Assembly (NCBI RefSeq): GCF_001677475.2
Contig: NZ_CP015229.1
DNA length: 64,000 nucleotides
Direction: 5' to 3' (one strand)
DNA from: Escherichia coli
GTDB lineage: Bacteria; Pseudomonadota; Gammaproteobacteria; Enterobacterales; Enterobacteriaceae
This document shows, one piece after another, positions 1-64,000 of this stretch. Within the stretch, counting starts at the first letter, position 1, and each line of letters starts with the position of its first letter. The notes beneath the pieces were generated by a model, which worked only from the letters and a program-made list of their open reading frames with translations, had not been told where the DNA came from and did no database searches. The position numbers and the translations under genes were made by a program.

Positions 1-788
1 TGCGCTTTGAAATAATTCGCCACGCTACCGATCGCATCAACCGGATCCCACAGGTTGATATGCCCGTCGCCGCTGAAATCTACCGCATATTGTTTGTAAG
101 ACGACGGCATAAACTGTCCGTAGCCCATCGCCCCGGCAAAGGAACCTTTCAGATTGAGCGGATCGTCCTGCTCGTCACGCGCCATCAGCAGGAAGGTTTC
201 CAGCTCGCCAGAGAAATACTCCGCGCGGCGTGGGTAGTTAAATGACAGCGTTGCCAGCGCATCGAGGATGCGAGTTTTCCCCATCACGCGCCCCCAGCGG
301 GTTTCAACGCCGATAATCCCGACGATAATTTCCGGCGGTACGCCATACACCTGCCACGCGCGATTCAACGCATCTTCATACTGATTCCAGAAAACCACAC
401 CGTTCTGCACGTTGTCCGGCGTAATAAATTTTTTGCGATAACGCAGCCATGCGCCGTTCGGACCTGATGGCGGTTTCACCGATGTGGTTGGTGCCTGGTT
501 ATCCATCAGCCGCAGTACCGAATCCAGACGTTTCGCCTGGGAGAGAATTTCCTGCAACTGCTGACGATCGAAACCGTGTTTGTTCACCATTTTGTCGATG
601 AACTGCTGGGCATTCGGGTTATTGGCGAAGTCACCGCCCATCTGCATCACATTGTGCTGCGGCTCAAGCAGGAAGCCGCCAGACGGCGTTCCGGTGGTCG
701 TATCAGTCTCAGTAGGTTTTGGCTTGCTGCTACAGGCGGCAAGCAACACAAAAAGGGGAAGCAATGTTACATAACGACGCTTGAACAT
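1..788 (-). CDS. mltB: Membrane-bound lytic murein transglycosylase B, N-terminal part (gene continues past window start)
   Basis: Minus-strand reading from ATG at 786-788 gives MFKRRYVTLLPLFVLLAACSSKP (lipoprotein signal with lipobox). Plus-strand ORFs 60..245 and 576..803 are antisense artefacts. Confidence 0.85.
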   Translation of the reverse strand, partial: MFKRRYVTLLPLFVLLAACSSKPKPTETDTTTGTPSGGFLLEPQHNVMQMGGDFANNPNAQQFIDKMVNKHGFDRQQLQEILSQAKRLDSVLRLMDNQAPTTSVKPPSGPNGAWLRYRKKFITPDNVQNGVVFWNQYEDALNRAWQVYGVPPEIIVGIIGVETRWGRVMGKTRILDALATLSFNYPRRAEYFSGELETFLLMARDEQDDPLNLKGSFAGAMGYGQFMPSSYKQYAVDFSGDGHINLWDPVDAIGSVANYFKA

Positions 789-1025
789 GAGGGGTCCATT
801 TAACAGATTCAACCAGGGGCAAGTATGGTAAAGCATCCCGCCCCGCACAAGGAAGCGGTAGTCACTGCCCGATACGGACTTTACATAACTCAACTCATTC
901 CCCTCGCTATCTTTTTATTTAAACTTTCAAATTAAAATATTTATCTTTCATTTTGCGATCAAAATAACACTTTTAAACCTTTCAATCTGATTATATTAGG
1001 TTGCCATTTGGTAATAAAACAATAA

Positions 1026-2563
<1,538 letters not shown>

Positions 2564-2573
2564 AGGCTGAAAC

Positions 2574-3728
<1,155 letters not shown>

Positions 3729-3734
3729 TCAACA

Positions 3735-3760
3735 GCGGAGATCCCTTAAGGATCTCCGCG
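3735..3760 (+). other. Perfect inverted repeat (stem-loop) downstream of srlD, possible attenuator before gutM
   Basis: gcggagatcc cttaag ggatctccgc read directly; not followed by a T-run. Confidence 0.5.
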
Positions 3761-3774
3761 AGACTAATAGAATG

Positions 3775-3803
3775 CCTGATGCGCTACGCTTCTCAGGCCT
3801 ACA
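3775..3803. repeat. REP (repetitive extragenic palindrome) element
   Basis: gcctgatgcgctacgcttctcaggcctac, typical enterobacterial REP consensus, in the srlD-gutM spacer. Confidence 0.7.
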
Positions 3804-3833
3804 GGACTTCCGCCACTACATTAAGGAGAAGTT

Positions 3834-4193
3834 ATGGTATCCGCACTCATCACCGTCGCCGTTATCGCCTGGTGCGCGCAACTGGCCTTAGGCGGTTGGC
3901 AAATTTCTCGTTTTAACCGTGCCTTCGACACGCTATGTCAGCAAGGGCGGGTTGGCGTGGGCCGTTCCAGCGGGCGCTTTAAACCGCGGGTCGTGGTCGC
4001 CATCGCCCTGGACGATCAGCAACGCATCGTCGACACCTTGTTTATGAAAGGACTGACCGTCTTCGCCCGACCGCAAAAAATTCCCGCAATTACCGGTATG
4101 CATGCGGGTGATTTACAGCCCGATGTGATCTTTCCCCATGATCCACTATCACAGAATGCTCTATCATTGGCGCTTAAACTGAAACGTGGATAA
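3834..4193 (+). CDS. gutM: Glucitol operon activator
   Basis: 119 aa ORF with N-terminal hydrophobic segment, between srlD and srlR. Confidence 0.9.
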   Translation: MVSALITVAVIAWCAQLALGGWQISRFNRAFDTLCQQGRVGVGRSSGRFKPRVVVAIALDDQQRIVDTLFMKGLTVFARPQKIPAITGMHAGDLQPDVIFPHDPLSQNALSLALKLKRG

Positions 4194-4259
4194 TTTCGTT
4201 GTGAATGTTACTTGCTTGCGAAGTTATCATTTTGAAACCTAAATCAGGTAATCACGCCC

Positions 4260-5033
4260 ATGAAACCTCGTCAGCGTCAGGCCGCCATTCTGGAGTATCT
4301 GCAAAAGCAGGGTAAATGCTCGGTTGAAGAATTGGCGCAATACTTTGACACCACAGGCACAACCATTCGCAAAGATCTGGTCATTCTGGAACATGCCGGA
4401 ACCGTCATTCGTACTTATGGCGGAGTGGTGTTGAATAAAGAGGAATCCGATCCGCCTATCGATCATAAAACGCTCATCAACACCCACAAGAAAGAGCTGA
4501 TTGCAGAAGCTGCCGTTAGTTTTATTCATGATGGCGACTCAATAATTCTTGATGCTGGCAGTACCGTTTTGCAGATGGTCCCCCTGCTCTCGCGCTTTAA
4601 TAACATCACAGTGATGACCAACAGCCTGCATATCATCAATGCGCTATCCGAACTGGATAATGAACAAACTATCCTGATGCCAGGCGGAACGTTTCGTAAA
4701 AAATCGGCCTCATTTCACGGGCAGCTGGCAGAGAATGCCTTCGAACATTTCACCTTCGACAAATTGTTTATGGGCACCGACGGCATCGATCTCAATGCGG
4801 GCGTAACCACGTTCAACGAGGTTTATACCGTCAGTAAGGCAATGTGCAATGCCGCGCGCGAAGTGATTTTGATGGCGGACTCATCAAAGTTTGGCCGTAA
4901 AAGCCCCAACGTAGTTTGCAGTCTTGAAAGCGTCGATAAGCTAATTACCGACGCAGGTATCGATCCGGCGTTTCATCAGGCGCTGGAAAAGAAAGGGATC
5001 GATGTGATCATAACCGGAGAGAGCAATGAGTGA
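4260..5033 (+). CDS. srlR: Glucitol operon repressor, DeoR family
   Basis: 257 aa ORF with N-terminal HTH and DeoR C-terminal sugar-phosphate domain. Confidence 0.95.
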
Positions 5034-5991
5034 AGCACTACTGAACGCGGGACGTCAGACGTTAATACTGGAGTTGCAGGAAGCAAGCCGTTTACCGGAA
5101 CGTCTGGGCGATGATTTTGTTCGCGCCGCCAATATCATCCTGCACTGCGAAGGCAAAGTGGTGGTTTCGGGAATTGGCAAATCGGGCCACATTGGTAAGA
5201 AAATCGCCGCAACGCTTGCCAGTACCGGCACACCGGCTTTTTTTGTCCATCCCGCAGAAGCACTGCACGGCGATCTGGGGATGATTGAAAGCCGCGATGT
5301 GATGCTGTTTATCTCTTACTCCGGTGGTGCGAAGGAACTGGATCTGATTATTCCGCGTCTGGAAGACAAATCTATCGCGCTGCTGGCGATGACCGGCAAA
5401 CCGACGTCACCGCTGGGCCTGGCGGCAAAAGCGGTGCTGGATATCTCCGTAGAACGCGAAGCCTGTCCGATGCACCTTGCGCCGACCTCCAGCACCGTCA
5501 ATACCCTGATGATGGGTGACGCGCTGGCGATGGCGGTCATGCAGGCACGCGGATTTAATGAAGAAGATTTTGCCCGCTCCCACCCAGCTGGGGCACTGGG
5601 CGCTCGCTTGCTGAATAAAGTGCATCATCTGATGCGCCGTGATGACGCTATCCCACAGGTAGCATTAACCGCTAGCGTGATGGACGCGATGCTGGAACTC
5701 AGCCGCACCGGTTTAGGTCTGGTGGCAGTGTGCGATGATCAACGACTGGTGAAAGGCGTCTTTACTGACGGCGATTTACGTCGCTGGCTGGTTGGCGGCG
5801 GCGCACTCACCACGCCAGTTAATGAAGCGATGACGACAGGCGGCACCACATTACAGGCGCAAAGTCGCGCCATCGACGCTAAAGAGATCCTGATGAAGCG
5901 CAAAATCACTGCCGCACCGGTGGTGGATGAAAACGGCAAACTCACCGGCGCAATTAACCTGCAGGATTTCTATCAGGCCGGGATTATTTAA
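5026..5991 (+). CDS. gutQ: D-arabinose 5-phosphate isomerase (SIS + tandem CBS domains)
   Basis: 321 aa ORF with SIS motif [15 protein letters not shown] and C-terminal CBS pair; overlaps srlR stop. Confidence 0.95.
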
Positions 5992-7502
5992 TCCTTCAAT
6001 CCCAGACGTTTCGCCAGCCGATGCAGGTTGGCGACGTCGGTTTCCAGCATCCGCGCGCAGGCGGCCCAGTTGTGATGATTTTGTGCCAGTGCCTGGCGAA
6101 TAGTTTCACGCTGGAACGCTTCTGTCGCTTCACGCAGATTTTGCTTAATAACGGGCACCGCCGCCGCTTCTGGCGTCGGCAACGTCACCTCAGGAAAAGC
6201 AAAATGTTGCGCCTCAAGAATCACTTCATCGCCGCTGCGGGTGGCTCTCGACAGTACTACCGCCCGATGAATAGCATGTTCCAGTTCACGCACGTTTCCC
6301 GGAAAACTGTAGTGTTGCAGTAAATTTCGCGCTCCGGAACTTAACACTACGCGGGAGAGCCCCAGCCGCAAACGGCACTGCTCACAGAAATACCCCGCCA
6401 GAAGAGTGACGTCATCGCCCCGCTCACGCAGCGGCGGCACCGAAAGCGGAAACACGCTCAGGCGATGGAACAAATCGGCGCGGAATCGCCCTGCCAGCAC
6501 CTCTTCACGCAAGTCGCGGTTAGTCGCCGCCAGCACGCGCACATCGACCCGCAAACTGCGGTCATCGCCAACGCGCTGAATATCGCCATACTGCAACACC
6601 CGCAGCAGCTTGGCCTGCAATGCCAACGACAACTCGCCGATCTCATCGAGAAACAGCGTGCCGTTATCCGCCATTTCAAACTTCCCGCTGCGGTTACTGA
6701 TAGCGCCAGTAAACGCTCCTTTCACATGCCCGAACAATTCACTTTCCGCCACACTTTCCGGCAGTGCGGCACAGTTGAGATAGACCAGCGGATTCACCGC
6801 CCGTGGCGAGGCTTCATGAATCGCTTTCGCCACCAGCTCCTTACCGGTTCCCGTCTCACCGCTGATTAAGACGTTGAGATCGGACGCCGCCACAATCTCA
6901 ATCTCTTTTTTTAATTGCGTCATACCTGGCGACAGACCGATCATCTGCGTCTGTTTCACCGCTTCAAACGGCGCGGCATCGCCCGGCAGCATATTCTGGC
7001 TTTCCAGTTGCTCAATCAGCAACGCATTGCTTAACGCTCCCGCCGCCAGCGCGGCAATCAGGCGTAACTCTTCGTCGCTGAAAACATCGAACTGATCGGG
7101 CTGCATCCCGTCGAGCGTCAGTGCGCCGATCAGGTTTTGCCCGGCAAACAACGGCAGACCAACGCAGGCGTGAACCTTCAGTCTCTCCTGCCCGGGAATC
7201 AAACCGTCATAGGGATCGGGCAATTCGCTGTCTGCGGGAAAGCGCACCACGTCCCCAGCGCGGGCAATCGCTTCCAGCCGAGGATGCCCTTCCAGCGCAA
7301 AGCGTCTACCGAGTACATCCTTCGCCAGCCCGTCGATGGCAAGCGGAATAAACTGCCGCGAGTCGTAACGTAGCAACGCAGACGCATCGCACTCCAGCAC
7401 CTGACGCAGCGTGGTGATCAGGCGCTGAAAACGATCCTGATGACCAATCCCACGCTGCAATTCGATGGCGATATTCGCCAGCACATCAACGGAAAAACTC
7501 AT
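5988..7502 (-). CDS. norR: Anaerobic nitric oxide reductase transcriptional activator, sigma54-dependent (GAF-AAA+-HTH)
   Basis: 504 aa ORF with Walker [15 protein letters not shown] motif and C-terminal HTH; divergent from norVW; its 3-prime end overlaps gutQ by 4 nt in convergent orientation. Confidence 0.95.
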
Positions 7503-7514
7503 CTTTGCCTCACT

Positions 7515-7570
7515 GTCAATTTGACTATTGATATTGTCATATTGACCATTTTATTGATAGTCATTTTGAC
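7515..7570. promoter_or_regulatory. Three NorR enhancer sites of GT-N7-AC type
   Basis: gtcaatttgac (7515-7525), gtcatattgac (7537-7547), gtcattttgac (7560-7570) read directly; matches the known NorR site architecture upstream of norV. Confidence 0.85.
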
Positions 7571-7625
7571 TACTCACTAATGAGCATAAATTAATTTATA
7601 CATTAAAAACAATCAGATAAAAAAC

Positions 7626-7640
7626 TGGCACGCAATCTGC
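7626..7640 (+). promoter_or_regulatory. Sigma54 (-24/-12) promoter of norVW
   Basis: TGGCAC-gcaat-CTGC about 50 nt upstream of norV ATG, downstream of the NorR sites. Confidence 0.8.
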
Positions 7641-7688
7641 AATTAACAAGACATCTTTTTAGAACACGCTGAATAAATTGAGGTTGCT

Positions 7689-9128
7689 ATGTCTATTGTG
7701 GTGAAAAATAACATTCATTGGGTGGGTCAACGTGACTGGGAAGTACGTGATTTTCACGGCACGGAATATAAAACGCTGCGCGGCAGCAGCTACAACAGCT
7801 ACCTCATCCGCGAAGAAAAAAACGTGCTGATCGACACCGTCGACCATAAATTCAGCCGCGAATTTGTGCAGAACCTGCGTAATGAAATCGATCTGGCGGA
7901 TATCGATTACATCGTGATTAACCATGCAGAAGAGGACCACGCCGGGGCGCTGACTGAACTGATGGCGCAAATTCCCGATACGCCGATCTACTGTACAGCC
8001 AACGCTATCGACTCGATAAATGGTCATCACCATCATCCGGAGTGGAATTTTAATGTGGTGAAAACTGGCGACACGCTGGATATCGGCAACGGCAAACAGC
8101 TCATTTTTGTCGAAACACCAATGCTGCACTGGCCGGACAGCATGATGACTTACCTGACAGGCGACGCGGTGCTGTTCAGTAACGATGCTTTCGGTCAGCA
8201 CTACTGCGACGAGCATCTGTTCAACGATGAAGTGGATCAGACCGAGCTTTTCGAGCAGTGCCAGCGTTACTACGCCAATATCCTGACGCCGTTCAGCCGC
8301 CTGGTAACGCCGAAAATTACCGAGATCCTGGGCTTTAACTTGCCAGTCGATATGATAGCGACCTCTCACGGCGTGGTATGGCGCGATAACCCGACGCAAA
8401 TTGTCGAGCTGTACCTGAAATGGGCGGCGGATTATCAGGAAGACAGAATCACCATTTTCTACGACACCATGTCGAATAATACCCGCATGATGGCTGACGC
8501 TATCGCCCAGGGGATCGCGGAAACCGACCCGCGCGTAGCGGTGAAAATTTTCAACGTCGCCCGAAGCGATAAAAACGAAATCCTGACCAATGTCTTCCGC
8601 TCAAAAGGCGTGCTGGTCGGCACTTCGACGATGAATAACGTGATGATGCCGAAAATCGCCGGGCTGGTGGAGGAGATGACCGGATTGCGCTTTCGTAATA
8701 AACGCGCCAGTGCTTTCGGCTCTCACGGCTGGAGCGGCGGTGCGGTGGATCGTCTTTCCACTCGCCTGCAGGATGCAGGTTTCGAAATGTCGCTTAGCCT
8801 GAAAGCCAAATGGCGACCGGATCAGGACGCTCTGGAGTTATGCCGTGAACACGGTCGTGAAATTGCCCGTCAATGGGCGCTTTCGCCGCTGCCGCAGAAC
8901 ACGGTGAATACGGTGGTTAAAGAAGAAACCTGTGCCACCACGACGGCTGACCTCGGCCCACGGATGCAATGCAGCGTCTGCCAGTGGATTTACGATCCGG
9001 CAAAAGGCGAGCCAATGCAGGACGTTGCGCCAGGAACGCCGTGGAGTGAAGTCCCGGATAACTTCCTGTGCCCGGAATGTTCACTCGGCAAAGACGTCTT
9101 TGACGAACTGGCATCGGAGGCAAAATGA
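7689..9128 (+). CDS. norV: Anaerobic nitric oxide reductase flavorubredoxin
   Basis: 479 aa ORF with metallo-beta-lactamase-like HxExDH motif, flavodoxin region and C-terminal rubredoxin CxxC...CxxC. Confidence 0.95.
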
Positions 9129-10258
9129 GCAACGGCATTGTGATCATTGGTTCGGGCTTCGCCGCCCGCCAACTGGTGAAAAATATTCGCAAACAGGACG
9201 CCAGTATTCCATTAACCCTGATTGCCGCCGACAGCATGGATGAGTACAACAAACCTGACCTCAGCCATGTGATCAGTCAGGGGCAACGTGCCGACGACCT
9301 TACCCGCCAGACGGCAGGTGAATTTGCCGAGCAGTTTAATCTGCGCCTGTTTCCGCACACCTGGGTGACGGATATCGATGCCGAAGCCCATGTGGTGAAA
9401 AGTCAGAATAATCAGTGGCAATACGACAAGTTAGTGCTGGCAACCGGTGCCAGCGCCTTTGTCCCGCCAGTGCCCGGGCGTGAGTTAATGCTGACGTTAA
9501 ATAGTCAGCAAGAGTATCGCGCCTGTGAAACGCAACTGCGGGATGCCCGACGCGTGTTGATTGTCGGCGGTGGTTTGATTGGTAGCGAACTGGCGATGGA
9601 TTTTTGTCGTGCAGGCAAAGCGGTCACGCTAATCGACAACGCTGCCAGTATTCTGGCATCGTTAATGCCACCGGAAGTAAGCAGCCGCTTGCAGCATCGG
9701 TTGACGGAGATGGGCGTTCATCTGCTGTTGAAATCTCAGTTGCAGGGGCTGGAAAAAACGGATTCTGGCATTCGGGCAACGCTGGATCGCCAACGCAGCA
9801 TCGAAGTGGACGCGGTAATTGCCACAACCGGACTGCGCCCGGAAACCGCCCTGGCACGACGCGCCGGGCTGACGATTAATCGCGGCGTTTGCGTCGATAG
9901 TTATCTGCAAACCAGTAATGCCGATATTTATGCGCTGGGCGATTGCGCAGAAATTAACGGTCAGGTACTGCCGTTCCTCCAGCCGATTCAACTTAGCGCG
10001 ATGGTGCTGGCAAAAAATCTTCTCGGCAATAACACGCCGCTGAAACTACCGGCGATGCTGGTGAAAATCAAAACGCCGGAATTACCGCTGCATCTGGCAG
10101 GCGAAACCCAGCGTCAGGATTTACGCTGGCAGATTAATACCGAACGCCAGGGAATGGTGGCGCGCGGCGTTGACGATGCTGACCAGCTTCGCGCCTTTGT
10201 GGTCAGTGAGGATCGGATGAAAGAGGCATTTGGATTGTTGAAAACGTTGCCGATGTAG
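9125..10258 (+). CDS. norW: NADH:flavorubredoxin oxidoreductase
   Basis: 377 aa ORF with two GxGxxG/A dinucleotide folds ([16 protein letters not shown]); start overlaps norV stop. Confidence 0.95.
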
Positions 10259-10281
10259 GCGGGCTACTGTACCTAAAATGT

Positions 10282-10364
<83 letters not shown>

Positions 10365-10386
10365 TGGTGTCCAAATGCAGCACGTT

Positions 10387-12639
10387 TTATCCGTTCTGGA
10401 CTTCCCCTGCCAACCAACGCGCCGCAGCAATAACCCCCTGCCCCAGAGACAAACCGCCATCACCTGCCGGTAAACTCTGTGGAAAGAGCAATGTGAAATC
10501 AGCGAGATAATGCGCCAGACGTGCACGCAGCAAACGGTTATGAATAACCCCGCCGCTAAATACCAGCGTAGTGATACCGTGCATCGTGGCCTGCTCACGC
10601 ATCAATGCGGCAAAACCCTGCGCCAGCGTATCATGAAACGCCCACGCGCGTTGATTAACCGGTGCCTGCCAGTTCAGCCACTGCTGCCAGAAGGTGGCGA
10701 GATCCAGTTGATTGTCCACCAGCGGCATCGTCACCGGATGCGTCACTCCGTGGCACGAAGCTGCGAGCGCCTCCAGAGCACAAGCCGCTTCACCTTCATA
10801 ACTTAACGTGGCTGGCGCACAACCCAGTGCCGCCGCCACAGCATCGAACAAACGCCCACACGATGACGCCAGCGGCGCGTTAATTCCACGCTCAATGGCC
10901 CGCGCCAGCACGCTCCAGTTTTGCTGTTGCACACTTGCCGTTTCAGGGTAATTCTGCCACTGCGGCACAAAGCGCAGGCACTGCGCCAGCAGGTTACGCC
11001 ACGGCTGCTTTGCAGCCAAATCGCCCCCCGGAAGCGCCACCGCAGGCAAGCCGCCCAGGTGCTCACATTCGCGATAGTTCACCCGCAGGCACTCGCCGCC
11101 CCACAAAGCGCCGTTCTCCCCCATACCGATACCGTCGAGCGTCAACGCAATGACATCACCGCCATCCAGCGGCCAGTGATGTTCTGCCAGACACGCCGCT
11201 GCGTGGGCATGATGATGAAGCACCGTTTGCGTCGGCAGATTCATTTCGCTCGCCCACTGGCTGGAGACATAGCCCGGATGCACGTCATGCACAACGTATT
11301 GCGGGGTAAAATCGTAGATGTTTTGCATCAGGCGTAACGCTTCGCGCCACTGCATCTGGATGCCATCGTCACTTAAATCGCCCAGATGCTGACTCAACAC
11401 CGCTTGCTCACCGCGCACCAGGCAGAAGGTATTTTTCAGATCCGCGCCGAGACACAGCACAGGCGGAACATTTTTAAAGCCCGGAGGCAAAGCCAGCGCA
11501 TCCGGCACATACCCCCGCGAACGGCGCAGCATTTCGCCGCTTTCGCGCACCACCGAATCATCCATCCGCTGCACGATGTCGCGGTTATGTATCAAGAATC
11601 CGTCGGCAATGCCCTGCAAATCCGCCAGCGCCTGTTCGTTGCTGATAGCTGGTGGTTTACCGCTCAGGTTGCCGGAGGTCATCACCAGCGGGCATTGCAG
11701 TTCCTGTAACAGCAAATGCTGGAGCGGGTTCGCAGGCAACATTACCCCGACTTCGTTAAGGCCAGGGGCGATATCATCACAAAGCTCAGGTACATATTTT
11801 TTATCCACCAGCACAATCGGCGCGGCGGGCGTGGTAAGCAACTGGCGCGCAGCGTCTGGTAAACCGTCAGCCACTGGCAACATGACCGCCAGCGGTTTCG
11901 CCGGGCGATGTTTGCGCGCCCGAAGTGTCGCCACCGCGTTACTGTTACGTGCATCGCAGGCAAGATGAAATCCGCCAATCCCTTTGATGGCGACAATGTT
12001 GCCCATTTTTAACTGTGCGATAGCTGCCTGTAATGCCGCCTCTTGTTCCGCATGTTCATCATGACTTACCCATTCAAGATGGGGGCCACACTCCGGGCAG
12101 GCCACCGGCTGGGCGTGGAAGCGACGATCGAGCGGGTCACAGTACTCTTTGTCACAAGCCGGACACAGCGGAAACGCCGCCATCACGGTAAACGGGCGAT
12201 CGTAAGGCATGGCGCGAATAATGGTGAAACGCGGGCCACAGTGGGTACAGTTGATAAACGGATAACGCCAGCGTCGTTCGCCTGGGGTATTCATTTCGGC
12301 AAGGCAAGCAGGGCAAGTCGCGGCATCGGGAACAATTTGCGTATTCATGACGCCACCCGCGCTCTGGCGGATGGTGAACTCAGTGGGCAGTTGTGACCAG
12401 ATAAACGGCTCACGCTCGACGCTATCAATACGCGCCAGTGGCGGGCAGTGCTGATGCAATTGAACAAGAAACGCTTCCGGATCTTCCAGCAGCCGGACTT
12501 CTACGCCATCGCCGTCATTACAGACATCGCCGTGAAGATTTAATTGCTGTGCCAGTTGCCAGACAAACGGACGAAAACCGACGCCCTGCACTTTGCCACG
12601 AATACGCAGTTGGACACCGCAAGATGTGTTTTTTGCCAT
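10387..12639 (-). CDS. hypF: [NiFe]-hydrogenase maturation carbamoyltransferase HypF
   Basis: Start set to ATG at 12637-12639 ([24 protein letters not shown], acylphosphatase domain) giving 750 aa; zinc-finger CxxC pairs and YrdC/Kae1-like domains follow. The track start at 12711 is an upstream extension. Confidence 0.92.
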
Positions 12640-12791
12640 TAAGTTATTCCCGCCATCATGAATTGCGTAACCCGCCCAGCCGGACACGACAGCGTCGCAT
12701 CCGGCAGTCACAGGTCGGCGATACCGCCCGCTTCGTATTCTACGAATATTTCCGGGAATTCCTTTGATGCCAGAACAGTTCTGTAAGATTT

Positions 12792-13319
12792 TTAGAACAT
12801 CAGCGCCGTACGGCGACGTTTTTCTGCGCTCAGTTGTTCAAGTTTATTACGATCGACACAAATCAGCGCATGAGTCGGGCAAGCCGCCATACACGCCGGG
12901 CCGTCTTCACGATGGTTGCACAGGTCGCATTTATTGGCTTCGGCTTTGTCAGCTCGTACGTTAAGTCCTGCGCCGCTGTTGCGAATCACCGGACGTACCA
13001 CCACTTCCATCGCGCCATACGGGCAAGCCACAACGCAGGTTTTGCAACCAATACAACGTTCCTGCATCACATGAACAAACCCTTTATCACGACTGATAGC
13101 ACCATTCGGGCAGACGTTAGCGCACGGTGCATCTTCACACTGACGGCAAACTGTCGCCGTGGAAATGTTCACACCTTTAATGACATGGATTCGCGGTAAA
13201 AAAGTTTCCGGGGTCAGCGATGCACAGTCCTGATTCTCCTGATGAGAAACCACGCACGCCACTTCACAGGTACGGCAACCAATACATTTACTCGCGTCAG
13301 CAATGATGAAACGGTTCAT
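12792..13319 (-). CDS. hydN: Formate-regulon electron-transfer ferredoxin-like protein (4x[4Fe-4S])
   Basis: ATG at 13317-13319 ([22 protein letters not shown]) preceded by GGAG; 175 aa with four CxxCxxCxxxCP-type motifs. The track's 5-codon extension could not be reproduced from the printed bases. Confidence 0.9.
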
Positions 13320-13423
13320 CAAATTCTCCAGCAATAACAGTTAATGCGCCGATACATTCACAAATCATGCCAGTTTTTAATACACTGTTATTTAAGGAAA
13401 TTAATTTCTGTAATGCAGGAAAA

Positions 13424-13460
13424 ATGATGTCATCGACACTAGTGACGATGACATGTGATG
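13424..13460. promoter_or_regulatory. FhlA-UAS-like motif upstream of hydN-hypF
   Basis: aatgatgtcatcgacactagtgacgatgacatgtgatgaca shares the TGTCAT...TCGACA core with the two hyc/hyp UAS copies in this window. Confidence 0.5.
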
Positions 13461-13467
13461 ACAATTT

Positions 13468-14481
13468 TTATCGCGAAAGAGCAATGAGTGAGTCGCGGCG
13501 GATCAGTTTTCCGCTGAAGGTTTTCGGCGGTGAGAAATCCCCGCCATCGAGCATAAAAATCAGCCGTCCAATAATTTCCTGAATCATCTCAGTCACCGGA
13601 ATTTTTACGCTGGAGAGCGCCGGAACGATATAGGGGGCAATGGCGATATCATCGAATCCGATAACTGACACCTGCTCTGGCACCGCTACGCCGCGCTCGT
13701 GTAACGCTTTCATCGCACCTATCGCCATATCGTCGTTACTGGCAACTAACGCGCTAAATTTAGCCCCACGTTCGAGCAACGTTTCTACCCCTTCGGCACC
13801 GCTGGCGGGCGTCCATTTACCGTTAGCGATAAGTTTTTCATTGAACGCAATACCATGCTGCGCCAGCGCGTCTTTATATCCGGCAAGACGTTCAATGCTG
13901 GTGGGGGAATCCATCGAGCCGGTAAGGAAAGCAATCTCCTGATGTCCGGCGTTTATCAACTCTGCCACGGCGTTAAAGCTGGTCTGTTTATGATCGCACC
14001 AGACGCTATGGCTGCTGTTTTTGCGCAGGCGGCGATTAAGCACCATTATCGGCTGACTGTGTGCGTCAATGATGTCATCAATCTCATCCACGCTTAAAAA
14101 ACGCGGGTAAATCATAATGGCGTCGCAGCGCAAATCCAGCAGATACTGAATCGCCTGGCGCTCTTCTTCGGCGCTATGTTTACCATCTGCCAATAGCAAC
14201 TGTCGCCCTTTCTCTTCCGCCATTCGCGCGGCATGAAACAGTAATTCACTAAAATAAATGCCGTGGTAAAGCGTGTTGGTCACTACCAGCCCCAGCGTCT
14301 GAGTACTCTTCGCCGACAGATTGCGCGCCAGCAAATTTGGGCGGTAACCGCTCTCTTCTACCGCCTGAAACACGCGATCTTTCGTCTCCTGGCTGACGTA
14401 GCCATTACCTGAAAGCACGCGGGAAACGGTCGCTTTTGAAACCCCGGCGCGCTTCGCCACTTCCAGCATCGTCGTCATCAT
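13468..14481 (-). CDS. ascG: asc operon repressor, LacI/GalR family
   Basis: ORF with N-terminal HTH MLEVAKRAGVSKATVSRVL and periplasmic-binding-protein-like core. Start chosen at the MMTTML methionine (ATG 14479-14481); the adjacent ATG at 14478 is equally possible. Confidence 0.88.
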   Translation of the reverse strand: MMTTMLEVAKRAGVSKATVSRVLSGNGYVSQETKDRVFQAVEESGYRPNLLARNLSAKSTQTLGLVVTNTLYHGIYFSELLFHAARMAEEKGRQLLLADGKHSAEEERQAIQYLLDLRCDAIMIYPRFLSVDEIDDIIDAHSQPIMVLNRRLRKNSSHSVWCDHKQTSFNAVAELINAGHQEIAFLTGSMDSPTSIERLAGYKDALAQHGIAFNEKLIANGKWTPASGAEGVETLLERGAKFSALVASNDDMAIGAMKALHERGVAVPEQVSVIGFDDIAIAPYIVPALSSVKIPVTEMIQEIIGRLIFMLDGGDFSPPKTFSGKLIRRDSLIALSR

Positions 14482-14564
14482 TTTCATCCCTTTACACGCA
14501 ATCAACGCAGTGTACTGCACCGTTTGCCGATTGTCCTTGCGCAATCGGCGGGAAAAATATTCAG

Positions 14565-14578
14565 GTGACCGGTTTCAC
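14565..14578. promoter_or_regulatory. Candidate AscG operator (near-palindrome gtgaccggtttcac)
   Basis: Read directly in the ascG/ascF divergent region; LacI-family operator-like half-site symmetry. Confidence 0.5.
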
Positions 14579-14640
14579 AAATATAAAAAATGAACAATTA
14601 ACTCTCTTGCTTATTCAGTGACAACTATTCATGATTTTGT

Positions 14641-14652
14641 GAAACCGGTTTC
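14641..14652. promoter_or_regulatory. Candidate AscG operator (perfect palindrome gaaaccggtttc)
   Basis: 12 bp perfect palindrome sharing the core of the site at 14565-14578. Confidence 0.55.
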
Positions 14653-14737
14653 CTAATTCCGTTTCAGCATCGGCATTTTTCCGTCACGTCGACTGATAAC
14701 AACTACATCTACCCTACTGATAACAGGATAAAATCCG

Positions 14738-17628
<2,891 letters not shown>

Positions 17629-17635
17629 GTAACAT

Positions 17636-17718
17636 TGCCGGATGTGGCGTGAACGCCTTATCCGGCTTACATAGTTCGTGCGACATGTAGGCCCGATAAG
17701 CGCAGCGCATCGGGCAAT
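17636..17718. repeat. Pair of inverted REP elements at the 3-prime end of ascB
   Basis: gccggatgtggcgtgaacgccttatccggcttac and gtaggcccgataagcgcagcgcatcgggca; the minus ORF 17381..17710 is the REP translation artefact. Confidence 0.85.
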
Positions 17719-17741
17719 CTGGAGTTTGGCATCAGTCAAAA

Positions 17742-18161
17742 TCAAAGAAACCATTCCGGCTTAACGCCAAATCGGGCTGAAAGTGCCTTAATATGGGATA
17801 TTGTCAGGGATCGTTGCCCAGACAAAATCTGACTGACCAGGGATTTAGAGCCGATTTCGTTCTTCAAATCCGCGTAGGTCAGATTATGTTGATCAATCAG
17901 CGTACGAAGTAACGCCACGCCAACCGGCATTGCTGCAACGGCTTTGTCGAACTCTGCAAACTTTTCGTTATTGTTTTCATATTCTGCAATGCGGCTCGCC
18001 AGAAAGTCGATAAGTGGATTGGTGTCATCTTCTTCAATCAAATATTCGACCAGTTCCAGTGCTTCACGATAATCATCTTCTGAGTCACTGCCTCCCAGAA
18101 AGGGGACTGCATTGACCAGTTCTCTTGTTGCTTTAACAGCGCGTGCAGCATTAGCAGTCAT
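17742..18161 (-). CDS. HigA-like antitoxin / XRE-family HTH protein (no intact partner toxin)
   Basis: 139 aa ORF with ATG at 18159-18161; C-terminal HTH IGSKSLVSQILSGQRSLTISHIKALSARFGV and overall resemblance to E. coli HigA as recalled. Confidence 0.75.
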   Translation of the reverse strand: MTANAARAVKATRELVNAVPFLGGSDSEDDYREALELVEYLIEEDDTNPLIDFLASRIAEYENNNEKFAEFDKAVAAMPVGVALLRTLIDQHNLTYADLKNEIGSKSLVSQILSGQRSLTISHIKALSARFGVKPEWFL

Positions 18162-18396
18162 TCTTGGTTCTCTCTGTAGTATCGTGTCAGACGCCCACTT
18201 TTCTAAAATGCCAGTTTTGATCGGTATAATAAGGCATGGTCAGGAGAGGTTTCAGCGCCCGCTTTTGTGCGTATTCGCTGTCACTCATCGGCAGATATTC
18301 GGTAAAGCTGGTGGCCTACGCAGGAAGCACTAAGCTCAATAAAAAAGCGCACATCCCTGTCCTGATTTTCAATTCCCTGAATTCCTTAATGAAGAA

Positions 18397-18867
18397 CTAC
18401 TCTTCTTCCACCGCTAACTGCGCGAAGCCGCCATTCCCTTCCCAGCCTTCCAGTCGTTGATAAACGGTTTCTACCGCATCTTTAATCGGTTGGGTCATCG
18501 GATAGTAAAAGCCGACGATATCCGGCTGGATACCAAGGAAAATCACTTCGCCAATGTCTTCTTTTAACTGGTCGATAAGGTAATTCAACGGCATGTTATG
18601 GGTAGTCATCATAAACATCTCGGCGATGTCATCCGGGTCGATGATGCGGATCTCGCCGGGGTTTAGCCCCATATCCGTGGCGTCGACAATCAGTAACCGC
18701 GTAGGGCGCAGTTCACGGATGGCGACAATGTCGTTTTCCGGTGCGCTACCGCCGTCAATCACCACCCAATTACCTTTCGGCGCGGCGGCGCACTTTTCCG
18801 CCAGCAGCGGACCTGCGCCATCATCGCCCATCATGCTATTGCCAACACAGAGTAAAACGTCAGTCAC
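18397..18867 (-). CDS. hycI: Hydrogenase 3 maturation endopeptidase
   Basis: 156 aa ORF, last gene of the hyc operon. Confidence 0.95.
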   Translation of the reverse strand: MTDVLLCVGNSMMGDDGAGPLLAEKCAAAPKGNWVVIDGGSAPENDIVAIRELRPTRLLIVDATDMGLNPGEIRIIDPDDIAEMFMMTTHNMPLNYLIDQLKEDIGEVIFLGIQPDIVGFYYPMTQPIKDAVETVYQRLEGWEGNGGFAQLAVEEE

Positions 18868-19270
18868 GCAGTCTCCTCACCATCAAATAGATGGCGTTTT
18901 CCTGATGAATATCATGCAGCATACTTAACAGCATTGTACTCCATTCCTGCTGCTGCGAAGTTTGCGCTGCCCGGGCTTTATCGAATGCGTTGGCCAGCAT
19001 CGGCACATGGTTAATGTCGATGACGATCTCACCATATTTCGGCACGCCTTCCATTTTGCGGCGGGCTTCGCTGCCCGCCTCCAGAGTGGCAATCCATGCC
19101 AGATATTCATCCCACGGGCAGGTGAGCGCCGCTTCCAGGCAATCGATAACCCCAAGGTGGTGACCAATCGCCAGGCTGTAATAGACCACCTGCTGCGCCT
19201 CGGCGGGCGTGGCATCGTTCTCATCAATAAATTTACGGCTCAGTTGACTGAACACCACCTTTTCACTCAT
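18860..19270 (-). CDS. hycH: Formate hydrogenlyase maturation protein
   Basis: 136 aa ORF, operon position, overlaps neighbours. Confidence 0.93.
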
Positions 19271-20034
19271 CGGATACGCGCCTCTTCAACAACATGATTC
19301 AGATGGCTGACAATCTCGTTCAGACGCGGATCGTTTTCCGCTTCCAGCCAGCGTGCAACCTGCTCTTCGCCCTGCCCTAACCGTGTAAGGTAATCATCGG
19401 CAATCTGGCGACCGTAGCGGTAACCCGCCAGGCGACGCGCTTCGCGATCCACTTTCACGCGCAGCGGCTGCACCATATCCGGATGCAGAATCTCTGCCGG
19501 TTGCTCATCCAGTTCGCCTGGCTCACGGGCGTGGATTTTCTGCTCCAGCAGGCCGAGCGCCATTGCAAAGCCGTACAGCGTGGCGGCAGGCGTTGGCGGG
19601 CAACCTGGGATGTAAACATCCACCGGGACGATTTTATCCGTACCGCCCCACACGCAGTAGAGATCGTGGAAAATGCCCCCGCTGTTGCCGCAGGCACCGT
19701 AGGAGATACAGATTTTCGGATCCGGCGCGGACTGCCACGCACGCAGCGCAGGGGATCGCATTGCACGGGTGACCGCGCCGGTAAACAGTAAAATATCCGC
19801 ATGACGCGGGGACGGAACAACTTTAATACCGAAGCGTTCTGCATCGAACAGCGGCGAAAGCGTGGCGAAAATTTCAATTTCGCAGCCGTTGCAGCCACCG
19901 CAGTCCACGCGGTAAACGTAGGCAGAACGTTTGATTTTTTTCAGTAACGACGCCTTCATGCTGGCGATGGATTCATCCACCGTCATCGGAACCGGAATGC
20001 CGTTGGCGTCACGGGGGCCTAATAAATTGCTCAT
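19267..20034 (-). CDS. hycG: Hydrogenase 3 small subunit (NuoB-like)
   Basis: 255 aa ORF with NuoB-type cysteine motifs ([14 protein letters not shown]). Confidence 0.95.
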
Positions 20035-20576
20035 CAGATGGCCTCTTTCATATGGCGAGTCAGTTCAATACGGTCGGACGGCACCAGGCATTTCTGGCGC
20101 TTACATTCCGGGCAAGTCTCAAAGCTTTCGCGGTGGTTTTCCGCGCGGCTGTCGCCGTTGTGCTTAAGCAGCGCAATGGCGTAGTCGATCTCTTTCTGGA
20201 CGGCGAAAGGACGATTGCAGACGCGGCAGTTGCACAGCGCGAAGCGGGACTGTTGCAGGAAGTCTTCTTTCTTCCACACCGCCAGTTCGTACTCTTGCGA
20301 CAGTTTGATCGCCGCCGTCGGGCAAACTTCTTCGCAGCGTCCACAGAAGATGCAGCGGCCAAGATTGAACTCCCAGGCCAACTCACCGGTGGCGAGGTCA
20401 GTTTCAACCGTTAAGGCGTTTGACGGGCAGGCATTGACGCAGGCCGCGCAGCCGATGCACTGCTGCGGGTTCTGCTCTGGCTTACCACGGAAGTTTTTAT
20501 CAACCGCAATCGGCTCCAGCGGATAAGACGAGGTCGCCGTGCCGGTTTTGATGACTTTTTTGATAAAGGTAAACAT
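20034..20576 (-). CDS. hycF: Formate hydrogenlyase iron-sulfur subunit (NuoI-like ferredoxin)
   Basis: 180 aa ORF with two CxxCxxCxxxCP motifs. Confidence 0.95.
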
Positions 20577-20585
20577 GGCGATTCC

Positions 20586-22295
20586 TTATTTCAGCGGCGA
20601 GTTTTTACGCTCAATGCTGTAACGCTCGAGTTCTTTGTACGGCACCACTTTGCTCTTCTTCTTACGCACATCGACCACGGTCATGCGGTCGGTACAGGAA
20701 TAGCAAGGGTCGAGGCTACCGATAATCAGCGGCGCATCAGAAACGGTGTTGCCGCGCAGCATGTAGCGCAGGGTCGGCCAGTTCGCATAGGTCGCGGCAC
20801 GGCAGCGCCAGCGGTACAGCTTCTGGTTGTCACCGGTCATGCTCCAGTGGATATCATCGCCACGCGGCGCTTCGGCAAAGCCCAACGCAAAACGGTGTGG
20901 AATGTAGGTGAATCCTTCCACCGCCAGCGGACCGCCTGGCAGGTTGTCCAGTCCGTAGTCGATCATATTGAGCGAGGTAAAGACTTCGTTGATACGCACT
21001 TTCAGACGCGAAATAACGTCGCAGCCCTGCTCGCTGTGAACTTCCATCGGCAGCAGGCCATAACCGACAAACGGGTGATCAGCACGGGTATCACGAGCGT
21101 GGCCGCTGGCGCGGACCATCGGGCCAACGTTACTGAAATCGCGGGCAATTTCCGGGTCCAGACGACCAATGCCGTCAGTGCGTTGTTCCATGTTCGGTGT
21201 GCTCAGCAGCACGTCCACCAGCTCCTGCACTTCACGACGCATCTGTTGCGCCAGCTGGCGGGTCTGGATCATGTCATCTTTCAGCAGATCGCGACGAATC
21301 CCGCCGATCAGGTTCAGGCCGTAGGTTTTACGCGCACCGGTAAGGATCTCCGCCATTTTCATGGAGGTTTCACGCACGCGGAAGAACTGCATAAAGCCGG
21401 AGTCGAAGCCGGTAAAGTGGCAGGCGAGGCCGAGGTTGAGCAGATGCGAGTGCAGGCGTTCCACTTCCAGCAGAATAGCGCGGATCATCTGCGCACGTTC
21501 CGGCACCACGATGCCCATCGCATTCTCAACGGAGGTGGTGTACGCCGTGCTGTGGGCGAAGCCGCAGATGCCGCAAACACGGTCAGAGAGGAAGGTCACT
21601 TCGTTGTAACCCATGCGGGTCTCCGCCAGTTTTTCCATGCCGCGATGGACGTAGAACAGGCGGTAGTCGGCGTCGATAATGTTTTCGCCATCGACGAACA
21701 GACGGAAGTGACCCGGTTCGTCGGAAGTGACGTGCAGCGGACCAATCGGCACGACGTTGTTTTTCTTGTCGCCCAGTTCGTTGATGAACTCGTAGGTTTC
21801 AGCATCAGTAGTCGGTGCCGGACGCTGACGATAATCCATGCTGTCTTTACGCAGCGGATAAAGTTCATCCGGCCAGTCATCCGGCAGCACCAGACGACGT
21901 TCATCCGGCAAACCAACCGGAATCAAACCGTACATATCGCGCACTTCACGCTCGCCCCACACCGCCGCCGGAACGCGCGGCGTCACGGACGGATATTCCG
22001 GTTTGTTGGCGTCAACTTCGACGCGAACCGTGATCCAGCACTTAGTCCCCTTCTCCATCGACAGCACGTAATAAACGGCGTAATGACCATTCAGTTTGCG
22101 TTCGTCGTTACCAAACAGCACCGACAGCCAGCCACCCTGCTTGTAGTAGAGAAACTCCACCACTTCCGGCAGATAGTTCACCTTTACGGTCACGGTCAGC
22201 TGATCTTTGGTCTGCCAGGCGTGGTCCAGCACGACGCCCGGAAATGCCTCATTCAGCGCGGCGAGATAATGTTGACCTAATTTTTCTTCAGACAT
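20586..22295 (-). CDS. hycE: Hydrogenase 3 [NiFe] large subunit
   Basis: Start at ATG 22293-22295 (MSEEKLGQHYLAALNEAFPG) gives 569 aa; N-terminal RVCGICGFAH and C-terminal DPCYSCTDR nickel-ligand motifs. Confidence 0.95.
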   Translation of the reverse strand: MSEEKLGQHYLAALNEAFPGVVLDHAWQTKDQLTVTVKVNYLPEVVEFLYYKQGGWLSVLFGNDERKLNGHYAVYYVLSMEKGTKCWITVRVEVDANKPEYPSVTPRVPAAVWGEREVRDMYGLIPVGLPDERRLVLPDDWPDELYPLRKDSMDYRQRPAPTTDAETYEFINELGDKKNNVVPIGPLHVTSDEPGHFRLFVDGENIIDADYRLFYVHRGMEKLAETRMGYNEVTFLSDRVCGICGFAHSTAYTTSVENAMGIVVPERAQMIRAILLEVERLHSHLLNLGLACHFTGFDSGFMQFFRVRETSMKMAEILTGARKTYGLNLIGGIRRDLLKDDMIQTRQLAQQMRREVQELVDVLLSTPNMEQRTDGIGRLDPEIARDFSNVGPMVRASGHARDTRADHPFVGYGLLPMEVHSEQGCDVISRLKVRINEVFTSLNMIDYGLDNLPGGPLAVEGFTYIPHRFALGFAEAPRGDDIHWSMTGDNQKLYRWRCRAATYANWPTLRYMLRGNTVSDAPLIIGSLDPCYSCTDRMTVVDVRKKKSKVVPYKELERYSIERKNSPLK

Positions 22296-22312
22296 GCTCA
22301 AACTCTCTTTAA

Positions 22313-23236
22313 TCACGCCGCCAGCAAGGAGACGAACGCTAAAAATGCAAAGCCAAACCCAGCCCAGGTAATGCGCGGAGTAATATCAAGACGCAGACGG
22401 GCCATGCTGTTTTCGAACAGCGCGATAACCAGTACGCCGACTACCAGTTTGACGATGGCAATCACCAGCGCCAGCAGCAGTCCACCAGCGGTGAAGGTTT
22501 CCATTTGTCCCCACGGAATAAACACCCCGACGAACATCTGCAACACCACCAGCTGTTTCAGGCTGATACCCCATTTCATGACGCCAAAGCCGCTACCGCT
22601 GTATTCGGAGAGGGGACCTTCCTGCAACTCCTGCTCGGCTTCCGCCAGGTCGAATGGCAGTTTGCCCATTTCGATAAAAGTGGCGAACGCACAGGCACAA
22701 AGCGCCAGCACCAGCGGAATGCTCTGGCTCAGCGGCCAGTGATAAACGGTGTCGGTGATGTTGCTGATGTTGGTGGAACCGGCAACCTGTGCGGCAACCC
22801 ACAGACCAAGCAGCAGCATCGGTTCGACCAGCACGCCAAGCATCGCTTCACGGCTCGCGCCGATAGCGGTAAACGGGCTACCGGTATCCAGACCGGAAAT
22901 GGCAAAGAAGAAACGCGCGATGGCAAAGAGATACAGTAAGGTGATCAAATCGCCCAGCTGCGGCAGCGGAGAACCAACGGTCACCACCGGCAGCGCAGTA
23001 GCGATAGTCAGCATGACGCCCACCATCACATACGGCGTCAGGCGGAACACCCAGCCGGAGGCATCCGGGCCAACGCTCTGGCGACCCAGCAGTTTGATAA
23101 TGTCGCGATACTCCTGCAACACGCCCGGCCCGCGACGGTTATGCAAGCGGGCGCGCGCCACGCGGGTTATACCGGAGAGCAGCGGCGCAACGGCAAATAA
23201 CACCAGCGCCTGAATTAACGGATATAAAACACTCAT
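22313..23236 (-). CDS. hycD: Formate hydrogenlyase membrane subunit (NuoH-like)
   Basis: 307 aa polytopic membrane ORF. Confidence 0.95.
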   Translation of the reverse strand: MSVLYPLIQALVLFAVAPLLSGITRVARARLHNRRGPGVLQEYRDIIKLLGRQSVGPDASGWVFRLTPYVMVGVMLTIATALPVVTVGSPLPQLGDLITLLYLFAIARFFFAISGLDTGSPFTAIGASREAMLGVLVEPMLLLGLWVAAQVAGSTNISNITDTVYHWPLSQSIPLVLALCACAFATFIEMGKLPFDLAEAEQELQEGPLSEYSGSGFGVMKWGISLKQLVVLQMFVGVFIPWGQMETFTAGGLLLALVIAIVKLVVGVLVIALFENSMARLRLDITPRITWAGFGFAFLAFVSLLAA

Positions 23237-23238
23237 TC

Positions 23239-25065
23239 TCAGGCTCCTCGTGAAACAATAATCACCACCAGTACCGCCAGTTCAACCAGCGCCATCCGGC
23301 GGAACAGCAACGCACTCCCCTCGCACTGCCAGCCCGGTACCAGCGACACCGGATTCAGCCATTTGCGCAGTTTCAGCACCGGCGCAAACGCCTGTTTCAC
23401 CGGCATGGCAAAACCGTGAGCAGTAATCACCATTGATTTTTCATGGTCGTAGCCGCACACCCAGGCCGCGCCGCGGGAACGCGACGGCAAACGATCGCCT
23501 TTGCAAATCGCCATAATGATGAATGGCAGCAGCGGGCAGGCAATCAGCAGCAACGTGATCATGGGTTGAGAAACGGTGGTGTTAGCAGGCTCCAGCGGCA
23601 GAGGTACAGCAGCAGAGAGCATCGGCAGCAGCCACGGCGCAGCAACACCGCCAATTACGCAGCAAATCGCCAGTGCCACAACGCTTACGCTCATCAGGAG
23701 CGGCGCACTGGTGGCGTTTTCGGCTTCTTTGGTACGCGGCGCGCCGAGGAACGTGACGCCATAGACTTTCGCCATACACATCACTGCCAGCGCACCGGTA
23801 ATTGCCAGCCCCACAGCGAGCAGCGGCCCCAGCAGACGGGCAACAAACGCGCCACTATTGCTCAGTTTGAAGAAGGATTGATAGATAACCCATTCACCGG
23901 CAAAACCGTTCAACGGCGGCAGCGCAGCCATTGCCATCAGCCCGACTAACATAGCGATGGAGATAACCGGCATTTTCTTGCCAATACCACCGAGTTTTTC
24001 GATATCGCGATGACCGGTACGGAACCAGACGCTCCCCGCCCCGAGGAACAGTACGCTTTTGAACAGGCTATGGTTAAGCAGATGGTACAGGCCACCGACC
24101 AGGCCAAGAGCAATCAGCGCCGGTTGTTCGAGCGCGATACCCGTTACGCCAGCCCCCAGCCCCAGCAGGATGATGCCGATATTTTCCAGTGTGTGGTAAG
24201 CCAGCAGACGCTGGATGTTGTGCTCCATCAGCGCATACAAACCACCGACGAACGCGGTGATCATGCCGAGCACCAGCAGCGCAATTCCCCACCACAGCGG
24301 CGCGTTACCGCCCAGCAGAGACAGGGTTAAAATGCCCAGCAGGCCGATTTTCATTACCACCGTGGAAAACAGCGCGGCAGCTGGCGCAGAGGCGTTAGCA
24401 TGTGCCTGCGGCACCCAGCCGTGCAGCGGAATAATCCCGGCCAGCAGGCCAAAGCCAATCACACCGAGCAGCCAGATATCGGAACCGAGCGGCAGCTGTT
24501 GCATACGCATATCCAGCAGGCGCAGATCCAGCGTGCCGTAACGCTGCCACAGCAGCCAGCAAGCAATCGCCAGCAGCAGAGTGCCAAGACGCCCCAGCGC
24601 AAACCACAGTTTGCCCTCTTTGCTGTTGCTGGTGAGGAACACCGCACACAAGGCCATGACTTCGGCCATTACCACGAACATGCCGAGGTTGCTGGCAATG
24701 ACGGCGCAGACGGCGGCAGCCATCAACATATTGATCTGCAAGCCGTTGCACTTCACCTGCGCGTGGCGATGCCAGTCAATGTTGTAGAGGCTGACAAACA
24801 GACCGCACAGACCGAGCGTAATCAGCCAAATCGCGTTAAGCGGAGAAATTTGCACATCGTAGCTTACCAGCGACAGCGCACCGCTCACGCCAACCGCGCC
24901 AGTCAGCACAGTAAAGCCCGCGGCTGCCGTATACAGGCTACCCACCGCGCCGCCAATTCCGGCTATCCAGCCGCTTAGCGCCTTTTGAAAAGAAAAGAGA
25001 AATGCCAGAACAGCGGCGGCGGCAAACCACGCCACGCCGCTATTGATCAGGGAAATTGCGCTCAT
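23239..25065 (-). CDS. hycC: Formate hydrogenlyase membrane subunit (NuoL/antiporter-like)
   Basis: 608 aa polytopic membrane ORF. Confidence 0.95.
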   Translation of the reverse strand: MSAISLINSGVAWFAAAAVLAFLFSFQKALSGWIAGIGGAVGSLYTAAAGFTVLTGAVGVSGALSLVSYDVQISPLNAIWLITLGLCGLFVSLYNIDWHRHAQVKCNGLQINMLMAAAVCAVIASNLGMFVVMAEVMALCAVFLTSNSKEGKLWFALGRLGTLLLAIACWLLWQRYGTLDLRLLDMRMQQLPLGSDIWLLGVIGFGLLAGIIPLHGWVPQAHANASAPAAALFSTVVMKIGLLGILTLSLLGGNAPLWWGIALLVLGMITAFVGGLYALMEHNIQRLLAYHTLENIGIILLGLGAGVTGIALEQPALIALGLVGGLYHLLNHSLFKSVLFLGAGSVWFRTGHRDIEKLGGIGKKMPVISIAMLVGLMAMAALPPLNGFAGEWVIYQSFFKLSNSGAFVARLLGPLLAVGLAITGALAVMCMAKVYGVTFLGAPRTKEAENATSAPLLMSVSVVALAICCVIGGVAAPWLLPMLSAAVPLPLEPANTTVSQPMITLLLIACPLLPFIIMAICKGDRLPSRSRGAAWVCGYDHEKSMVITAHGFAMPVKQAFAPVLKLRKWLNPVSLVPGWQCEGSALLFRRMALVELAVLVVIIVSRGA

Positions 25066-25673
25066 TTAGCCTCTCCACTTTGAGCCTGCTGAAACAAGGT
25101 GAGATCGCCAAAGTCCGTGTTAAAGGTCAGCTCACGCTTACGTTTGCTGACGCGGGCGATATCGGTGTTATCCACCAGATGCAGGGCTTTAGTCGGGCAC
25201 ATCCGCACGCAGGCCGGACCTTGTTCATCAAAACTACAAAGGTCACATTTGACGGCGATCGCGCGAATACCTGGCACCCAGTCAAGCAGCGTACTGATAC
25301 GCGCCGGAGCAGGCGGTGCCGGTGGCGCTTTCGGGGTATTGGCATTTGCAGGAATATCCAGCGGACGGCTGCCGGAAAATTCAATTGCGCCAAACGGGCA
25401 GGCGATGCCGCACAGTTTGCAGCTTACGCACAGGCTTTCATTCAACTGCACGGCCCCATTAACGCGGGTGATGGCGTTAACCGGGCAGACCACCGCGCAG
25501 GGTGCATCTTCACAATGGTGACAGAGCTGCGGTGCAGATTCTTTTTCATTTAGCATCACTCTCAGGCGCGGCATTGATTGCAGGCCGTGCTGGCGATGCG
25601 TCTCTGAACAGGCAGCCTCACAAGTGTGGCAGCCGATACAGAGCGTGGAGTCAGCAATTACAAAACGATTCAC
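25062..25673 (-). CDS. hycB: Formate hydrogenlyase iron-sulfur subunit (4x[4Fe-4S])
   Basis: 203 aa ORF with repeated CxxCxxCxxxCP motifs. Confidence 0.95.
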   Translation of the reverse strand: MNRFVIADSTLCIGCHTCEAACSETHRQHGLQSMPRLRVMLNEKESAPQLCHHCEDAPCAVVCPVNAITRVNGAVQLNESLCVSCKLCGIACPFGAIEFSGSRPLDIPANANTPKAPPAPPAPARISTLLDWVPGIRAIAVKCDLCSFDEQGPACVRMCPTKALHLVDNTDIARVSKRKRELTFNTDFGDLTLFQQAQSGEAK

Positions 25674-25691
25674 CAGGCATTCCTCAGGTGA

Positions 25692-25748
25692 TTGTCATTT
25701 TTGACGAAAACATGCCGATGAAATGTCATTTTCGACACTCATCGACAC
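25692..25748. promoter_or_regulatory. FhlA UAS copy in the hycA-hycB intergenic region
   Basis: tgtcatttttgacg ... tgtcattttcgacactcatcgacacg; same core as the hycA-hypA UAS. Confidence 0.7.
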
Positions 25749-25797
25749 GCCCATCCCCAAACAGGCGTAACGCCTGCAAAACGGGCAAAGCCTCAGC

Positions 25798-26259
25798 TCA
25801 TGCTGCCGGGCTTTGTCCCTTTACCAGTTGGCTTAAATTCACCGGCACATTGTTTTCAATGGCGGTATATAAGCTGTCGTAAACGCCAGCGATTTTTTCG
25901 AGATAGTGTTCCAGAACCTGTTCGCGATCGCGGATGTTGACCTTGCCATCAATCATGCCGTCAATGCTCAGTTGCGCCTGCGCAATCCGCTGTTTGTCTT
26001 CGCCATCTTTTGTTTCGACGTAATACTCGATGGTGTGGCTGTTAAAGCCATCCGCCAGGGTGACGTAAATGCGAAAATGTTCAAAAAGGACGAAACAGAG
26101 TTCTTTGTCCGGCGCGCAGCTCATGGCGTGATGCAGGCGCGCTTTCGATAACGTGATCCCCTGAACCAGCGAATTGCAGTAGATGTGCCACTGGTCCTGT
26201 AGGCGACGATGCCGCTGTGCGATGTAATCGGCTTTCTCGCTTATTTCCCAAATAGTCAT
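25798..26259 (-). CDS. hycA: Formate hydrogenlyase regulatory protein (FhlA antagonist)
   Basis: 153 aa ORF, first gene of the hyc operon, divergent from hypA. Confidence 0.93.
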   Translation of the reverse strand: MTIWEISEKADYIAQRHRRLQDQWHIYCNSLVQGITLSKARLHHAMSCAPDKELCFVLFEHFRIYVTLADGFNSHTIEYYVETKDGEDKQRIAQAQLSIDGMIDGKVNIRDREQVLEHYLEKIAGVYDSLYTAIENNVPVNLSQLVKGQSPAA

Positions 26260-26296
26260 TGTCAGGTTACCCGTTTAACAGAGATGCCAGTTTTAA

Positions 26297-26311
26297 GCAT
26301 TTTCTGTGCCA
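26297..26311 (-). promoter_or_regulatory. Sigma54 (-24/-12) promoter of the hyc operon
   Basis: Minus strand reads TGGCAC-agaaa-ATGC, about 40 nt upstream of hycA ATG. Confidence 0.75.
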
Positions 26312-26367
26312 ACTTTTAATTTATTGTTATTAAAGCGATTTTTAAGCTAAAGATGAATTTCGTCGCC

Positions 26368-26399
26368 GTGTCGACGTGTCATTTCGACATCATCGACAT
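26368..26399. promoter_or_regulatory. FhlA UAS between divergent hyc and hyp promoters
   Basis: gtgtcgacgtgtcatttcgacatcatcgacat with repeated TCGACA half-sites, centred between the two sigma54 promoters. Confidence 0.75.
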
Positions 26400-26424
26400 T
26401 ATTCACCGCAGGGATAATCAACAC

Positions 26425-26439
26425 TGGCACAATTATTGC
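26425..26439 (+). promoter_or_regulatory. Sigma54 (-24/-12) promoter of the hyp operon
   Basis: TGGCAC-aatta-TTGC about 30 nt upstream of hypA ATG. Confidence 0.8.
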
Positions 26440-26470
26440 TTGTAGCTGGCAATAGTTAATGGGAGGCGAT

Positions 26471-26821
26471 ATGCACGAAATAACCCTCTGCCAACGGGCA
26501 CTGGAATTGATCGAACAGCAGGCCGCAAAACACGGCGCAAAACGCGTAACTGGGGTCTGGCTCAAAATTGGCGCATTTTCTTGTGTCGAAACCAGCTCTC
26601 TTGCCTTTTGTTTTGATCTGGTTTGCCGCGGCAGCCTGGCGGAAGGTTGTAAACTGCACCTCGAAGAACAAGAGGCCGAATGCTGGTGTGAAACATGCCA
26701 ACAGTATGTGACGCTACTAACCCAGCGCGTCCGCCGCTGTCCACAGTGTCATGGTGACATGCTACAGATTGTGGCAGACGACGGTTTACAGATTCGGCGG
26801 ATAGAAATAGACCAGGAGTGA
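26471..26821 (+). CDS. hypA: Hydrogenase nickel-insertion zinc metallochaperone
   Basis: Start at ATG 26471 after GGGAGG; MHEITLCQRALELIEQ..., 116 aa with C-terminal CxxC...CxxC. Confidence 0.95.
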   Translation: MHEITLCQRALELIEQQAAKHGAKRVTGVWLKIGAFSCVETSSLAFCFDLVCRGSLAEGCKLHLEEQEAECWCETCQQYVTLLTQRVRRCPQCHGDMLQIVADDGLQIRRIEIDQE

Positions 26822-26824
26822 GCG

Positions 26825-27697
26825 ATGTGTACAACATGCGGTTGCGGTGAAGGCAACCTGTATATCGAGGGTGATGAACATAACCCTCATTCCGCGTTTC
26901 GTAGCGCGCCATTTGCCCCGGCGGCACGCCCGAAGATGAAAATCACCGGCATTAAAGCGCCTGAATTTACCCCCAGCCAGACTGATGAAGGCGACCTGCA
27001 TTACGGTCATGGCGAAGCGGGCACACACGCGCCGGGCATGAGCCAGCGTCGAATGCTGGAAGTTGAAATTGACGTGCTGGACAAAAACAACCGTCTGGCT
27101 GAACGCAACCGCGCGCGCTTTGCTGCCCGCAAGCAACTGGTGCTCAACCTGGTTTCCAGCCCTGGTTCCGGTAAAACCACCCTGCTGACGGAAACCTTAA
27201 TGCGCCTGAAAGACAGCGTTCCGTGCGCAGTTATTGAAGGCGACCAGCAAACCGTGAACGATGCCGCACGCATTCGCGCTACCGGCACACCAGCGATTCA
27301 GGTGAACACCGGTAAAGGCTGCCATCTTGACGCACAGATGATTGCCGACGCCGCACCGCGTCTGCCGCTGGACGATAACGGTATTCTGTTTATAGAAAAC
27401 GTTGGCAACCTCGTATGCCCGGCCAGCTTCGATCTCGGTGAAAAACACAAAGTGGCGGTGCTTTCCGTTACCGAAGGTGAAGACAAACCGCTGAAATATC
27501 CGCATATGTTTGCCGCCGCCTCGCTGATGCTGCTCAACAAAGTTGACCTGCTGCCGTATCTCAACTTTGACGTTGAGAAGTGCATCGCCTGCGCCCGCGA
27601 AGTCAATCCAGAAATTGAAATCATCCTTATTTCCGCCACCAGCGGCGAAGGGATGGACCAGTGGCTGAACTGGCTGGAGACACAGCGATGTGCATAG
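26825..27697 (+). CDS. hypB: Hydrogenase nickel-incorporation GTPase
   Basis: 290 aa ORF with N-terminal [10 protein letters not shown] metal-binding motif and P-loop GSPGSGKTT. Confidence 0.95.
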
Positions 27698-27960
27698 GCG
27701 TTCCCGGCCAGATCCGCACCATTGACGGTAACCAGGCTAAAGTCGACGTCTGCGGCATTCAGCGCGATGTCGATTTAACGTTAGTCGGCAGCTGCGATGA
27801 AAACGGTCAGCCGCGCGTGGGCCAGTGGGTACTGGTTCACGTTGGCTTTGCCATGAGCGTAATTAATGAAGCCGAAGCACGCGACACTCTCGACGCCTTA
27901 CAAAACATGTTTGACGTTGAGCCGGATGTCGGCGCGCTGTTGTATGGCGAGGAAAAATAA
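27688..27960 (+). CDS. hypC: Hydrogenase maturation chaperone HypC
   Basis: Start at ATG 27688 giving MCIGVPGQI (invariant N-terminal Cys), 90 aa; overlaps hypB stop. Confidence 0.95.
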
Positions 27961-29081
27961 TGCGTTTTGTTGATGAATATCGCGCGCCGGAACAGGTGAT
28001 GCAGTTAATTGAGCATCTGCGCGAACGTGCTTCACATCTCTCTTACACCGCCGAACGCCCTCTGCGGATTATGGAAGTGTGTGGCGGTCATACCCACGCC
28101 ATTTTTAAATTCGGCCTCGACCAGTTACTGCCGGAAAACGTTGAGTTTATCCACGGTCCGGGTTGCCCGGTGTGCGTACTGCCAATGGGTAGAATCGACA
28201 CCTGCGTGGAGATTGCCAGCCATCCGGAAGTCATCTTCTGTACCTTTGGCGATGCCATGCGCGTACCAGGGAAACAGGGTTCGCTGTTGCAGGCAAAAGC
28301 ACGCGGTGCCGATGTGCGCATCGTTTACTCGCCAATGGATGCGTTGAAACTGGCGCAGGAGAATCCAACCCGTAAAGTGGTATTCTTCGGCTTAGGTTTT
28401 GAAACCACCATGCCGACCACCGCCATCACGTTGCAACAGGCAAAAGCCCGCGATGTGCAGAATTTTTACTTCTTCTGCCAGCACATTACGCTCATCCCAA
28501 CACTGCGCAGTTTGCTGGAACAGCCGGATAACGGTATCGACGCGTTCCTCGCGCCGGGCCACGTTAGTATGGTTATCGGCACAGATGCCTATAATTTTAT
28601 CGCCAGCGATTTTAATCGTCCGCTGGTGGTCGCTGGTTTCGAACCACTTGATCTACTACAAGGCGTGGTGATGCTGGTAGAGCAGAAAATAGCGGCCCAC
28701 AGCAAAGTAGAGAATCAGTACCGTAGGGTGGTGCCTGACGCAGGTAACCTGCTGGCGCAACAGGCGATAGCCGACGTGTTCTGTGTTAACGGCGATAGCG
28801 AATGGCGTGGCCTTGGGGTGATCGAATCTTCTGGCGTGCATCTGACGCCGGATTATCAACGATTCGATGCCGAAGCACATTTCCGCCCGGCACCGCAGCA
28901 GGTCTGCGATGACCCGCGTGCGCGTTGTGGCGAAGTATTAACGGGCAAATGTAAGCCGCATCAATGCCCGCTATTTGGTAACACCTGTAATCCTCAAACC
29001 GCGTTTGGTGCACTGATGGTCTCCTCCGAAGGAGCGTGCGCTGCGTGGTATCAGTATCGTCAGCAGGAGAGTGAAGCGTGA
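27960..29081 (+). CDS. hypD: Hydrogenase maturation Fe-S protein HypD
   Basis: 373 aa ORF with CGGHTHA and GPGCPVC motifs. Confidence 0.95.
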   Translation: MRFVDEYRAPEQVMQLIEHLRERASHLSYTAERPLRIMEVCGGHTHAIFKFGLDQLLPENVEFIHGPGCPVCVLPMGRIDTCVEIASHPEVIFCTFGDAMRVPGKQGSLLQAKARGADVRIVYSPMDALKLAQENPTRKVVFFGLGFETTMPTTAITLQQAKARDVQNFYFFCQHITLIPTLRSLLEQPDNGIDAFLAPGHVSMVIGTDAYNFIASDFNRPLVVAGFEPLDLLQGVVMLVEQKIAAHSKVENQYRRVVPDAGNLLAQQAIADVFCVNGDSEWRGLGVIESSGVHLTPDYQRFDAEAHFRPAPQQVCDDPRARCGEVLTGKCKPHQCPLFGNTCNPQTAFGALMVSSEGACAAWYQYRQQESEA

Positions 29082-30088
29082 ATAATATCCAACTCGCCCA
29101 CGGCAGCGGCGGCCAGGCGATGCAGCAATTAATCAACAGCCTGTTTATGGAAGCCTTTGCCAACCCGTGGCTGGCAGAGCAGGAAGATCAGGCACGTCTT
29201 GATCTGGCGCAGCTGGTAGCGGAAGGCGACCGTCTGGCGTTCTCCACCGACAGTTACGTCATTGACCCGCTGTTTTTCCCTGGCGGCAATATCGGCAAGC
29301 TGGCGATTTGCGGCACCGCGAATGACGTTGCGGTCAGTGGCGCTATTCAGCGCTATCTCTCCTGTGGCTTTATCCTCGAAGAAGGATTGCCGATGGAGAC
29401 ACTGAAAGCCGTAGTGACCAGCATGGCAGAAACCGCCCGCGCGGCAGGTATTGCCATTGTTACTGGCGATACTAAAGTGGTGCAGCGCGGCGCGGCAGAT
29501 AAACTGTTTATCAACACCGCTGGCATGGGCGCAATTCCGGCGAATATTCACTGGGGCGCAAAGACGCTAACCGCAGGCGATGTATTGCTGGTGAGCGGTA
29601 CACTCGGCGACCACGGGGCGACTATACTTAACCTGCGTGAGCAGCTGGGGCTGGATGGCGAACTGGTCAGCGACTGCGCGGTGCTGACGCCGCTTATTCA
29701 GACGCTGCGTGACATTCCCGGCGTGAAAGCGCTGCGTGATGCCACCCGTGGTGGTGTAAACGCGGTGGTTCATGAGTTCGCGGCAGCCTGCGGTTGTGGT
29801 ATTGAAATTTCAGAAGCGGCACTGCCGGTTAAACCTGCCGTGCGCGGCGTTTGCGAACTGCTGGGACTGGACGCTCTGAACTTTGCCAACGAAGGCAAAC
29901 TAGTAATAGCCGTTGAACGCAACGCAGCAGAGCAAGTTTTGGCAGCGTTACATTCCCATCCACTGGGAAAAGACGCGGCGCTGATTGGTGAAGTGGTGGA
30001 ACGTAAAGGTGTTCGTCTTGCTGGTCTGTATGGCGTGAAACGAACCCTCGATTTACCACACGCCGAACCGCTTCCGCGTATATGCTAA
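29078..30088 (+). CDS. hypE: Hydrogenase maturation carbamoyl dehydratase HypE
   Basis: 336 aa ORF, PurM-like fold, C-terminal PRIC. Confidence 0.95.
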   Translation: MNNIQLAHGSGGQAMQQLINSLFMEAFANPWLAEQEDQARLDLAQLVAEGDRLAFSTDSYVIDPLFFPGGNIGKLAICGTANDVAVSGAIQRYLSCGFILEEGLPMETLKAVVTSMAETARAAGIAIVTGDTKVVQRGAADKLFINTAGMGAIPANIHWGAKTLTAGDVLLVSGTLGDHGATILNLREQLGLDGELVSDCAVLTPLIQTLRDIPGVKALRDATRGGVNAVVHEFAAACGCGIEISEAALPVKPAVRGVCELLGLDALNFANEGKLVIAVERNAAEQVLAALHSHPLGKDAALIGEVVERKGVRLAGLYGVKRTLDLPHAEPLPRIC

Positions 30089-30161
30089 TAAAATTCTAAA
30101 TCTCCTATAGTTAGTCAATGACCTTTTGCACCGCTTTGCGGTGCTTTCCTGGAAGAACAAA

Positions 30162-32240
30162 ATGTCATATACACCGATGAGTGATCTCGGACAGCAAGGG
30201 TTGTTCGACATCACTCGGACACTATTGCAGCAGCCCGATCTGGCCTCGCTGTGTGAGGCTCTTTCGCAACTGGTAAAGCGTTCTGCGCTCGCCGACAACG
30301 CGGCTATTGTGTTGTGGCAAGCGCAGACTCAACGTGCGTCTTATTACGCGTCGCGTGAAAAAGACACCCCCATTAAATATGAAGACGAAACTGTTCTGGC
30401 ACACGGTCCGGTACGCAGCATTTTGTCGCGCCCTGATACGCTGCATTGCAGTTACGAAGAATTTTGTGAAACCTGGCCGCAGCTGGCCGCAGGTGGGCTA
30501 TACCCAAAATTTGCTCACTATTGTCTGATGCCACTGGCGGCGGAAGGGCATATTTTTGGTGGCTGTGAATTTATTCGTTATGACGATCGCCCCTGGAGCG
30601 AAAAAGAGTTCAATCGTCTGCAAACATTTACGCAGATCGTTTCTGTCGTCACCGAACAAATCCAGAGTCGCGTCGTTAACAATGTTGACTATGAGTTGTT
30701 ATGCCGGGAACGCGATAACTTCCGCATCCTGGTCGCCATCACCAACGCGGTGCTTTCCCGCCTGGATATGGACGAACTGGTCAGCGAAGTCGCCAAAGAA
30801 ATCCATTACTATTTCGACATTGATGATATCAGCATCGTCTTACGCAGCCACCGTAAAAACAAACTCAACATCTACTCCACTCACTATCTTGATAAACAGC
30901 ATCCCGCCCACGAACAGAGCGAAGTCGATGAAGCCGGAACCCTCACCGAACGCGTCTTCAAAAGTAAAGAGATGCTGTTGATTAATCTCCACGAGCGGGA
31001 CGATTTAGCCCCCTATGAACGTATGTTGTTCGACACTTGGGGCAACCAGATTCAAACCTTGTGCCTGTTACCGCTGATGTCTGGCGACACCATGCTGGGC
31101 GTGCTAAAACTGGCGCAATGCGAAGAGAAAGTATTTACCACTACCAATCTGAATTTACTGCGCCAGATTGCCGAACGTGTGGCAATCGCTGTCGATAACG
31201 CCCTCGCCTATCAGGAAATTCATCGTCTGAAAGAACGGCTGGTTGATGAAAACCTCGCCCTGACCGAGCAGCTCAACAATGTTGATAGTGAATTTGGCGA
31301 GATTATTGGCCGCAGCGAAGCCATGTACAGCGTACTTAAACAAGTTGAAATGGTGGCGCAAAGTGACAGTACCGTTCTGATCCTCGGTGAAACTGGCACG
31401 GGTAAAGAGCTGATTGCCCGTGCTATCCATAATCTCAGTGGGCGTAATAATCGCCGCATGGTCAAAATGAACTGCGCGGCGATGCCTGCCGGATTGCTGG
31501 AGAGTGATCTGTTTGGTCATGAGCGTGGGGCTTTTACCGGTGCCAGCGCCCAGCGCATTGGTCGTTTTGAACTGGCGGATAAAAGCTCCCTGTTCCTCGA
31601 CGAAGTGGGCGATATGCCACTGGAGTTACAGCCGAAGTTGCTGCGTGTATTACAGGAACAGGAGTTTGAACGTCTTGGCAGCAACAAAATCATTCAGACG
31701 GACGTACGTCTAATCGCCGCAACTAACCGCGATCTGAAAAAAATGGTCGCCGACCGAGAGTTCCGTAGCGATCTCTATTACCGCCTGAACGTATTCCCGA
31801 TTCACCTGCCGCCACTACGCGAGCGTCCGGAAGATATTCCGCTGCTGGCGAAAGCCTTTACCTTCAAAATTGCCCGCCGACTGGGGCGCAATATCGACAG
31901 CATTCCTGCCGAGACACTGCGCATATTGAGCAACATGGAATGGCCGGGTAACGTACGCGAACTGGAAAATGTCATTGAGCGCGCGGTATTGCTAACACGC
32001 GGCAACGTGCTGCAGCTGTCATTGCCAGATATTGCTTTACCGGAGCCTGAAACGCCGCCTGCCGCAACGGTTGTCGCTCAGGAGGGCGAAGATGAATATC
32101 AGTTGATTGTTCGCGTGCTGAAAGAAACAAACGGCGTGGTTGCCGGGCCTAAAGGCGCTGCGCAACGTCTGGGGCTGAAACGCACGACTCTGCTGTCACG
32201 GATGAAGCGACTGGGAATTGATAAATCGGCATTGATTTAA
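30162..32240 (+). CDS. fhlA: Formate hydrogenlyase transcriptional activator, sigma54-dependent
   Basis: Start at ATG 30162 (MSYTPMSDLGQQGLFD) gives 692 aa; two GAF-like N-terminal domains, AAA+ core with GETGTGKE and GAFTGA, C-terminal HTH. Confidence 0.95.
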   Translation: MSYTPMSDLGQQGLFDITRTLLQQPDLASLCEALSQLVKRSALADNAAIVLWQAQTQRASYYASREKDTPIKYEDETVLAHGPVRSILSRPDTLHCSYEEFCETWPQLAAGGLYPKFAHYCLMPLAAEGHIFGGCEFIRYDDRPWSEKEFNRLQTFTQIVSVVTEQIQSRVVNNVDYELLCRERDNFRILVAITNAVLSRLDMDELVSEVAKEIHYYFDIDDISIVLRSHRKNKLNIYSTHYLDKQHPAHEQSEVDEAGTLTERVFKSKEMLLINLHERDDLAPYERMLFDTWGNQIQTLCLLPLMSGDTMLGVLKLAQCEEKVFTTTNLNLLRQIAERVAIAVDNALAYQEIHRLKERLVDENLALTEQLNNVDSEFGEIIGRSEAMYSVLKQVEMVAQSDSTVLILGETGTGKELIARAIHNLSGRNNRRMVKMNCAAMPAGLLESDLFGHERGAFTGASAQRIGRFELADKSSLFLDEVGDMPLELQPKLLRVLQEQEFERLGSNKIIQTDVRLIAATNRDLKKMVADREFRSDLYYRLNVFPIHLPPLRERPEDIPLLAKAFTFKIARRLGRNIDSIPAETLRILSNMEWPGNVRELENVIERAVLLTRGNVLQLSLPDIALPEPETPPAATVVAQEGEDEYQLIVRVLKETNGVVAGPKGAAQRLGLKRTTLLSRMKRLGIDKSALI

Positions 32241-32284
32241 CAGATGTGGTTATACTCGATCAACATTCAATGAAAGGAGGCAGT

Positions 32285-32713
32285 ATGGCAGTTTCAGCAA
32301 GAAATCAATTAACCGGAACAGTTAGCGCAGTAGCAATGGGCGCGGTGAATGACGAAGTAGAACTGACGCTGGCAGGTGGTGCAAAGCTGGTGGCAATTGT
32401 GACTCACAGCAGCCAGCAGGCTCTGGGTCTGGCGAAAGGGAAAGAAGCGATTGCCCTGATTAAAGCCCCGTGGGTAACGCTGGCAACGGAAGACTGTGGA
32501 CTGAAATTCTCTGCTCGCAACCAGTTTGCTGGCAGCGTGTCGACAATCACCGAAGGCGCAGTGAACGCCACTGTCCATATCAAAACGGATGCGGGTTTTG
32601 AAATTGTGGCAGTGGTAACAAATGAAAGTCAGGATGAAATGAAACTCACCACTGGCTCACGCGTTATTGCATTGATCAAAGCATCAGCCATCCTGATTGC
32701 CACCAAAGCGTAA
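32285..32713 (+). CDS. Tandem Mop-domain (TOBE) molybdate/tungstate-binding protein (molbindin)
   Basis: ATG at 32285 preceded by GGAGG at 32275-32279; 142 aa made of two ~70 aa repeats each starting with the Mop signature SARNQ(L/F)xGxV. The track start at 32246 is an upstream extension. Confidence 0.8.
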   Translation: MAVSARNQLTGTVSAVAMGAVNDEVELTLAGGAKLVAIVTHSSQQALGLAKGKEAIALIKAPWVTLATEDCGLKFSARNQFAGSVSTITEGAVNATVHIKTDAGFEIVAVVTNESQDEMKLTTGSRVIALIKASAILIATKA

Positions 32714-32724
32714 GCGCCTTATTT

Positions 32725-32760
32725 GCCGGAGAGTATGGCTCTCCGGCAGATTTATTTCTT
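32725..32760. terminator. Bidirectional rho-independent terminator between mop-like gene (+) and ygbA (-)
   Basis: 9 bp stem gccggagag / ctctccggc with 5 nt loop, followed by agatttatttcttt. Confidence 0.7.
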
Positions 32761-33096
32761 TGGACGATATTTTTCTGGCAACTCCGGCACCGGACGCTTG
32801 TCATCGATGAGATGACGCACAGTTAAGATCGGGTGACGCCACAGCATTCTCGGCCCGGCCCAACGCATAATCTGTTTCATCTCTTCACGCTTTGCAGGCT
32901 GGTAACAGTGCACCGGACACTGCTTACAGGCTGGTTTCTCTTCGCCGAACACACATTTATCCAGCCGCTTTTGCGCGTAAGTAAACAACGCCTCATAATG
33001 CTCCGGCTCCGCTGACGCCTGCGGGCATTTCGCTTGATAAAGATCGATCATTTTTTTAATCGTCAGTTTTTCACGAGAGATACGCTTGCCGGACAT
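32752..33096 (-). CDS. ygbA: Cys-rich small protein YgbA
   Basis: 114 aa ORF with CxxC pairs, located immediately upstream of and divergent from mutS as in E. coli. Confidence 0.8.
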   Translation of the reverse strand: MSGKRISREKLTIKKMIDLYQAKCPQASAEPEHYEALFTYAQKRLDKCVFGEEKPACKQCPVHCYQPAKREEMKQIMRWAGPRMLWRHPILTVRHLIDDKRPVPELPEKYRPKK

Positions 33097-33382
33097 GCTG
33101 CCTCCATACTCTTAAGGTGTATTTATATTACAACTTAATTTGAAAGGGGACTATGGCTCTGAAGGAGGAGGTTTATTCAACCGACGCAATTTTGCGTACT
33201 TGCTTCATAATCATCACGCAAAAGCTGCAAAACAGCATCTTTCCCGGAATCACCATCAAGAACTCGCCGTTCGCTTCTTCCCCTGAAATGATTAACTCCG
33301 GTATCATGTGCGCCTTATGTGATTACAACGAAAATAAAAACCATCACACCCCATTTAATATCAGGGAACCGGACATAACCCC

Positions 33383-35944
33383 ATGAGTGCAATAGAAAAT
33401 TTCGACGCCCATACGCCCATGATGCAGCAGTATCTCAAGCTGAAAGCCCAGCATCCCGAGATCCTGCTGTTTTACCGGATGGGTGATTTTTATGAACTGT
33501 TTTATGACGACGCAAAACGTGCGTCGCAACTGCTGGATATTTCACTGACCAAACGCGGTGCTTCAGCGGGAGAGCCGATCCCGATGGCGGGGATTCCCTA
33601 CCATGCAGTGGAAAACTACCTCGCCAAACTGGTGAATCAGGGCGAGTCCGTTGCCATCTGCGAACAAATTGGCGATCCGGCGACCAGCAAAGGTCCGGTT
33701 GAGCGCAAAGTTGTGCGTATCGTTACGCCTGGCACCATCAGCGATGAAGCCCTGTTGCAGGAGCGTCAGGACAACCTGTTGGCGGCTATCTGGCAGGACA
33801 GTAAAGGTTTCGGCTACGCGACGCTGGATATTAGTTCCGGTCGTTTTCGCCTGAGCGAACCGGCTGACCGGGAAACGATGGCGGCAGAACTGCAACGCAC
33901 TAATCCTGCGGAACTGCTGTATGCAGAAGATTTTGCTGAAATGTCGTTAATTGAAGGTCGTCGCGGTCTGCGCCGTCGCCCGCTGTGGGAGTTTGAAATC
34001 GACACCGCGCGCCAGCAGTTAAACCTGCAATTTGGCACTCGTGATCTGGTCGGTTTTGGCGTCGAGAACGCGCCGCGCGGACTTTGTGCTGCCGGTTGTC
34101 TGTTGCAGTATGCGAAAGATACCCAACGCACGACCCTGCCGCATATTCGTTCTATCACCATGGAACGTGAGCAGGACAGCATCATTATGGATGCCGCGAC
34201 GCGTCGTAACCTGGAAATTACCCAGAACCTGGCGGGCGGTGCGGAAAACACGCTGGCTTCAGTGCTCGACTGCACTGTAACGCCGATGGGTAGTCGTATG
34301 CTGAAACGCTGGCTGCATATGCCAGTGCGCGATACCCGCGTGTTGCTTGAGCGCCAGCAAACTATTGGCGCATTGCAGGATTTCACCGCCGAGCTGCAGC
34401 CGGTACTGCGTCAGGTCGGCGACCTGGAACGTATTCTGGCACGTCTGGCTTTACGAACAGCTCGCCCACGCGATCTGGCCCGTATGCGTCACGCTTTCCA
34501 GCAACTGCCGGAGTTGCGTGCGCAGTTAGAAACTGTCGATAGCGCTCCGGTGCAGGCGCTACGTGAGAAGATGGGCGAGTTTGCCGAGCTGCGCGATCTG
34601 CTGGAGCGAGCAATCATCGACACACCGCCAGTGCTGGTACGCGACGGTGGTGTTATCGCATCAGGCTATAACGAAGAGCTGGATGAGTGGCGCGCGCTGG
34701 CTGACGGCGCGACCGATTATCTGGAGCGTCTGGAAGTCCGCGAGCGTGAACGTACCGGCCTGGACACGCTGAAAGTTGGCTTTAATGCGGTGCACGGCTA
34801 CTACATTCAGATCAGCCGTGGGCAAAGCCACCTGGCACCGATTAACTACATGCGCCGCCAGACGCTGAAAAACGCCGAACGCTACATTATTCCAGAGCTA
34901 AAAGAGTACGAAGATAAAGTTCTCACCTCAAAAGGCAAAGCACTGGCACTGGAAAAACAGCTTTATGAAGAGCTGTTCGACTTGCTGTTGCCGCATCTGG
35001 AAGCGTTGCAACAGAGCGCGAGCGCGCTGGCGGAACTCGACGTGCTGGTTAACCTGGCGGAACGGGCCTATACCCTGAACTACACCTGCCCGACCTTTAT
35101 TGATAAACCGGGTATTCGCATCACCGAAGGCCGCCATCCGGTGGTTGAACAGGTACTGAACGAGCCATTTATCGCCAACCCGCTGAACCTGTCGCCGCAG
35201 CGTCGCATGTTGATCATTACCGGTCCGAATATGGGCGGTAAAAGTACCTATATGCGCCAGACCGCACTGATTGCGCTGATGGCGTATATCGGCAGCTATG
35301 TACCGGCACAAAAAGTCGAGATTGGACCTATCGATCGCATCTTTACCCGCGTAGGGGCAGCGGATGATCTGGCATCCGGGCGTTCAACCTTTATGGTGGA
35401 GATGACCGAAACCGCTAATATTCTGCATAACGCCACCGAGTACAGCCTGGTGTTGATGGATGAGATTGGGCGCGGGACGTCCACTTACGATGGCCTGTCG
35501 CTGGCGTGGGCGTGCGCGGAAAATCTGGCGAATAAGATTAAAGCGTTGACGCTGTTTGCCACCCACTATTTCGAGCTGACCCAGTTACCGGAGAAAATGG
35601 AAGGCGTCGCCAACGTGCATCTCGATGCACTGGAGCACGGCGACACCATTGCCTTTATGCACAGCGTGCAGGATGGCGCGGCGAGCAAAAGCTACGGCCT
35701 GGCGGTTGCAGCTCTGGCAGGCGTGCCAAAAGAGGTTATTAAGCGCGCACGGCAAAAACTGCGTGAGCTGGAAAGCATTTCGCCGAACGCCGCCGCTACG
35801 CAAGTGGATGGTACGCAAATGTCTTTGCTGTCCGTACCAGAAGAAACTTCGCCTGCGGTCGAGGCACTGGAAAACCTCGACCCGGATTCACTGACTCCGC
35901 GTCAGGCGCTGGAATGGATTTATCGCTTGAAGAGTCTGGTGTAA
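33383..35944 (+). CDS. mutS: DNA mismatch repair protein MutS
   Basis: 853 aa intact ORF with Walker [10 protein letters not shown] and the N-terminal mismatch-binding GDFYELF motif. Confidence 0.97.
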
Positions 35945-35950
35945 TAACAA

Positions 35951-35977
35951 TTCCCGATAGTCTTTTGCTATCGGGAA
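35951..35977 (+). terminator. Stem-loop immediately after mutS (candidate terminator)
   Basis: Perfect 10 bp inverted repeat ttcccgatag / ctatcgggaa with 7 nt loop; weak T-tract. Confidence 0.5.
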
Positions 35978-36049
35978 TATTAACGACAACTGACGAATCA
36001 AATAAAAATACCCTGTATAATAGGAAATCTTATTTTACAGGGTAAAACC

Positions 36050-36706
36050 ATGCCATCTACACGCTATCAAAAAATTAATGCCCATCACTATCGTTATATA
36101 TGGGCCGTTGGTGATATTCATGGTGACTATCAATTATTACAATCCCGCTTACATCAACTCTCTTTTTGCCCTGAAACCGACTTACTTATTTCTGTCGGCG
36201 ATAATATTGATCGTGGGCCGGAGAGTCTTAACGTACTACGCCTGTTAAACCAGCCCTGGTTTACATCGGTTAAAGGCAACCATGAAGCGATGGCGCTTGA
36301 TGCATTCGAAACTGGCGATGGAAATATGTGGCTTGCCAGCGGCGGCGACTGGTTCTTTGAATTAAATGAGACGGAACAACAAGAAGCAATAAATCTGTTG
36401 CTGAAATTTCATCGCCTTCCACATATTATTGAAATCACTAACGACATAATAAAATATGTCATCGCACATGCAGATTATCCGGGGAATGAATATCTCTTTG
36501 GCAAAGAAATAGCGGAGAGCGAATTACTCTGGCCTGTTGATCGTGTGCAGAAATCACTTAATGGCGAGTTACAACAAATAAACGGCGCTGATTATTTTAT
36601 ATTTGGACATATGATGTTTGATAACATTCAGACGTTCGCTAACCAGATTTATATTGATACCGGATCGCCGAAAAGCGGGCGGCTGTCATTTTATAAAATA
36701 AAGTAG
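36050..36706 (+). CDS. pphB: Serine/threonine protein phosphatase 2 (PPP family)
   Basis: 218 aa ORF with metallophosphatase GDIHGD, GDNIDRG and GNHE motifs. Confidence 0.93.
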   Translation: MPSTRYQKINAHHYRYIWAVGDIHGDYQLLQSRLHQLSFCPETDLLISVGDNIDRGPESLNVLRLLNQPWFTSVKGNHEAMALDAFETGDGNMWLASGGDWFFELNETEQQEAINLLLKFHRLPHIIEITNDIIKYVIAHADYPGNEYLFGKEIAESELLWPVDRVQKSLNGELQQINGADYFIFGHMMFDNIQTFANQIYIDTGSPKSGRLSFYKIK

Positions 36707-36710
36707 TCTC

Positions 36711-36738
36711 ATGCTTCTTCTGTGAAGCATGAGTAACC
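36711..36738. terminator. Stem-loop between convergent pphB and ygbI
   Basis: ctcatgcttc ttctgt gaagcatgag, 10 bp stem. Confidence 0.5.
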
Positions 36739-36756
36739 CGGTGTTATTGCAGGCCA

Positions 36757-37554
36757 TTATTCATTTTTCGCTACCAGCAAAGAGAGATCCTGCTTCGCCA
36801 GCGCGCGACTGGCACTCTCCGGCAAACCGTCGTCTGTAATGATCTGATCAAACTCGCTTAATGGTAACGCCAGCCATGTCGCCACCTGACCATATTTCGT
36901 CGCATCACAGACCAAAACTCGCTGGCGGCTGGCACTGGCAATCGCCCGTTTCACCGTGACTTTATCTTCCGCTGGCGTAGAAATCCCCCGCACACTCCAT
37001 GACGATGCAGAAATAAAAGCCTGATCAATCATCAGGCTGCGCAGCATAGTCGCAGCGGCTTCCCCGACACAGGAACGGTTTTCCCGACACACTGCACCGC
37101 CAGTGTGAATAATTGTGCAATTACTATTGTCGAGCAAGTAGTCTGCAATAACGAAATCGTTTGTGACCACAGTCAGTGACTCCATGTGAATCAGATGCTG
37201 TGCTATCGCTAACGTGGTCGTTCCCGCATCCAGATAGATACAACTTCCCGGCTGAACAAGACTTGCCGCCAGCTTGCCAATAGCCGCTTTTTGCGTCATT
37301 GCCAGCGCAGTTTTTACCTGATGAGAAGGTTCATGCGCCACGCGTCCCGGAGACTGGACGCCTCCGGACACCAGCACAACGGCTCCCTGCTGCTCCAGTT
37401 TTTGTAAATCCCGACGAATGGTCATATGTGACACATTCATTCTGTCCGTTAGTTCAGCAATACTGACAATGCCTTTTTCAGCTACCATCTCAAGGATGAT
37501 TTGGCGACGCTCTACGGGTATCAACTTTTGCTCCTTCCTTTGTCCTGCTGACAT
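36757..37554 (-). CDS. ygbI: DeoR-family transcriptional regulator of the ygbJKLMN cluster
   Basis: ORF with N-terminal HTH and DeoR C-terminal domain; ATG at 37552-37554. The true start may be about 10 codons downstream. Confidence 0.85.
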   Translation of the reverse strand: MSAGQRKEQKLIPVERRQIILEMVAEKGIVSIAELTDRMNVSHMTIRRDLQKLEQQGAVVLVSGGVQSPGRVAHEPSHQVKTALAMTQKAAIGKLAASLVQPGSCIYLDAGTTTLAIAQHLIHMESLTVVTNDFVIADYLLDNSNCTIIHTGGAVCRENRSCVGEAAATMLRSLMIDQAFISASSWSVRGISTPAEDKVTVKRAIASASRQRVLVCDATKYGQVATWLALPLSEFDQIITDDGLPESASRALAKQDLSLLVAKNE

Positions 37555-37719
37555 TCTACGCTATTTGCCTGCGAAACGTGCGCGGCGCAACTAATGCTTA
37601 GTTCACATAAAATAACACACAATGTTAATTTTTGTGAATCAGCTCACCATATCGTTATCTTCCAGCGCTTATATTCACAATATCAAACAAAATATCACTT
37701 AAATTAACAAGGAGAGAAG

Positions 37720-38628
37720 ATGAAAACGGGATCTGAGTTTCATGTCGGTATCGTTGGCTTAGGGTCAATGGGAATGGGAGCAGCACTGTCATGTGTCCGC
37801 GCAGGTCTTTCTACCTGGGGCGCAGACCTGAACAGCAATGCCTGCGCTACGTTGAAAGAGGCAGGTGCTTGCGGGGTTTCTGATAACGCCGCGACGTTTG
37901 CCGAAAAACTGGACGCTCTGCTGGTGCTGGTGGTCAATGCGACCCAGGTTAAACAGGTGCTGTTTGGTGAAACAGGCGTTGCACAACATCTGAAACCCGG
38001 TACGGCAGTAATGGTTTCTTCCACTATCGCTAGTGCTGATGCGCAAGAAATTGCTACCGCTCTGGCTGGATTCGATCTGGAAATGCTGGATGCGCCAGTT
38101 TCTGGTGGTGCAGTAAAAGCCGCTAACGGTGAAATGACTGTCATGGCCTCCGGTAGCGATATTGCCTTTGAACGACTGGCACCCGTGCTGGAAGCCGTTG
38201 CCGGAAAAGTTTATCGCATCGGTGCAGAACCGGGACTAGGTTCGACCGTAAAAATTATTCACCAGTTGTTAGCGGGCGTACATATTGCTGCCGGAGCCGA
38301 AGCGATGGCACTTGCAGCCCGTGCGGGGATCCCGCTGGATGTGATGTATGACGTCGTGACCAATGCCGCCGGAAATTCCTGGATGTTCGAAAACCGGATG
38401 CGTCATGTGGTGGATGGCGATTACACCCCGCATTCAGCCGTCGATATTTTTGTTAAGGATCTTGGTCTGGTTGCCGATACAGCCAAAGCCCTGCACTTCC
38501 CGCTGCCATTGGCCTCAACAGCATTGAATATGTTCACCAGCGCCAGTAACGCGGGTTACGGGAAAGAAGACGATAGCGCAGTTATCAAGATTTTCTCTGG
38601 CATCACTCTACCGGGAGCGAAATCATGA
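37720..38628 (+). CDS. ygbJ: NAD-dependent 3-hydroxyisobutyrate-dehydrogenase-family enzyme (L-threonate dehydrogenase type)
   Basis: 302 aa ORF with N-terminal GIVGLGSMG Rossmann motif. Confidence 0.9.
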   Translation: MKTGSEFHVGIVGLGSMGMGAALSCVRAGLSTWGADLNSNACATLKEAGACGVSDNAATFAEKLDALLVLVVNATQVKQVLFGETGVAQHLKPGTAVMVSSTIASADAQEIATALAGFDLEMLDAPVSGGAVKAANGEMTVMASGSDIAFERLAPVLEAVAGKVYRIGAEPGLGSTVKIIHQLLAGVHIAAGAEAMALAARAGIPLDVMYDVVTNAAGNSWMFENRMRHVVDGDYTPHSAVDIFVKDLGLVADTAKALHFPLPLASTALNMFTSASNAGYGKEDDSAVIKIFSGITLPGAKS

Positions 38629-39887
38629 TCAAGATTGGCGTTATCGCCGATGATTTTACCGGCGCGACGGATATCGCCAGTTTTCTGGTGGAAAACGGTC
38701 TACCAACGGTACAAATTAACGGTGTTCCCACAGGTAAAATGCCGGAAGCAATCGACGCACTAGTGATCAGCCTGAAAACGCGCTCCTGTCCGGTGGTTGA
38801 AGCCACACAGCAATCGCTGGCGGCTCTGAGCTGGTTGCAACAGCAAGGTTGCAAACAGATCTATTTCAAATACTGCTCTACTTTCGACAGTACGGCGAAA
38901 GGTAATATCGGCCCGGTTACCGATGCGTTAATGGATGCTCTCGACACGCCGTTTACGGTCTTCTCTCCGGCCCTGCCGGTCAACGGACGTACGGTTTATC
39001 AGGGGTATTTGTTCGTAATGAATCAACTGCTGGCCGAATCTGGGATGCGCCATCACCCGGTAAATCCCATGACCGACAGCTATCTTCCCCGTCTGGTTGA
39101 AGCGCAATCCACAGGGCGCTGCGGCGTCGTTTCGGCACATGTTTTCGAACAAGGTGTAGATGCCGTTCGTCAGGAGCTGGCTCGCTTACAGCAAGAGGGC
39201 TATCGCTACGTGGTACTTGATGCGCTGACCGAACACCATCTGGAAATTCAGGGAGAAGCCTTGCGCGATGCTCCACTGGTAACGGGCGGTTCTGGTCTGG
39301 CGATTGGCCTGGCCCGGCAGTGGGCGCAAGAAAACGGTAACCAGGCTCGCGAAGCAGGGCGTCCGCTCGCTGGGCGCGGCGTAGTGCTCTCCGGTTCATG
39401 CTCTCAAATGACCAACCGCCAGGTGGCACATTACCGTCAAATTGCACCAGCCCGTGAAGTTGATGTGGCACGCTGCCTCTCAACCGAAACTCTGGCCGCT
39501 TATGCACACGAACTGGCAGAGTGGGTTCTGGGCCAGGAAAGTGTACTTGCTCCACTGGTTTTTGCCACCTCCAGCACTGACGCATTGGCAGCAATTCAAC
39601 AGCAATACGGTGCACAAAAAGCCAGTCAGGCAGTAGAAACGCTGTTTTCTCAACTAGCGGCGCGGTTAGCAGCGGAAGGCGTGACACGCTTTATTGTCGC
39701 AGGCGGTGAGACCTCCGGCGTAGTCACACAGAGCCTGGGCATAAAAGGGTTTCATATTGGCCCAACCATTTCCCCCGGCGTGCCGTGGGTAAACGCACTG
39801 GATAAGCCTGTCTCACTCGCCCTTAAATCTGGCAACTTCGGTGATGAAGCCTTTTTTTCACGAGCCCAAAGAGAGTTTTTATCATGA
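38625..39887 (+). CDS. ygbK: Four-carbon acid sugar kinase (3-oxo-tetronate kinase type)
   Basis: 420 aa ORF starting MIKIGVIADDFTGATD, typical of this kinase family; overlaps ygbJ stop. Confidence 0.88.
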   Translation: MIKIGVIADDFTGATDIASFLVENGLPTVQINGVPTGKMPEAIDALVISLKTRSCPVVEATQQSLAALSWLQQQGCKQIYFKYCSTFDSTAKGNIGPVTDALMDALDTPFTVFSPALPVNGRTVYQGYLFVMNQLLAESGMRHHPVNPMTDSYLPRLVEAQSTGRCGVVSAHVFEQGVDAVRQELARLQQEGYRYVVLDALTEHHLEIQGEALRDAPLVTGGSGLAIGLARQWAQENGNQAREAGRPLAGRGVVLSGSCSQMTNRQVAHYRQIAPAREVDVARCLSTETLAAYAHELAEWVLGQESVLAPLVFATSSTDALAAIQQQYGAQKASQAVETLFSQLAARLAAEGVTRFIVAGGETSGVVTQSLGIKGFHIGPTISPGVPWVNALDKPVSLALKSGNFGDEAFFSRAQREFLS

Positions 39888-40522
39888 GCGATTTCGCAAA
39901 AGTAGAGCAGTCTTTGCGAGAGGAGATGACGCGGATTGCCAGTTCATTCTTTCAGCGCGGCTATGCAACCGGTTCGGCTGGCAATCTGTCGCTGCTTTTA
40001 CCTGACGGGAATTTACTGGCGACACCGACAGGTTCATGCCTGGGTAATCTCGATCCGCAGCGGCTTTCCAAAGTCGCCGCGGATGGCGAATGGTTAAGTG
40101 GTGACAACCCCTCGAAAGAGGTGCTCTTTCATCTGGCGCTGTATCGCAACAATCCGCGCTGTAAAGCGGTGGTGCATTTGCACAGCACATGGTCGACGGC
40201 GCTTTCCTGCCTGCAAGGGCTGGACAGCAGCAACGTTATTCGTCCGTTCACACCATATGTGGTGATGCGGATGGGAAATGTCCCGCTGGTGCCCTATTAC
40301 CGACCGGGCGATAAACGCATCGCACAGGATCTGGCGGAACTGGCAGCAGACAATCAGGCTTTTTTACTGGCAAATCATGGCCCAGTGGTTTGCGGTGAAA
40401 GCCTGCAAGAAGCCGCCAACAATATGGAAGAGCTGGAGGAAACGGCAAAGCTGATTTTTATTCTCGGTGACCGCCCGATCCGTTATCTGACCGCAGGTGA
40501 AATTGCGGAATTAAGGAGTTAA
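39884..40522 (+). CDS. ygbL: Class II aldolase/adducin-family enzyme (3-oxo-tetronate 4-phosphate decarboxylase type)
   Basis: 212 aa ORF in operon position. Confidence 0.88.
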
Positions 40523-40526
40523 TGCA

Positions 40527-41303
40527 ATGCCTCGTTTTGCAGCTAATTTATCCATGATGTTCACCGAAGTGCCTTTTATTGAACGCTTCGCCGCAGCGCG
40601 AAAAGCCGGGTTCGATGCTGTGGAATTTCTGTTTCCCTATGACTACTCCCCCCTGCAAATCCAAAAGCAACTGGTGCAAAACCATCTGACACTGGCGCTG
40701 TTCAATACCGCTCCCGGAGATATTAATGCGGGGGAATGGGGATTATCCGCCCTTCCCGGACGTGAGCAGGAAGCACGCGCAGACATCGACCTGGCACTGG
40801 AATATGCATTGGCGCTCAATTGTGAACAAGTCCATGTGATGGCAGGCGTCGTGCCCGCTGGCGAAGATGCTGAACGGTACCGGGCGGTATTTATCGATAA
40901 TCTCCGCTACGCTGCCGACCGCTTTGCGCCACACGGCAAGCGAATATTGGTTGAAGCACTCAGCCCCGGCGTTAAGCCTCATTATCTCTTCTCCAGCCAG
41001 TATCAGGCACTGGCTATTGTTGAAGAGGTTGCGCGAGATAACGTGTTTATTCAACTAGATACTTTCCATGCGCAAAAAGTAGATGGCAACCTGACGCATT
41101 TAATCCGCGACTACGCCGGGAAATATGCGCACGTACAAATTGCCGGACTACCTGATCGTCATGAACCGGACGATGGAGAAATCAACTATCCGTGGCTGTT
41201 CCGCCTGTTCGATGAAGTGGAATATCAGGGCTGGATCGGTTGTGAATACAAACCTCGTGGCCTCACCGAAGAAGGGCTTGGCTGGTTTGACGCCTGGCGC
41301 TAA
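40527..41303 (+). CDS. ygbM: Hydroxypyruvate-isomerase-like TIM-barrel enzyme (2-oxo-tetronate isomerase type)
   Basis: 258 aa ORF in operon position. Confidence 0.88.
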
Positions 41304-41391
41304 TTCGCTAAATCCCTAATTACAACGTACCCATACATCCCCCCATCTACGGATGGGGTAGGTTAACTATAACTTTCAGACAGGGTTTCCC

Positions 41392-42756
41392 ATGTCCACA
41401 ATTACATTGTTATGCATTGCGTTAGCTGGCGTAATCATGCTGTTGCTGCTGGTCATCAAGGCAAAGGTTCAACCATTCGTTGCTCTGCTCCTCGTCAGCC
41501 TGTTAGTCGCACTTGCGGCGGGTATACCGGCGGGCGAAGTGGGTAAAGTGATGGTCGCCGGGATGGGCGGTGTGCTTGGTTCCGTCACTATTATTATTGG
41601 TCTGGGCGCTATGCTGGGGCGTATGATCGAACACTCTGGTGGTGCAGAGTCACTGGCTAATTATTTCAGTCGCAAGTTAGGTGACAAACGAACTATCGCT
41701 GCGCTGACTCTGGCAGCGTTCTTCCTCGGTATTCCCGTCTTCTTTGATGTCGGCTTTATTATTCTTGCGCCAATCATTTACGGTTTTGCCAAGGTTGCCA
41801 AAATATCGCCACTCAAATTTGGCCTGCCTGTCGCTGGGATCATGCTCACTGTTCACGTGGCGGTACCGCCGCATCCAGGCCCTGTCGCCGCAGCGGGGTT
41901 ACTCCACGCAGACATCGGCTGGCTAACCATCATCGGTATTGCGATTTCTATTCCCGTAGGGATTGTTGGCTACTTTGCAGCGAAAATAATCAATAAGCGC
42001 CAATATGCGATGTCAGTAGAAGTACTGGAACAGATGCAACTGGCTCCGGCCAGTGAGGAAGGCGCGACAAAATTAAGCGATAAAATAAATCCACCGGGCG
42101 TCGCGCTGGTCACCTCGCTAATTGTTATTCCTATCGCGATTATCATGGCGGGTACGGTTTCTGCAACACTGATGCCGCCTTCGCATCCCCTGCTTGGTAC
42201 GCTACAGCTGATCGGCTCACCAATGGTAGCTCTAATGATTGCGCTGGTGCTGGCATTCTGGTTATTGGCTTTACGTCGCGGCTGGAGCTTACAACACACC
42301 AGCGACATTATGGGCTCAGCGCTTCCTACTGCGGCGGTAGTGATTTTGGTTACTGGTGCTGGAGGGGTATTTGGCAAAGTGCTGGTGGAATCGGGCGTCG
42401 GCAAAGCCCTTGCCAACATGTTACAAATGATTGACCTGCCTCTGTTACCAGCCGCATTTATTATTTCACTGGCGCTGCGTGCATCGCAGGGGTCAGCAAC
42501 CGTAGCAATACTGACAACCGGCGGGTTACTCTCAGAAGCGGTGATGAGATTGAATCCGATTCAGTGCGTATTGGTGACGCTGGCAGCCTGCTTTGGTGGG
42601 CTTGGTGCGTCACATATTAATGACTCAGGGTTCTGGATTGTGACCAAATATCTGGGATTGTCGGTAGCAGACGGTCTGAAAACCTGGACAGTGTTAACGA
42701 CCATTCTTGGTTTTACCGGATTCTTAATCACCTGGTGCGTATGGGCGGTGATTTAA
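41392..42756 (+). CDS. ygbN: GntP-family permease
   Basis: 454 aa polytopic membrane ORF. Confidence 0.9.
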   Translation: MSTITLLCIALAGVIMLLLLVIKAKVQPFVALLLVSLLVALAAGIPAGEVGKVMVAGMGGVLGSVTIIIGLGAMLGRMIEHSGGAESLANYFSRKLGDKRTIAALTLAAFFLGIPVFFDVGFIILAPIIYGFAKVAKISPLKFGLPVAGIMLTVHVAVPPHPGPVAAAGLLHADIGWLTIIGIAISIPVGIVGYFAAKIINKRQYAMSVEVLEQMQLAPASEEGATKLSDKINPPGVALVTSLIVIPIAIIMAGTVSATLMPPSHPLLGTLQLIGSPMVALMIALVLAFWLLALRRGWSLQHTSDIMGSALPTAAVVILVTGAGGVFGKVLVESGVGKALANMLQMIDLPLLPAAFIISLALRASQGSATVAILTTGGLLSEAVMRLNPIQCVLVTLAACFGGLGASHINDSGFWIVTKYLGLSVADGLKTWTVLTTILGFTGFLITWCVWAVI

Positions 42757-42764
42757 CCTTAATA

Positions 42765-42798
42765 AAAAGGTCCGATGAGCATCGGACCTTTTATTTAG
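42765..42798. terminator. Bidirectional rho-independent terminator (ygbN + / ecdD-like -)
   Basis: aaaaag gtccgat gagc atcggac cttttattt: hairpin flanked by an A-run and a T-run. Confidence 0.75.
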
Positions 42799-43031
42799 CG
42801 CTTATCTGCCGCCAGCAGCGGCGGGATGCTCGGCACCATTGGCGCGTCATCAATATCTTTTTGTGTCATACGGAACGCTTGTGGGTAATGTTCACGGCTG
42901 GTGCGGCGTAGCGGTTCGGTATCGCGCCAGGTATAAAGGCAATGCTGGCACTGATATACCGTCCAGACATCTTTCACCGGCGATTTCGCCATCACTTCAA
43001 TCTGTTCATCGGCACAACGTGGACAAATCAT
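42795..43031 (-). CDS. ecdD: Small zinc-ribbon subunit of a UbiD-type phenolic acid decarboxylase (BsdD/VdcD-like)
   Basis: 78 aa ORF with CPRC ... CQHC pairs, immediately downstream of the UbiD-like gene on the same strand. Confidence 0.7.
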   Translation of the reverse strand: MICPRCADEQIEVMAKSPVKDVWTVYQCQHCLYTWRDTEPLRRTSREHYPQAFRMTQKDIDDAPMVPSIPPLLAADKR

Positions 43032-43041
43032 CTTCTTCTCC

Positions 43042-44469
43042 TTATTGACGCGCGGCCAGCATAGCGGTCAGTTTTTCAGCCCAGGCTTTGGTTTCCGGCA
43101 AATCCACCACCGGCTGGCTGTAGTGACCACGGTTGTCCGGGGCGACAGGCGTGGTGGCGTCGATAATCAGCTTGTCGGTGATGCCTGCCGGGCTTGAGCC
43201 AGGGTCGAGTTCCAGCACGGACATATTTGGTAGTTGCACCAAGTCGCCCGCCGGGTTCACTTTCGAGGAGAGCGCCCACATCACCTGCGGCAGGTTGAAC
43301 GGGTCAACGTCTTCATCGACCATAATCACCATCTTCACGTAGCCCAGACCGTGCGGCGTGGTCATCGCACGCAGGCCCACCGCGCGGGCAAAGCCGCCGT
43401 AGCGTTTTTTGGTGGAGATAATCGCCAGCAGGCCGTGGGTGTACATGGCGTTTACCGCCTGCACTTCCGGGAACTCGGCTTTCAGTTGTTGATACAGCGG
43501 TACGCAGGTGGCTGGCCCCATCAGGTAGTCGATTTCGGTCCACGGCATGCCGAGGTACAGCGATTCGAAAATCGGCCTGGTGCGGTAAGAGACTTTATCG
43601 ATGCGCACCACGGTCATGTTACGCCCGCCGGAGTAGTGTCCGGTAAACTCACCGAACGGCCCTTCGATTTCGCGTTTACGGCTTTCGATGACCCCTTCGA
43701 GGATCACTTCTGAACCCCACGGCACATCAAAACCGGTCAGCGGGGCGGTAGCGATCGGGTATGGGCTTTCACGCAGCGCGCCTGCCATTTCATACTCAGA
43801 CTGATCGTATTTCAGTGGCGTAGCCCCCATCAGCGTGATGATCGGATCGTTACCGAGCGTGATCGCAATCGGTAGATCTTCACCGCGCTCTTCTGCTTTA
43901 TGTAGATGCAGGGCGATATCGTGCATCGGCACCGGTTGTAGGCCGAGCTTTCGCTTGCCCTTCACTTCCATGCGGTAGATGCCGACGTTCTGCTTGCCGA
44001 AGTTATCCGGGTCGAGCGGATCGCGGGAAACCACGCAGGCTTTGTCGAGATAGAAACCGCCATCGCCATCGTTTAAACGAAACAGCGGCAGGATATCGAA
44101 CAGGTTAATCTCGTCGCTATCAACGGTGTTCTGCGCCCAGGCAGGATTGGCGCGGCGCTCCGGGGCAATCGGGAAGTTATCCCAGCGGCGAATAAACTCA
44201 TCAATCTGTTTTTTAACCGGAGTGTTTGCCGGCAGGCCGAGGGAAATCGCATGGTTCTGCCAGGAACCGATGGTATTCATCGCCACGCGGGCATCGGTAA
44301 AGCCGCGAATATTGTCAAACCACAGCGCCGGTGCGCCGTCGCCGATACGCCCGGTGGCGTTAGCTGCTGCTGCCAGATCCGGCTCAGCGTTCACCTCTTC
44401 GCTGATTTTCAGTAACTGGCCGTGGTCATCAAGCGCCTGTAAAAAGCTGCGTAAATCATCAAATGCCAT
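43042..44469 (-). CDS. ecdC: UbiD-family (prFMN-dependent) aromatic acid decarboxylase, subunit C type
   Basis: 475 aa ORF with UbiD-like core (GPFGEFTGHYSG); ATG at 44467-44469 overlaps the upstream gene's stop. Confidence 0.85.
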   Translation of the reverse strand: MAFDDLRSFLQALDDHGQLLKISEEVNAEPDLAAAANATGRIGDGAPALWFDNIRGFTDARVAMNTIGSWQNHAISLGLPANTPVKKQIDEFIRRWDNFPIAPERRANPAWAQNTVDSDEINLFDILPLFRLNDGDGGFYLDKACVVSRDPLDPDNFGKQNVGIYRMEVKGKRKLGLQPVPMHDIALHLHKAEERGEDLPIAITLGNDPIITLMGATPLKYDQSEYEMAGALRESPYPIATAPLTGFDVPWGSEVILEGVIESRKREIEGPFGEFTGHYSGGRNMTVVRIDKVSYRTRPIFESLYLGMPWTEIDYLMGPATCVPLYQQLKAEFPEVQAVNAMYTHGLLAIISTKKRYGGFARAVGLRAMTTPHGLGYVKMVIMVDEDVDPFNLPQVMWALSSKVNPAGDLVQLPNMSVLELDPGSSPAGITDKLIIDATTPVAPDNRGHYSQPVVDLPETKAWAEKLTAMLAARQ

Positions 44470-45062
44470 TATTTATTCTCCTGAGAAAAATTCCGGGCCT
44501 GCGGCAATCCTTGCCAGCGCCTGGCGTGGGGATGTTCGAGGCCAAATTGATCCAGCACGCGGGCTACCACATGGTGGACAATGTCATCTACCGTTTCGGG
44601 ATGGTTATAAAAGGCAGGCATCGGCGGCACCATCGCCACGCCCATGCGTGAAAGTGCGAGCATATTTTCGAGATGGATGGTGCTAAGCGGCATTTCACGC
44701 GGCACCAGCACCAGTTTGCGGCCTTCTTTGAGCACGACGTCCGCCGCGCGCCCTACCAGGCCATCGGCGTAACCAGCGCGGATACCGGAGAGCGTTTTCA
44801 TACTGCACGGAATAACGATCATGCCGTCGGTACGAAAAGAACCGGATGAGATGATCGCCGCCTGATCCGCCGGGTTATGGCTGAAGTCTGCGAGGGCAGC
44901 AACATCGCGAGCGCTGTAAGGCGTTTCCAGTTCAATGGTGGTTTTCGCCCACTTCGACATCACCAGATGAGTCTCGACATTCGGCATCTCCCGCAGCGCT
45001 TGCAGTAATGCCACACCAAGAGGCGCACCGGTAGCCCCTGTCATCCCGACGATCAGTTTCAT
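44469..45062 (-). CDS. ecdB: UbiX-family flavin prenyltransferase (decarboxylase subunit B type)
   Basis: 197 aa ORF starting MKLIVGMTGATGAPLGVALLQAL, flavoprotein fold like UbiX/Pad1. Confidence 0.85.
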   Translation of the reverse strand: MKLIVGMTGATGAPLGVALLQALREMPNVETHLVMSKWAKTTIELETPYSARDVAALADFSHNPADQAAIISSGSFRTDGMIVIPCSMKTLSGIRAGYADGLVGRAADVVLKEGRKLVLVPREMPLSTIHLENMLALSRMGVAMVPPMPAFYNHPETVDDIVHHVVARVLDQFGLEHPHARRWQGLPQARNFSQENK

Positions 45063-45078
45063 TGCTTATTCTCTTAAT

Positions 45079-45092
45079 TGTTCGTATACGAA
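45079..45092. promoter_or_regulatory. Perfect 14 bp palindrome, candidate MarR-type operator in the divergent ecdB/marR-like promoter region
   Basis: gttcgtatacgaac read directly, 16 nt upstream of the ecdB start codon. Confidence 0.55.
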
Positions 45093-45208
45093 CGTTATTA
45101 TTAACATACTCCTTCATTTCCACAGCGGCAAGGATTGAAAAGTAACAACATCTTCTTCGTCACTAAAAAACCGCTATGATAGCGACAGAGAATTAGCCCG
45201 GAGTTTAC

Positions 45209-45616
45209 ATGGCGTTACGAAATAAAGCGTTCCATCAGTTACGACAGCTTTTTCAGCAGCACACGGCTCGCTGGCAGCACGAGTTACCTGACCTGACCAA
45301 ACCACAGTATGCGGTGATGCGCGCCATTGCTGATAAGCCTGGTATCGAACAGGTGGCACTGATAGAAGCAGCAGTCAGCACCAAAGCAACGTTGGCAGAA
45401 ATGTTGGCAAGAATGGAGAATCGTGGCTTAGTCAGACGTGAACATGATGCCGCTGACAAGCGGCGTCGCTTTGTCTGGCTGACTGCCGAAGGAGAAAAGG
45501 TACTTGCTGCGGCGATACCGATTGGTGACAGTGTGGATGAGGAATTTTTGGGGCGTTTGAGTGCAGAAGAGAAGGAGCTGTTTATGCAGCTGGTGCGCAA
45601 GATGATGAGCACATAG
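45209..45616 (+). CDS. MarR-family transcriptional regulator
   Basis: 135 aa ORF with ATG at 45209 after GGAG; winged-helix region LTKPQYAVMRAIADKPGIEQVALIEAAVSTKATLAEMLARMENRGLVRR; divergent from the decarboxylase genes. Confidence 0.8.
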   Translation: MALRNKAFHQLRQLFQQHTARWQHELPDLTKPQYAVMRAIADKPGIEQVALIEAAVSTKATLAEMLARMENRGLVRREHDAADKRRRFVWLTAEGEKVLAAAIPIGDSVDEEFLGRLSAEEKELFMQLVRKMMST

Positions 45617-45625
45617 AATGCTGAT

Positions 45626-45660
45626 TGCCGGGTAGGACGCTGACGTGTCTTATCCAGGCG
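45626..45660. repeat. REP-like element
   Basis: gccgggtaggacgctgacgtgtcttatccaggc between the marR-like gene and the rpoS terminator. Confidence 0.6.
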
Positions 45661-45684
45661 ACAAAAACACATGCATCCCAAACA

Positions 45685-45720
45685 AAAGAAAAAAGGCCAG
45701 CCTCGCTTGAGACTGGCCTT
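45685..45720 (-). terminator. rpoS rho-independent terminator
   Basis: Minus strand reads ggccag-tctcaagcgagg-ctggcc followed by a T-run (A-run on plus at 45685-45694). Confidence 0.8.
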
Positions 45721-45736
45721 TCTGACAGATGCTTAC

Positions 45737-46729
45737 TTACTCGCGGAACAGCGCTTCGATATTCAGCCCCTGCGTTTGCAGGATTTCGCGCAAACGGCGC
45801 AGGCCTTCAACCTGAATCTGGCGAACACGTTCACGGGTGAGGCCAATTTCACGACCTACATCTTCCAGTGTTGCCGCTTCGTACCCCAGCAAACCGAATC
45901 GACGTGCCAGTACTTCACGCTGTTTGGCGTTCAGCTCGAACAGCCATTTGACGATGCTCTGCTTCATATCGTCATCTTGCGTGGTATCTTCCGGACCGTT
46001 CTCTTTTTCATCGGCCAGGATGTCCAGCAACGCTTTTTCGGAATCACCACCCAGCGGGGTGTCTACCGAGGTAATGCGCTCGTTAAGACGAAGCATACGG
46101 CTGACGTCATCAACTGGCTTATCCAGTTGCTCTGCGATCTCTTCCGCACTTGGTTCATGGTCCAGCTTATGGGACAACTCACGTGCGGTTCGCAGGTAAA
46201 CGTTCAGCTCCTTTACGATGTGAATCGGCAAACGAATAGTACGGGTTTGGTTCATAATCGCCCGTTCAATCGTCTGGCGAATCCACCAGGTTGCGTATGT
46301 TGAGAAGCGGAAACCACGTTCCGGGTCAAACTTCTCTACCGCGCGGATCAGCCCCAGGTTGCCCTCTTCGATCAGGTCCAGCAACGCCAGACCACGATTG
46401 CCATAACGGCGGGCAATTTTTACCACCAGACGCAAGTTACTCTCGATCATCCGGCGGCGGGAGGCAACATCTCCACGCAGTGCGCGACGCGCAAAATAAA
46501 CTTCTTCTTCGGCCGTTAACAGTGGTGAATAACCAATCTCACCAAGGTAAAGCTGAGTCGCGTCCAACACACGCTGTGTGGCTCCCTGCGATAACAGTTC
46601 CTCTTCGGCCAAATCGTTATCACTGGGTTCCTCTTCTACTAAGGCCTTTTCGTCAAAAACCTCAACTCCGTTCTCATCAAATTCCGCATCTTCATTTAAA
46701 TCATGAACTTTCAGCGTATTCTGACTCAT
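45737..46729 (-). CDS. rpoS: RNA polymerase sigma factor sigma-S (sigma-38)
   Basis: Start at ATG 46727-46729 ([21 protein letters not shown]) gives 330 aa, intact, with Glu at codon 33 (no internal stop). The track start at 46765 is an extension. Confidence 0.97.
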
Positions 46730-46791
46730 AAGGTGGCTCCTACCCGTGATCCCTTGACGGAACATTTAAGCAAAAGCCTGGTTCCGCCGAT

Positions 46792-47931
46792 TTATCGCTG
46801 CGGCAAATAACGCAGCGGGTTTACGGATTTCCCCTTGTAACGAATTTCAAAATGCAAGCGTGTTGAACTGGTTCCGGTGCTACCCATGGTTGCTATTTTT
46901 TGCCCCGCCTTCACTTCTTGTTGTTCCCGGACCAGCATTGTGTCGTTATGGGCGTAGGCACTCAGGTAATCATCATTATGTTTGATGATAATCAGATTAC
47001 CGTAGCCGCGCAGCGCGTTACCGGCATAAACAACGCGGCCATCTGCGGTCGCGATAATTGCCTGTCCTTTGCTGCCTGCGATATCAATCCCCTTGTTGCC
47101 CCCCTCAGAAGCGCCAAAGGTTTCGATCACTTTACCCTCAGTCGGCCAGCGCCAGGTGGAGATAGGCGTACTGGTTGATGTACTGCTGACAGTCGGCTCG
47201 GTTGTGCTTGCTGTTGGTACCGTTACAGGCGCTGTGACCGTGGTCGCAGTTGGCTTGTTGTTCGGCAACATTTTGTTAGCACTCTGTTCACCCGAAGACT
47301 CAGAATACGTAATTGTCGGTTGCGAAGCAACAGCAACGGTGGAATTTTGTGCAGGCTTGATCACAACTCCTTGCTCTGCTGCGTCGGCCTGGGTAATGGC
47401 ATTTCCGCCAGTGATTGGAGTACCGGAAGCATTCCCCACCTGTAAGGTCTGACCGACGTTCAGCGCGTATGGTGCCTGAATATTGTTGCGCTGAGCAAGG
47501 TCACGGAAATCGTTGCCAGTAATCCAGGCGATATAGAAAAGTGTGTCGCCTTTTTTCACTGTATAGGTACTGCCGCTATAACTGCCTTTCGGAATGTTCC
47601 CATACTGACGGTTATAGACGATGCGTCCGTTTTCCATCTGTACCGGCTGCTGAGCTACTGGCTGCACCGGCTGGATTTGCGGTTGTTGAGTGGCCTGAAT
47701 TTGTGGCTGCTGTACCGGCTGAATTTGCGGTTGCTGAGTTGTAGACGTCGTCCCCATTTTCGGCGGCGGCGTAATCAACATACCAGAATTGGTATTTGCA
47801 GGCGCATTGCCATTAACGGAGCTGACCGGGGCCGGTGGATTTGAAGTGTCAGAACAGCCTGCCAGCCATAGCGAAACCAGTGACAAAGCCGCAATGCGGC
47901 GAACGGTGAATTTTGGGCTTCCCGCGCTCAT
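46792..47931 (-). CDS. nlpD: Murein hydrolase activator lipoprotein NlpD (LysM + M23 peptidase-like)
   Basis: 379 aa ORF with lipobox LAGCS, Gln/Pro-rich repeats, LysM and C-terminal LytM domain. Confidence 0.95.
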
Positions 47932-48070
47932 TTATCCCCCAGGAAAAATTGGTTAATAACCAGTGACATAATTACCGTGCAAGGCACCATACTGAACACT
48001 GGAAAAGATGTTCACGATACGCTGACCTGCGGCAAAATAACCAGGAAAAATCCAGGTATTTCCTCACGTT

Positions 48071-49432
<1,362 letters not shown>

Positions 49433-49452
<20 letters not shown>

Positions 49453-50482
49453 AATCACCTGTTGTGTTGATAAGTTCCCTGACAACGCTGGTTGCAAAAC
49501 TACCCGCCGGAAGCCAGAAACGGATTTCTACGGTGACGTCATCCCACCAGTTCCAGCTTAATTGTTGCGGATACAGCAGCATCGCTCTGCGCGCGGCTTC
49601 AACTTTTTCGCGCACCAGTAAGGCTTGTAATTCAGTTTCTGCGGCGACAGCTGCTTGTTCGAATGCCAGCGCTTCACGCTGAGTTCCCCATTCGCCACTG
49701 CCCGGCAATGTGGCGGTTATCATTAGCTCTTTATCGTTGACGCGACGCTGTAATTCCGCCAGTTCTTCGGTGGTTGCAACAAACCAGCTACCACGTCCGG
49801 CTAATTGTAGCGCATCGCCGTCAACAACTTGATTAACGTCTGCTTTTTTGAGGCGCTCAGCAACAATCTGATTAAACAACGCACTGCGGGCTGCCGACAA
49901 CCAAAAACTCCGTTTATTGCGATCGCGCACCGGAGTATTGGTTTGCGCCCAGCGCAGCGCGCCCTGCAAGTTGCTACCGCCAATCCCAAAACGTTGGGCA
50001 CCGAAGTAGTTCGGTACACCTTTTACGCAAATATCGATCAGACGTTGTTCAACGTCATCGCGATTGCTCACTTCGCGCAGAACCAGGGTAAAGGCGTTAC
50101 CTTTCAGCGCGCCTAAACGCAGCTTGCGCTTGTGCCGCGCATACTCCAGCACCTGGCAGCCTTCCAGTTGAAAGGCGCTCAGATCGGGCATTTCCTTGCC
50201 CGGCACGCGAGCGCATAACCACTGTTCCGTAACAGCATGTTTGTCTTTTTGCCCAGCGAAGCTGACTTCACGGGAATGAATTTTCAGGAATTTCGCCAGT
50301 GCATCCGCCACAAAACGGGTATTGCAGCCGTTTTTGAGGATTCTAACCAGAATATGCTCACCTTCACCATCAGGCTCAAAGCCCAAATCTTCCACCACCA
50401 CAAAGTCTTCCGGATTGGCTTTCAGCAGCCCGGTGCCTTGCGGTTTACCGTGGAGGTAAGTGAGATTATCAAACTCAATCAT
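49433..50482 (-). CDS. truD: tRNA pseudouridine13 synthase
   Basis: 349 aa ORF in the ispDF-truD-surE-pcm operon position. Confidence 0.93.
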
Positions 50483-50958
50483 TTTGTTGCCTTAATGAGT
50501 AGCGCCACCGCTTCACAGGCAATCCCTTCCCCACGTCCGGTAAATCCAAGTTTTTCCGTAGTAGTGGCTTTCACGTTAACATCATCCATATGGCAGCCGA
50601 GATCTTCGGCAATAAACACGCGCATTTGTGGAATGTGCGGCAACATCTTCGGTGCCTGAGCGATGATAGTGACATCGACGTTGCCCAGGGTATAACCCTT
50701 CGCCTGAATACGACGCCAGGCTTCGCGTAGCAGCTCGCGGCTGTCGGCACCTTTAAATGCCGGATCGGTATCCGGGAACAGTTTGCCGATATCCCCCAGC
50801 GCCGCCGCGCCAAGCAATGCATCGGTCAACGCATGGAGCGCCACGTCGCCATCAGAATGCGCCAGCAATCCTTTTTCGTAAGGAATGCGTACGCCACCAA
50901 TGATAATTGGGCCTTCACCGCCAAAGGCGTGTACGTCAAAACCGTGTCCAATTCGCAT
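50479..50958 (-). CDS. ispF: 2-C-methyl-D-erythritol 2,4-cyclodiphosphate synthase
   Basis: 159 aa ORF starting [14 protein letters not shown]. Confidence 0.95.
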
Positions 50959-51668
50959 TATGTATTCTCCTGATGGATGGTTCGGGTGAGGTAAAACTCG
51001 GCCAGTGCCAAATCTTCCGGGCGCGTGACTTTAATGTTATCCGCGCGGCCTTCGACCAACTGCGGATGAAATCCGCAATATTCCAGCGCCGAGGCTTCGT
51101 CGGTAATGGTAGCGCCTTCATTTAGAGCGCGCGTCAGACAGTCATATAACAGCTCACGAGGGAAAAATTGCGGCGTCAGCGCGTGCCATAAGCCGTTGCG
51201 ATCAACGGTATGAGCAATGGCATTTTTGCCCGGTTCGGCACGTTTCATCGTATCGCGCACTGGTGCGGCGAGGATCCCCCCCGTGCGGCTGGTTTCGCTC
51301 AACGCCAACAATCGCGCGAGGTCATCCTGATGCAGACAAGGACGAGCGGCGTCATGCACCAATACCCACTGCGCGTCGCCAGCGGCTTTCAGACCTGCCA
51401 GCACGGAATCGGCACGCTCATCACCGCCATCTACAACGGTGATTTGCGGATGATTCGCCAGAGGAAGTTGTGCAAAACGGCTATCGCCAGGACTTATGGC
51501 AATGACGACATGTTTCACCCGGGGATGCGCCAGCAGCGCATGCACCGAGTGTTCAAGAATGGTTTGATTACCGATTGAGAGATATTGCTTAGGACATTCC
51601 GTTTGCATTCGACGGCCAAATCCGGCCGCCGGAACCACGGCGCAAACATCCAAATGAGTGGTTGCCAT
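50958..51668 (-). CDS. ispD: 2-C-methyl-D-erythritol 4-phosphate cytidylyltransferase
   Basis: 236 aa ORF with N-terminal [11 protein letters not shown] motif. Confidence 0.95.
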
Positions 51669-51686
51669 GTTAATTCCTGGGCTGAT

Positions 51687-51998
51687 TTATCGATTGTTTT
51701 GCCCCGCAGACTGTGCGCGCTTCGACGCGTCAGGCACCAGACGATAAAAAGTTTCGCCCGGCCTGGTCATGCTGAGTTCATTACGCGCACGCTCTTCGAG
51801 CGCCTCCTGGCCGCCATTGAGATCGTCAATTTCGGCAAAAAGTTGATCGTTTCGCGCTTTAAGTTTCGCGTTTGTAGCTTGCTGTGCCGCCACATCATCA
51901 TTGACGCGGGTATAGTCATGTATACCGTTCTTACCGAACCACAGCGAATACTGTAGCCAGACCAGAATAGCCAGCAACAGCAGCGTTAGTTTACCCAT
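51687..51998 (-). CDS. ftsB: Cell division protein FtsB
   Basis: 103 aa ORF with N-terminal TM segment and coiled coil. Confidence 0.93.
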
Positions 51999-52191
51999 CC
52001 TGCCCCCTGAAAAACGGCATCATCATCCCATGCATCCGAAGACGACTCTACATCCTCTGTTGGGGATACCGCGACAACGCGGGCAAATGTACCACATTTG
52101 TCCATTGTTACGTATACCCAGGGCGTGCAGAACATAATCTCATTATTAGTTACGGTTTGAATTATGAACAGAGGAGACAAGAAAGTACAAA

Positions 52192-52515
52192 TTAGCCCAG
52201 TAGCCACATAAACAGTGCGCCAAACATAATGCCTACTGTCACCAGGGTGAAAACAATACTGTAGCGTAGCTTTCCGTCCATCAATGAATGCAGCGCAATT
52301 CCCACCACTACCGCGACGGGCATCAGCGCCAGAAAGAAAGGCCAAGTGTAGATAAAAAAGAACAGCGTGTTAGAACCATAAATCAACATCGGCATCGCCA
52401 GCGCAAATAACCAGGAGATAAAACCGACCACGGCACCTGGCAGTGACCATGTGGTTTCTTCATCCTCAGTAAGGCTGTCGTTATTTGTTAGTGTAATGTT
52501 ATGGCTATTACGCAT
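52192..52515 (-). CDS. ygbE: Small inner-membrane protein YgbE
   Basis: 107 aa ORF with three predicted TM helices. Confidence 0.85.
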   Translation of the reverse strand: MRNSHNITLTNNDSLTEDEETTWSLPGAVVGFISWLFALAMPMLIYGSNTLFFFIYTWPFFLALMPVAVVVGIALHSLMDGKLRYSIVFTLVTVGIMFGALFMWLLG

Positions 52516-52564
52516 ATTTGATCCTGTTACTTTGACGAACCGGGCATGAAAACCCGGTGGTGTC

Positions 52565-53170
52565 TCAGGATCTGATAATATCGTTCTGTCTCAACAGATC
52601 TAATAATTGCTGTACCAAATTTGTTACTAATTGTTCACCATTGAGATGAATTTCTGCCGATTCAGGCGCTTCGTAAACGGAATCTATTCCCGTAAAGTTG
52701 CGCAGTTCACCGGCACGCGCTTTCTTATATAAGCCTTTTGGATCGCGGGCTTCGCAAATCGCCAGCGGCGTATCGACAAGCACTTCGATAAAGCGCCCTT
52801 CTCCTACGCGTTCGCGAACCATCTGGCGTTCGGCGCGGTGTGGGGAGATAAATGCGGTCAGCACCACCAGCCCGGCATCTACCATCAGGTTAGCCACTTC
52901 ACCGACCCGACGGATATTTTCTTTGCGATCGGCATCGCTAAAACCGAGATCACTGCATAAGCCGTGGCGAACGTTGTCGCCATCCAGCAGATACGTACTG
53001 ACGCCGAGTTTATGTAACGCCTCCTCCAGCGCCCCGGCGACCGTCGATTTACCGGACCCGGAGAGGCCGGTAAACCACAGCACTACACCGCGATGACCGT
53101 GGTGTAGTTCGCGTTGTTGTACAGTGACTGGATGGCTATGCCAGACGACGTTTTCGTCATGCAGCGCCAT
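52565..53170 (-). CDS. cysC: Adenylyl-sulfate (APS) kinase
   Basis: 201 aa ORF with P-loop GLSGSGKST. Confidence 0.95.
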
Positions 53171-54597
53171 TATTTATCCCCCAGTAAATCGCGCGCGCCC
53201 CAGTGTGGAAAGTGGCGGCGAACCAGGGCATTCAATTCCAGTTCGAATGCACTGAATTCAGATGGCGCAGCAGTCGCCTGGCTAACTGGCTCGTGCACCA
53301 TACCGGCACCCACGGTCACATTGCTCAGGCGATCGATAAAAATCAGCCCACCGGTAACCGGGTTTTGCTGATAGCGATCTAACACCAGCGGCTCGTCAAA
53401 AGTGAGATCCACCAGGCCGATGCCATTCAGCGGCAGGTTTTCAACTTCGCGTTGGGTAAGATTATTAATATCAACCTGATAACGAATGCCATCAACACGA
53501 GCACGCGTCTTCTTACCGGCAATTTTGATGTCGTAACTCTGGCCTGGGGAAAGCGGCTGTTCCGCCATCCATACCACATCCACCGACGCGCTCTGCACAG
53601 CCGGTAACGCTTCGTCTGCCGCCAGCAGCAGATCGCCACGGCTGATGTCGATCTCATCCGTCAGCACCAGGGTGATCGCTTCTCCGGCAAAGGCTTCTTC
53701 GCGATCGCCATCAAAAGTCACGATCCGCGCGACGTTTGATTCCACACCAGAGGGCAGCACTTTTACACGTTGCCCGACTTCCACGCGACCGGATGCCAGC
53801 GTTCCGGCGTAGCCACGAAAATCGAGATTCGGGCGGTTAACGTACTGCACCGGGAAGCGCATTGGCTGAACATCCACCACTCGCTGGATCTCCACGGTTT
53901 CCAGCACTTCGAGCAGTGTCGGACCGCTGTACCACGGCATACTTTCACTTTGCGAAGCCACGTTGTCACCTTCCAGTGCGGAGAGCGGCACAAAGCGGAT
54001 ATCCAGATTACCCGGCAGCTGCCCGGCAAAGGTCAGATAATCTTCACGAATACGGGTGAACGTCTCTTCACTGTAATCCACCAGATCCATTTTGTTGATC
54101 GCCACGACCAGATGTTTGATCCCCAACAGTGTGGAGATAAAACTGTGACGACGGGTTTGATCGAGCACGCCTTTACGGGCGTCGATCAGTAAGATCGCCA
54201 GTTCGCATGTCGATGCGCCGGTCGCCATATTGCGGGTGTACTGCTCGTGCCCAGGGGTGTCGGCGATAATAAATTTGCGCTTCTCGGTAGAGAAATAACG
54301 GTAAGCCACGTCAATGGTGATGCCCTGTTCGCGCTCAGCTTGCAGGCCGTCCACCAGCAGTGCCAGATCCAGCTTTTCGCCCTGAGTGCCGTGACGCTTA
54401 CTGTCGTTATGCAGCGATGAGAGCTGATCTTCGTAGATTTGGCGGGTATCGTGCAGCAGGCGACCAATCAGGGTACTTTTGCCGTCATCGACGCTACCAC
54501 AGGTCAGAAAACGCAGCAGGCTTTTATGTTGTTGCGCAATCATCCAGGCTTCGACGCCGCCTTCATTGGCGATTTGTTGTGCAAGTGCGGTGTTCAT
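53170..54597 (-). CDS. cysN: Sulfate adenylyltransferase subunit 1 (GTPase)
   Basis: 475 aa ORF with G-domain motifs GSVDDGKST and DTPGH. Confidence 0.95.
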
Positions 54598-54598
54598 C

Positions 54599-55507
54599 TT
54601 AAAAATACCCCTGACGTTTTTTCAACTCCATGGATCCCGCCTGGTCGCGGTCAATCACGCGACCCTGACGTTCACTGGTGGTGGAAACCAGCATCTCTTC
54701 GATGATTTCCGGCAGTGTTTGTGCATTTGACTCCACCGCACCGGTCAGCGGCCAGCAGCCCAGCGTACGGAAACGCACCATCCGTTTTTTAATCACTTCT
54801 CCCGGTTGCAGGTCGATACGGTTGTCATCAATCATCATCAACATACCGTCGCGTTCCAGAACCGGTCGTTCCGCAGCGAGATACAGCGGAACAATGTCGA
54901 TATTTTCCAGCCAGATGTATTGCCAGATATCCTGCTCGGTCCAGTTAGAGAGCGGGAAGACGCGAATGCTTTCGCCTTTGTTAATTTGCCCGTTGTAGTT
55001 GTGCCACAGCTCCGGGCGCTGATTTTTCGGATCCCAGCGATGGAAGCGGTCACGGAAAGAGTAGATTCGCTCTTTAGCGCGGGATTTCTCTTCGTCACGG
55101 CGCGCACCACCGAAGGCGGCATCAAAACCGTATTTATTCAGCGCCTGTTTCAGGCCTTCAGTTTTCATAATATCGGTATGTTTCGCGCTGCCATGAACGA
55201 ATGGATTAATCCCCATCGCTACGCCTTCCGGGTTTTTATGCACCAGCAGCTCGCAGCCGTAGGCTTTAGCCGTACGATCGCGGAACTCATACATCTCGCG
55301 GAATTTCCAGCCGGTATCGACATGCAGCAACGGGAAAGGCAGCGTACCTGGATAAAACGCCTTGCGCGCCAGATGCAGCATGACGCTGGAATCTTTACCG
55401 ATAGAGTAGAGCATCACCGGATTTGAGAATTCTGCCGCCACCTCGCGAATAATGTGGATGCTTTCCGCCTCCAGTTGCCGCAGGTGAGTAAGTCGTTTTT
55501 GATCCAT
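54599..55507 (-). CDS. cysD: Sulfate adenylyltransferase subunit 2
   Basis: 302 aa PAPS-reductase-like ORF starting [23 protein letters not shown]. Confidence 0.95.
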
Positions 55508-55758
55508 AACCGTTCCTTTGCAATACCGCTATTTTCTTGCCATCAGATGTTTCGACTATAGGGAGCGTAAGAGAACGAATGAAATTACCAATTAGAATGA
55601 GTAGTTCCTTAACGGAATAACGATTTGGCAAAGCTAATATCAAAAAGTGCTTAAGGCACCGGATTTCGGGCGTTTAGGAAGATTTGAAATTGTTTTAGCG
55701 CATCGGCAGTTTCATACTATGACGGTAAAAAAATTTGCATGGTATTTAAGGACTCACT

Positions 55759-56796
55759 ATGTTTTCCGCATTGCGCCACCGTACCGCTGCCCTGGCGCTC
55801 GGCGTATGCTTTATCCTCCCCGTACACGCCTCGTCACCTAAACCTGGCGATTTTGCTAATACCCAGGCACGACATATTGCTACTTTCTTTCCGGGACGCA
55901 TGACCGGAACTCCTGCAGAAATGTTATCTGCCGATTATATTCGCCAACAGTTTCAGCAAATGGGTTATCGCAGTGATATTCGGACATTTAATAGTCGGTA
56001 TATCTTCACCGATAAAAACAAGCGTAAAAGCTGGCATAACGTGACAGGAAGTACGGTGATTGCCGCTCATGAAGGAAAAGTGCCCCAGCAAATCATCATC
56101 ATGGCGCATCTTGATACCTATGCTCCGCAAAGCGATGCAGATATTGATGCCAACCTTGGCGGGTTAACATTACAAGGTGTGGATGATAATGCCGCAGGCC
56201 TTGGTGTTATGCTTGAACTGGCAGAGCGCCTGAAAGATATTCCTACTGAGTATGGGATTCGTTTTATTGCCACCAGTGGTGAAGAGGAAGGGAAATTAGG
56301 TGCTGAGAATTTACTCAAGCGGATGAGCGATACTGAAAAGAAAAATACCTTACTGGTGATTAATCTCGATAATTTGATCGTGGGCGATAAGCTTTATTTT
56401 AATAGTGGCGTAAATACACCGGAAGCTGTCAGGAAATTAACCCGTGATCGAGCGCTGGCAATTGCGCGTAGTCATGGAATTGCCGCAACGACCAATCCGG
56501 GTTTGAATAAAAATTATCCGAAAGGCACTGGGTGTTGTAATGACGCAGAAATATTCGACAAAGCCGGTATTGCTGTACTTTCGGTGGAAGCGACTAACTG
56601 GAATCTTGGGAATAAGGATGGTTATCAGCAACGCGCAAAAACAGCCGCATTCCCTGCGGGAAATAGCTGGCATGATGTAAGGCTTGATAATCAACAACAT
56701 ATTGATAAGGCGCTTCCTGGAAGAATAGAACGTCGCTGCCGTGATGTTATGCGGATAATGCTACCTCTGGTGAAGGAGTTGGCGAAGGCGTCTTGA
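55759..56796 (+). CDS. iap: Alkaline phosphatase isozyme conversion aminopeptidase
   Basis: 345 aa ORF with signal peptide and M28-family peptidase core, immediately upstream of the CRISPR array. Confidence 0.93.
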   Translation: MFSALRHRTAALALGVCFILPVHASSPKPGDFANTQARHIATFFPGRMTGTPAEMLSADYIRQQFQQMGYRSDIRTFNSRYIFTDKNKRKSWHNVTGSTVIAAHEGKVPQQIIIMAHLDTYAPQSDADIDANLGGLTLQGVDDNAAGLGVMLELAERLKDIPTEYGIRFIATSGEEEGKLGAENLLKRMSDTEKKNTLLVINLDNLIVGDKLYFNSGVNTPEAVRKLTRDRALAIARSHGIAATTNPGLNKNYPKGTGCCNDAEIFDKAGIAVLSVEATNWNLGNKDGYQQRAKTAAFPAGNSWHDVRLDNQQHIDKALPGRIERRCRDVMRIMLPLVKELAKAS

Positions 56797-56816
56797 TGGG
56801 TTTGAAAATGGGAGTT

Positions 56817-57516
56817 GGGAGTTCTACCGCAGGGGCGGGGAACTCCAAGTGATATCCATCATCGCATCCAGTGCGCCCGGTTTATCCCCGCTGGCGCGGG
56901 GAACACCAAATCCAGCCAGCCGCCGACGGTAATCACCCCGGTTTATCCCCGCTGGCGCGGGGAACACTATGGGGTAGGGCGCTATCAGACATTTACGCAC
57001 GGTTTATCCCCGCTGGCGCGGGGAACACTGCAAGTAACGTTAAGGGAACCGTGGAGACAGCGGTTTATCCCCGCTGGCGCGGGGAACACTTAGAAAACGC
57101 AATGAGCCGCGCGCCCATACCCGGTTTATCCCCGCTGGCGCGGGGAACACGGCACGCTGGACTGAACAAATCCCTGGGCCATCGGTTTATCCCCGCTGGC
57201 GCGGGGAACACACTTACAACCACAATAATAAAAAAAGCCTCGTCGGTTTATCCCCGCTGGCGCGGGGAACACGCCGCTATCTCACCACCAGAACTGTTAC
57301 CCGTCGGTTTATCCCCGCTGGCGCGGGGAACACTTGCAGTGGATAGTCATGTAGCCCGCGCGGGCCGGTTTATCCCCGCTGGCGCGGGGAACACTTTAAA
57401 TACTGCCGTTCCAGCTTGTTGATCGCCGGTTTATCCCCGCTGGCGCGGGGAACACCGTAACTGCCTGTACACGCTGTAATGGCTCACCGGTTTATCCCCG
57501 CTGGCGCGGGGAACAC
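56817..57516 (-). CRISPR. Type I-E CRISPR array: 12 repeats (11 canonical + 1 degenerate terminal) and 11 spacers of 32 bp
   Basis: 29 bp repeat cggtttatccccgctggcgcggggaacac (plus strand) at 56878, 56939, 57000, 57061, 57122, 57183, 57244, 57305, 57366, 57427, 57488 with exact 61 bp period; degenerate repeat gggagttctaccgcaggggcggggaactc at 56817-56845 at the leader-distal (iap) end. The crRNA is read from the minus strand. Confidence 0.98.
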
Positions 57517-57612
57517 ACTAAGCATACATAACTGTTTTTAAACAAATTTATTCCGCATCAACAATCTACCAACTAAATTAAAACATTTCCTTATTTTTAA
57601 AGAACGGATAAC
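57517..57612 (-). promoter_or_regulatory. CRISPR leader (AT-rich, contains the array promoter)
   Basis: 96 bp AT-rich segment between the first repeat and the cas2 stop codon. Confidence 0.8.
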
Positions 57613-58822
<1,210 letters not shown>

Positions 58823-58826
<4 letters not shown>

Positions 58827-59473
58827 GCCTCTGCTCCGGGTTTGATCAGCATCAGACCACAACCGAACGCCCGGCTTTTGCCATACCCCTGACTGAGACG
58901 TTGCAGAAATAACCCAGGATCGGTGACCGTAAGCATCCCCGTATAATCCACGCTACTGAACTGGATCAGTTGCCGGGAGTTTTCCCGCCGCAGTTGCTGT
59001 TGTCGGTAGGCATCAACCGAAGTATCCAGCAGTGTAAAACCGCTTCTCTCCCCCTGCGCTGCCAGCCAGTTCAGCGCAGCCTGTTGTTGATGCAACCAGA
59101 CATCACTTCCTTCCACCGGCCCCCTCACCTGCCGTTTCGCCTCCATCAGCAAGTCGTGGCGTTTGCCCGCTTTACAAATTGTTGGATTCGCCCGCAGGTT
59201 GAAACAAAGGGATTGTCCGGTACGCAACTCTGGCGCAAATGGTCGGCATTCGATGGTGAAAATATCACTTTCCGCCGGGCGTTCCTGCGACAGGACAAAA
59301 AAGCGAAACGCCCCCTGGAGTTCTTCCCGACGATAAAGAAATTGCCTTTCTTTGCCGCCAGGAAAAAGATCCCACAGCCACTGATGCATTACATATTCAC
59401 CGCGATCCACCAAATGCAGCAACTGCGCAGGCGAAAGCTGGCCGGTATGTAATGTTATTCTTGAGAGGTACAT
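58823..59473 (-). CDS. cas6e: crRNA endoribonuclease Cas6e (CasE/Cse3)
   Basis: Start at ATG 59471-59473 (MYLSRITLH, matching the conserved MYLS N-terminus); glycine-rich C-terminal loop GCGLMLIKP. The track start at 59611 overlaps cas5. Confidence 0.9.
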
Positions 59474-60201
59474 GGTTCCTCCTTGCTGAGCCACGGCCCC
59501 TGATTGATGGTGCGTTCCCCAAACAGCCACTGCTGACGATTTAAAGGAACATCCCGGCGACGTAATATTTTGCTCGCGACCAGGCCGTCGTGTTCCCCTT
59601 CCCACCAGCATTCATCCTGAAGTTTCGGGAGTGAGACTTTCAGTTCGCGGAAACTATCCTGATACTGTTGGTATGCGTTACGTAAGACATCAGACGCGTT
59701 GCCTTCGAGCAGTAACGGCGCAAGTGGTAACGCCAGCGGATGACTTTTTCGCCCCAGATAAAGCGGAAAAACCGGATGACGTAAACCGTCCTGCAACTGT
59801 TCAAGGCTGTAAGGCGCATCGGGGGTTGTTGCCACCGCCACCATCCACCAGGCATCGGTGTAGTAGTCGCGCCGGGAGATAATCGCGCTCAGAAGATCAG
59901 GGGCGCTCAACTCTTCGCGACGGCTGAAATAACGCGCTTTACGCACCTCTTTTGGCATCTGGACCGTGTGATAATCCCGTGCCCAGCGCGGGTTACGGCT
60001 GGCGCAAACCACCAGTGAATAGTGGCGGTTAAACGCGTTTAATCGTTCGGTATCATCACGCCGAATCCCTACCCCGGCAGCCAGCAGCCCCAGCAATGCT
60101 GAGCGCGAAGGCAGTTCATGGGTATGACGCACTTCGCCGGGGGCATCGACGCCCCAGGATGCCATTGGCCCATGAAGCTGAAAAATCAAATATTGGCTCA
60201 T
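59455..60201 (-). CDS. cas5: Cascade subunit Cas5 (CasD)
   Basis: 248 aa ORF MSQYLIFQLHGPMASWG, conserved Cas5e N-terminus. Confidence 0.9.
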   Translation of the reverse strand: MSQYLIFQLHGPMASWGVDAPGEVRHTHELPSRSALLGLLAAGVGIRRDDTERLNAFNRHYSLVVCASRNPRWARDYHTVQMPKEVRKARYFSRREELSAPDLLSAIISRRDYYTDAWWMVAVATTPDAPYSLEQLQDGLRHPVFPLYLGRKSHPLALPLAPLLLEGNASDVLRNAYQQYQDSFRELKVSLPKLQDECWWEGEHDGLVASKILRRRDVPLNRQQWLFGERTINQGPWLSKEEPCTSQE

Positions 60202-60211
60202 TAGCCGCCCC

Positions 60212-61267
60212 TTACGCGCAGATAAAGTCCAGCACGTCCTTCATGCTTCCCTGTTTGTTCATCACGTCAAAGCTTGCGCATTCGGTCTTCTGTTCATAGA
60301 CCGTATTCATATTTTCGCGAAGCGTTGTAATACGCTGCACCGCCACATCTAACTGCCGGGTGCCATTAATGGGTTCATAGAAAGCCGCCGCCAGAGAGCG
60401 TGGTTGTTCAGTGCCTTTTTCTGCCAGCGCCCAGGAGGCGTAGGCACGGCTGGCAAAGCTGTTCTGTTTGCCGGTTGGGGAGACTTTAAGTGCGGCTTCC
60501 GTAAAGGCGCGCAAGGTCTGATTAGCTAACGCTTCGTCACCGCCGAGGTTTTCGACCAGCAGATCTTTATCGATGCAGATATAGGTGTAGAACAGCGCAG
60601 AACCGAATCCGGTTTCACCAAGATGCCCGGCACCGGCATCTTCAGAAGCCTGGCGCAAATCATCAACGGCGGTGAAAAAATCATCTTCGACAATCGTTTC
60701 ACTGACACCAAATGCATGCGCGACCTGGCAGGCGGCTTCAACATTAAATTCGGGTTTATTCGCCAGCATACGACCAAACATAGCGATATCTACTGCCATG
60801 CGATCTTTACGTAACAAAGCGAGATCTTCCTCTTTTGGCGCGCGCTTTTCTTCGGCCAGTTGATGGGCCAGCGCTTTTACGGCGTCAAATTCTGCCGGGC
60901 TGATATGGACTAGCTGTTCAGTTTCGGCGTTAGTGAGCGGATCTTTTGGTTTTTTGTCGTTTTTAGCTTTCCCAAGATAATCCGCAATTTTCGCCGCCCA
61001 TTCGATGGCTTTTTTCTCTTCGATGCCTTTCTCAATCAGGATAGTTGCCGCCTCACGCGCAATACGCCCACTGCGAATACCAATATGGCCCGCCAGCGCC
61101 TGTTCAAAAAGTGCAGAAGTGCGCCACGCACGTTTCAGACTTTGTGAGGAAACGCGCAGACGCGTTGCTCCACCCAGTACCACAGTTTTTGGCGCACCGG
61201 TGTCATCACGGTTAAGGTTGGCAGCAGGGTAAGCGGTTAACAAATGAAGCTGAATAAATGTCGTCAT
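60212..61267 (-). CDS. cas7: Cascade backbone subunit Cas7 (CasC/Cse4)
   Basis: 351 aa ORF MTTFIQLHLLTAYPAANLNRDDTGAPKT, Cas7e signature. Confidence 0.9.
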   Translation of the reverse strand: MTTFIQLHLLTAYPAANLNRDDTGAPKTVVLGGATRLRVSSQSLKRAWRTSALFEQALAGHIGIRSGRIAREAATILIEKGIEEKKAIEWAAKIADYLGKAKNDKKPKDPLTNAETEQLVHISPAEFDAVKALAHQLAEEKRAPKEEDLALLRKDRMAVDIAMFGRMLANKPEFNVEAACQVAHAFGVSETIVEDDFFTAVDDLRQASEDAGAGHLGETGFGSALFYTYICIDKDLLVENLGGDEALANQTLRAFTEAALKVSPTGKQNSFASRAYASWALAEKGTEQPRSLAAAFYEPINGTRQLDVAVQRITTLRENMNTVYEQKTECASFDVMNKQGSMKDVLDFICA

Positions 61268-61281
61268 GAGATAGTCCTTTA

Positions 61282-61818
61282 TTAATTTTGTTCGTTATCG
61301 GCGTCGCCAGCCTGGTAATATTCCAGCGCCCAGCGGATACGGATAAATTCTGTTGGCCGCTGCTGGCGGCGGTGATGATTGAGCAGATCGTCGCTCTCCT
61401 GGCACCAGCGGAAAATATCGTCTGCCAAAGAGATAAGATTGACGGAACCATTTAATAATTTGACCGCGCGACGTAACTGGCGCAGTAATTCATCCGGCGT
61501 TTTGACTGCCGACAGGCGAGTAAAACGCCCCTCAGACATTACCGCCGCCAACTGCGCGGCAAAAGGCTGCCGTTCATCAATGGCTTTTACATTGGCGGCA
61601 ACGGCGGCAACCAGCGCCAGTGCGGTAAAACGCCACTCCTGTGATTCAATTTTCCACAACGTGTGGGTCTGCATCAGCAGTGAACGAAACCCTTCTGACA
61701 GACAAACATCATTAACCGTTGTGCTACGCCGCAGACTGGCACGATTGCCGCGTTTTTCCTGCAACTCTTCGTGCCATTTACGCAGCGTGGCTTTGTGCTC
61801 CTCTTTTACAATACTCAT
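61282..61818 (-). CDS. cse2: Cascade small subunit Cse2 (CasB)
   Basis: 178 aa ORF; its ATG overlaps the cse1 stop (ATGA). Confidence 0.88.
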   Translation of the reverse strand: MSIVKEEHKATLRKWHEELQEKRGNRASLRRSTTVNDVCLSEGFRSLLMQTHTLWKIESQEWRFTALALVAAVAANVKAIDERQPFAAQLAAVMSEGRFTRLSAVKTPDELLRQLRRAVKLLNGSVNLISLADDIFRWCQESDDLLNHHRRQQRPTEFIRIRWALEYYQAGDADNEQN

Positions 61819-63377
61819 TCAGCAGCCTCCTGCTTTTTCTCCCTGGCGGCTTTAGCACTTTGCTTCTCCGCCGATGTTGTAAAATATTTCTTGCGCGCGG
61901 TCATGACGCGTTTCAAATCAACGGGCTCATAAGGATTAGTGAATACACGCTCGTCAAAATCCTGACGCGCGAATAACCAAATTTCCTTTTGCCATTTGCC
62001 GAGTAATTCATCCGCATCCTGACCTTCTTCAATTTGGCGCACTAACCTCAGGAAGCGATGCTGAGTTTTGTTCCAGAAGTCGATATCCACAAAACTGAAA
62101 TCACCCCTTGCACCTTTTGGATCGGAGAACCATGCTTCTTTCAATGCACTCCGTAACAGACTCAGAATCCGTGAAGCCGTTTGCGCAGCCAGCCGCAGCT
62201 TCGGTATCTGGCCTTCTTTTTTATTGAGCAGTAGCGGGAAATGGTGTTCGTACCAACAGCGCGCTTTCATGTTGTCAAAATCATAACCAAATCCCCACAG
62301 GCCCACTTTTGCCTGTTTCAGACTGCTGGCATTAAAGAGTTTCACCACCAGCGCGGGAAGTTCCGTATTGTTTTCTGATTTACCCGTTTCGATAAGGCCT
62401 AACCAGTCGCGCCAGATTAAACCGCCCGGTTGTGGTTTAACGGAGTAAAACTCGCCACCCTCTTTAAGTGGTACACGGTAAGGCGTTAAGGGATGCTGCC
62501 ACATGGCATAATTGGCACCATAATTTTTGGTCGTCATCAGGCTCAGGAGCGCGTCGTTCTGCTCGTCGCAAATATCGCAGTTGCCGACTGTCGTGGTATT
62601 AAAATCAATACGTATACGCCGCGGCATTCCCCAGTACGCCTGGAGTTTATTGACCTGATCATGGGTTACCACCGCACCGGCCAGTTCGCTGGTACGCGTC
62701 GGGCCTAGCCAGGGGAAAATCAGATCGTCAAATTTTTTGGGTAGCGGTAAGTCGGCTTCATCCTGCGGCATCACGTTGAGCCACAGTTTGCGCCACAAGG
62801 GTGTTTGTTGATTGCCCTGATATTCCTGTAATTCAATGAGAGTCGTCATCGGCCCACCGCCGCGTAAACCGGTGCGATAGCCTTTGCCGCCCGCGGGTGC
62901 ATTCAACTGTAAAGAGAACAAGGCCAATGCTAAGCAATGGGGGCACAGATATTCCGTTACACCCCGCTTGATAAAATGGTCTTTATTAAACTTCGTCGTT
63001 TGAGAACCGGGAATCTCAGGCAGTAGCGAAGCGACCGGAACTTTATCTCCCGTGAGCGCCTCAAAATCCTGCATAAATGAAGGGGAATCTGGCCCAAACT
63101 GGAAAGCATGTTCTAAGGACAGCAATGCTTCCCGTAGCTTTTCAGCTTCCAGTCCGTCTTCCCAGATATCATCCCAACGACGATGATCTTTTGGCGCGAA
63201 GCTGGTTTGTAGTAGCCCCAGCAAAAACTGCCAGGCCGCCCCCTGGAGATCTGCCCGCGGCGCAGCGATATCGACAACATTTTCATCCGCCAGATCGACT
63301 GGCGCCAGTTTGCCTGTCGTTCCGTCTTTATAACGAACGGGCAACCACGGGGTTGTTATAATTGAAAAAAATTCCAT
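61815..63377 (-). CDS. cse1: Cascade large subunit Cse1 (CasA)
   Basis: Start at ATG 63375-63377 (MEFFSIITTPWLPVR) gives 520 aa; the sequence is clearly not the K-12 CasA as I recall it, so this is the other E. coli I-E variant. Confidence 0.88.
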   Translation of the reverse strand: MEFFSIITTPWLPVRYKDGTTGKLAPVDLADENVVDIAAPRADLQGAAWQFLLGLLQTSFAPKDHRRWDDIWEDGLEAEKLREALLSLEHAFQFGPDSPSFMQDFEALTGDKVPVASLLPEIPGSQTTKFNKDHFIKRGVTEYLCPHCLALALFSLQLNAPAGGKGYRTGLRGGGPMTTLIELQEYQGNQQTPLWRKLWLNVMPQDEADLPLPKKFDDLIFPWLGPTRTSELAGAVVTHDQVNKLQAYWGMPRRIRIDFNTTTVGNCDICDEQNDALLSLMTTKNYGANYAMWQHPLTPYRVPLKEGGEFYSVKPQPGGLIWRDWLGLIETGKSENNTELPALVVKLFNASSLKQAKVGLWGFGYDFDNMKARCWYEHHFPLLLNKKEGQIPKLRLAAQTASRILSLLRSALKEAWFSDPKGARGDFSFVDIDFWNKTQHRFLRLVRQIEEGQDADELLGKWQKEIWLFARQDFDERVFTNPYEPVDLKRVMTARKKYFTTSAEKQSAKAAREKKQEAAE

Positions 63378-63752
63378 ACGCTTTCCTCGCAAATAAGACC
63401 ATCCATGGTAGGTTGTCCATCACCATATTCAAGAATCAATCGAAAAGAGAGATTACATCATATTAAATGAATATATTGAAAATTAGATTATTATTAAATA
63501 ATCAATAAATCACACGAATATATAAAGATAATTTTCTATAATGCTTTTCGCTCAGGCTCTATCACTTAATAAAAACCAAAGTATTCTTTATCAAAAGGTT
63601 TTTCAACTCTGCTTCCGGACATTGTTACATATATCAATAACTCTTAGAGATTTTCTTTATTTCGAATAACCCTTATTTTTGATATAAACGTCTTCAGTTC
63701 CCTGTCTAAGGGATTAACCAAGTTAGTGATACACGTATATCATTTTATGCTC
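63378..63752 (-). promoter_or_regulatory. AT-rich cse1 upstream region (cas operon promoter region)
   Basis: About 375 bp of very AT-rich DNA between the cas3 end and the cse1 start, as expected for the cas operon promoter region. Confidence 0.7.
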
Positions 63753-63781
63753 CTGTTCCCCGCGTCAGCGGGGATAAGCCC
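63753..63781 (+). repeat. Solitary degenerate CRISPR repeat-like hairpin, inverted relative to the array
   Basis: Plus strand ctgttccccgcgtcagcggggataagccc matches the crRNA-sense repeat gtgttccccgcgccagcggggataaaccg at 25 of 29 positions with the CCCCGC/GCGGGG stem preserved. Confidence 0.85.
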
Positions 63782-63807
63782 TGGCGTCATCCGACTCCAG
63801 GGCATCT

Positions 63808-64000
63808 CAATCAACCTTACCAATCAATCCCTCCGTAGCCGAATACCCGCAACTTTCGTCATCGGTAACTAAAATCACATTTGCCATCTCCGGATCTTGC
63901 CGCTGTTCAACGCACCACTGCCTGAACGCATCCCCTTCCAGTAAAGAAAACTCATCGCGATGTTTTTTCCACCAGCTTCGACGCACTCTGACAACGCTCA
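63808..64000 (-). CDS. cas3: Cas3 helicase-nuclease, C-terminal end (gene starts beyond window end)
   Basis: Open minus-strand frame ending at the stop at 63808-63810 (...EGLIGKVD*), located upstream of cse1 as in type I-E loci. Assignment is by position; only 64 codons are visible. Confidence 0.6.

Follow-up and report, generated by a model that had tools for sequence, protein, structure and literature searches.

The iap-cas2e type I-E CRISPR array of a divergent Escherichia lineage: spacer history, target searches and a creR-like mini-array

A 64,000 nt stretch of Escherichia coli DNA (termed here the window) displays, next to the iap gene, a series of short repeats that alternate with sequences of constant length. 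The questions raised by this locus are whether the repeats represent a CRISPR array with the genes needed for it to function, how the array relates to those already described in E. coli, and from which elements its spacers were taken. An initial annotation, made from the sequence without database searches, had described the region as a CRISPR array with 11 unique spacers whose targets are unknown.

A repeat search shows a single repeat family with 12 copies, whose starts follow 56817 + 61 × i (i = 0 to 11); both the array and the exact 61-nt start-to-start periodicity that had been claimed for it are thus borne out. All 11 spacers are 32 nt long and each is different from the rest. With up to 8 mismatches allowed, no second copy of any spacer is found in the window on either strand, in agreement with what had been noted by eye. 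The coordinates assigned to the leader-proximal (newest) spacer are correct, and the spacer that had been singled out as A-rich, spacer 7, has 31% G+C, as compared with 44–62% for the other spacers. The features of the array and of the adjoining region are listed in Table 1.

Eleven of the repeats are identical 29-nt sequences, with the plus-strand sequence CGGTTTATCCCCGCTGGCGCGGGGAACAC and the minus-strand sequence GTGTTCCCCGCGCCAGCGGGGATAAACCG. There are 11 copies of the exact repeat in the window, with none outside of the array, and the exact repeat is absent from 100 dinucleotide-preserving shuffles of the window that served as a control for chance. The remaining repeat, at the iap end, is degenerate and leader-distal, as the initial annotation had it. 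It differs at 10 of the 29 positions and was picked up in the pattern search only when 10 mismatches were allowed. The same terminal repeat is found at the distal end of the arrays at two of the related loci described below (L013 and L014), and one base is different in the other two (L015 and L016). In structure modeling at the RNA level, the repeat forms a hairpin (7-bp stem, 4-nt loop; -15.2 kcal/mol, z = -3.2), and 1 of 200 shuffled sequences folds equally well. The repeat is one base apart from the leader-proximal I-E repeat of K-12.

The leader-distal end of the array is flanked by iap, which is annotated at the same place in E. coli genomes. At the opposite end is an AT-rich leader that adjoins cas2e. 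The leader sequence is identical to the leaders of RM9088 and GF43, is a few substitutions away from that of EDL933, and shows block homology to that of K-12. Judged by this homology, the promoter of the array and the signals for integration are expected to lie in the leader. A simple sigma-70 scan of the leader did not reveal a promoter at threshold. An exact match to the IHF consensus WATCAANNNNTTR at positions 57609–57621 was also considered, but was rejected as not significant, there being 4 matches in the window versus 2.1 expected.

Downstream of the leader are the cas genes, seven of which lie within the window and match type I-E NCBIfam equivalogs over essentially their whole length; an eighth, cas3, is represented by its 3′ end. 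The operon is the non-K-12 sequence variant of the E. coli I-E system. Its identity to the operon of E. coli strain GF43 is 98.5%, and the variant is found in about 2,400–2,700 of 5,426 complete genomes. The iap-array-cas2e position, the repeat, the leader homology and the I-E cas genes together identify the array as CRISPR2.1 of the CRISPR I locus, a nomenclature and position under which the number of repeats varies from 2–3 to 29–30 among strains (PMC4489801). Thus the array is an already-known one, and the exact array is already present in public assemblies. The locus as a whole is almost certainly a canonical type I-E CRISPR array of E. coli, accompanied by its leader and by a cas operon that appears to be intact.

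Table 1. Positions of the CRISPR array, its spacers and the adjoining genes and elements in the window
Feature	Coordinates	Strand	Sequence	Basis and remarks
iap, alkaline phosphatase isozyme conversion aminopeptidase	55759..56796	+		NCBIfam NF007568, 701.7 bits, full length
CRISPR array, E. coli CRISPR I / CRISPR2.1 (12 repeats, 11 spacers)	56817..57516	-		Repeat search; the homologous feature from iap to cas2e is annotated 'CRISPR' in E. coli genomes
Degenerate leader-distal terminal repeat	56817..56845	-	GAGTTCCCCGCCCCTGCGGTAGAACTCCC (crRNA sense)	Repeat search, unit extraction
Eleven identical 29-nt repeats	56878..57516	-	GTGTTCCCCGCGCCAGCGGGGATAAACCG (crRNA sense)	Exact pattern matches; starts at 56878, 56939, 57000, 57061, 57122, 57183, 57244, 57305, 57366, 57427, 57488
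Spacer 1, oldest	56846..56877	-	GGCGCACTGGATGCGATGATGGATATCACTTG	Matched in 4,250 of 5,426 complete E. coli genomes
Spacer 2	56907..56938	-	GGGTGATTACCGTCGGCGGCTGGCTGGATTTG	Identical in L016
Spacer 3	56968..56999	-	TGCGTAAATGTCTGATAGCGCCCTACCCCATA	Common to L016; otherwise unmatched in blast searches
Spacer 4	57029..57060	-	CTGTCTCCACGGTTCCCTTAACGTTACTTGCA	Only in identical assembly L013; unmatched in databases
Spacer 5	57090..57121	-	GGTATGGGCGCGCGGCTCATTGCGTTTTCTAA	Only in L013; unmatched in databases
Spacer 6	57151..57182	-	ATGGCCCAGGGATTTGTTCAGTCCAGCGTGCC	Common to L016
Spacer 7, A/T-rich	57212..57243	-	ACGAGGCTTTTTTTATTATTGTGGTTGTAAGT	31% G+C; common to L016; target not found
Spacer 8	57273..57304	-	ACGGGTAACAGTTCTGGTGGTGAGATAGCGGC	Lineage-specific; target not found
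Spacer 9	57334..57365	-	GCCCGCGCGGGCTACATGACTATCCACTGCAA	Lineage-specific; target not found
Spacer 10	57395..57426	-	GCGATCAACAAGCTGGAACGGCAGTATTTAAA	Lineage-specific; no IMG/VR match; partial raiA match
Spacer 11, newest, leader-proximal	57456..57487	-	GTGAGCCATTACAGCGTGTACAGGCAGTTACG	Lineage-specific in this array
AT-rich leader, 96 nt, 26% G+C	57517..57612	-		Adjoins cas2; homology to E. coli leaders
cas2e	57613..57906	-		TIGR01873, 132.5 bits, profile 1-87 of 87
cas1e	57903..58826	-		TIGR03638, 379 bits, profile 3-268 of 269; start taken from the 307-aa gene call in the identical contig (L013)
cas6e (casE), pre-crRNA endonuclease, 216 aa	58823..59473	-		TIGR01907, 285 bits, profile 1-207 of 208
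cas5e (casD)	59455..60201	-		TIGR01868, 159.6 bits, profile 1-228 of 230
cas7e (casC)	60212..61267	-		TIGR01869, 448 bits, profile 1-325 of 325
cse2 (casB)	61282..61818	-		TIGR02548, 105 bits, profile 2-166 of 167
cse1 (casA / cas8e)	61815..63377	-		TIGR02547, 605 bits, profile 3-504 of 504; ATG at 63377 set after the GF43 annotation
Predicted pseudo-spacer target: protospacer 63611-63642, AAG PAM 63643-63645	63611..63645	-		Partial seed match
Mini-array, creR / regulatory mini-array type	63692..63781	+		Repeat similarity; identical element in GF43
psiR1, stem CCCT/AGGG	63692-63720	+	ATTAACCA (handle)	Mini-array repeat
Pseudo-spacer (psiS), 32 nt	63721-63752	+		Between psiR1 and psiR2
psiR2, 25/29 to repeat, stem intact	63753-63781	+		Mini-array repeat
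cas3, 3′ end: stop 63807-63809 and last 63 codons in window	63807..64000	-		Aligns with the annotated GF43 Cas3 CDS

Among the closest described counterparts is the CRISPR I (CRISPR2.1) array of K-12, which has the same order of iap, array, leader and cas2 through cas3, the same architecture of 29-nt repeats and 32-nt spacers, a homologous leader and a degenerate terminal repeat. However the two arrays have no spacers in common, and the Cas proteins differ in length between the window and K-12 (Cas2, 97 vs 94 aa; Cas1, 307 vs 305 aa; Cas6e, 216 vs 199 aa). The CRISPR1 arrays of O157:H7 and O55:H7 share the cas variant and anchor spacer 1 with the window and have a leader that is nearly identical, but the O157:H7 array has only 3 spacers beyond this anchor.

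A lookup of the exact Iap protein in public assemblies yielded four loci for comparison (L013 to L016). Contig ABVVWG020000002.1 of GCA_043014985.2 (L013) is 100% identical to the window along 9,038 bp, with all 11 spacers in common. The identical array is therefore present in at least one public assembly among the loci listed, and mostly the same neighbouring proteins are found at 20 further places. The locus from GCA_037967675.1 (L016), which encodes the same Iap protein, has a related array in which spacers 1, 2, 3, 6 and 7 are in the same order as in the window. The full order in L016 is spacer 1, six others, spacers 2-3-6-7, fifteen others and the leader. Thus L016 differs from the window array in the six extra spacers that follow spacer 1 and precede spacer 2, in the absence of spacers 4 and 5, and in a leader end with 15 different spacers.

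Since the spacer order is common to the two arrays, spacers 2–7 are older than the split of the two lineages. Spacers 8–11, at the leader end, are specific to the lineage of the window relative to L016. This is the outcome of the comparison of spacer order with other strains that had been suggested for typing: the distal spacers 1, 2, 3, 6 and 7 are in L016, and 8–11 are lineage-specific. The distribution fits the pattern expected from acquisition at the leader end together with internal deletion. The polarity given in the initial annotation, with the leader on the cas2 side, is supported independently by the homology to E. coli leaders and by the old spacers common to L016.

Among 5,426 complete E. 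coli genomes, the full spacer set is absent and no genome has more than two of these spacers; the best alignment over the array region is at 83%. The rest of the window (mltB-srl-nor-hyp-asc-hyc … mutS … cysC-cysN-cysD-iap) shows a best identity of 97.1–97.8% among these genomes, and the window thus originates from a divergent Escherichia lineage. In a separate search of the first 25 kb of the window for ERIC as a multi-copy element, none was found.

Individual spacers differ in how widely they are distributed. Spacer 1 is a species-wide anchor, and it is also at the distal end of the array at all four Iap-identical loci. Three others, spacers 2, 6 and 11, have counterparts in unrelated E. coli arrays, two of these in the same register and one shifted by 3 nt. 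A variant of spacer 2 (31/32 nt, same register) is found with different neighbours in the CRISPR1 arrays of RM9088 and MB53. In O157:H7 and O55:H7 the second-oldest CRISPR1 spacer overlaps spacer 6 with a 3-nt shift and 1 mismatch, which argues that the O157 spacer was independently acquired. The first three bases of spacer 6 (ATG) fall at the would-be PAM of the overlapping O157 spacer, and this appears to fit the AWG PAM known for the system, as the sole and indirect hint of a PAM for this array. The variant of spacer 11 keeps the register, differs by 2 transitions spaced 3 nt from each other, and is situated inside the CRISPR2 array (ygcE-queE) of about 60 complete genomes (O111 and others) and of 2 metagenome contigs.

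By inspection, all four variant positions in spacers 2, 6 and 11 are compatible with synonymous changes at the third codon position of an open frame, although the 3-nt spacing in spacer 11 is the only part of this reading that has real weight. The counterparts suggest recurrent sampling of an unsequenced element, and the simplest reading of them is independent acquisition from related, unsequenced protein-coding elements. A broader proposal is that E. coli lineages have repeatedly met a still-unsequenced family of protein-coding mobile elements, which could be reconstructed or fished out by means of the shared protospacers; this is put forward tentatively, as a possibility that is rather doubtful at present.

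To search for targets in phages and plasmids, the concatenated spacers were used in blastn searches (word size 11) of INPHARED and PLSDB, at E ≤ 1 and then at E ≤ 10. These revealed only chance matches of 22–27 nt, CRISPR arrays in chromosomes that are mislabelled as plasmids, and a match to raiA. In the 5,426 complete E. coli genomes every spacer match is inside a CRISPR array. Pattern scans of IMG/VR with spacers 2, 6, 7, 8, 9, 10 and 11, whose exact patterns had an N either at each sixth position or at putative wobble positions, gave 0 matches. The wobble patterns of spacers 11 and 6 gave 0 matches in GTDB species representatives, which also means that the genome from which the window comes is not one of these representatives. 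The wobble pattern of spacer 11 found two CRISPR arrays and three chance matches (7 mismatches, no PAM) in JGI metagenomes. A full-text literature search for the spacer sequences did not find a paper. Thus the description of the targets as unknown stands after searches of phages, plasmids, the 5,426 E. coli genomes, IMG/VR, GTDB and JGI metagenomes, and the spacers probably stem from encounters with mobile elements not represented in the searched databases.

The initial annotation had also proposed BLASTN of the spacers with inspection of the PAM of any hit. This came out negative as far as phage and plasmid targets are concerned, and on the side of the host chromosome it gave the one partial match, to raiA, with the wrong PAM. 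Spacer 10 matches the chromosomal raiA gene of E. coli, Klebsiella and Salmonella, with a 22-nt exact stretch and 24/32 identical positions overall. The large E. coli search did not report this match because of its E-value cut-off; it came to light through chromosomes misfiled as plasmids. The 5′ flank of the raiA site is GAA, and the mismatches to spacer 10 are at seed positions 1–2 and at positions 25–30. The BLAST E-value is 0.3–1, and the probability of such a match by chance, by the authors' own estimate, is ~7e-5 per 5-Mb genome and ~0.04 over everything searched. The match may have arisen by chance, or spacer 10 may come from a foreign raiA-like gene. That spacer 10 spans a phage attachment core in raiA was also considered and is rejected for E. 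coli, there being no attL-type 30/32 junction in the 5,426 genomes.

The functioning of the locus can be outlined only by extension from the established I-E pathway. The array would be transcribed on the minus strand from the leader, and Cas6e would cut the pre-crRNA at the base of each repeat hairpin, giving 61-nt crRNAs that consist of an 8-nt 5′ handle (AUAAACCG), the 32-nt spacer and a 21-nt hairpin handle. Cascade (Cse1, Cse2, Cas7, Cas5 and Cas6e) with its crRNA would then find DNA flanked by an AAG-type PAM, Cas3 would degrade the DNA found by Cascade, and Cas1-Cas2 would integrate further spacers at the repeat closest to the leader. Transcription, processing and interference, as well as any present-day activity, are thus inferred by analogy. 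The type I-E system of K-12 is reportedly silenced by H-NS (Pul 2010 and Westra 2010, as cited in PMC4489801), and for this reason activity of the system in the window cannot be assumed.

Three other readings of the locus should be considered. That the repeats are not CRISPR, and represent a REP/BIME-like interspersed repeat or a chance periodicity, has as its sole point in favour that Rfam shows no match at gathering threshold anywhere in the window. This reading is negligible: the phasing is exactly 61 nt, the 32-nt inserts are all unique, the repeat sequence is that of E. coli I-E, a leader adjoins the array, and there is a full I-E cas operon. A reading in which the spacers act on host genes, e.g., with spacer 10 guiding Cascade to raiA in regulation or autoimmunity, draws on the length of the exact raiA match and its small chance in a single 5-Mb genome, and is very unlikely. 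GAA is not an interference PAM, positions 1, 2 and 25–30 are mismatched, the E-value of the match is high, and the other spacers have no match outside of CRISPR arrays in the 5,426 E. coli genomes. Under the rules established for I-E systems, interference at raiA is not expected, and because of the wrong PAM and the mismatches at seed positions 1–2 a call of self-targeting is unsupported.

In the third reading the array is a silent historical record, repressed as in K-12, with no recent adaptation and with targets that are extinct or no longer circulating. No spacer matched any of the phages, plasmids or prophages searched, and both the array and its flanks are unchanged in GCA_043014985.2, with mostly the same neighbouring proteins at the 20 further places; both points speak for this reading. 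However the seven cas genes in the window are full length, every non-terminal repeat is perfect, and the leader is conserved. In addition, the four leader-end spacers that are lineage-specific relative to L016 point to acquisition after divergence from the L016 lineage. On balance the silent record is a serious alternative, with a likelihood somewhat below even. The canonical type I-E locus with an apparently intact cas operon remains the preferred description.

A separate observation concerns the 414-bp AT-rich region between cse1 and cas3, which holds a degenerate mini-array whose orientation is opposite to that of both the main array and cas3. Its parts are two repeats, psiR1 and psiR2, and a pseudo-spacer between them. 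The pseudo-spacer has a predicted target on the minus strand of the same intergenic region, 234–265 bp upstream of the cse1 ATG, which it matches at positions 1–5, 7–11, 13 and 15–17. This is the only AAG-flanked seed match in the window, and 55 of 20,000 shuffled pseudo-spacers had an AAG and seed match in this intergenic region. In GF43 the same mini-array is present and the match to the target is better, covering 15 of the first 17 positions. An analogous mini-array in K-12 differs in its pseudo-spacer, for which there is a separate partial target, likewise flanked by AAG. In the window the predicted target lies on the strand opposite to the mini-array, but in K-12 the two are on the same strand. 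In EDL933 the cas3-casA intergenic region is 97 bp and does not have the mini-array.

Regulatory mini-arrays of I-E systems, or creR RNAs, direct Cascade to repress the cas promoter (10.1101/2023.03.03.530964, 10.1101/2023.03.10.532045), and Cascade-dependent repression was demonstrated experimentally in E. coli with a creR from a Salmonella I-E system (10.1101/2023.03.10.532045). The elements described for cas3-cas8e intergenic regions by Shmakov et al. 2023 and Liu et al. 2023 resemble that of the window in having two degenerate repeats with a 32-nt pseudo-spacer, an orientation opposite to cas3, and a partial, seed-anchored, AAG-flanked match upstream of cse1. By its sequence, the mini-array of the window thus appears to correspond to the creR-type regulatory mini-arrays, a known kind of element.

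As a textbook E. coli I-E system, the locus matters little beyond strain typing. The apparent recurrent, independent sampling of the same protospacers adds to the long-standing puzzle of E. coli spacers without known targets. With a spacer set that is absent from 5,426 complete genomes, in a window of 97–98% identity to them, the array marks a divergent Escherichia lineage, and the creR-like, putatively autoregulatory mini-array may serve as a natural variant with which the mechanism could be tested.

The intergenic region between cas3 and cse1 holds a putative creR-like regulatory mini-array, which is inverted with respect to the main type I-E CRISPR array. The mini-array is conserved in E. 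coli GF43 and has an analogue in K-12, whereas EDL933 is without it. Its position and that of the predicted target of its pseudo-spacer are listed in the table, together with other features of the window.

Positions and descriptions of repeat and spacer features in the window
Feature	Position	Strand	Description
Mini-array	63692-63781	+	Putative; degenerate repeat, then 32-nt pseudo-spacer, then near-perfect repeat
Predicted pseudo-spacer target	63611-63645	-	Upstream of cse1; partial match, seed-anchored and AAG-flanked
Spacer 10 of main array	57395-57426	-	Partial match to raiA
Tandem repeat	47661-47737		Imperfect; 24-nt period, 3.2 copies, 71% matches

Spacer 10 matches raiA, a chromosomal gene, exactly over 22 nt in E. 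coli, Klebsiella and Salmonella (L018, L019 and L020), and 24 of the 32 spacer positions agree overall. When the spacer is translated in frame with raiA, the result is A-INKLERQ-YL. At the raiA site GAA occupies the PAM position, and seed positions 1-2 are mismatched. The match may have arisen by chance or it may be real.

Outside the CRISPR region, some short stretch within positions 1-25000 of the window is multi-copy in E. coli genomes, with a median of 18 places per genome by megablast against E. coli genomes; an ERIC element was ruled out as its identity.

The related array of L016 (GCA_037967675.1) has 26 spacers, one of which, TTCGATATTTCCCGATTTGTGGACGTTGCAGG, is found twice, at 5210-5241 and 5942-5973. 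Because this sequence occurs at two positions, a duplication or recombination inside that array is suggested. A CRISPR array with a variant of the anchor spacer is also found, with iap and cas2e-cas1e, at 245-248 kb of pIOMTU792 (NZ_LC542972.1), recorded as a 293-kb conjugative IncHI2A plasmid. Either a plasmid carries the chromosomal CRISPR I region here, or the record is misassembled.

Among 5,426 complete E. coli genomes, the best identity to the core genes across positions 1-64000 is only 97.1-97.8%, and that to the cas operon 98.5%; judged by these values, the source of the window is a divergent Escherichia lineage. A 9-kb stretch identical to the window is present in GCA_043014985.2. An exactly identical Iap protein is accompanied by one or the other of the two sequence variants of the E. 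coli I-E cas operon, as seen in L013, the contig of that assembly, versus L014, a locus with K-12-type Cas2 (94 aa) and Cas1 (305 aa). In the flank, L014 is 98.9% identical to the window; across cas2-cas1 its identity drops to 72.6%. This drop, with the two cas variants beside one Iap, indicates that the cas operon was replaced through recombination adjoining the array.

Follow-up and report, generated by a model that had tools for sequence, protein, structure and literature searches.

The repeat-like element at positions 63753-63781 (plus strand) of the analysed window, a stretch of 64,000 nt of Escherichia coli DNA, is probably the second repeat (psiR2) of a creR-type gene, that is, of a degenerate, leaderless mini-CRISPR with two repeats whose RNA would guide Cascade to its own cas promoter. 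Regulatory mini-arrays of this type form a known class (Liu 2023, 10.1101/2023.03.10.532045; Shmakov 2023, PMC10120712) and were validated in the type I-E system of Salmonella. Since such autoregulators have already been described in Salmonella and E. coli K-12, the locus would represent a new allele rather than a new mechanism, and the known picture of the mechanism is left unchanged. The complete unit (63692-63781, plus strand) lies in the cas3-casA spacer and runs opposite to cas3, a position that matches that of the type I-E regulatory mini-arrays; mini-arrays between cas3 and cas8e that are oriented opposite to cas3 and have an AAG-flanked target upstream of Pcas were reported for ~19% of the bacterial I-E loci, including one from E. 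coli (PMC10120712). A sequence-only reading of the same DNA had proposed, among other roles, a Cas-regulating crRNA-like RNA. This was the right kind of answer with a reversed anatomy, as the guide (63721-63752) is placed upstream of psiR2. A second role suggested there, a CasE-binding site on an antisense transcript, is compatible with the creR assignment, in which it would form one step.

Both genes flanking the spacer are located on the minus strand. casA (61815-63377) was assigned on the basis of the list of open reading frames and its translation, the annotation of the near-identical locus of strain GF43 and the match of its homologues to Pfam PF09481; its product is 95-97% identical to the closest related proteins. 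The 3' end of cas3 occupies positions 63807-64000, with the gene continuing past the edge of the window, and its translation terminates with ...SATEGLIGKVD* at a stop codon at 63807-63809, in agreement with the GF43 annotation. The spacer between the casA start codon (63377) and the cas3 stop (63807) comprises 429 nt. At the nucleotide level, casA and the end of cas3 share ~92-97% identity with other E. coli genomes, and both belong to the common non-K-12 variant of the species. The canonical type I-E CRISPR array of the window (56878-57516, minus strand; 11 identical repeats, GTGTTCCCCGCGCCAGCGGGGATAAACCG) served as the source of the reference repeat; its crRNAs would compete with CreR.

Compared with the reverse complement of the array repeat, psiR2 (CTGTTCCCCGCGTCAGCGGGGATAAGCCC) has 25/29 identical positions. 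It is unique in the 64-kb window, the next best non-array site (19/29) being the degenerate terminal repeat of the array itself. The stem is intact, the loop has GUCA where the array repeat has GCCA, and the folding energy is -16.7 kcal/mol (z = -4.6). Its orientation is opposite to that of the array repeats and cas genes, which lie on the minus strand. As regards the match, the stem, the loop and the inverted orientation, the initial description of the element was confirmed; its distance of 27 nt from the cas3 stop codon was roughly right, with the gap measured here amounting to 25 nt. The first 21 nt of psiR2 (19/21 matches to the array repeat) would constitute the CasE-bound 3' hairpin handle. 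In the alleles of BEC1 and Atlantibacter, the stem carries a compensatory change from C-G to T-A.

The sequence-only reading had further held that no second repeat was present within 61 nt on either side, a statement that had to be given up: GGGATTAACC at 63710, within a degenerate repeat (psiR1, ~63692-63720, plus strand), is situated exactly 61 nt 5' of GGGATAAGCC at 63771 in psiR2. At a threshold of at least 9/10 matches, the motif GGGATAAACC was found at only five non-array sites in the 64-kb window (both strands), two of which are psiR1 and psiR2, and the chance of a match to this motif per position is 1.6e-5 at the base composition of the spacer. psiR1 contains a small hairpin (63700-63712, CCCT-GTCTA-AGGG; -7.2 kcal/mol, z = -1.6, stem of 4-5 bp), followed by the equivalent of the 8-nt 5' handle (63713-63720), whose sequence ATTAACCA agrees with the canonical ATAAACCG at 6/8 positions; its stem is degenerate. 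Because this stem is 2 nt shorter, the repeat was found neither by ungapped matching (at least 17/29) nor by plain local alignment, and it came to light only when the handle motif and the 61-nt register were considered alongside the other alleles. CasE cleavage at psiR1 is uncertain, as the hairpin is weak. In each of the eight alleles that were folded, this hairpin ends exactly 8 nt before psiS, with a stem sequence that differs in every case. The same eight alleles also show the pattern in which psiR1 keeps the last 8 nt of the repeat and psiR2 the first ~21 nt. It corresponds to the divergent degeneration by which creA and creR genes are defined, with the 5' handle retained in psiR1 and the 3' handle in psiR2 (PMC8501985; 10.1101/2023.03.10.532045). 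Apart from GTTCCC and GGGATnA[AG]CC, the two repeats have little in common.

Two other identities were considered and rejected: a solitary (orphan) repeat unit, given the partner at exactly 61 nt, and a canonical CRISPR array, given that the repeats share little sequence and that psiS matches the spacer region of the host's own cas genes. There are only two repeats and no leader, the DNA upstream of psiR1 being a short promoter-like stretch and not an array leader. In addition, the window, GF43 and N3 have the same psiS despite a flanking DNA identity of only ~96%, as in a fixed guide that is not subject to spacer turnover.

psiS (63721-63752, plus strand; AGTTAGTGATACACGTATATCATTTTATGCTC) is a 32-nt spacer-like guide segment bounded by the two repeats at canonical spacing. 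Its targets were searched in the 64-kb window and in the loci fetched for comparison. The best non-self seed match in the window (both strands, 128 kb), with 11 effective consecutive positions, is flanked by AAG and located 79 nt upstream of psiS within the same cas3-casA spacer. This predicted CreR target (63611-63645, minus strand) comprises the canonical AAG PAM (CTT at 63643-63645 of the plus strand) and a protospacer that extends from 63642 down to 63611 (AGTTATTGATATATGTAACAATGTCCGGAAGC). Guide and target can pair at positions 1-5, 7-11, 13 and 15-17 (16/32 overall); two of the mismatches fall at positions 6 and 12, which type I Cascade leaves unpaired (PMC10120712). None of 2000 shuffled spacers equalled the score of the window when a functional PAM was required, and one of 1000 did so when any PAM was allowed. 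The corresponding run in GF43 has 15 effective positions, and the nearest relatives pair through position 17. The target of the window carries a mismatch at position 14 (63629) that is absent in GF43 and N3; it cuts contiguous pairing to 13 nt, so that this copy may be weakened.

The intergenic region was compared among 12 alleles from nine genera, namely those of the window, GF43, BEC1, ECNB21, K-12, a variant of Salmonella enterica, Klebsiella spallanzanii, Atlantibacter, Chimaeribacter, Cronobacter, Citrobacter rodentium and Raoultella. The layout is common to all of them, with no relationship between the psiS sequences of different lineages. For 11 of the 12 alleles, the site in the spacer that fits psiS best has an AAG or ATG PAM, and its fit is equalled by at most 1/1000 shuffled spacers. 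The K-12 allele represents a weak case, with its strict seed run reached by 168/1000 shuffles and non-significant alone. Guide and target were found to change together. Between BEC1 and ECNB21, position 15 of psiS changes from T to A and the targets have changed identically at that position; between BEC1 and the window, psiS diverges from position 10 onwards and the targets diverge along with it, such that BEC1 still pairs at 19/21 positions. A mismatch at position 6 is present in 12/12 alleles; it was not counted as significant, since its neutral expectation is ~0.1 with ~8 independent lineages. The CreR model in Enterobacterales gains natural compensatory evidence from this co-change of guide and target across the set, and two of the E. 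coli alleles are suited to the established E. coli reporter assays.

The comparison bears directly on the proposal that the element is a non-functional fossil, i.e. an inverted mini-array that was duplicated from the CRISPR array and now decays neutrally, with a psiS match that is historical or due to chance. The strong degeneration of psiR1 fits such a history, as do the substitutions of the window that weaken pairing in the target (63629) and in the hairpin downstream of psiR2 (63796) relative to GF43 and N3, the lack of the element in over 99% of the E. coli genomes that have this cas variant and the general silencing of the E. coli type I-E system by H-NS. Neutral decay leaves unexplained the PAM-flanked seed matches of unrelated psiS sequences to their own spacers at the frequencies given above, the compensatory changes between psiS and target, the constant 8-nt handle boundary and the compensatory changes in the stems, and we consider it unlikely.

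Between psiR2 and the cas3 stop codon lies a GC-rich hairpin (63778-63803, not assigned to a strand), with a folding energy of -19.5 kcal/mol (z = -6) in the window and -25.3 kcal/mol in GF43; the substitution at 63796 weakens its pairing in the window compared with both GF43 and N3. Its stems covary in eight sequences and, as judged by eye, also in the C. rodentium and Cronobacter alleles. Together, the psiR2 stem and the downstream hairpin contain five compensatory pairs among 16. A probable role of the hairpin is to mark or stabilise the 3' end of creR, of cas3 or of both. As a candidate intrinsic (Rho-independent) terminator it was rejected: the stem is strong, but there is no T-run on either strand, and a terminator scan of the spacer returned zero intrinsic terminators.

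The same structures could point to an element that mainly serves the 3' end of cas3, acting as a tandem-hairpin terminator or stabiliser on the cas3 mRNA and resembling a CRISPR repeat only incidentally. Two strong adjacent hairpins, formed by the GC-rich sequence and the complement of psiR2, indeed start 3 nt past the cas3 stop codon, the downstream hairpin covaries across genera, and the gap between cas3 and casA exceeds 400 nt wherever the element is present, so that the two genes may be separate transcription units. The missing U-tract on both strands and the lack of an intrinsic-terminator pattern in the scan argue against this proposal, which also leaves psiR1, the exact spacing, the conserved handle and the covariation of psiS and target unaccounted for. 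We regard it as quite improbable as the main function; a role at the cas3 3' end could be a second one of the same DNA.

The hairpin is equally relevant to the arrangement proposed at the outset, in which the conserved repeat would stand upstream of the guide, CasE would cut 8 nt before 63782, and the 32-nt flank at 63782-63813 would act as a pseudo-spacer. In many mini-arrays the better-conserved repeat does lie upstream of the spacer (Shmakov et al., PMC10120712), and in K-12 its distance from the cas3 stop is similar, while a second, degenerate repeat overlaps the stop codon. When a target search was run for 63782-63813 in the window and the GF43 locus, it yielded no PAM-flanked partial match; the best runs were at chance level and lay beside the non-PAM triplets CGC, AGG and CTT. 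Moreover, most of the segment is locked in the hairpin of -19.5 to -25.3 kcal/mol that covaries across genera, its stem changes are compensatory and not guide-like, and no repeat-like sequence was seen by eye at 63814-63842. This arrangement is therefore very improbable, and the flank is better described as the hairpin than as a guide.

In the creR model, the guide would be transcribed from a promoter just 5' of psiR1, giving a short plus-strand RNA from the strand opposite to cas3 and casA. A predicted extended -10 box (TGaTATAAA, 63680-63688, plus strand) was identified by sequence reading and would place the start at ~63695-63697, at the 5' edge of psiR1. By-eye comparison showed that most alleles have a -10-like box 5-8 nt upstream of psiR1, in many cases of the form TGnTAnnnT. 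On the minus strand, a candidate casA promoter (63578-63606) was picked by eye, consisting of a -35 box TTGAAA (63606-63601), a 17-nt gap and a -10 box TACTTT (63583-63578); the otherwise diverged BEC1 allele shows matching boxes (TTGAGT-17-TATTTT, by eye) at the same position. The target lies 234-265 nt upstream of the casA ATG and ends 4 nt from the predicted -35 box. A simple consensus promoter scan called neither of the two predicted promoters and returned two promoter-like hits in the spacer, about the level of shuffled sequence; the creR promoter was probably missed due to a weak -35. A search of 63300-64000 against Rfam gave no family, with one chance snoRNA hit (E = 0.95). For K-12, an 'anti-Pcas' promoter just 3' of cas3 that gives rise to an RNA of 150-200 nt is mentioned in PMC7074321, with reference to Pul 2010.

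The subsequent steps, like transcription and the position of the promoters, are modelled on precedent. CasE would cut at the hairpin bases of psiR1 and psiR2 to release an RNA in which psiS (32 nt) is preceded by an 8-nt handle (AUUAACCA) and followed by a hairpin handle of 21 nt; Cascade would load this RNA. The complex would then bind the AAG-flanked site at 63611-63645, abutting the predicted casA -35 box and lying ~15 bp upstream of the presumed creR -35. Pairing would be confined to the PAM-proximal 13-17 nt, and for this reason Cascade is proposed to bind without licensing cleavage by Cas3. It would thereby repress the Cascade operon and possibly creR as well. Because ordinary crRNAs compete for the Cas proteins, repression would relax with rising crRNA demand or upon inhibition of Cascade. 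In Salmonella enterica, the type I-E CreR repressed PcasA ~8.6-fold with E. coli Cascade, and overexpression of crRNAs relieved this repression (10.1101/2023.03.10.532045). What appeared as a stray repeat is most likely a guide gene that lets Cascade gauge its own level and its load of crRNAs.

A related possibility is an addiction module of the CreTA type, in which a small toxin gene located between the target and casA would be repressed by the RNA, such that loss of Cascade kills the cell. CreA and CreR share the same architecture (PMC8501985), and the BEC1 allele contains a hydrophobic open reading frame of 46 codons with a strong Shine-Dalgarno sequence just 3' of the predicted CreR-controlled promoter. 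In the window, the corresponding 180 nt are AT-rich, with no minus-strand open reading frame of at least 20 codons from the predicted promoter to ~63440 and, by eye, no mini-ORF that combines a Shine-Dalgarno sequence with consecutive rare codons. The BEC1 frame itself had no family match in NCBIfam or PADLOC and no homologue. Most E. coli have lost the element and kept the cas genes, which likewise argues against addiction, making such a module highly unlikely for the locus.

Some of these observations can be combined with the creR model in a more far-reaching proposal, which we put forward as rather unlikely in its full form. Here, the target would sit between back-to-back predicted promoters. 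Given its distances of 4 nt from the predicted casA -35 and ~15 bp from the presumed creR -35, one complex could repress its own guide along with the Cascade operon; the BEC1-type reading frame would encode a protein-toxin variant of a CreTA-like safeguard, and the deletion of the module would record its loss. If true, there would be a two-sided feedback loop on the Cascade operon and its guide, the controlled promoter of BEC1-type loci would first transcribe the 46-codon hydrophobic frame as a CreTA-like safeguard in type I-E E. coli, and the near-universal deletion of the module in E. coli with the same variant would be the trace of the loss of that safeguard.

The distribution of the element was determined in 5426 complete E. 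coli genomes, ~2450 of which have the cas variant of the window. Only nine show a long spacer beside this variant; more than 99% of the genomes with the variant lack the whole element, which is thus dispensable in the species. The only difference from the ~2400 other genomes is an insertion or deletion of ~330 nt inside the cas3-casA spacer. The K-12-type variant is present in 1114/5426 genomes, and its loci keep their own version of the element. In Salmonella enterica, both of the common CasA clusters lack creR and have a cas3-casA gap of 11 nt, and only a rare variant carries the gene. The deletion of the module from most E. coli with the same variant bears on the apparent inactivity of E. 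coli type I-E systems, and its distribution bears on the choice of strains for studies of native I-E regulation.

These data also address the third role proposed initially, a boundary at which inverted repeats bracket the cse1-cas2 cassette and mediate its exchange between I-E variants. The element and the array are inverted relative to each other on either side of casA-cas2, and sequence homology to the majority of E. coli genomes is interrupted close to the element. Yet both sides of the break belong to the same common variant, and the break is the ~330-nt indel within the spacer. K-12-type loci have a different cas3 too, together with a version of the element that is their own, and recombination between inverted repeats would invert the intervening segment instead of exchanging it. 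An exchange site is hence extremely unlikely, and the role was rejected.

Among the described systems, the CreR of Salmonella enterica I-E (10.1101/2023.03.10.532045; also 10.1101/2024.10.29.618823) resembles the locus in its position between cas3 and casA on the opposite strand, the divergent psiR1 and psiR2, and the partial match of psiS to an AAG-flanked site upstream of casA. Salmonella-type psiR units are covered by sRNA-seq (10.1101/2024.10.29.618823). In the Salmonella variant included in the comparison, psiS begins with the same 7 nt (AGTTAGT) as in the window, the target lies on the same strand and the downstream hairpin is also present; past position 7, psiS and target sequences differ. 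The published allele of ATCC 51960 has, as described, 15 consecutive matching nt ~140 bp upstream of casA; that of the window has a match broken at positions 6, 12 and 14 and located 234-265 bp upstream.

The E. coli I-E mini-array of PMC10120712 (Fig. 4B) and the K-12 locus of the 'anti-Pcas' transcript (Pul et al. 2010, via PMC7074321) are similar to the window in position, orientation and AT-rich spacer, and in having an AAG-flanked target upstream of casA, at a distance of some 220-265 nt. In the K-12 sequence, psiR1 (CCCTAC-TTAA-GTAGGG, then ATAAACCG) and a psiR2 that overlaps the cas3 stop codon enclose a psiS of 32 nt. This allele belongs to the other cas variant of E. coli, has no psiS or target sequence in common with the window and lacks the GC-rich hairpin. 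In K-12, unlike the window, the better-conserved part is psiR1, and the target lies on the strand of the mini-array, whereas that of the window is on the opposite strand. A construct designated 'creA from E. coli MG1655' is among the plasmids listed by Liu et al.

CreA of the CreTA system (type I-B, haloarchaea; Cheng et al. 2021, PMC8501985) is likewise a leaderless mini-CRISPR with two psiR units. Processing by Cas6 gives its RNA both an 8-nt 5' handle and a 3' handle in the form of a hairpin, and its partial complementarity leads to transcriptional repression by Cascade without cleavage. CreA represses the toxin RNA gene creT, whereas the window allele has no toxin candidate, and subtype and host are different. 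Natural guides of partial complementarity that regulate self or host genes without cleavage also occur in type II systems, as cited in PMC10120712 for tracr-L and scaRNA; these depend on Cas9 and a guide derived from tracrRNA, with no Cascade, no processing of the Cas6 type and a different PAM logic.

The guide gene would also offer anti-CRISPRs or phage mimics a route to disturb cas expression. Viral copies of psiS were sought in IMG/VR with the handle plus the psiS seed, which gave 57 hits, none in a repeat-like context; by a rough estimate, this is about the number expected by chance. A blastn search of GenBank phages for psiS mimics returned only short records that are in fact CRISPR arrays. 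The phage-borne Cracr (10.1101/2024.10.29.618823) and Racr (PMC10651486) elements encode repeat-derived RNAs that are loaded into Cas effectors and, in the case of Cracr, copy the psiS of host CreRs. They reside on mobile elements and act against the host, whereas the element of the window is chromosomal and lies inside the cas locus.

The iap-CRISPR-cas region lies inside the window, judged to be E. coli chromosome from its cysD and cysN genes, which show up to 98.6% identity to complete E. coli genomes. The CRISPR array (56878-57516, minus strand) comprises 11 identical 29-nt repeats and is followed by cas2, cas1, casE, casD, casC, casB and casA (61815-63377, minus strand). A spacer of 429 nt separates casA from the 3' end of cas3 (minus strand; stop codon at 63807-63809, translation ending ...GLIGKVD*). 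At the iap-proximal array end, one spacer length past the last perfect repeat, a decayed terminal repeat is present (56817-56845, minus strand; GAGTTCCCCGCCCCTGCGGTAGAACTCCC; 19/29).

Alignment of 63753-63781 (plus strand; CTGTTCCCCGCGTCAGCGGGGATAAGCCC) with the reverse complement of the array repeat bore out the 25/29 likeness claimed in the sequence-only reading, along with the intact stem and the loop GUCA in place of GCCA. This likeness is real and far beyond chance. The best other non-array site in the window, the array's own decayed terminal repeat, reached only 19/29, and the segment, termed psiR2 (downstream near-canonical repeat), folds with -16.7 kcal/mol (z = -4.6). The claim that the 61 nt on either side hold no further repeat proved wrong: GGGATTAACC at 63710 is located exactly 61 nt upstream of GGGATAAGCC at 63771, an offset between the two handle motifs equal to 29 + 32. 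Outside the array, GGGATAAACC was found with at least 9/10 matches at only five sites (both strands of the window), two of which are these motifs. The upstream degenerate repeat, psiR1 (about 63692-63720, plus strand), carries a short hairpin (CCCT-GTCTA-AGGG) ahead of the motif and a handle-like end (ATTAACCA), and is overlooked by plain alignment because its stem is 2 nt shorter. Exactly 32 nt are left between the two repeats, constituting the spacer-like guide psiS (63721-63752, plus strand). Downstream of psiR2, a GC-rich hairpin (63778-63803) has a folding energy of -19.5 kcal/mol in the window, compared with -25.3 kcal/mol in GF43, an E. coli strain carrying the window allele; T at 63796, which differs from GF43 and a second such strain, N3, breaks one of its pairs. 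At the cas3 mRNA end, the tandem hairpins could possibly serve as a cas3 3'-end element alongside the main explanation, a Cas-regulating crRNA-like RNA, although a U-tract is absent.

Targets were sought in the window and the fetched loci by scoring PAM-proximal seed runs, on both strands throughout the window, with every sixth position skipped as in type I Cascade. The top non-self match of psiS in the window scan falls into the same cas3-casA spacer, 79 nt upstream on the minus strand (63611-63645; target AAG followed by AGTTATTGATATATGTAAC..., psiS AGTTAGTGATACACGTATA...). Pairing involves positions 1-5, 7-11, 13 and 15-17, with positions 6 and 12 unpaired; the position-14 mismatch is unique to the window, and the run reaches position 17 in GF43 and N3. 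Shuffled spacers equalled the observed run in 0/2000 cases when a functional PAM was required and in 1/1000 cases with any PAM. The 32-nt flank downstream of psiR2 (63782-63813), previously proposed as a pseudo-spacer, gave no PAM-flanked seed match in the same scan and consists mostly of the stable hairpin, which contradicts that layout. The proposal of a Cas-regulating crRNA-like RNA is partly supported: it named an RNA of the right kind but misassigned its anatomy, the likely guide being the upstream psiS. A relic marking a cas cassette boundary, as also suggested, was contradicted by tests, as was a reading as CreTA. The window's two single-base differences from GF43 and N3 each weaken pairing, with A at 63629 creating the position-14 mismatch in the protospacer and shortening the contiguous run from 17 to 13 nt; given these two substitutions, the window copy may be drifting toward loss of function.

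As judged from sequence, the element belongs to the known CreR or regulatory mini-array kind, and its anatomy corresponds to a creR or creA gene: psiR1 retains the part of the future 5' handle and psiR2 that of the future Cas6-bound 3' hairpin, as described for these genes (PMC8501985; 10.1101/2023.03.10.532045). On the basis of this anatomy, a CasE-processed, Cascade-loaded guide RNA is proposed. A short plus-strand transcript would be cut by CasE at both hairpins and then loaded into Cascade, after which this crRNA-like RNA (CreR) would lead the complex to 63611-63645, where pairing confined to the PAM-proximal 13-17 nt would permit binding without Cas3 cleavage; we infer that repression would result. 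The protospacer stops 4 nt short of a candidate casA promoter identified by eye (minus strand; TTGAAA 63606-63601, 17-nt gap, TACTTT 63583-63578), whose boxes occupy the same positions in the otherwise diverged allele of E. coli BEC1, and lies just upstream of a creR promoter likewise predicted by eye (plus strand; TGaTATAAA 63680-63688).

The kind, location and logic of the element are already established by prior reports. Salmonella enterica I-E CreR, combined with E. coli Cascade, repressed PcasA about 8.6-fold; repression was lost on mutating psiS positions 1-3 and relieved by overexpressed crRNAs, and the plasmid list of the same study names 'creA from E. coli MG1655' (Liu et al., 10.1101/2023.03.10.532045). 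About 19% of bacterial I-E loci were found to contain mini-arrays, which typically sit between cas3 and cas8, with transcription running opposite to cas3; the E. coli locus drawn there has an AAG-flanked target overlapping an H-NS site upstream of Pcas, and a position-6 mismatch is tolerated (Shmakov et al., PMC10120712). A passage of PMC7074321 describes a K-12 'anti-Pcas' promoter just downstream of cas3 that yields a 150-200 nt RNA, and a later preprint reports phage RNAs copying Salmonella CreR guides (10.1101/2024.10.29.618823). New here are the window's E. coli allele and its sister allele, an explicit covariation series and a census of loss.

Most E. coli with the window's cas variant have a cas3-casA gap of only about 97 nt and are devoid of the element. 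Matches to the flanks occur in about 2411-2451 of 5426 complete genomes, and a long spacer in only 9, two of which (GF43 and N3) share the window allele; among the other seven, the two examined (BEC1 and ECNB21) carry a different, sister allele. K-12-type loci (1114 genomes) have their own version of the module, with psiR1 formed by CCCTAC-TTAA-GTAGGG and ATAAACCG, a 32-nt psiS and a psiR2 that overlaps the cas3 stop codon. By eye, two common E. coli loci with the 97-nt spacer (L003 2920-3000 and L002 2920-3000) seem to contain a single decayed repeat with a destroyed stem (ATTCCATCCTTTTCGGTGTATCAAC), with a hairpin in shortened form (CCTGTCGCAGG) after it; the common form would in that case derive from a creR-bearing one by deletion of promoter, target and psiS. 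A CCATCCNTGG block (minus-sense CCANGGATGG; window 63397-63409), about 20-35 nt upstream of the casA start codon, occurs at the same place in L002, L003, L005, L009, L012, L013, L045, L108 and L109, and is kept in most variants examined, including 97-nt-spacer loci without creR; it may act on casA as a translational or regulatory signal.

Comparison loci were fetched through CasA homologues. The module was found in long-spacer loci of a rare Salmonella enterica variant, Klebsiella spallanzanii, Atlantibacter, Chimaeribacter, Cronobacter, Citrobacter rodentium and Raoultella, and was absent from short-spacer loci of common Salmonella, E. albertii, C. youngae, Phytobacter and Enterobacter kobei. 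The order in long-spacer loci is constant: a -10-like box (5-8 nt upstream of psiR1), the psiR1 hairpin (ending exactly 8 nt before psiS), psiS (19-32 nt), near-canonical psiR2, the GC-rich hairpin (present in most alleles, absent in K-12) and the cas3 stop. Different lineages have unrelated psiS sequences. Nevertheless, in 11 of 12 alleles (window, GF43, BEC1, ECNB21, K-12 and those of the seven other lineages) the best seed match within the own spacer is flanked by AAG or ATG, with at most 1/1000 shuffles as good. The K-12 allele is weak on the strict run, yet 14 of its first 16 positions match. The best Cronobacter match (L106; about position 234 of the reoriented spacer; 12 effective positions, 1/1000 shuffles) has an ATC flank, reflecting either a Cascade tolerant of another PAM or a weakly bound site.

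Compensation can be seen directly between close alleles. Between BEC1 and ECNB21, psiS position 15 changed from T to A, and the targets changed identically at position 15; in BEC1, 19/21 positions pair, the two exceptions being 6 and 12. In the psiR2 stem, BEC1 and Atlantibacter both carry a double change from C-G to T-A, and compensatory changes affect 5/16 pairs of psiR2 and the downstream hairpin (8 sequences). A neutral fossil, to which a window copy possibly decaying through changes at 63629 and 63796 would conform, is hard to reconcile with this covariation. Position 6 of psiS is mismatched in 12/12 alleles and position 12 in 9/12, which fits with Cascade-flipped bases being unconstrained. 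With about 8 independent lineages, the position-6 pattern departs only marginally from neutrality (about 0.1).

The locus of BEC1 (strain BEC1-S17-ESBL-09) also contains a 46-codon hydrophobic ORF (L047 1222-1362, minus strand; MLSIFLLQLVLSLLSKRQTK...; identical protein in L048), located between the predicted CreR-controlled promoter, which it closely follows, and casA, with a strong Shine-Dalgarno sequence (AAGAGGA) 5 nt ahead of its ATG. Neither NCBIfam nor PADLOC gave a match and the protein collection contained no homologue; the ORF could encode a CreT-like toxin or a leader peptide. A 7-kb contig labelled Collinsella sp. MAG (JAIJJM010000114.1), with a CasA 96% identical to the window's and an E. 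coli-type 97-nt spacer and cas3 end, has almost certainly been mis-binned and comes from Escherichia rather than an actinobacterium. In the phage collection, OR845838.1, OR851156.1, OR851017.1 and OR851230.1 (1.5-3.4 kb; named Escherichia or Salmonella phages) each contain up to 25 matches to the I-E repeat and appear to be CRISPR arrays deposited as phages; that collection also includes AGRM01000002.1, a contig of Salmonella chromosome.
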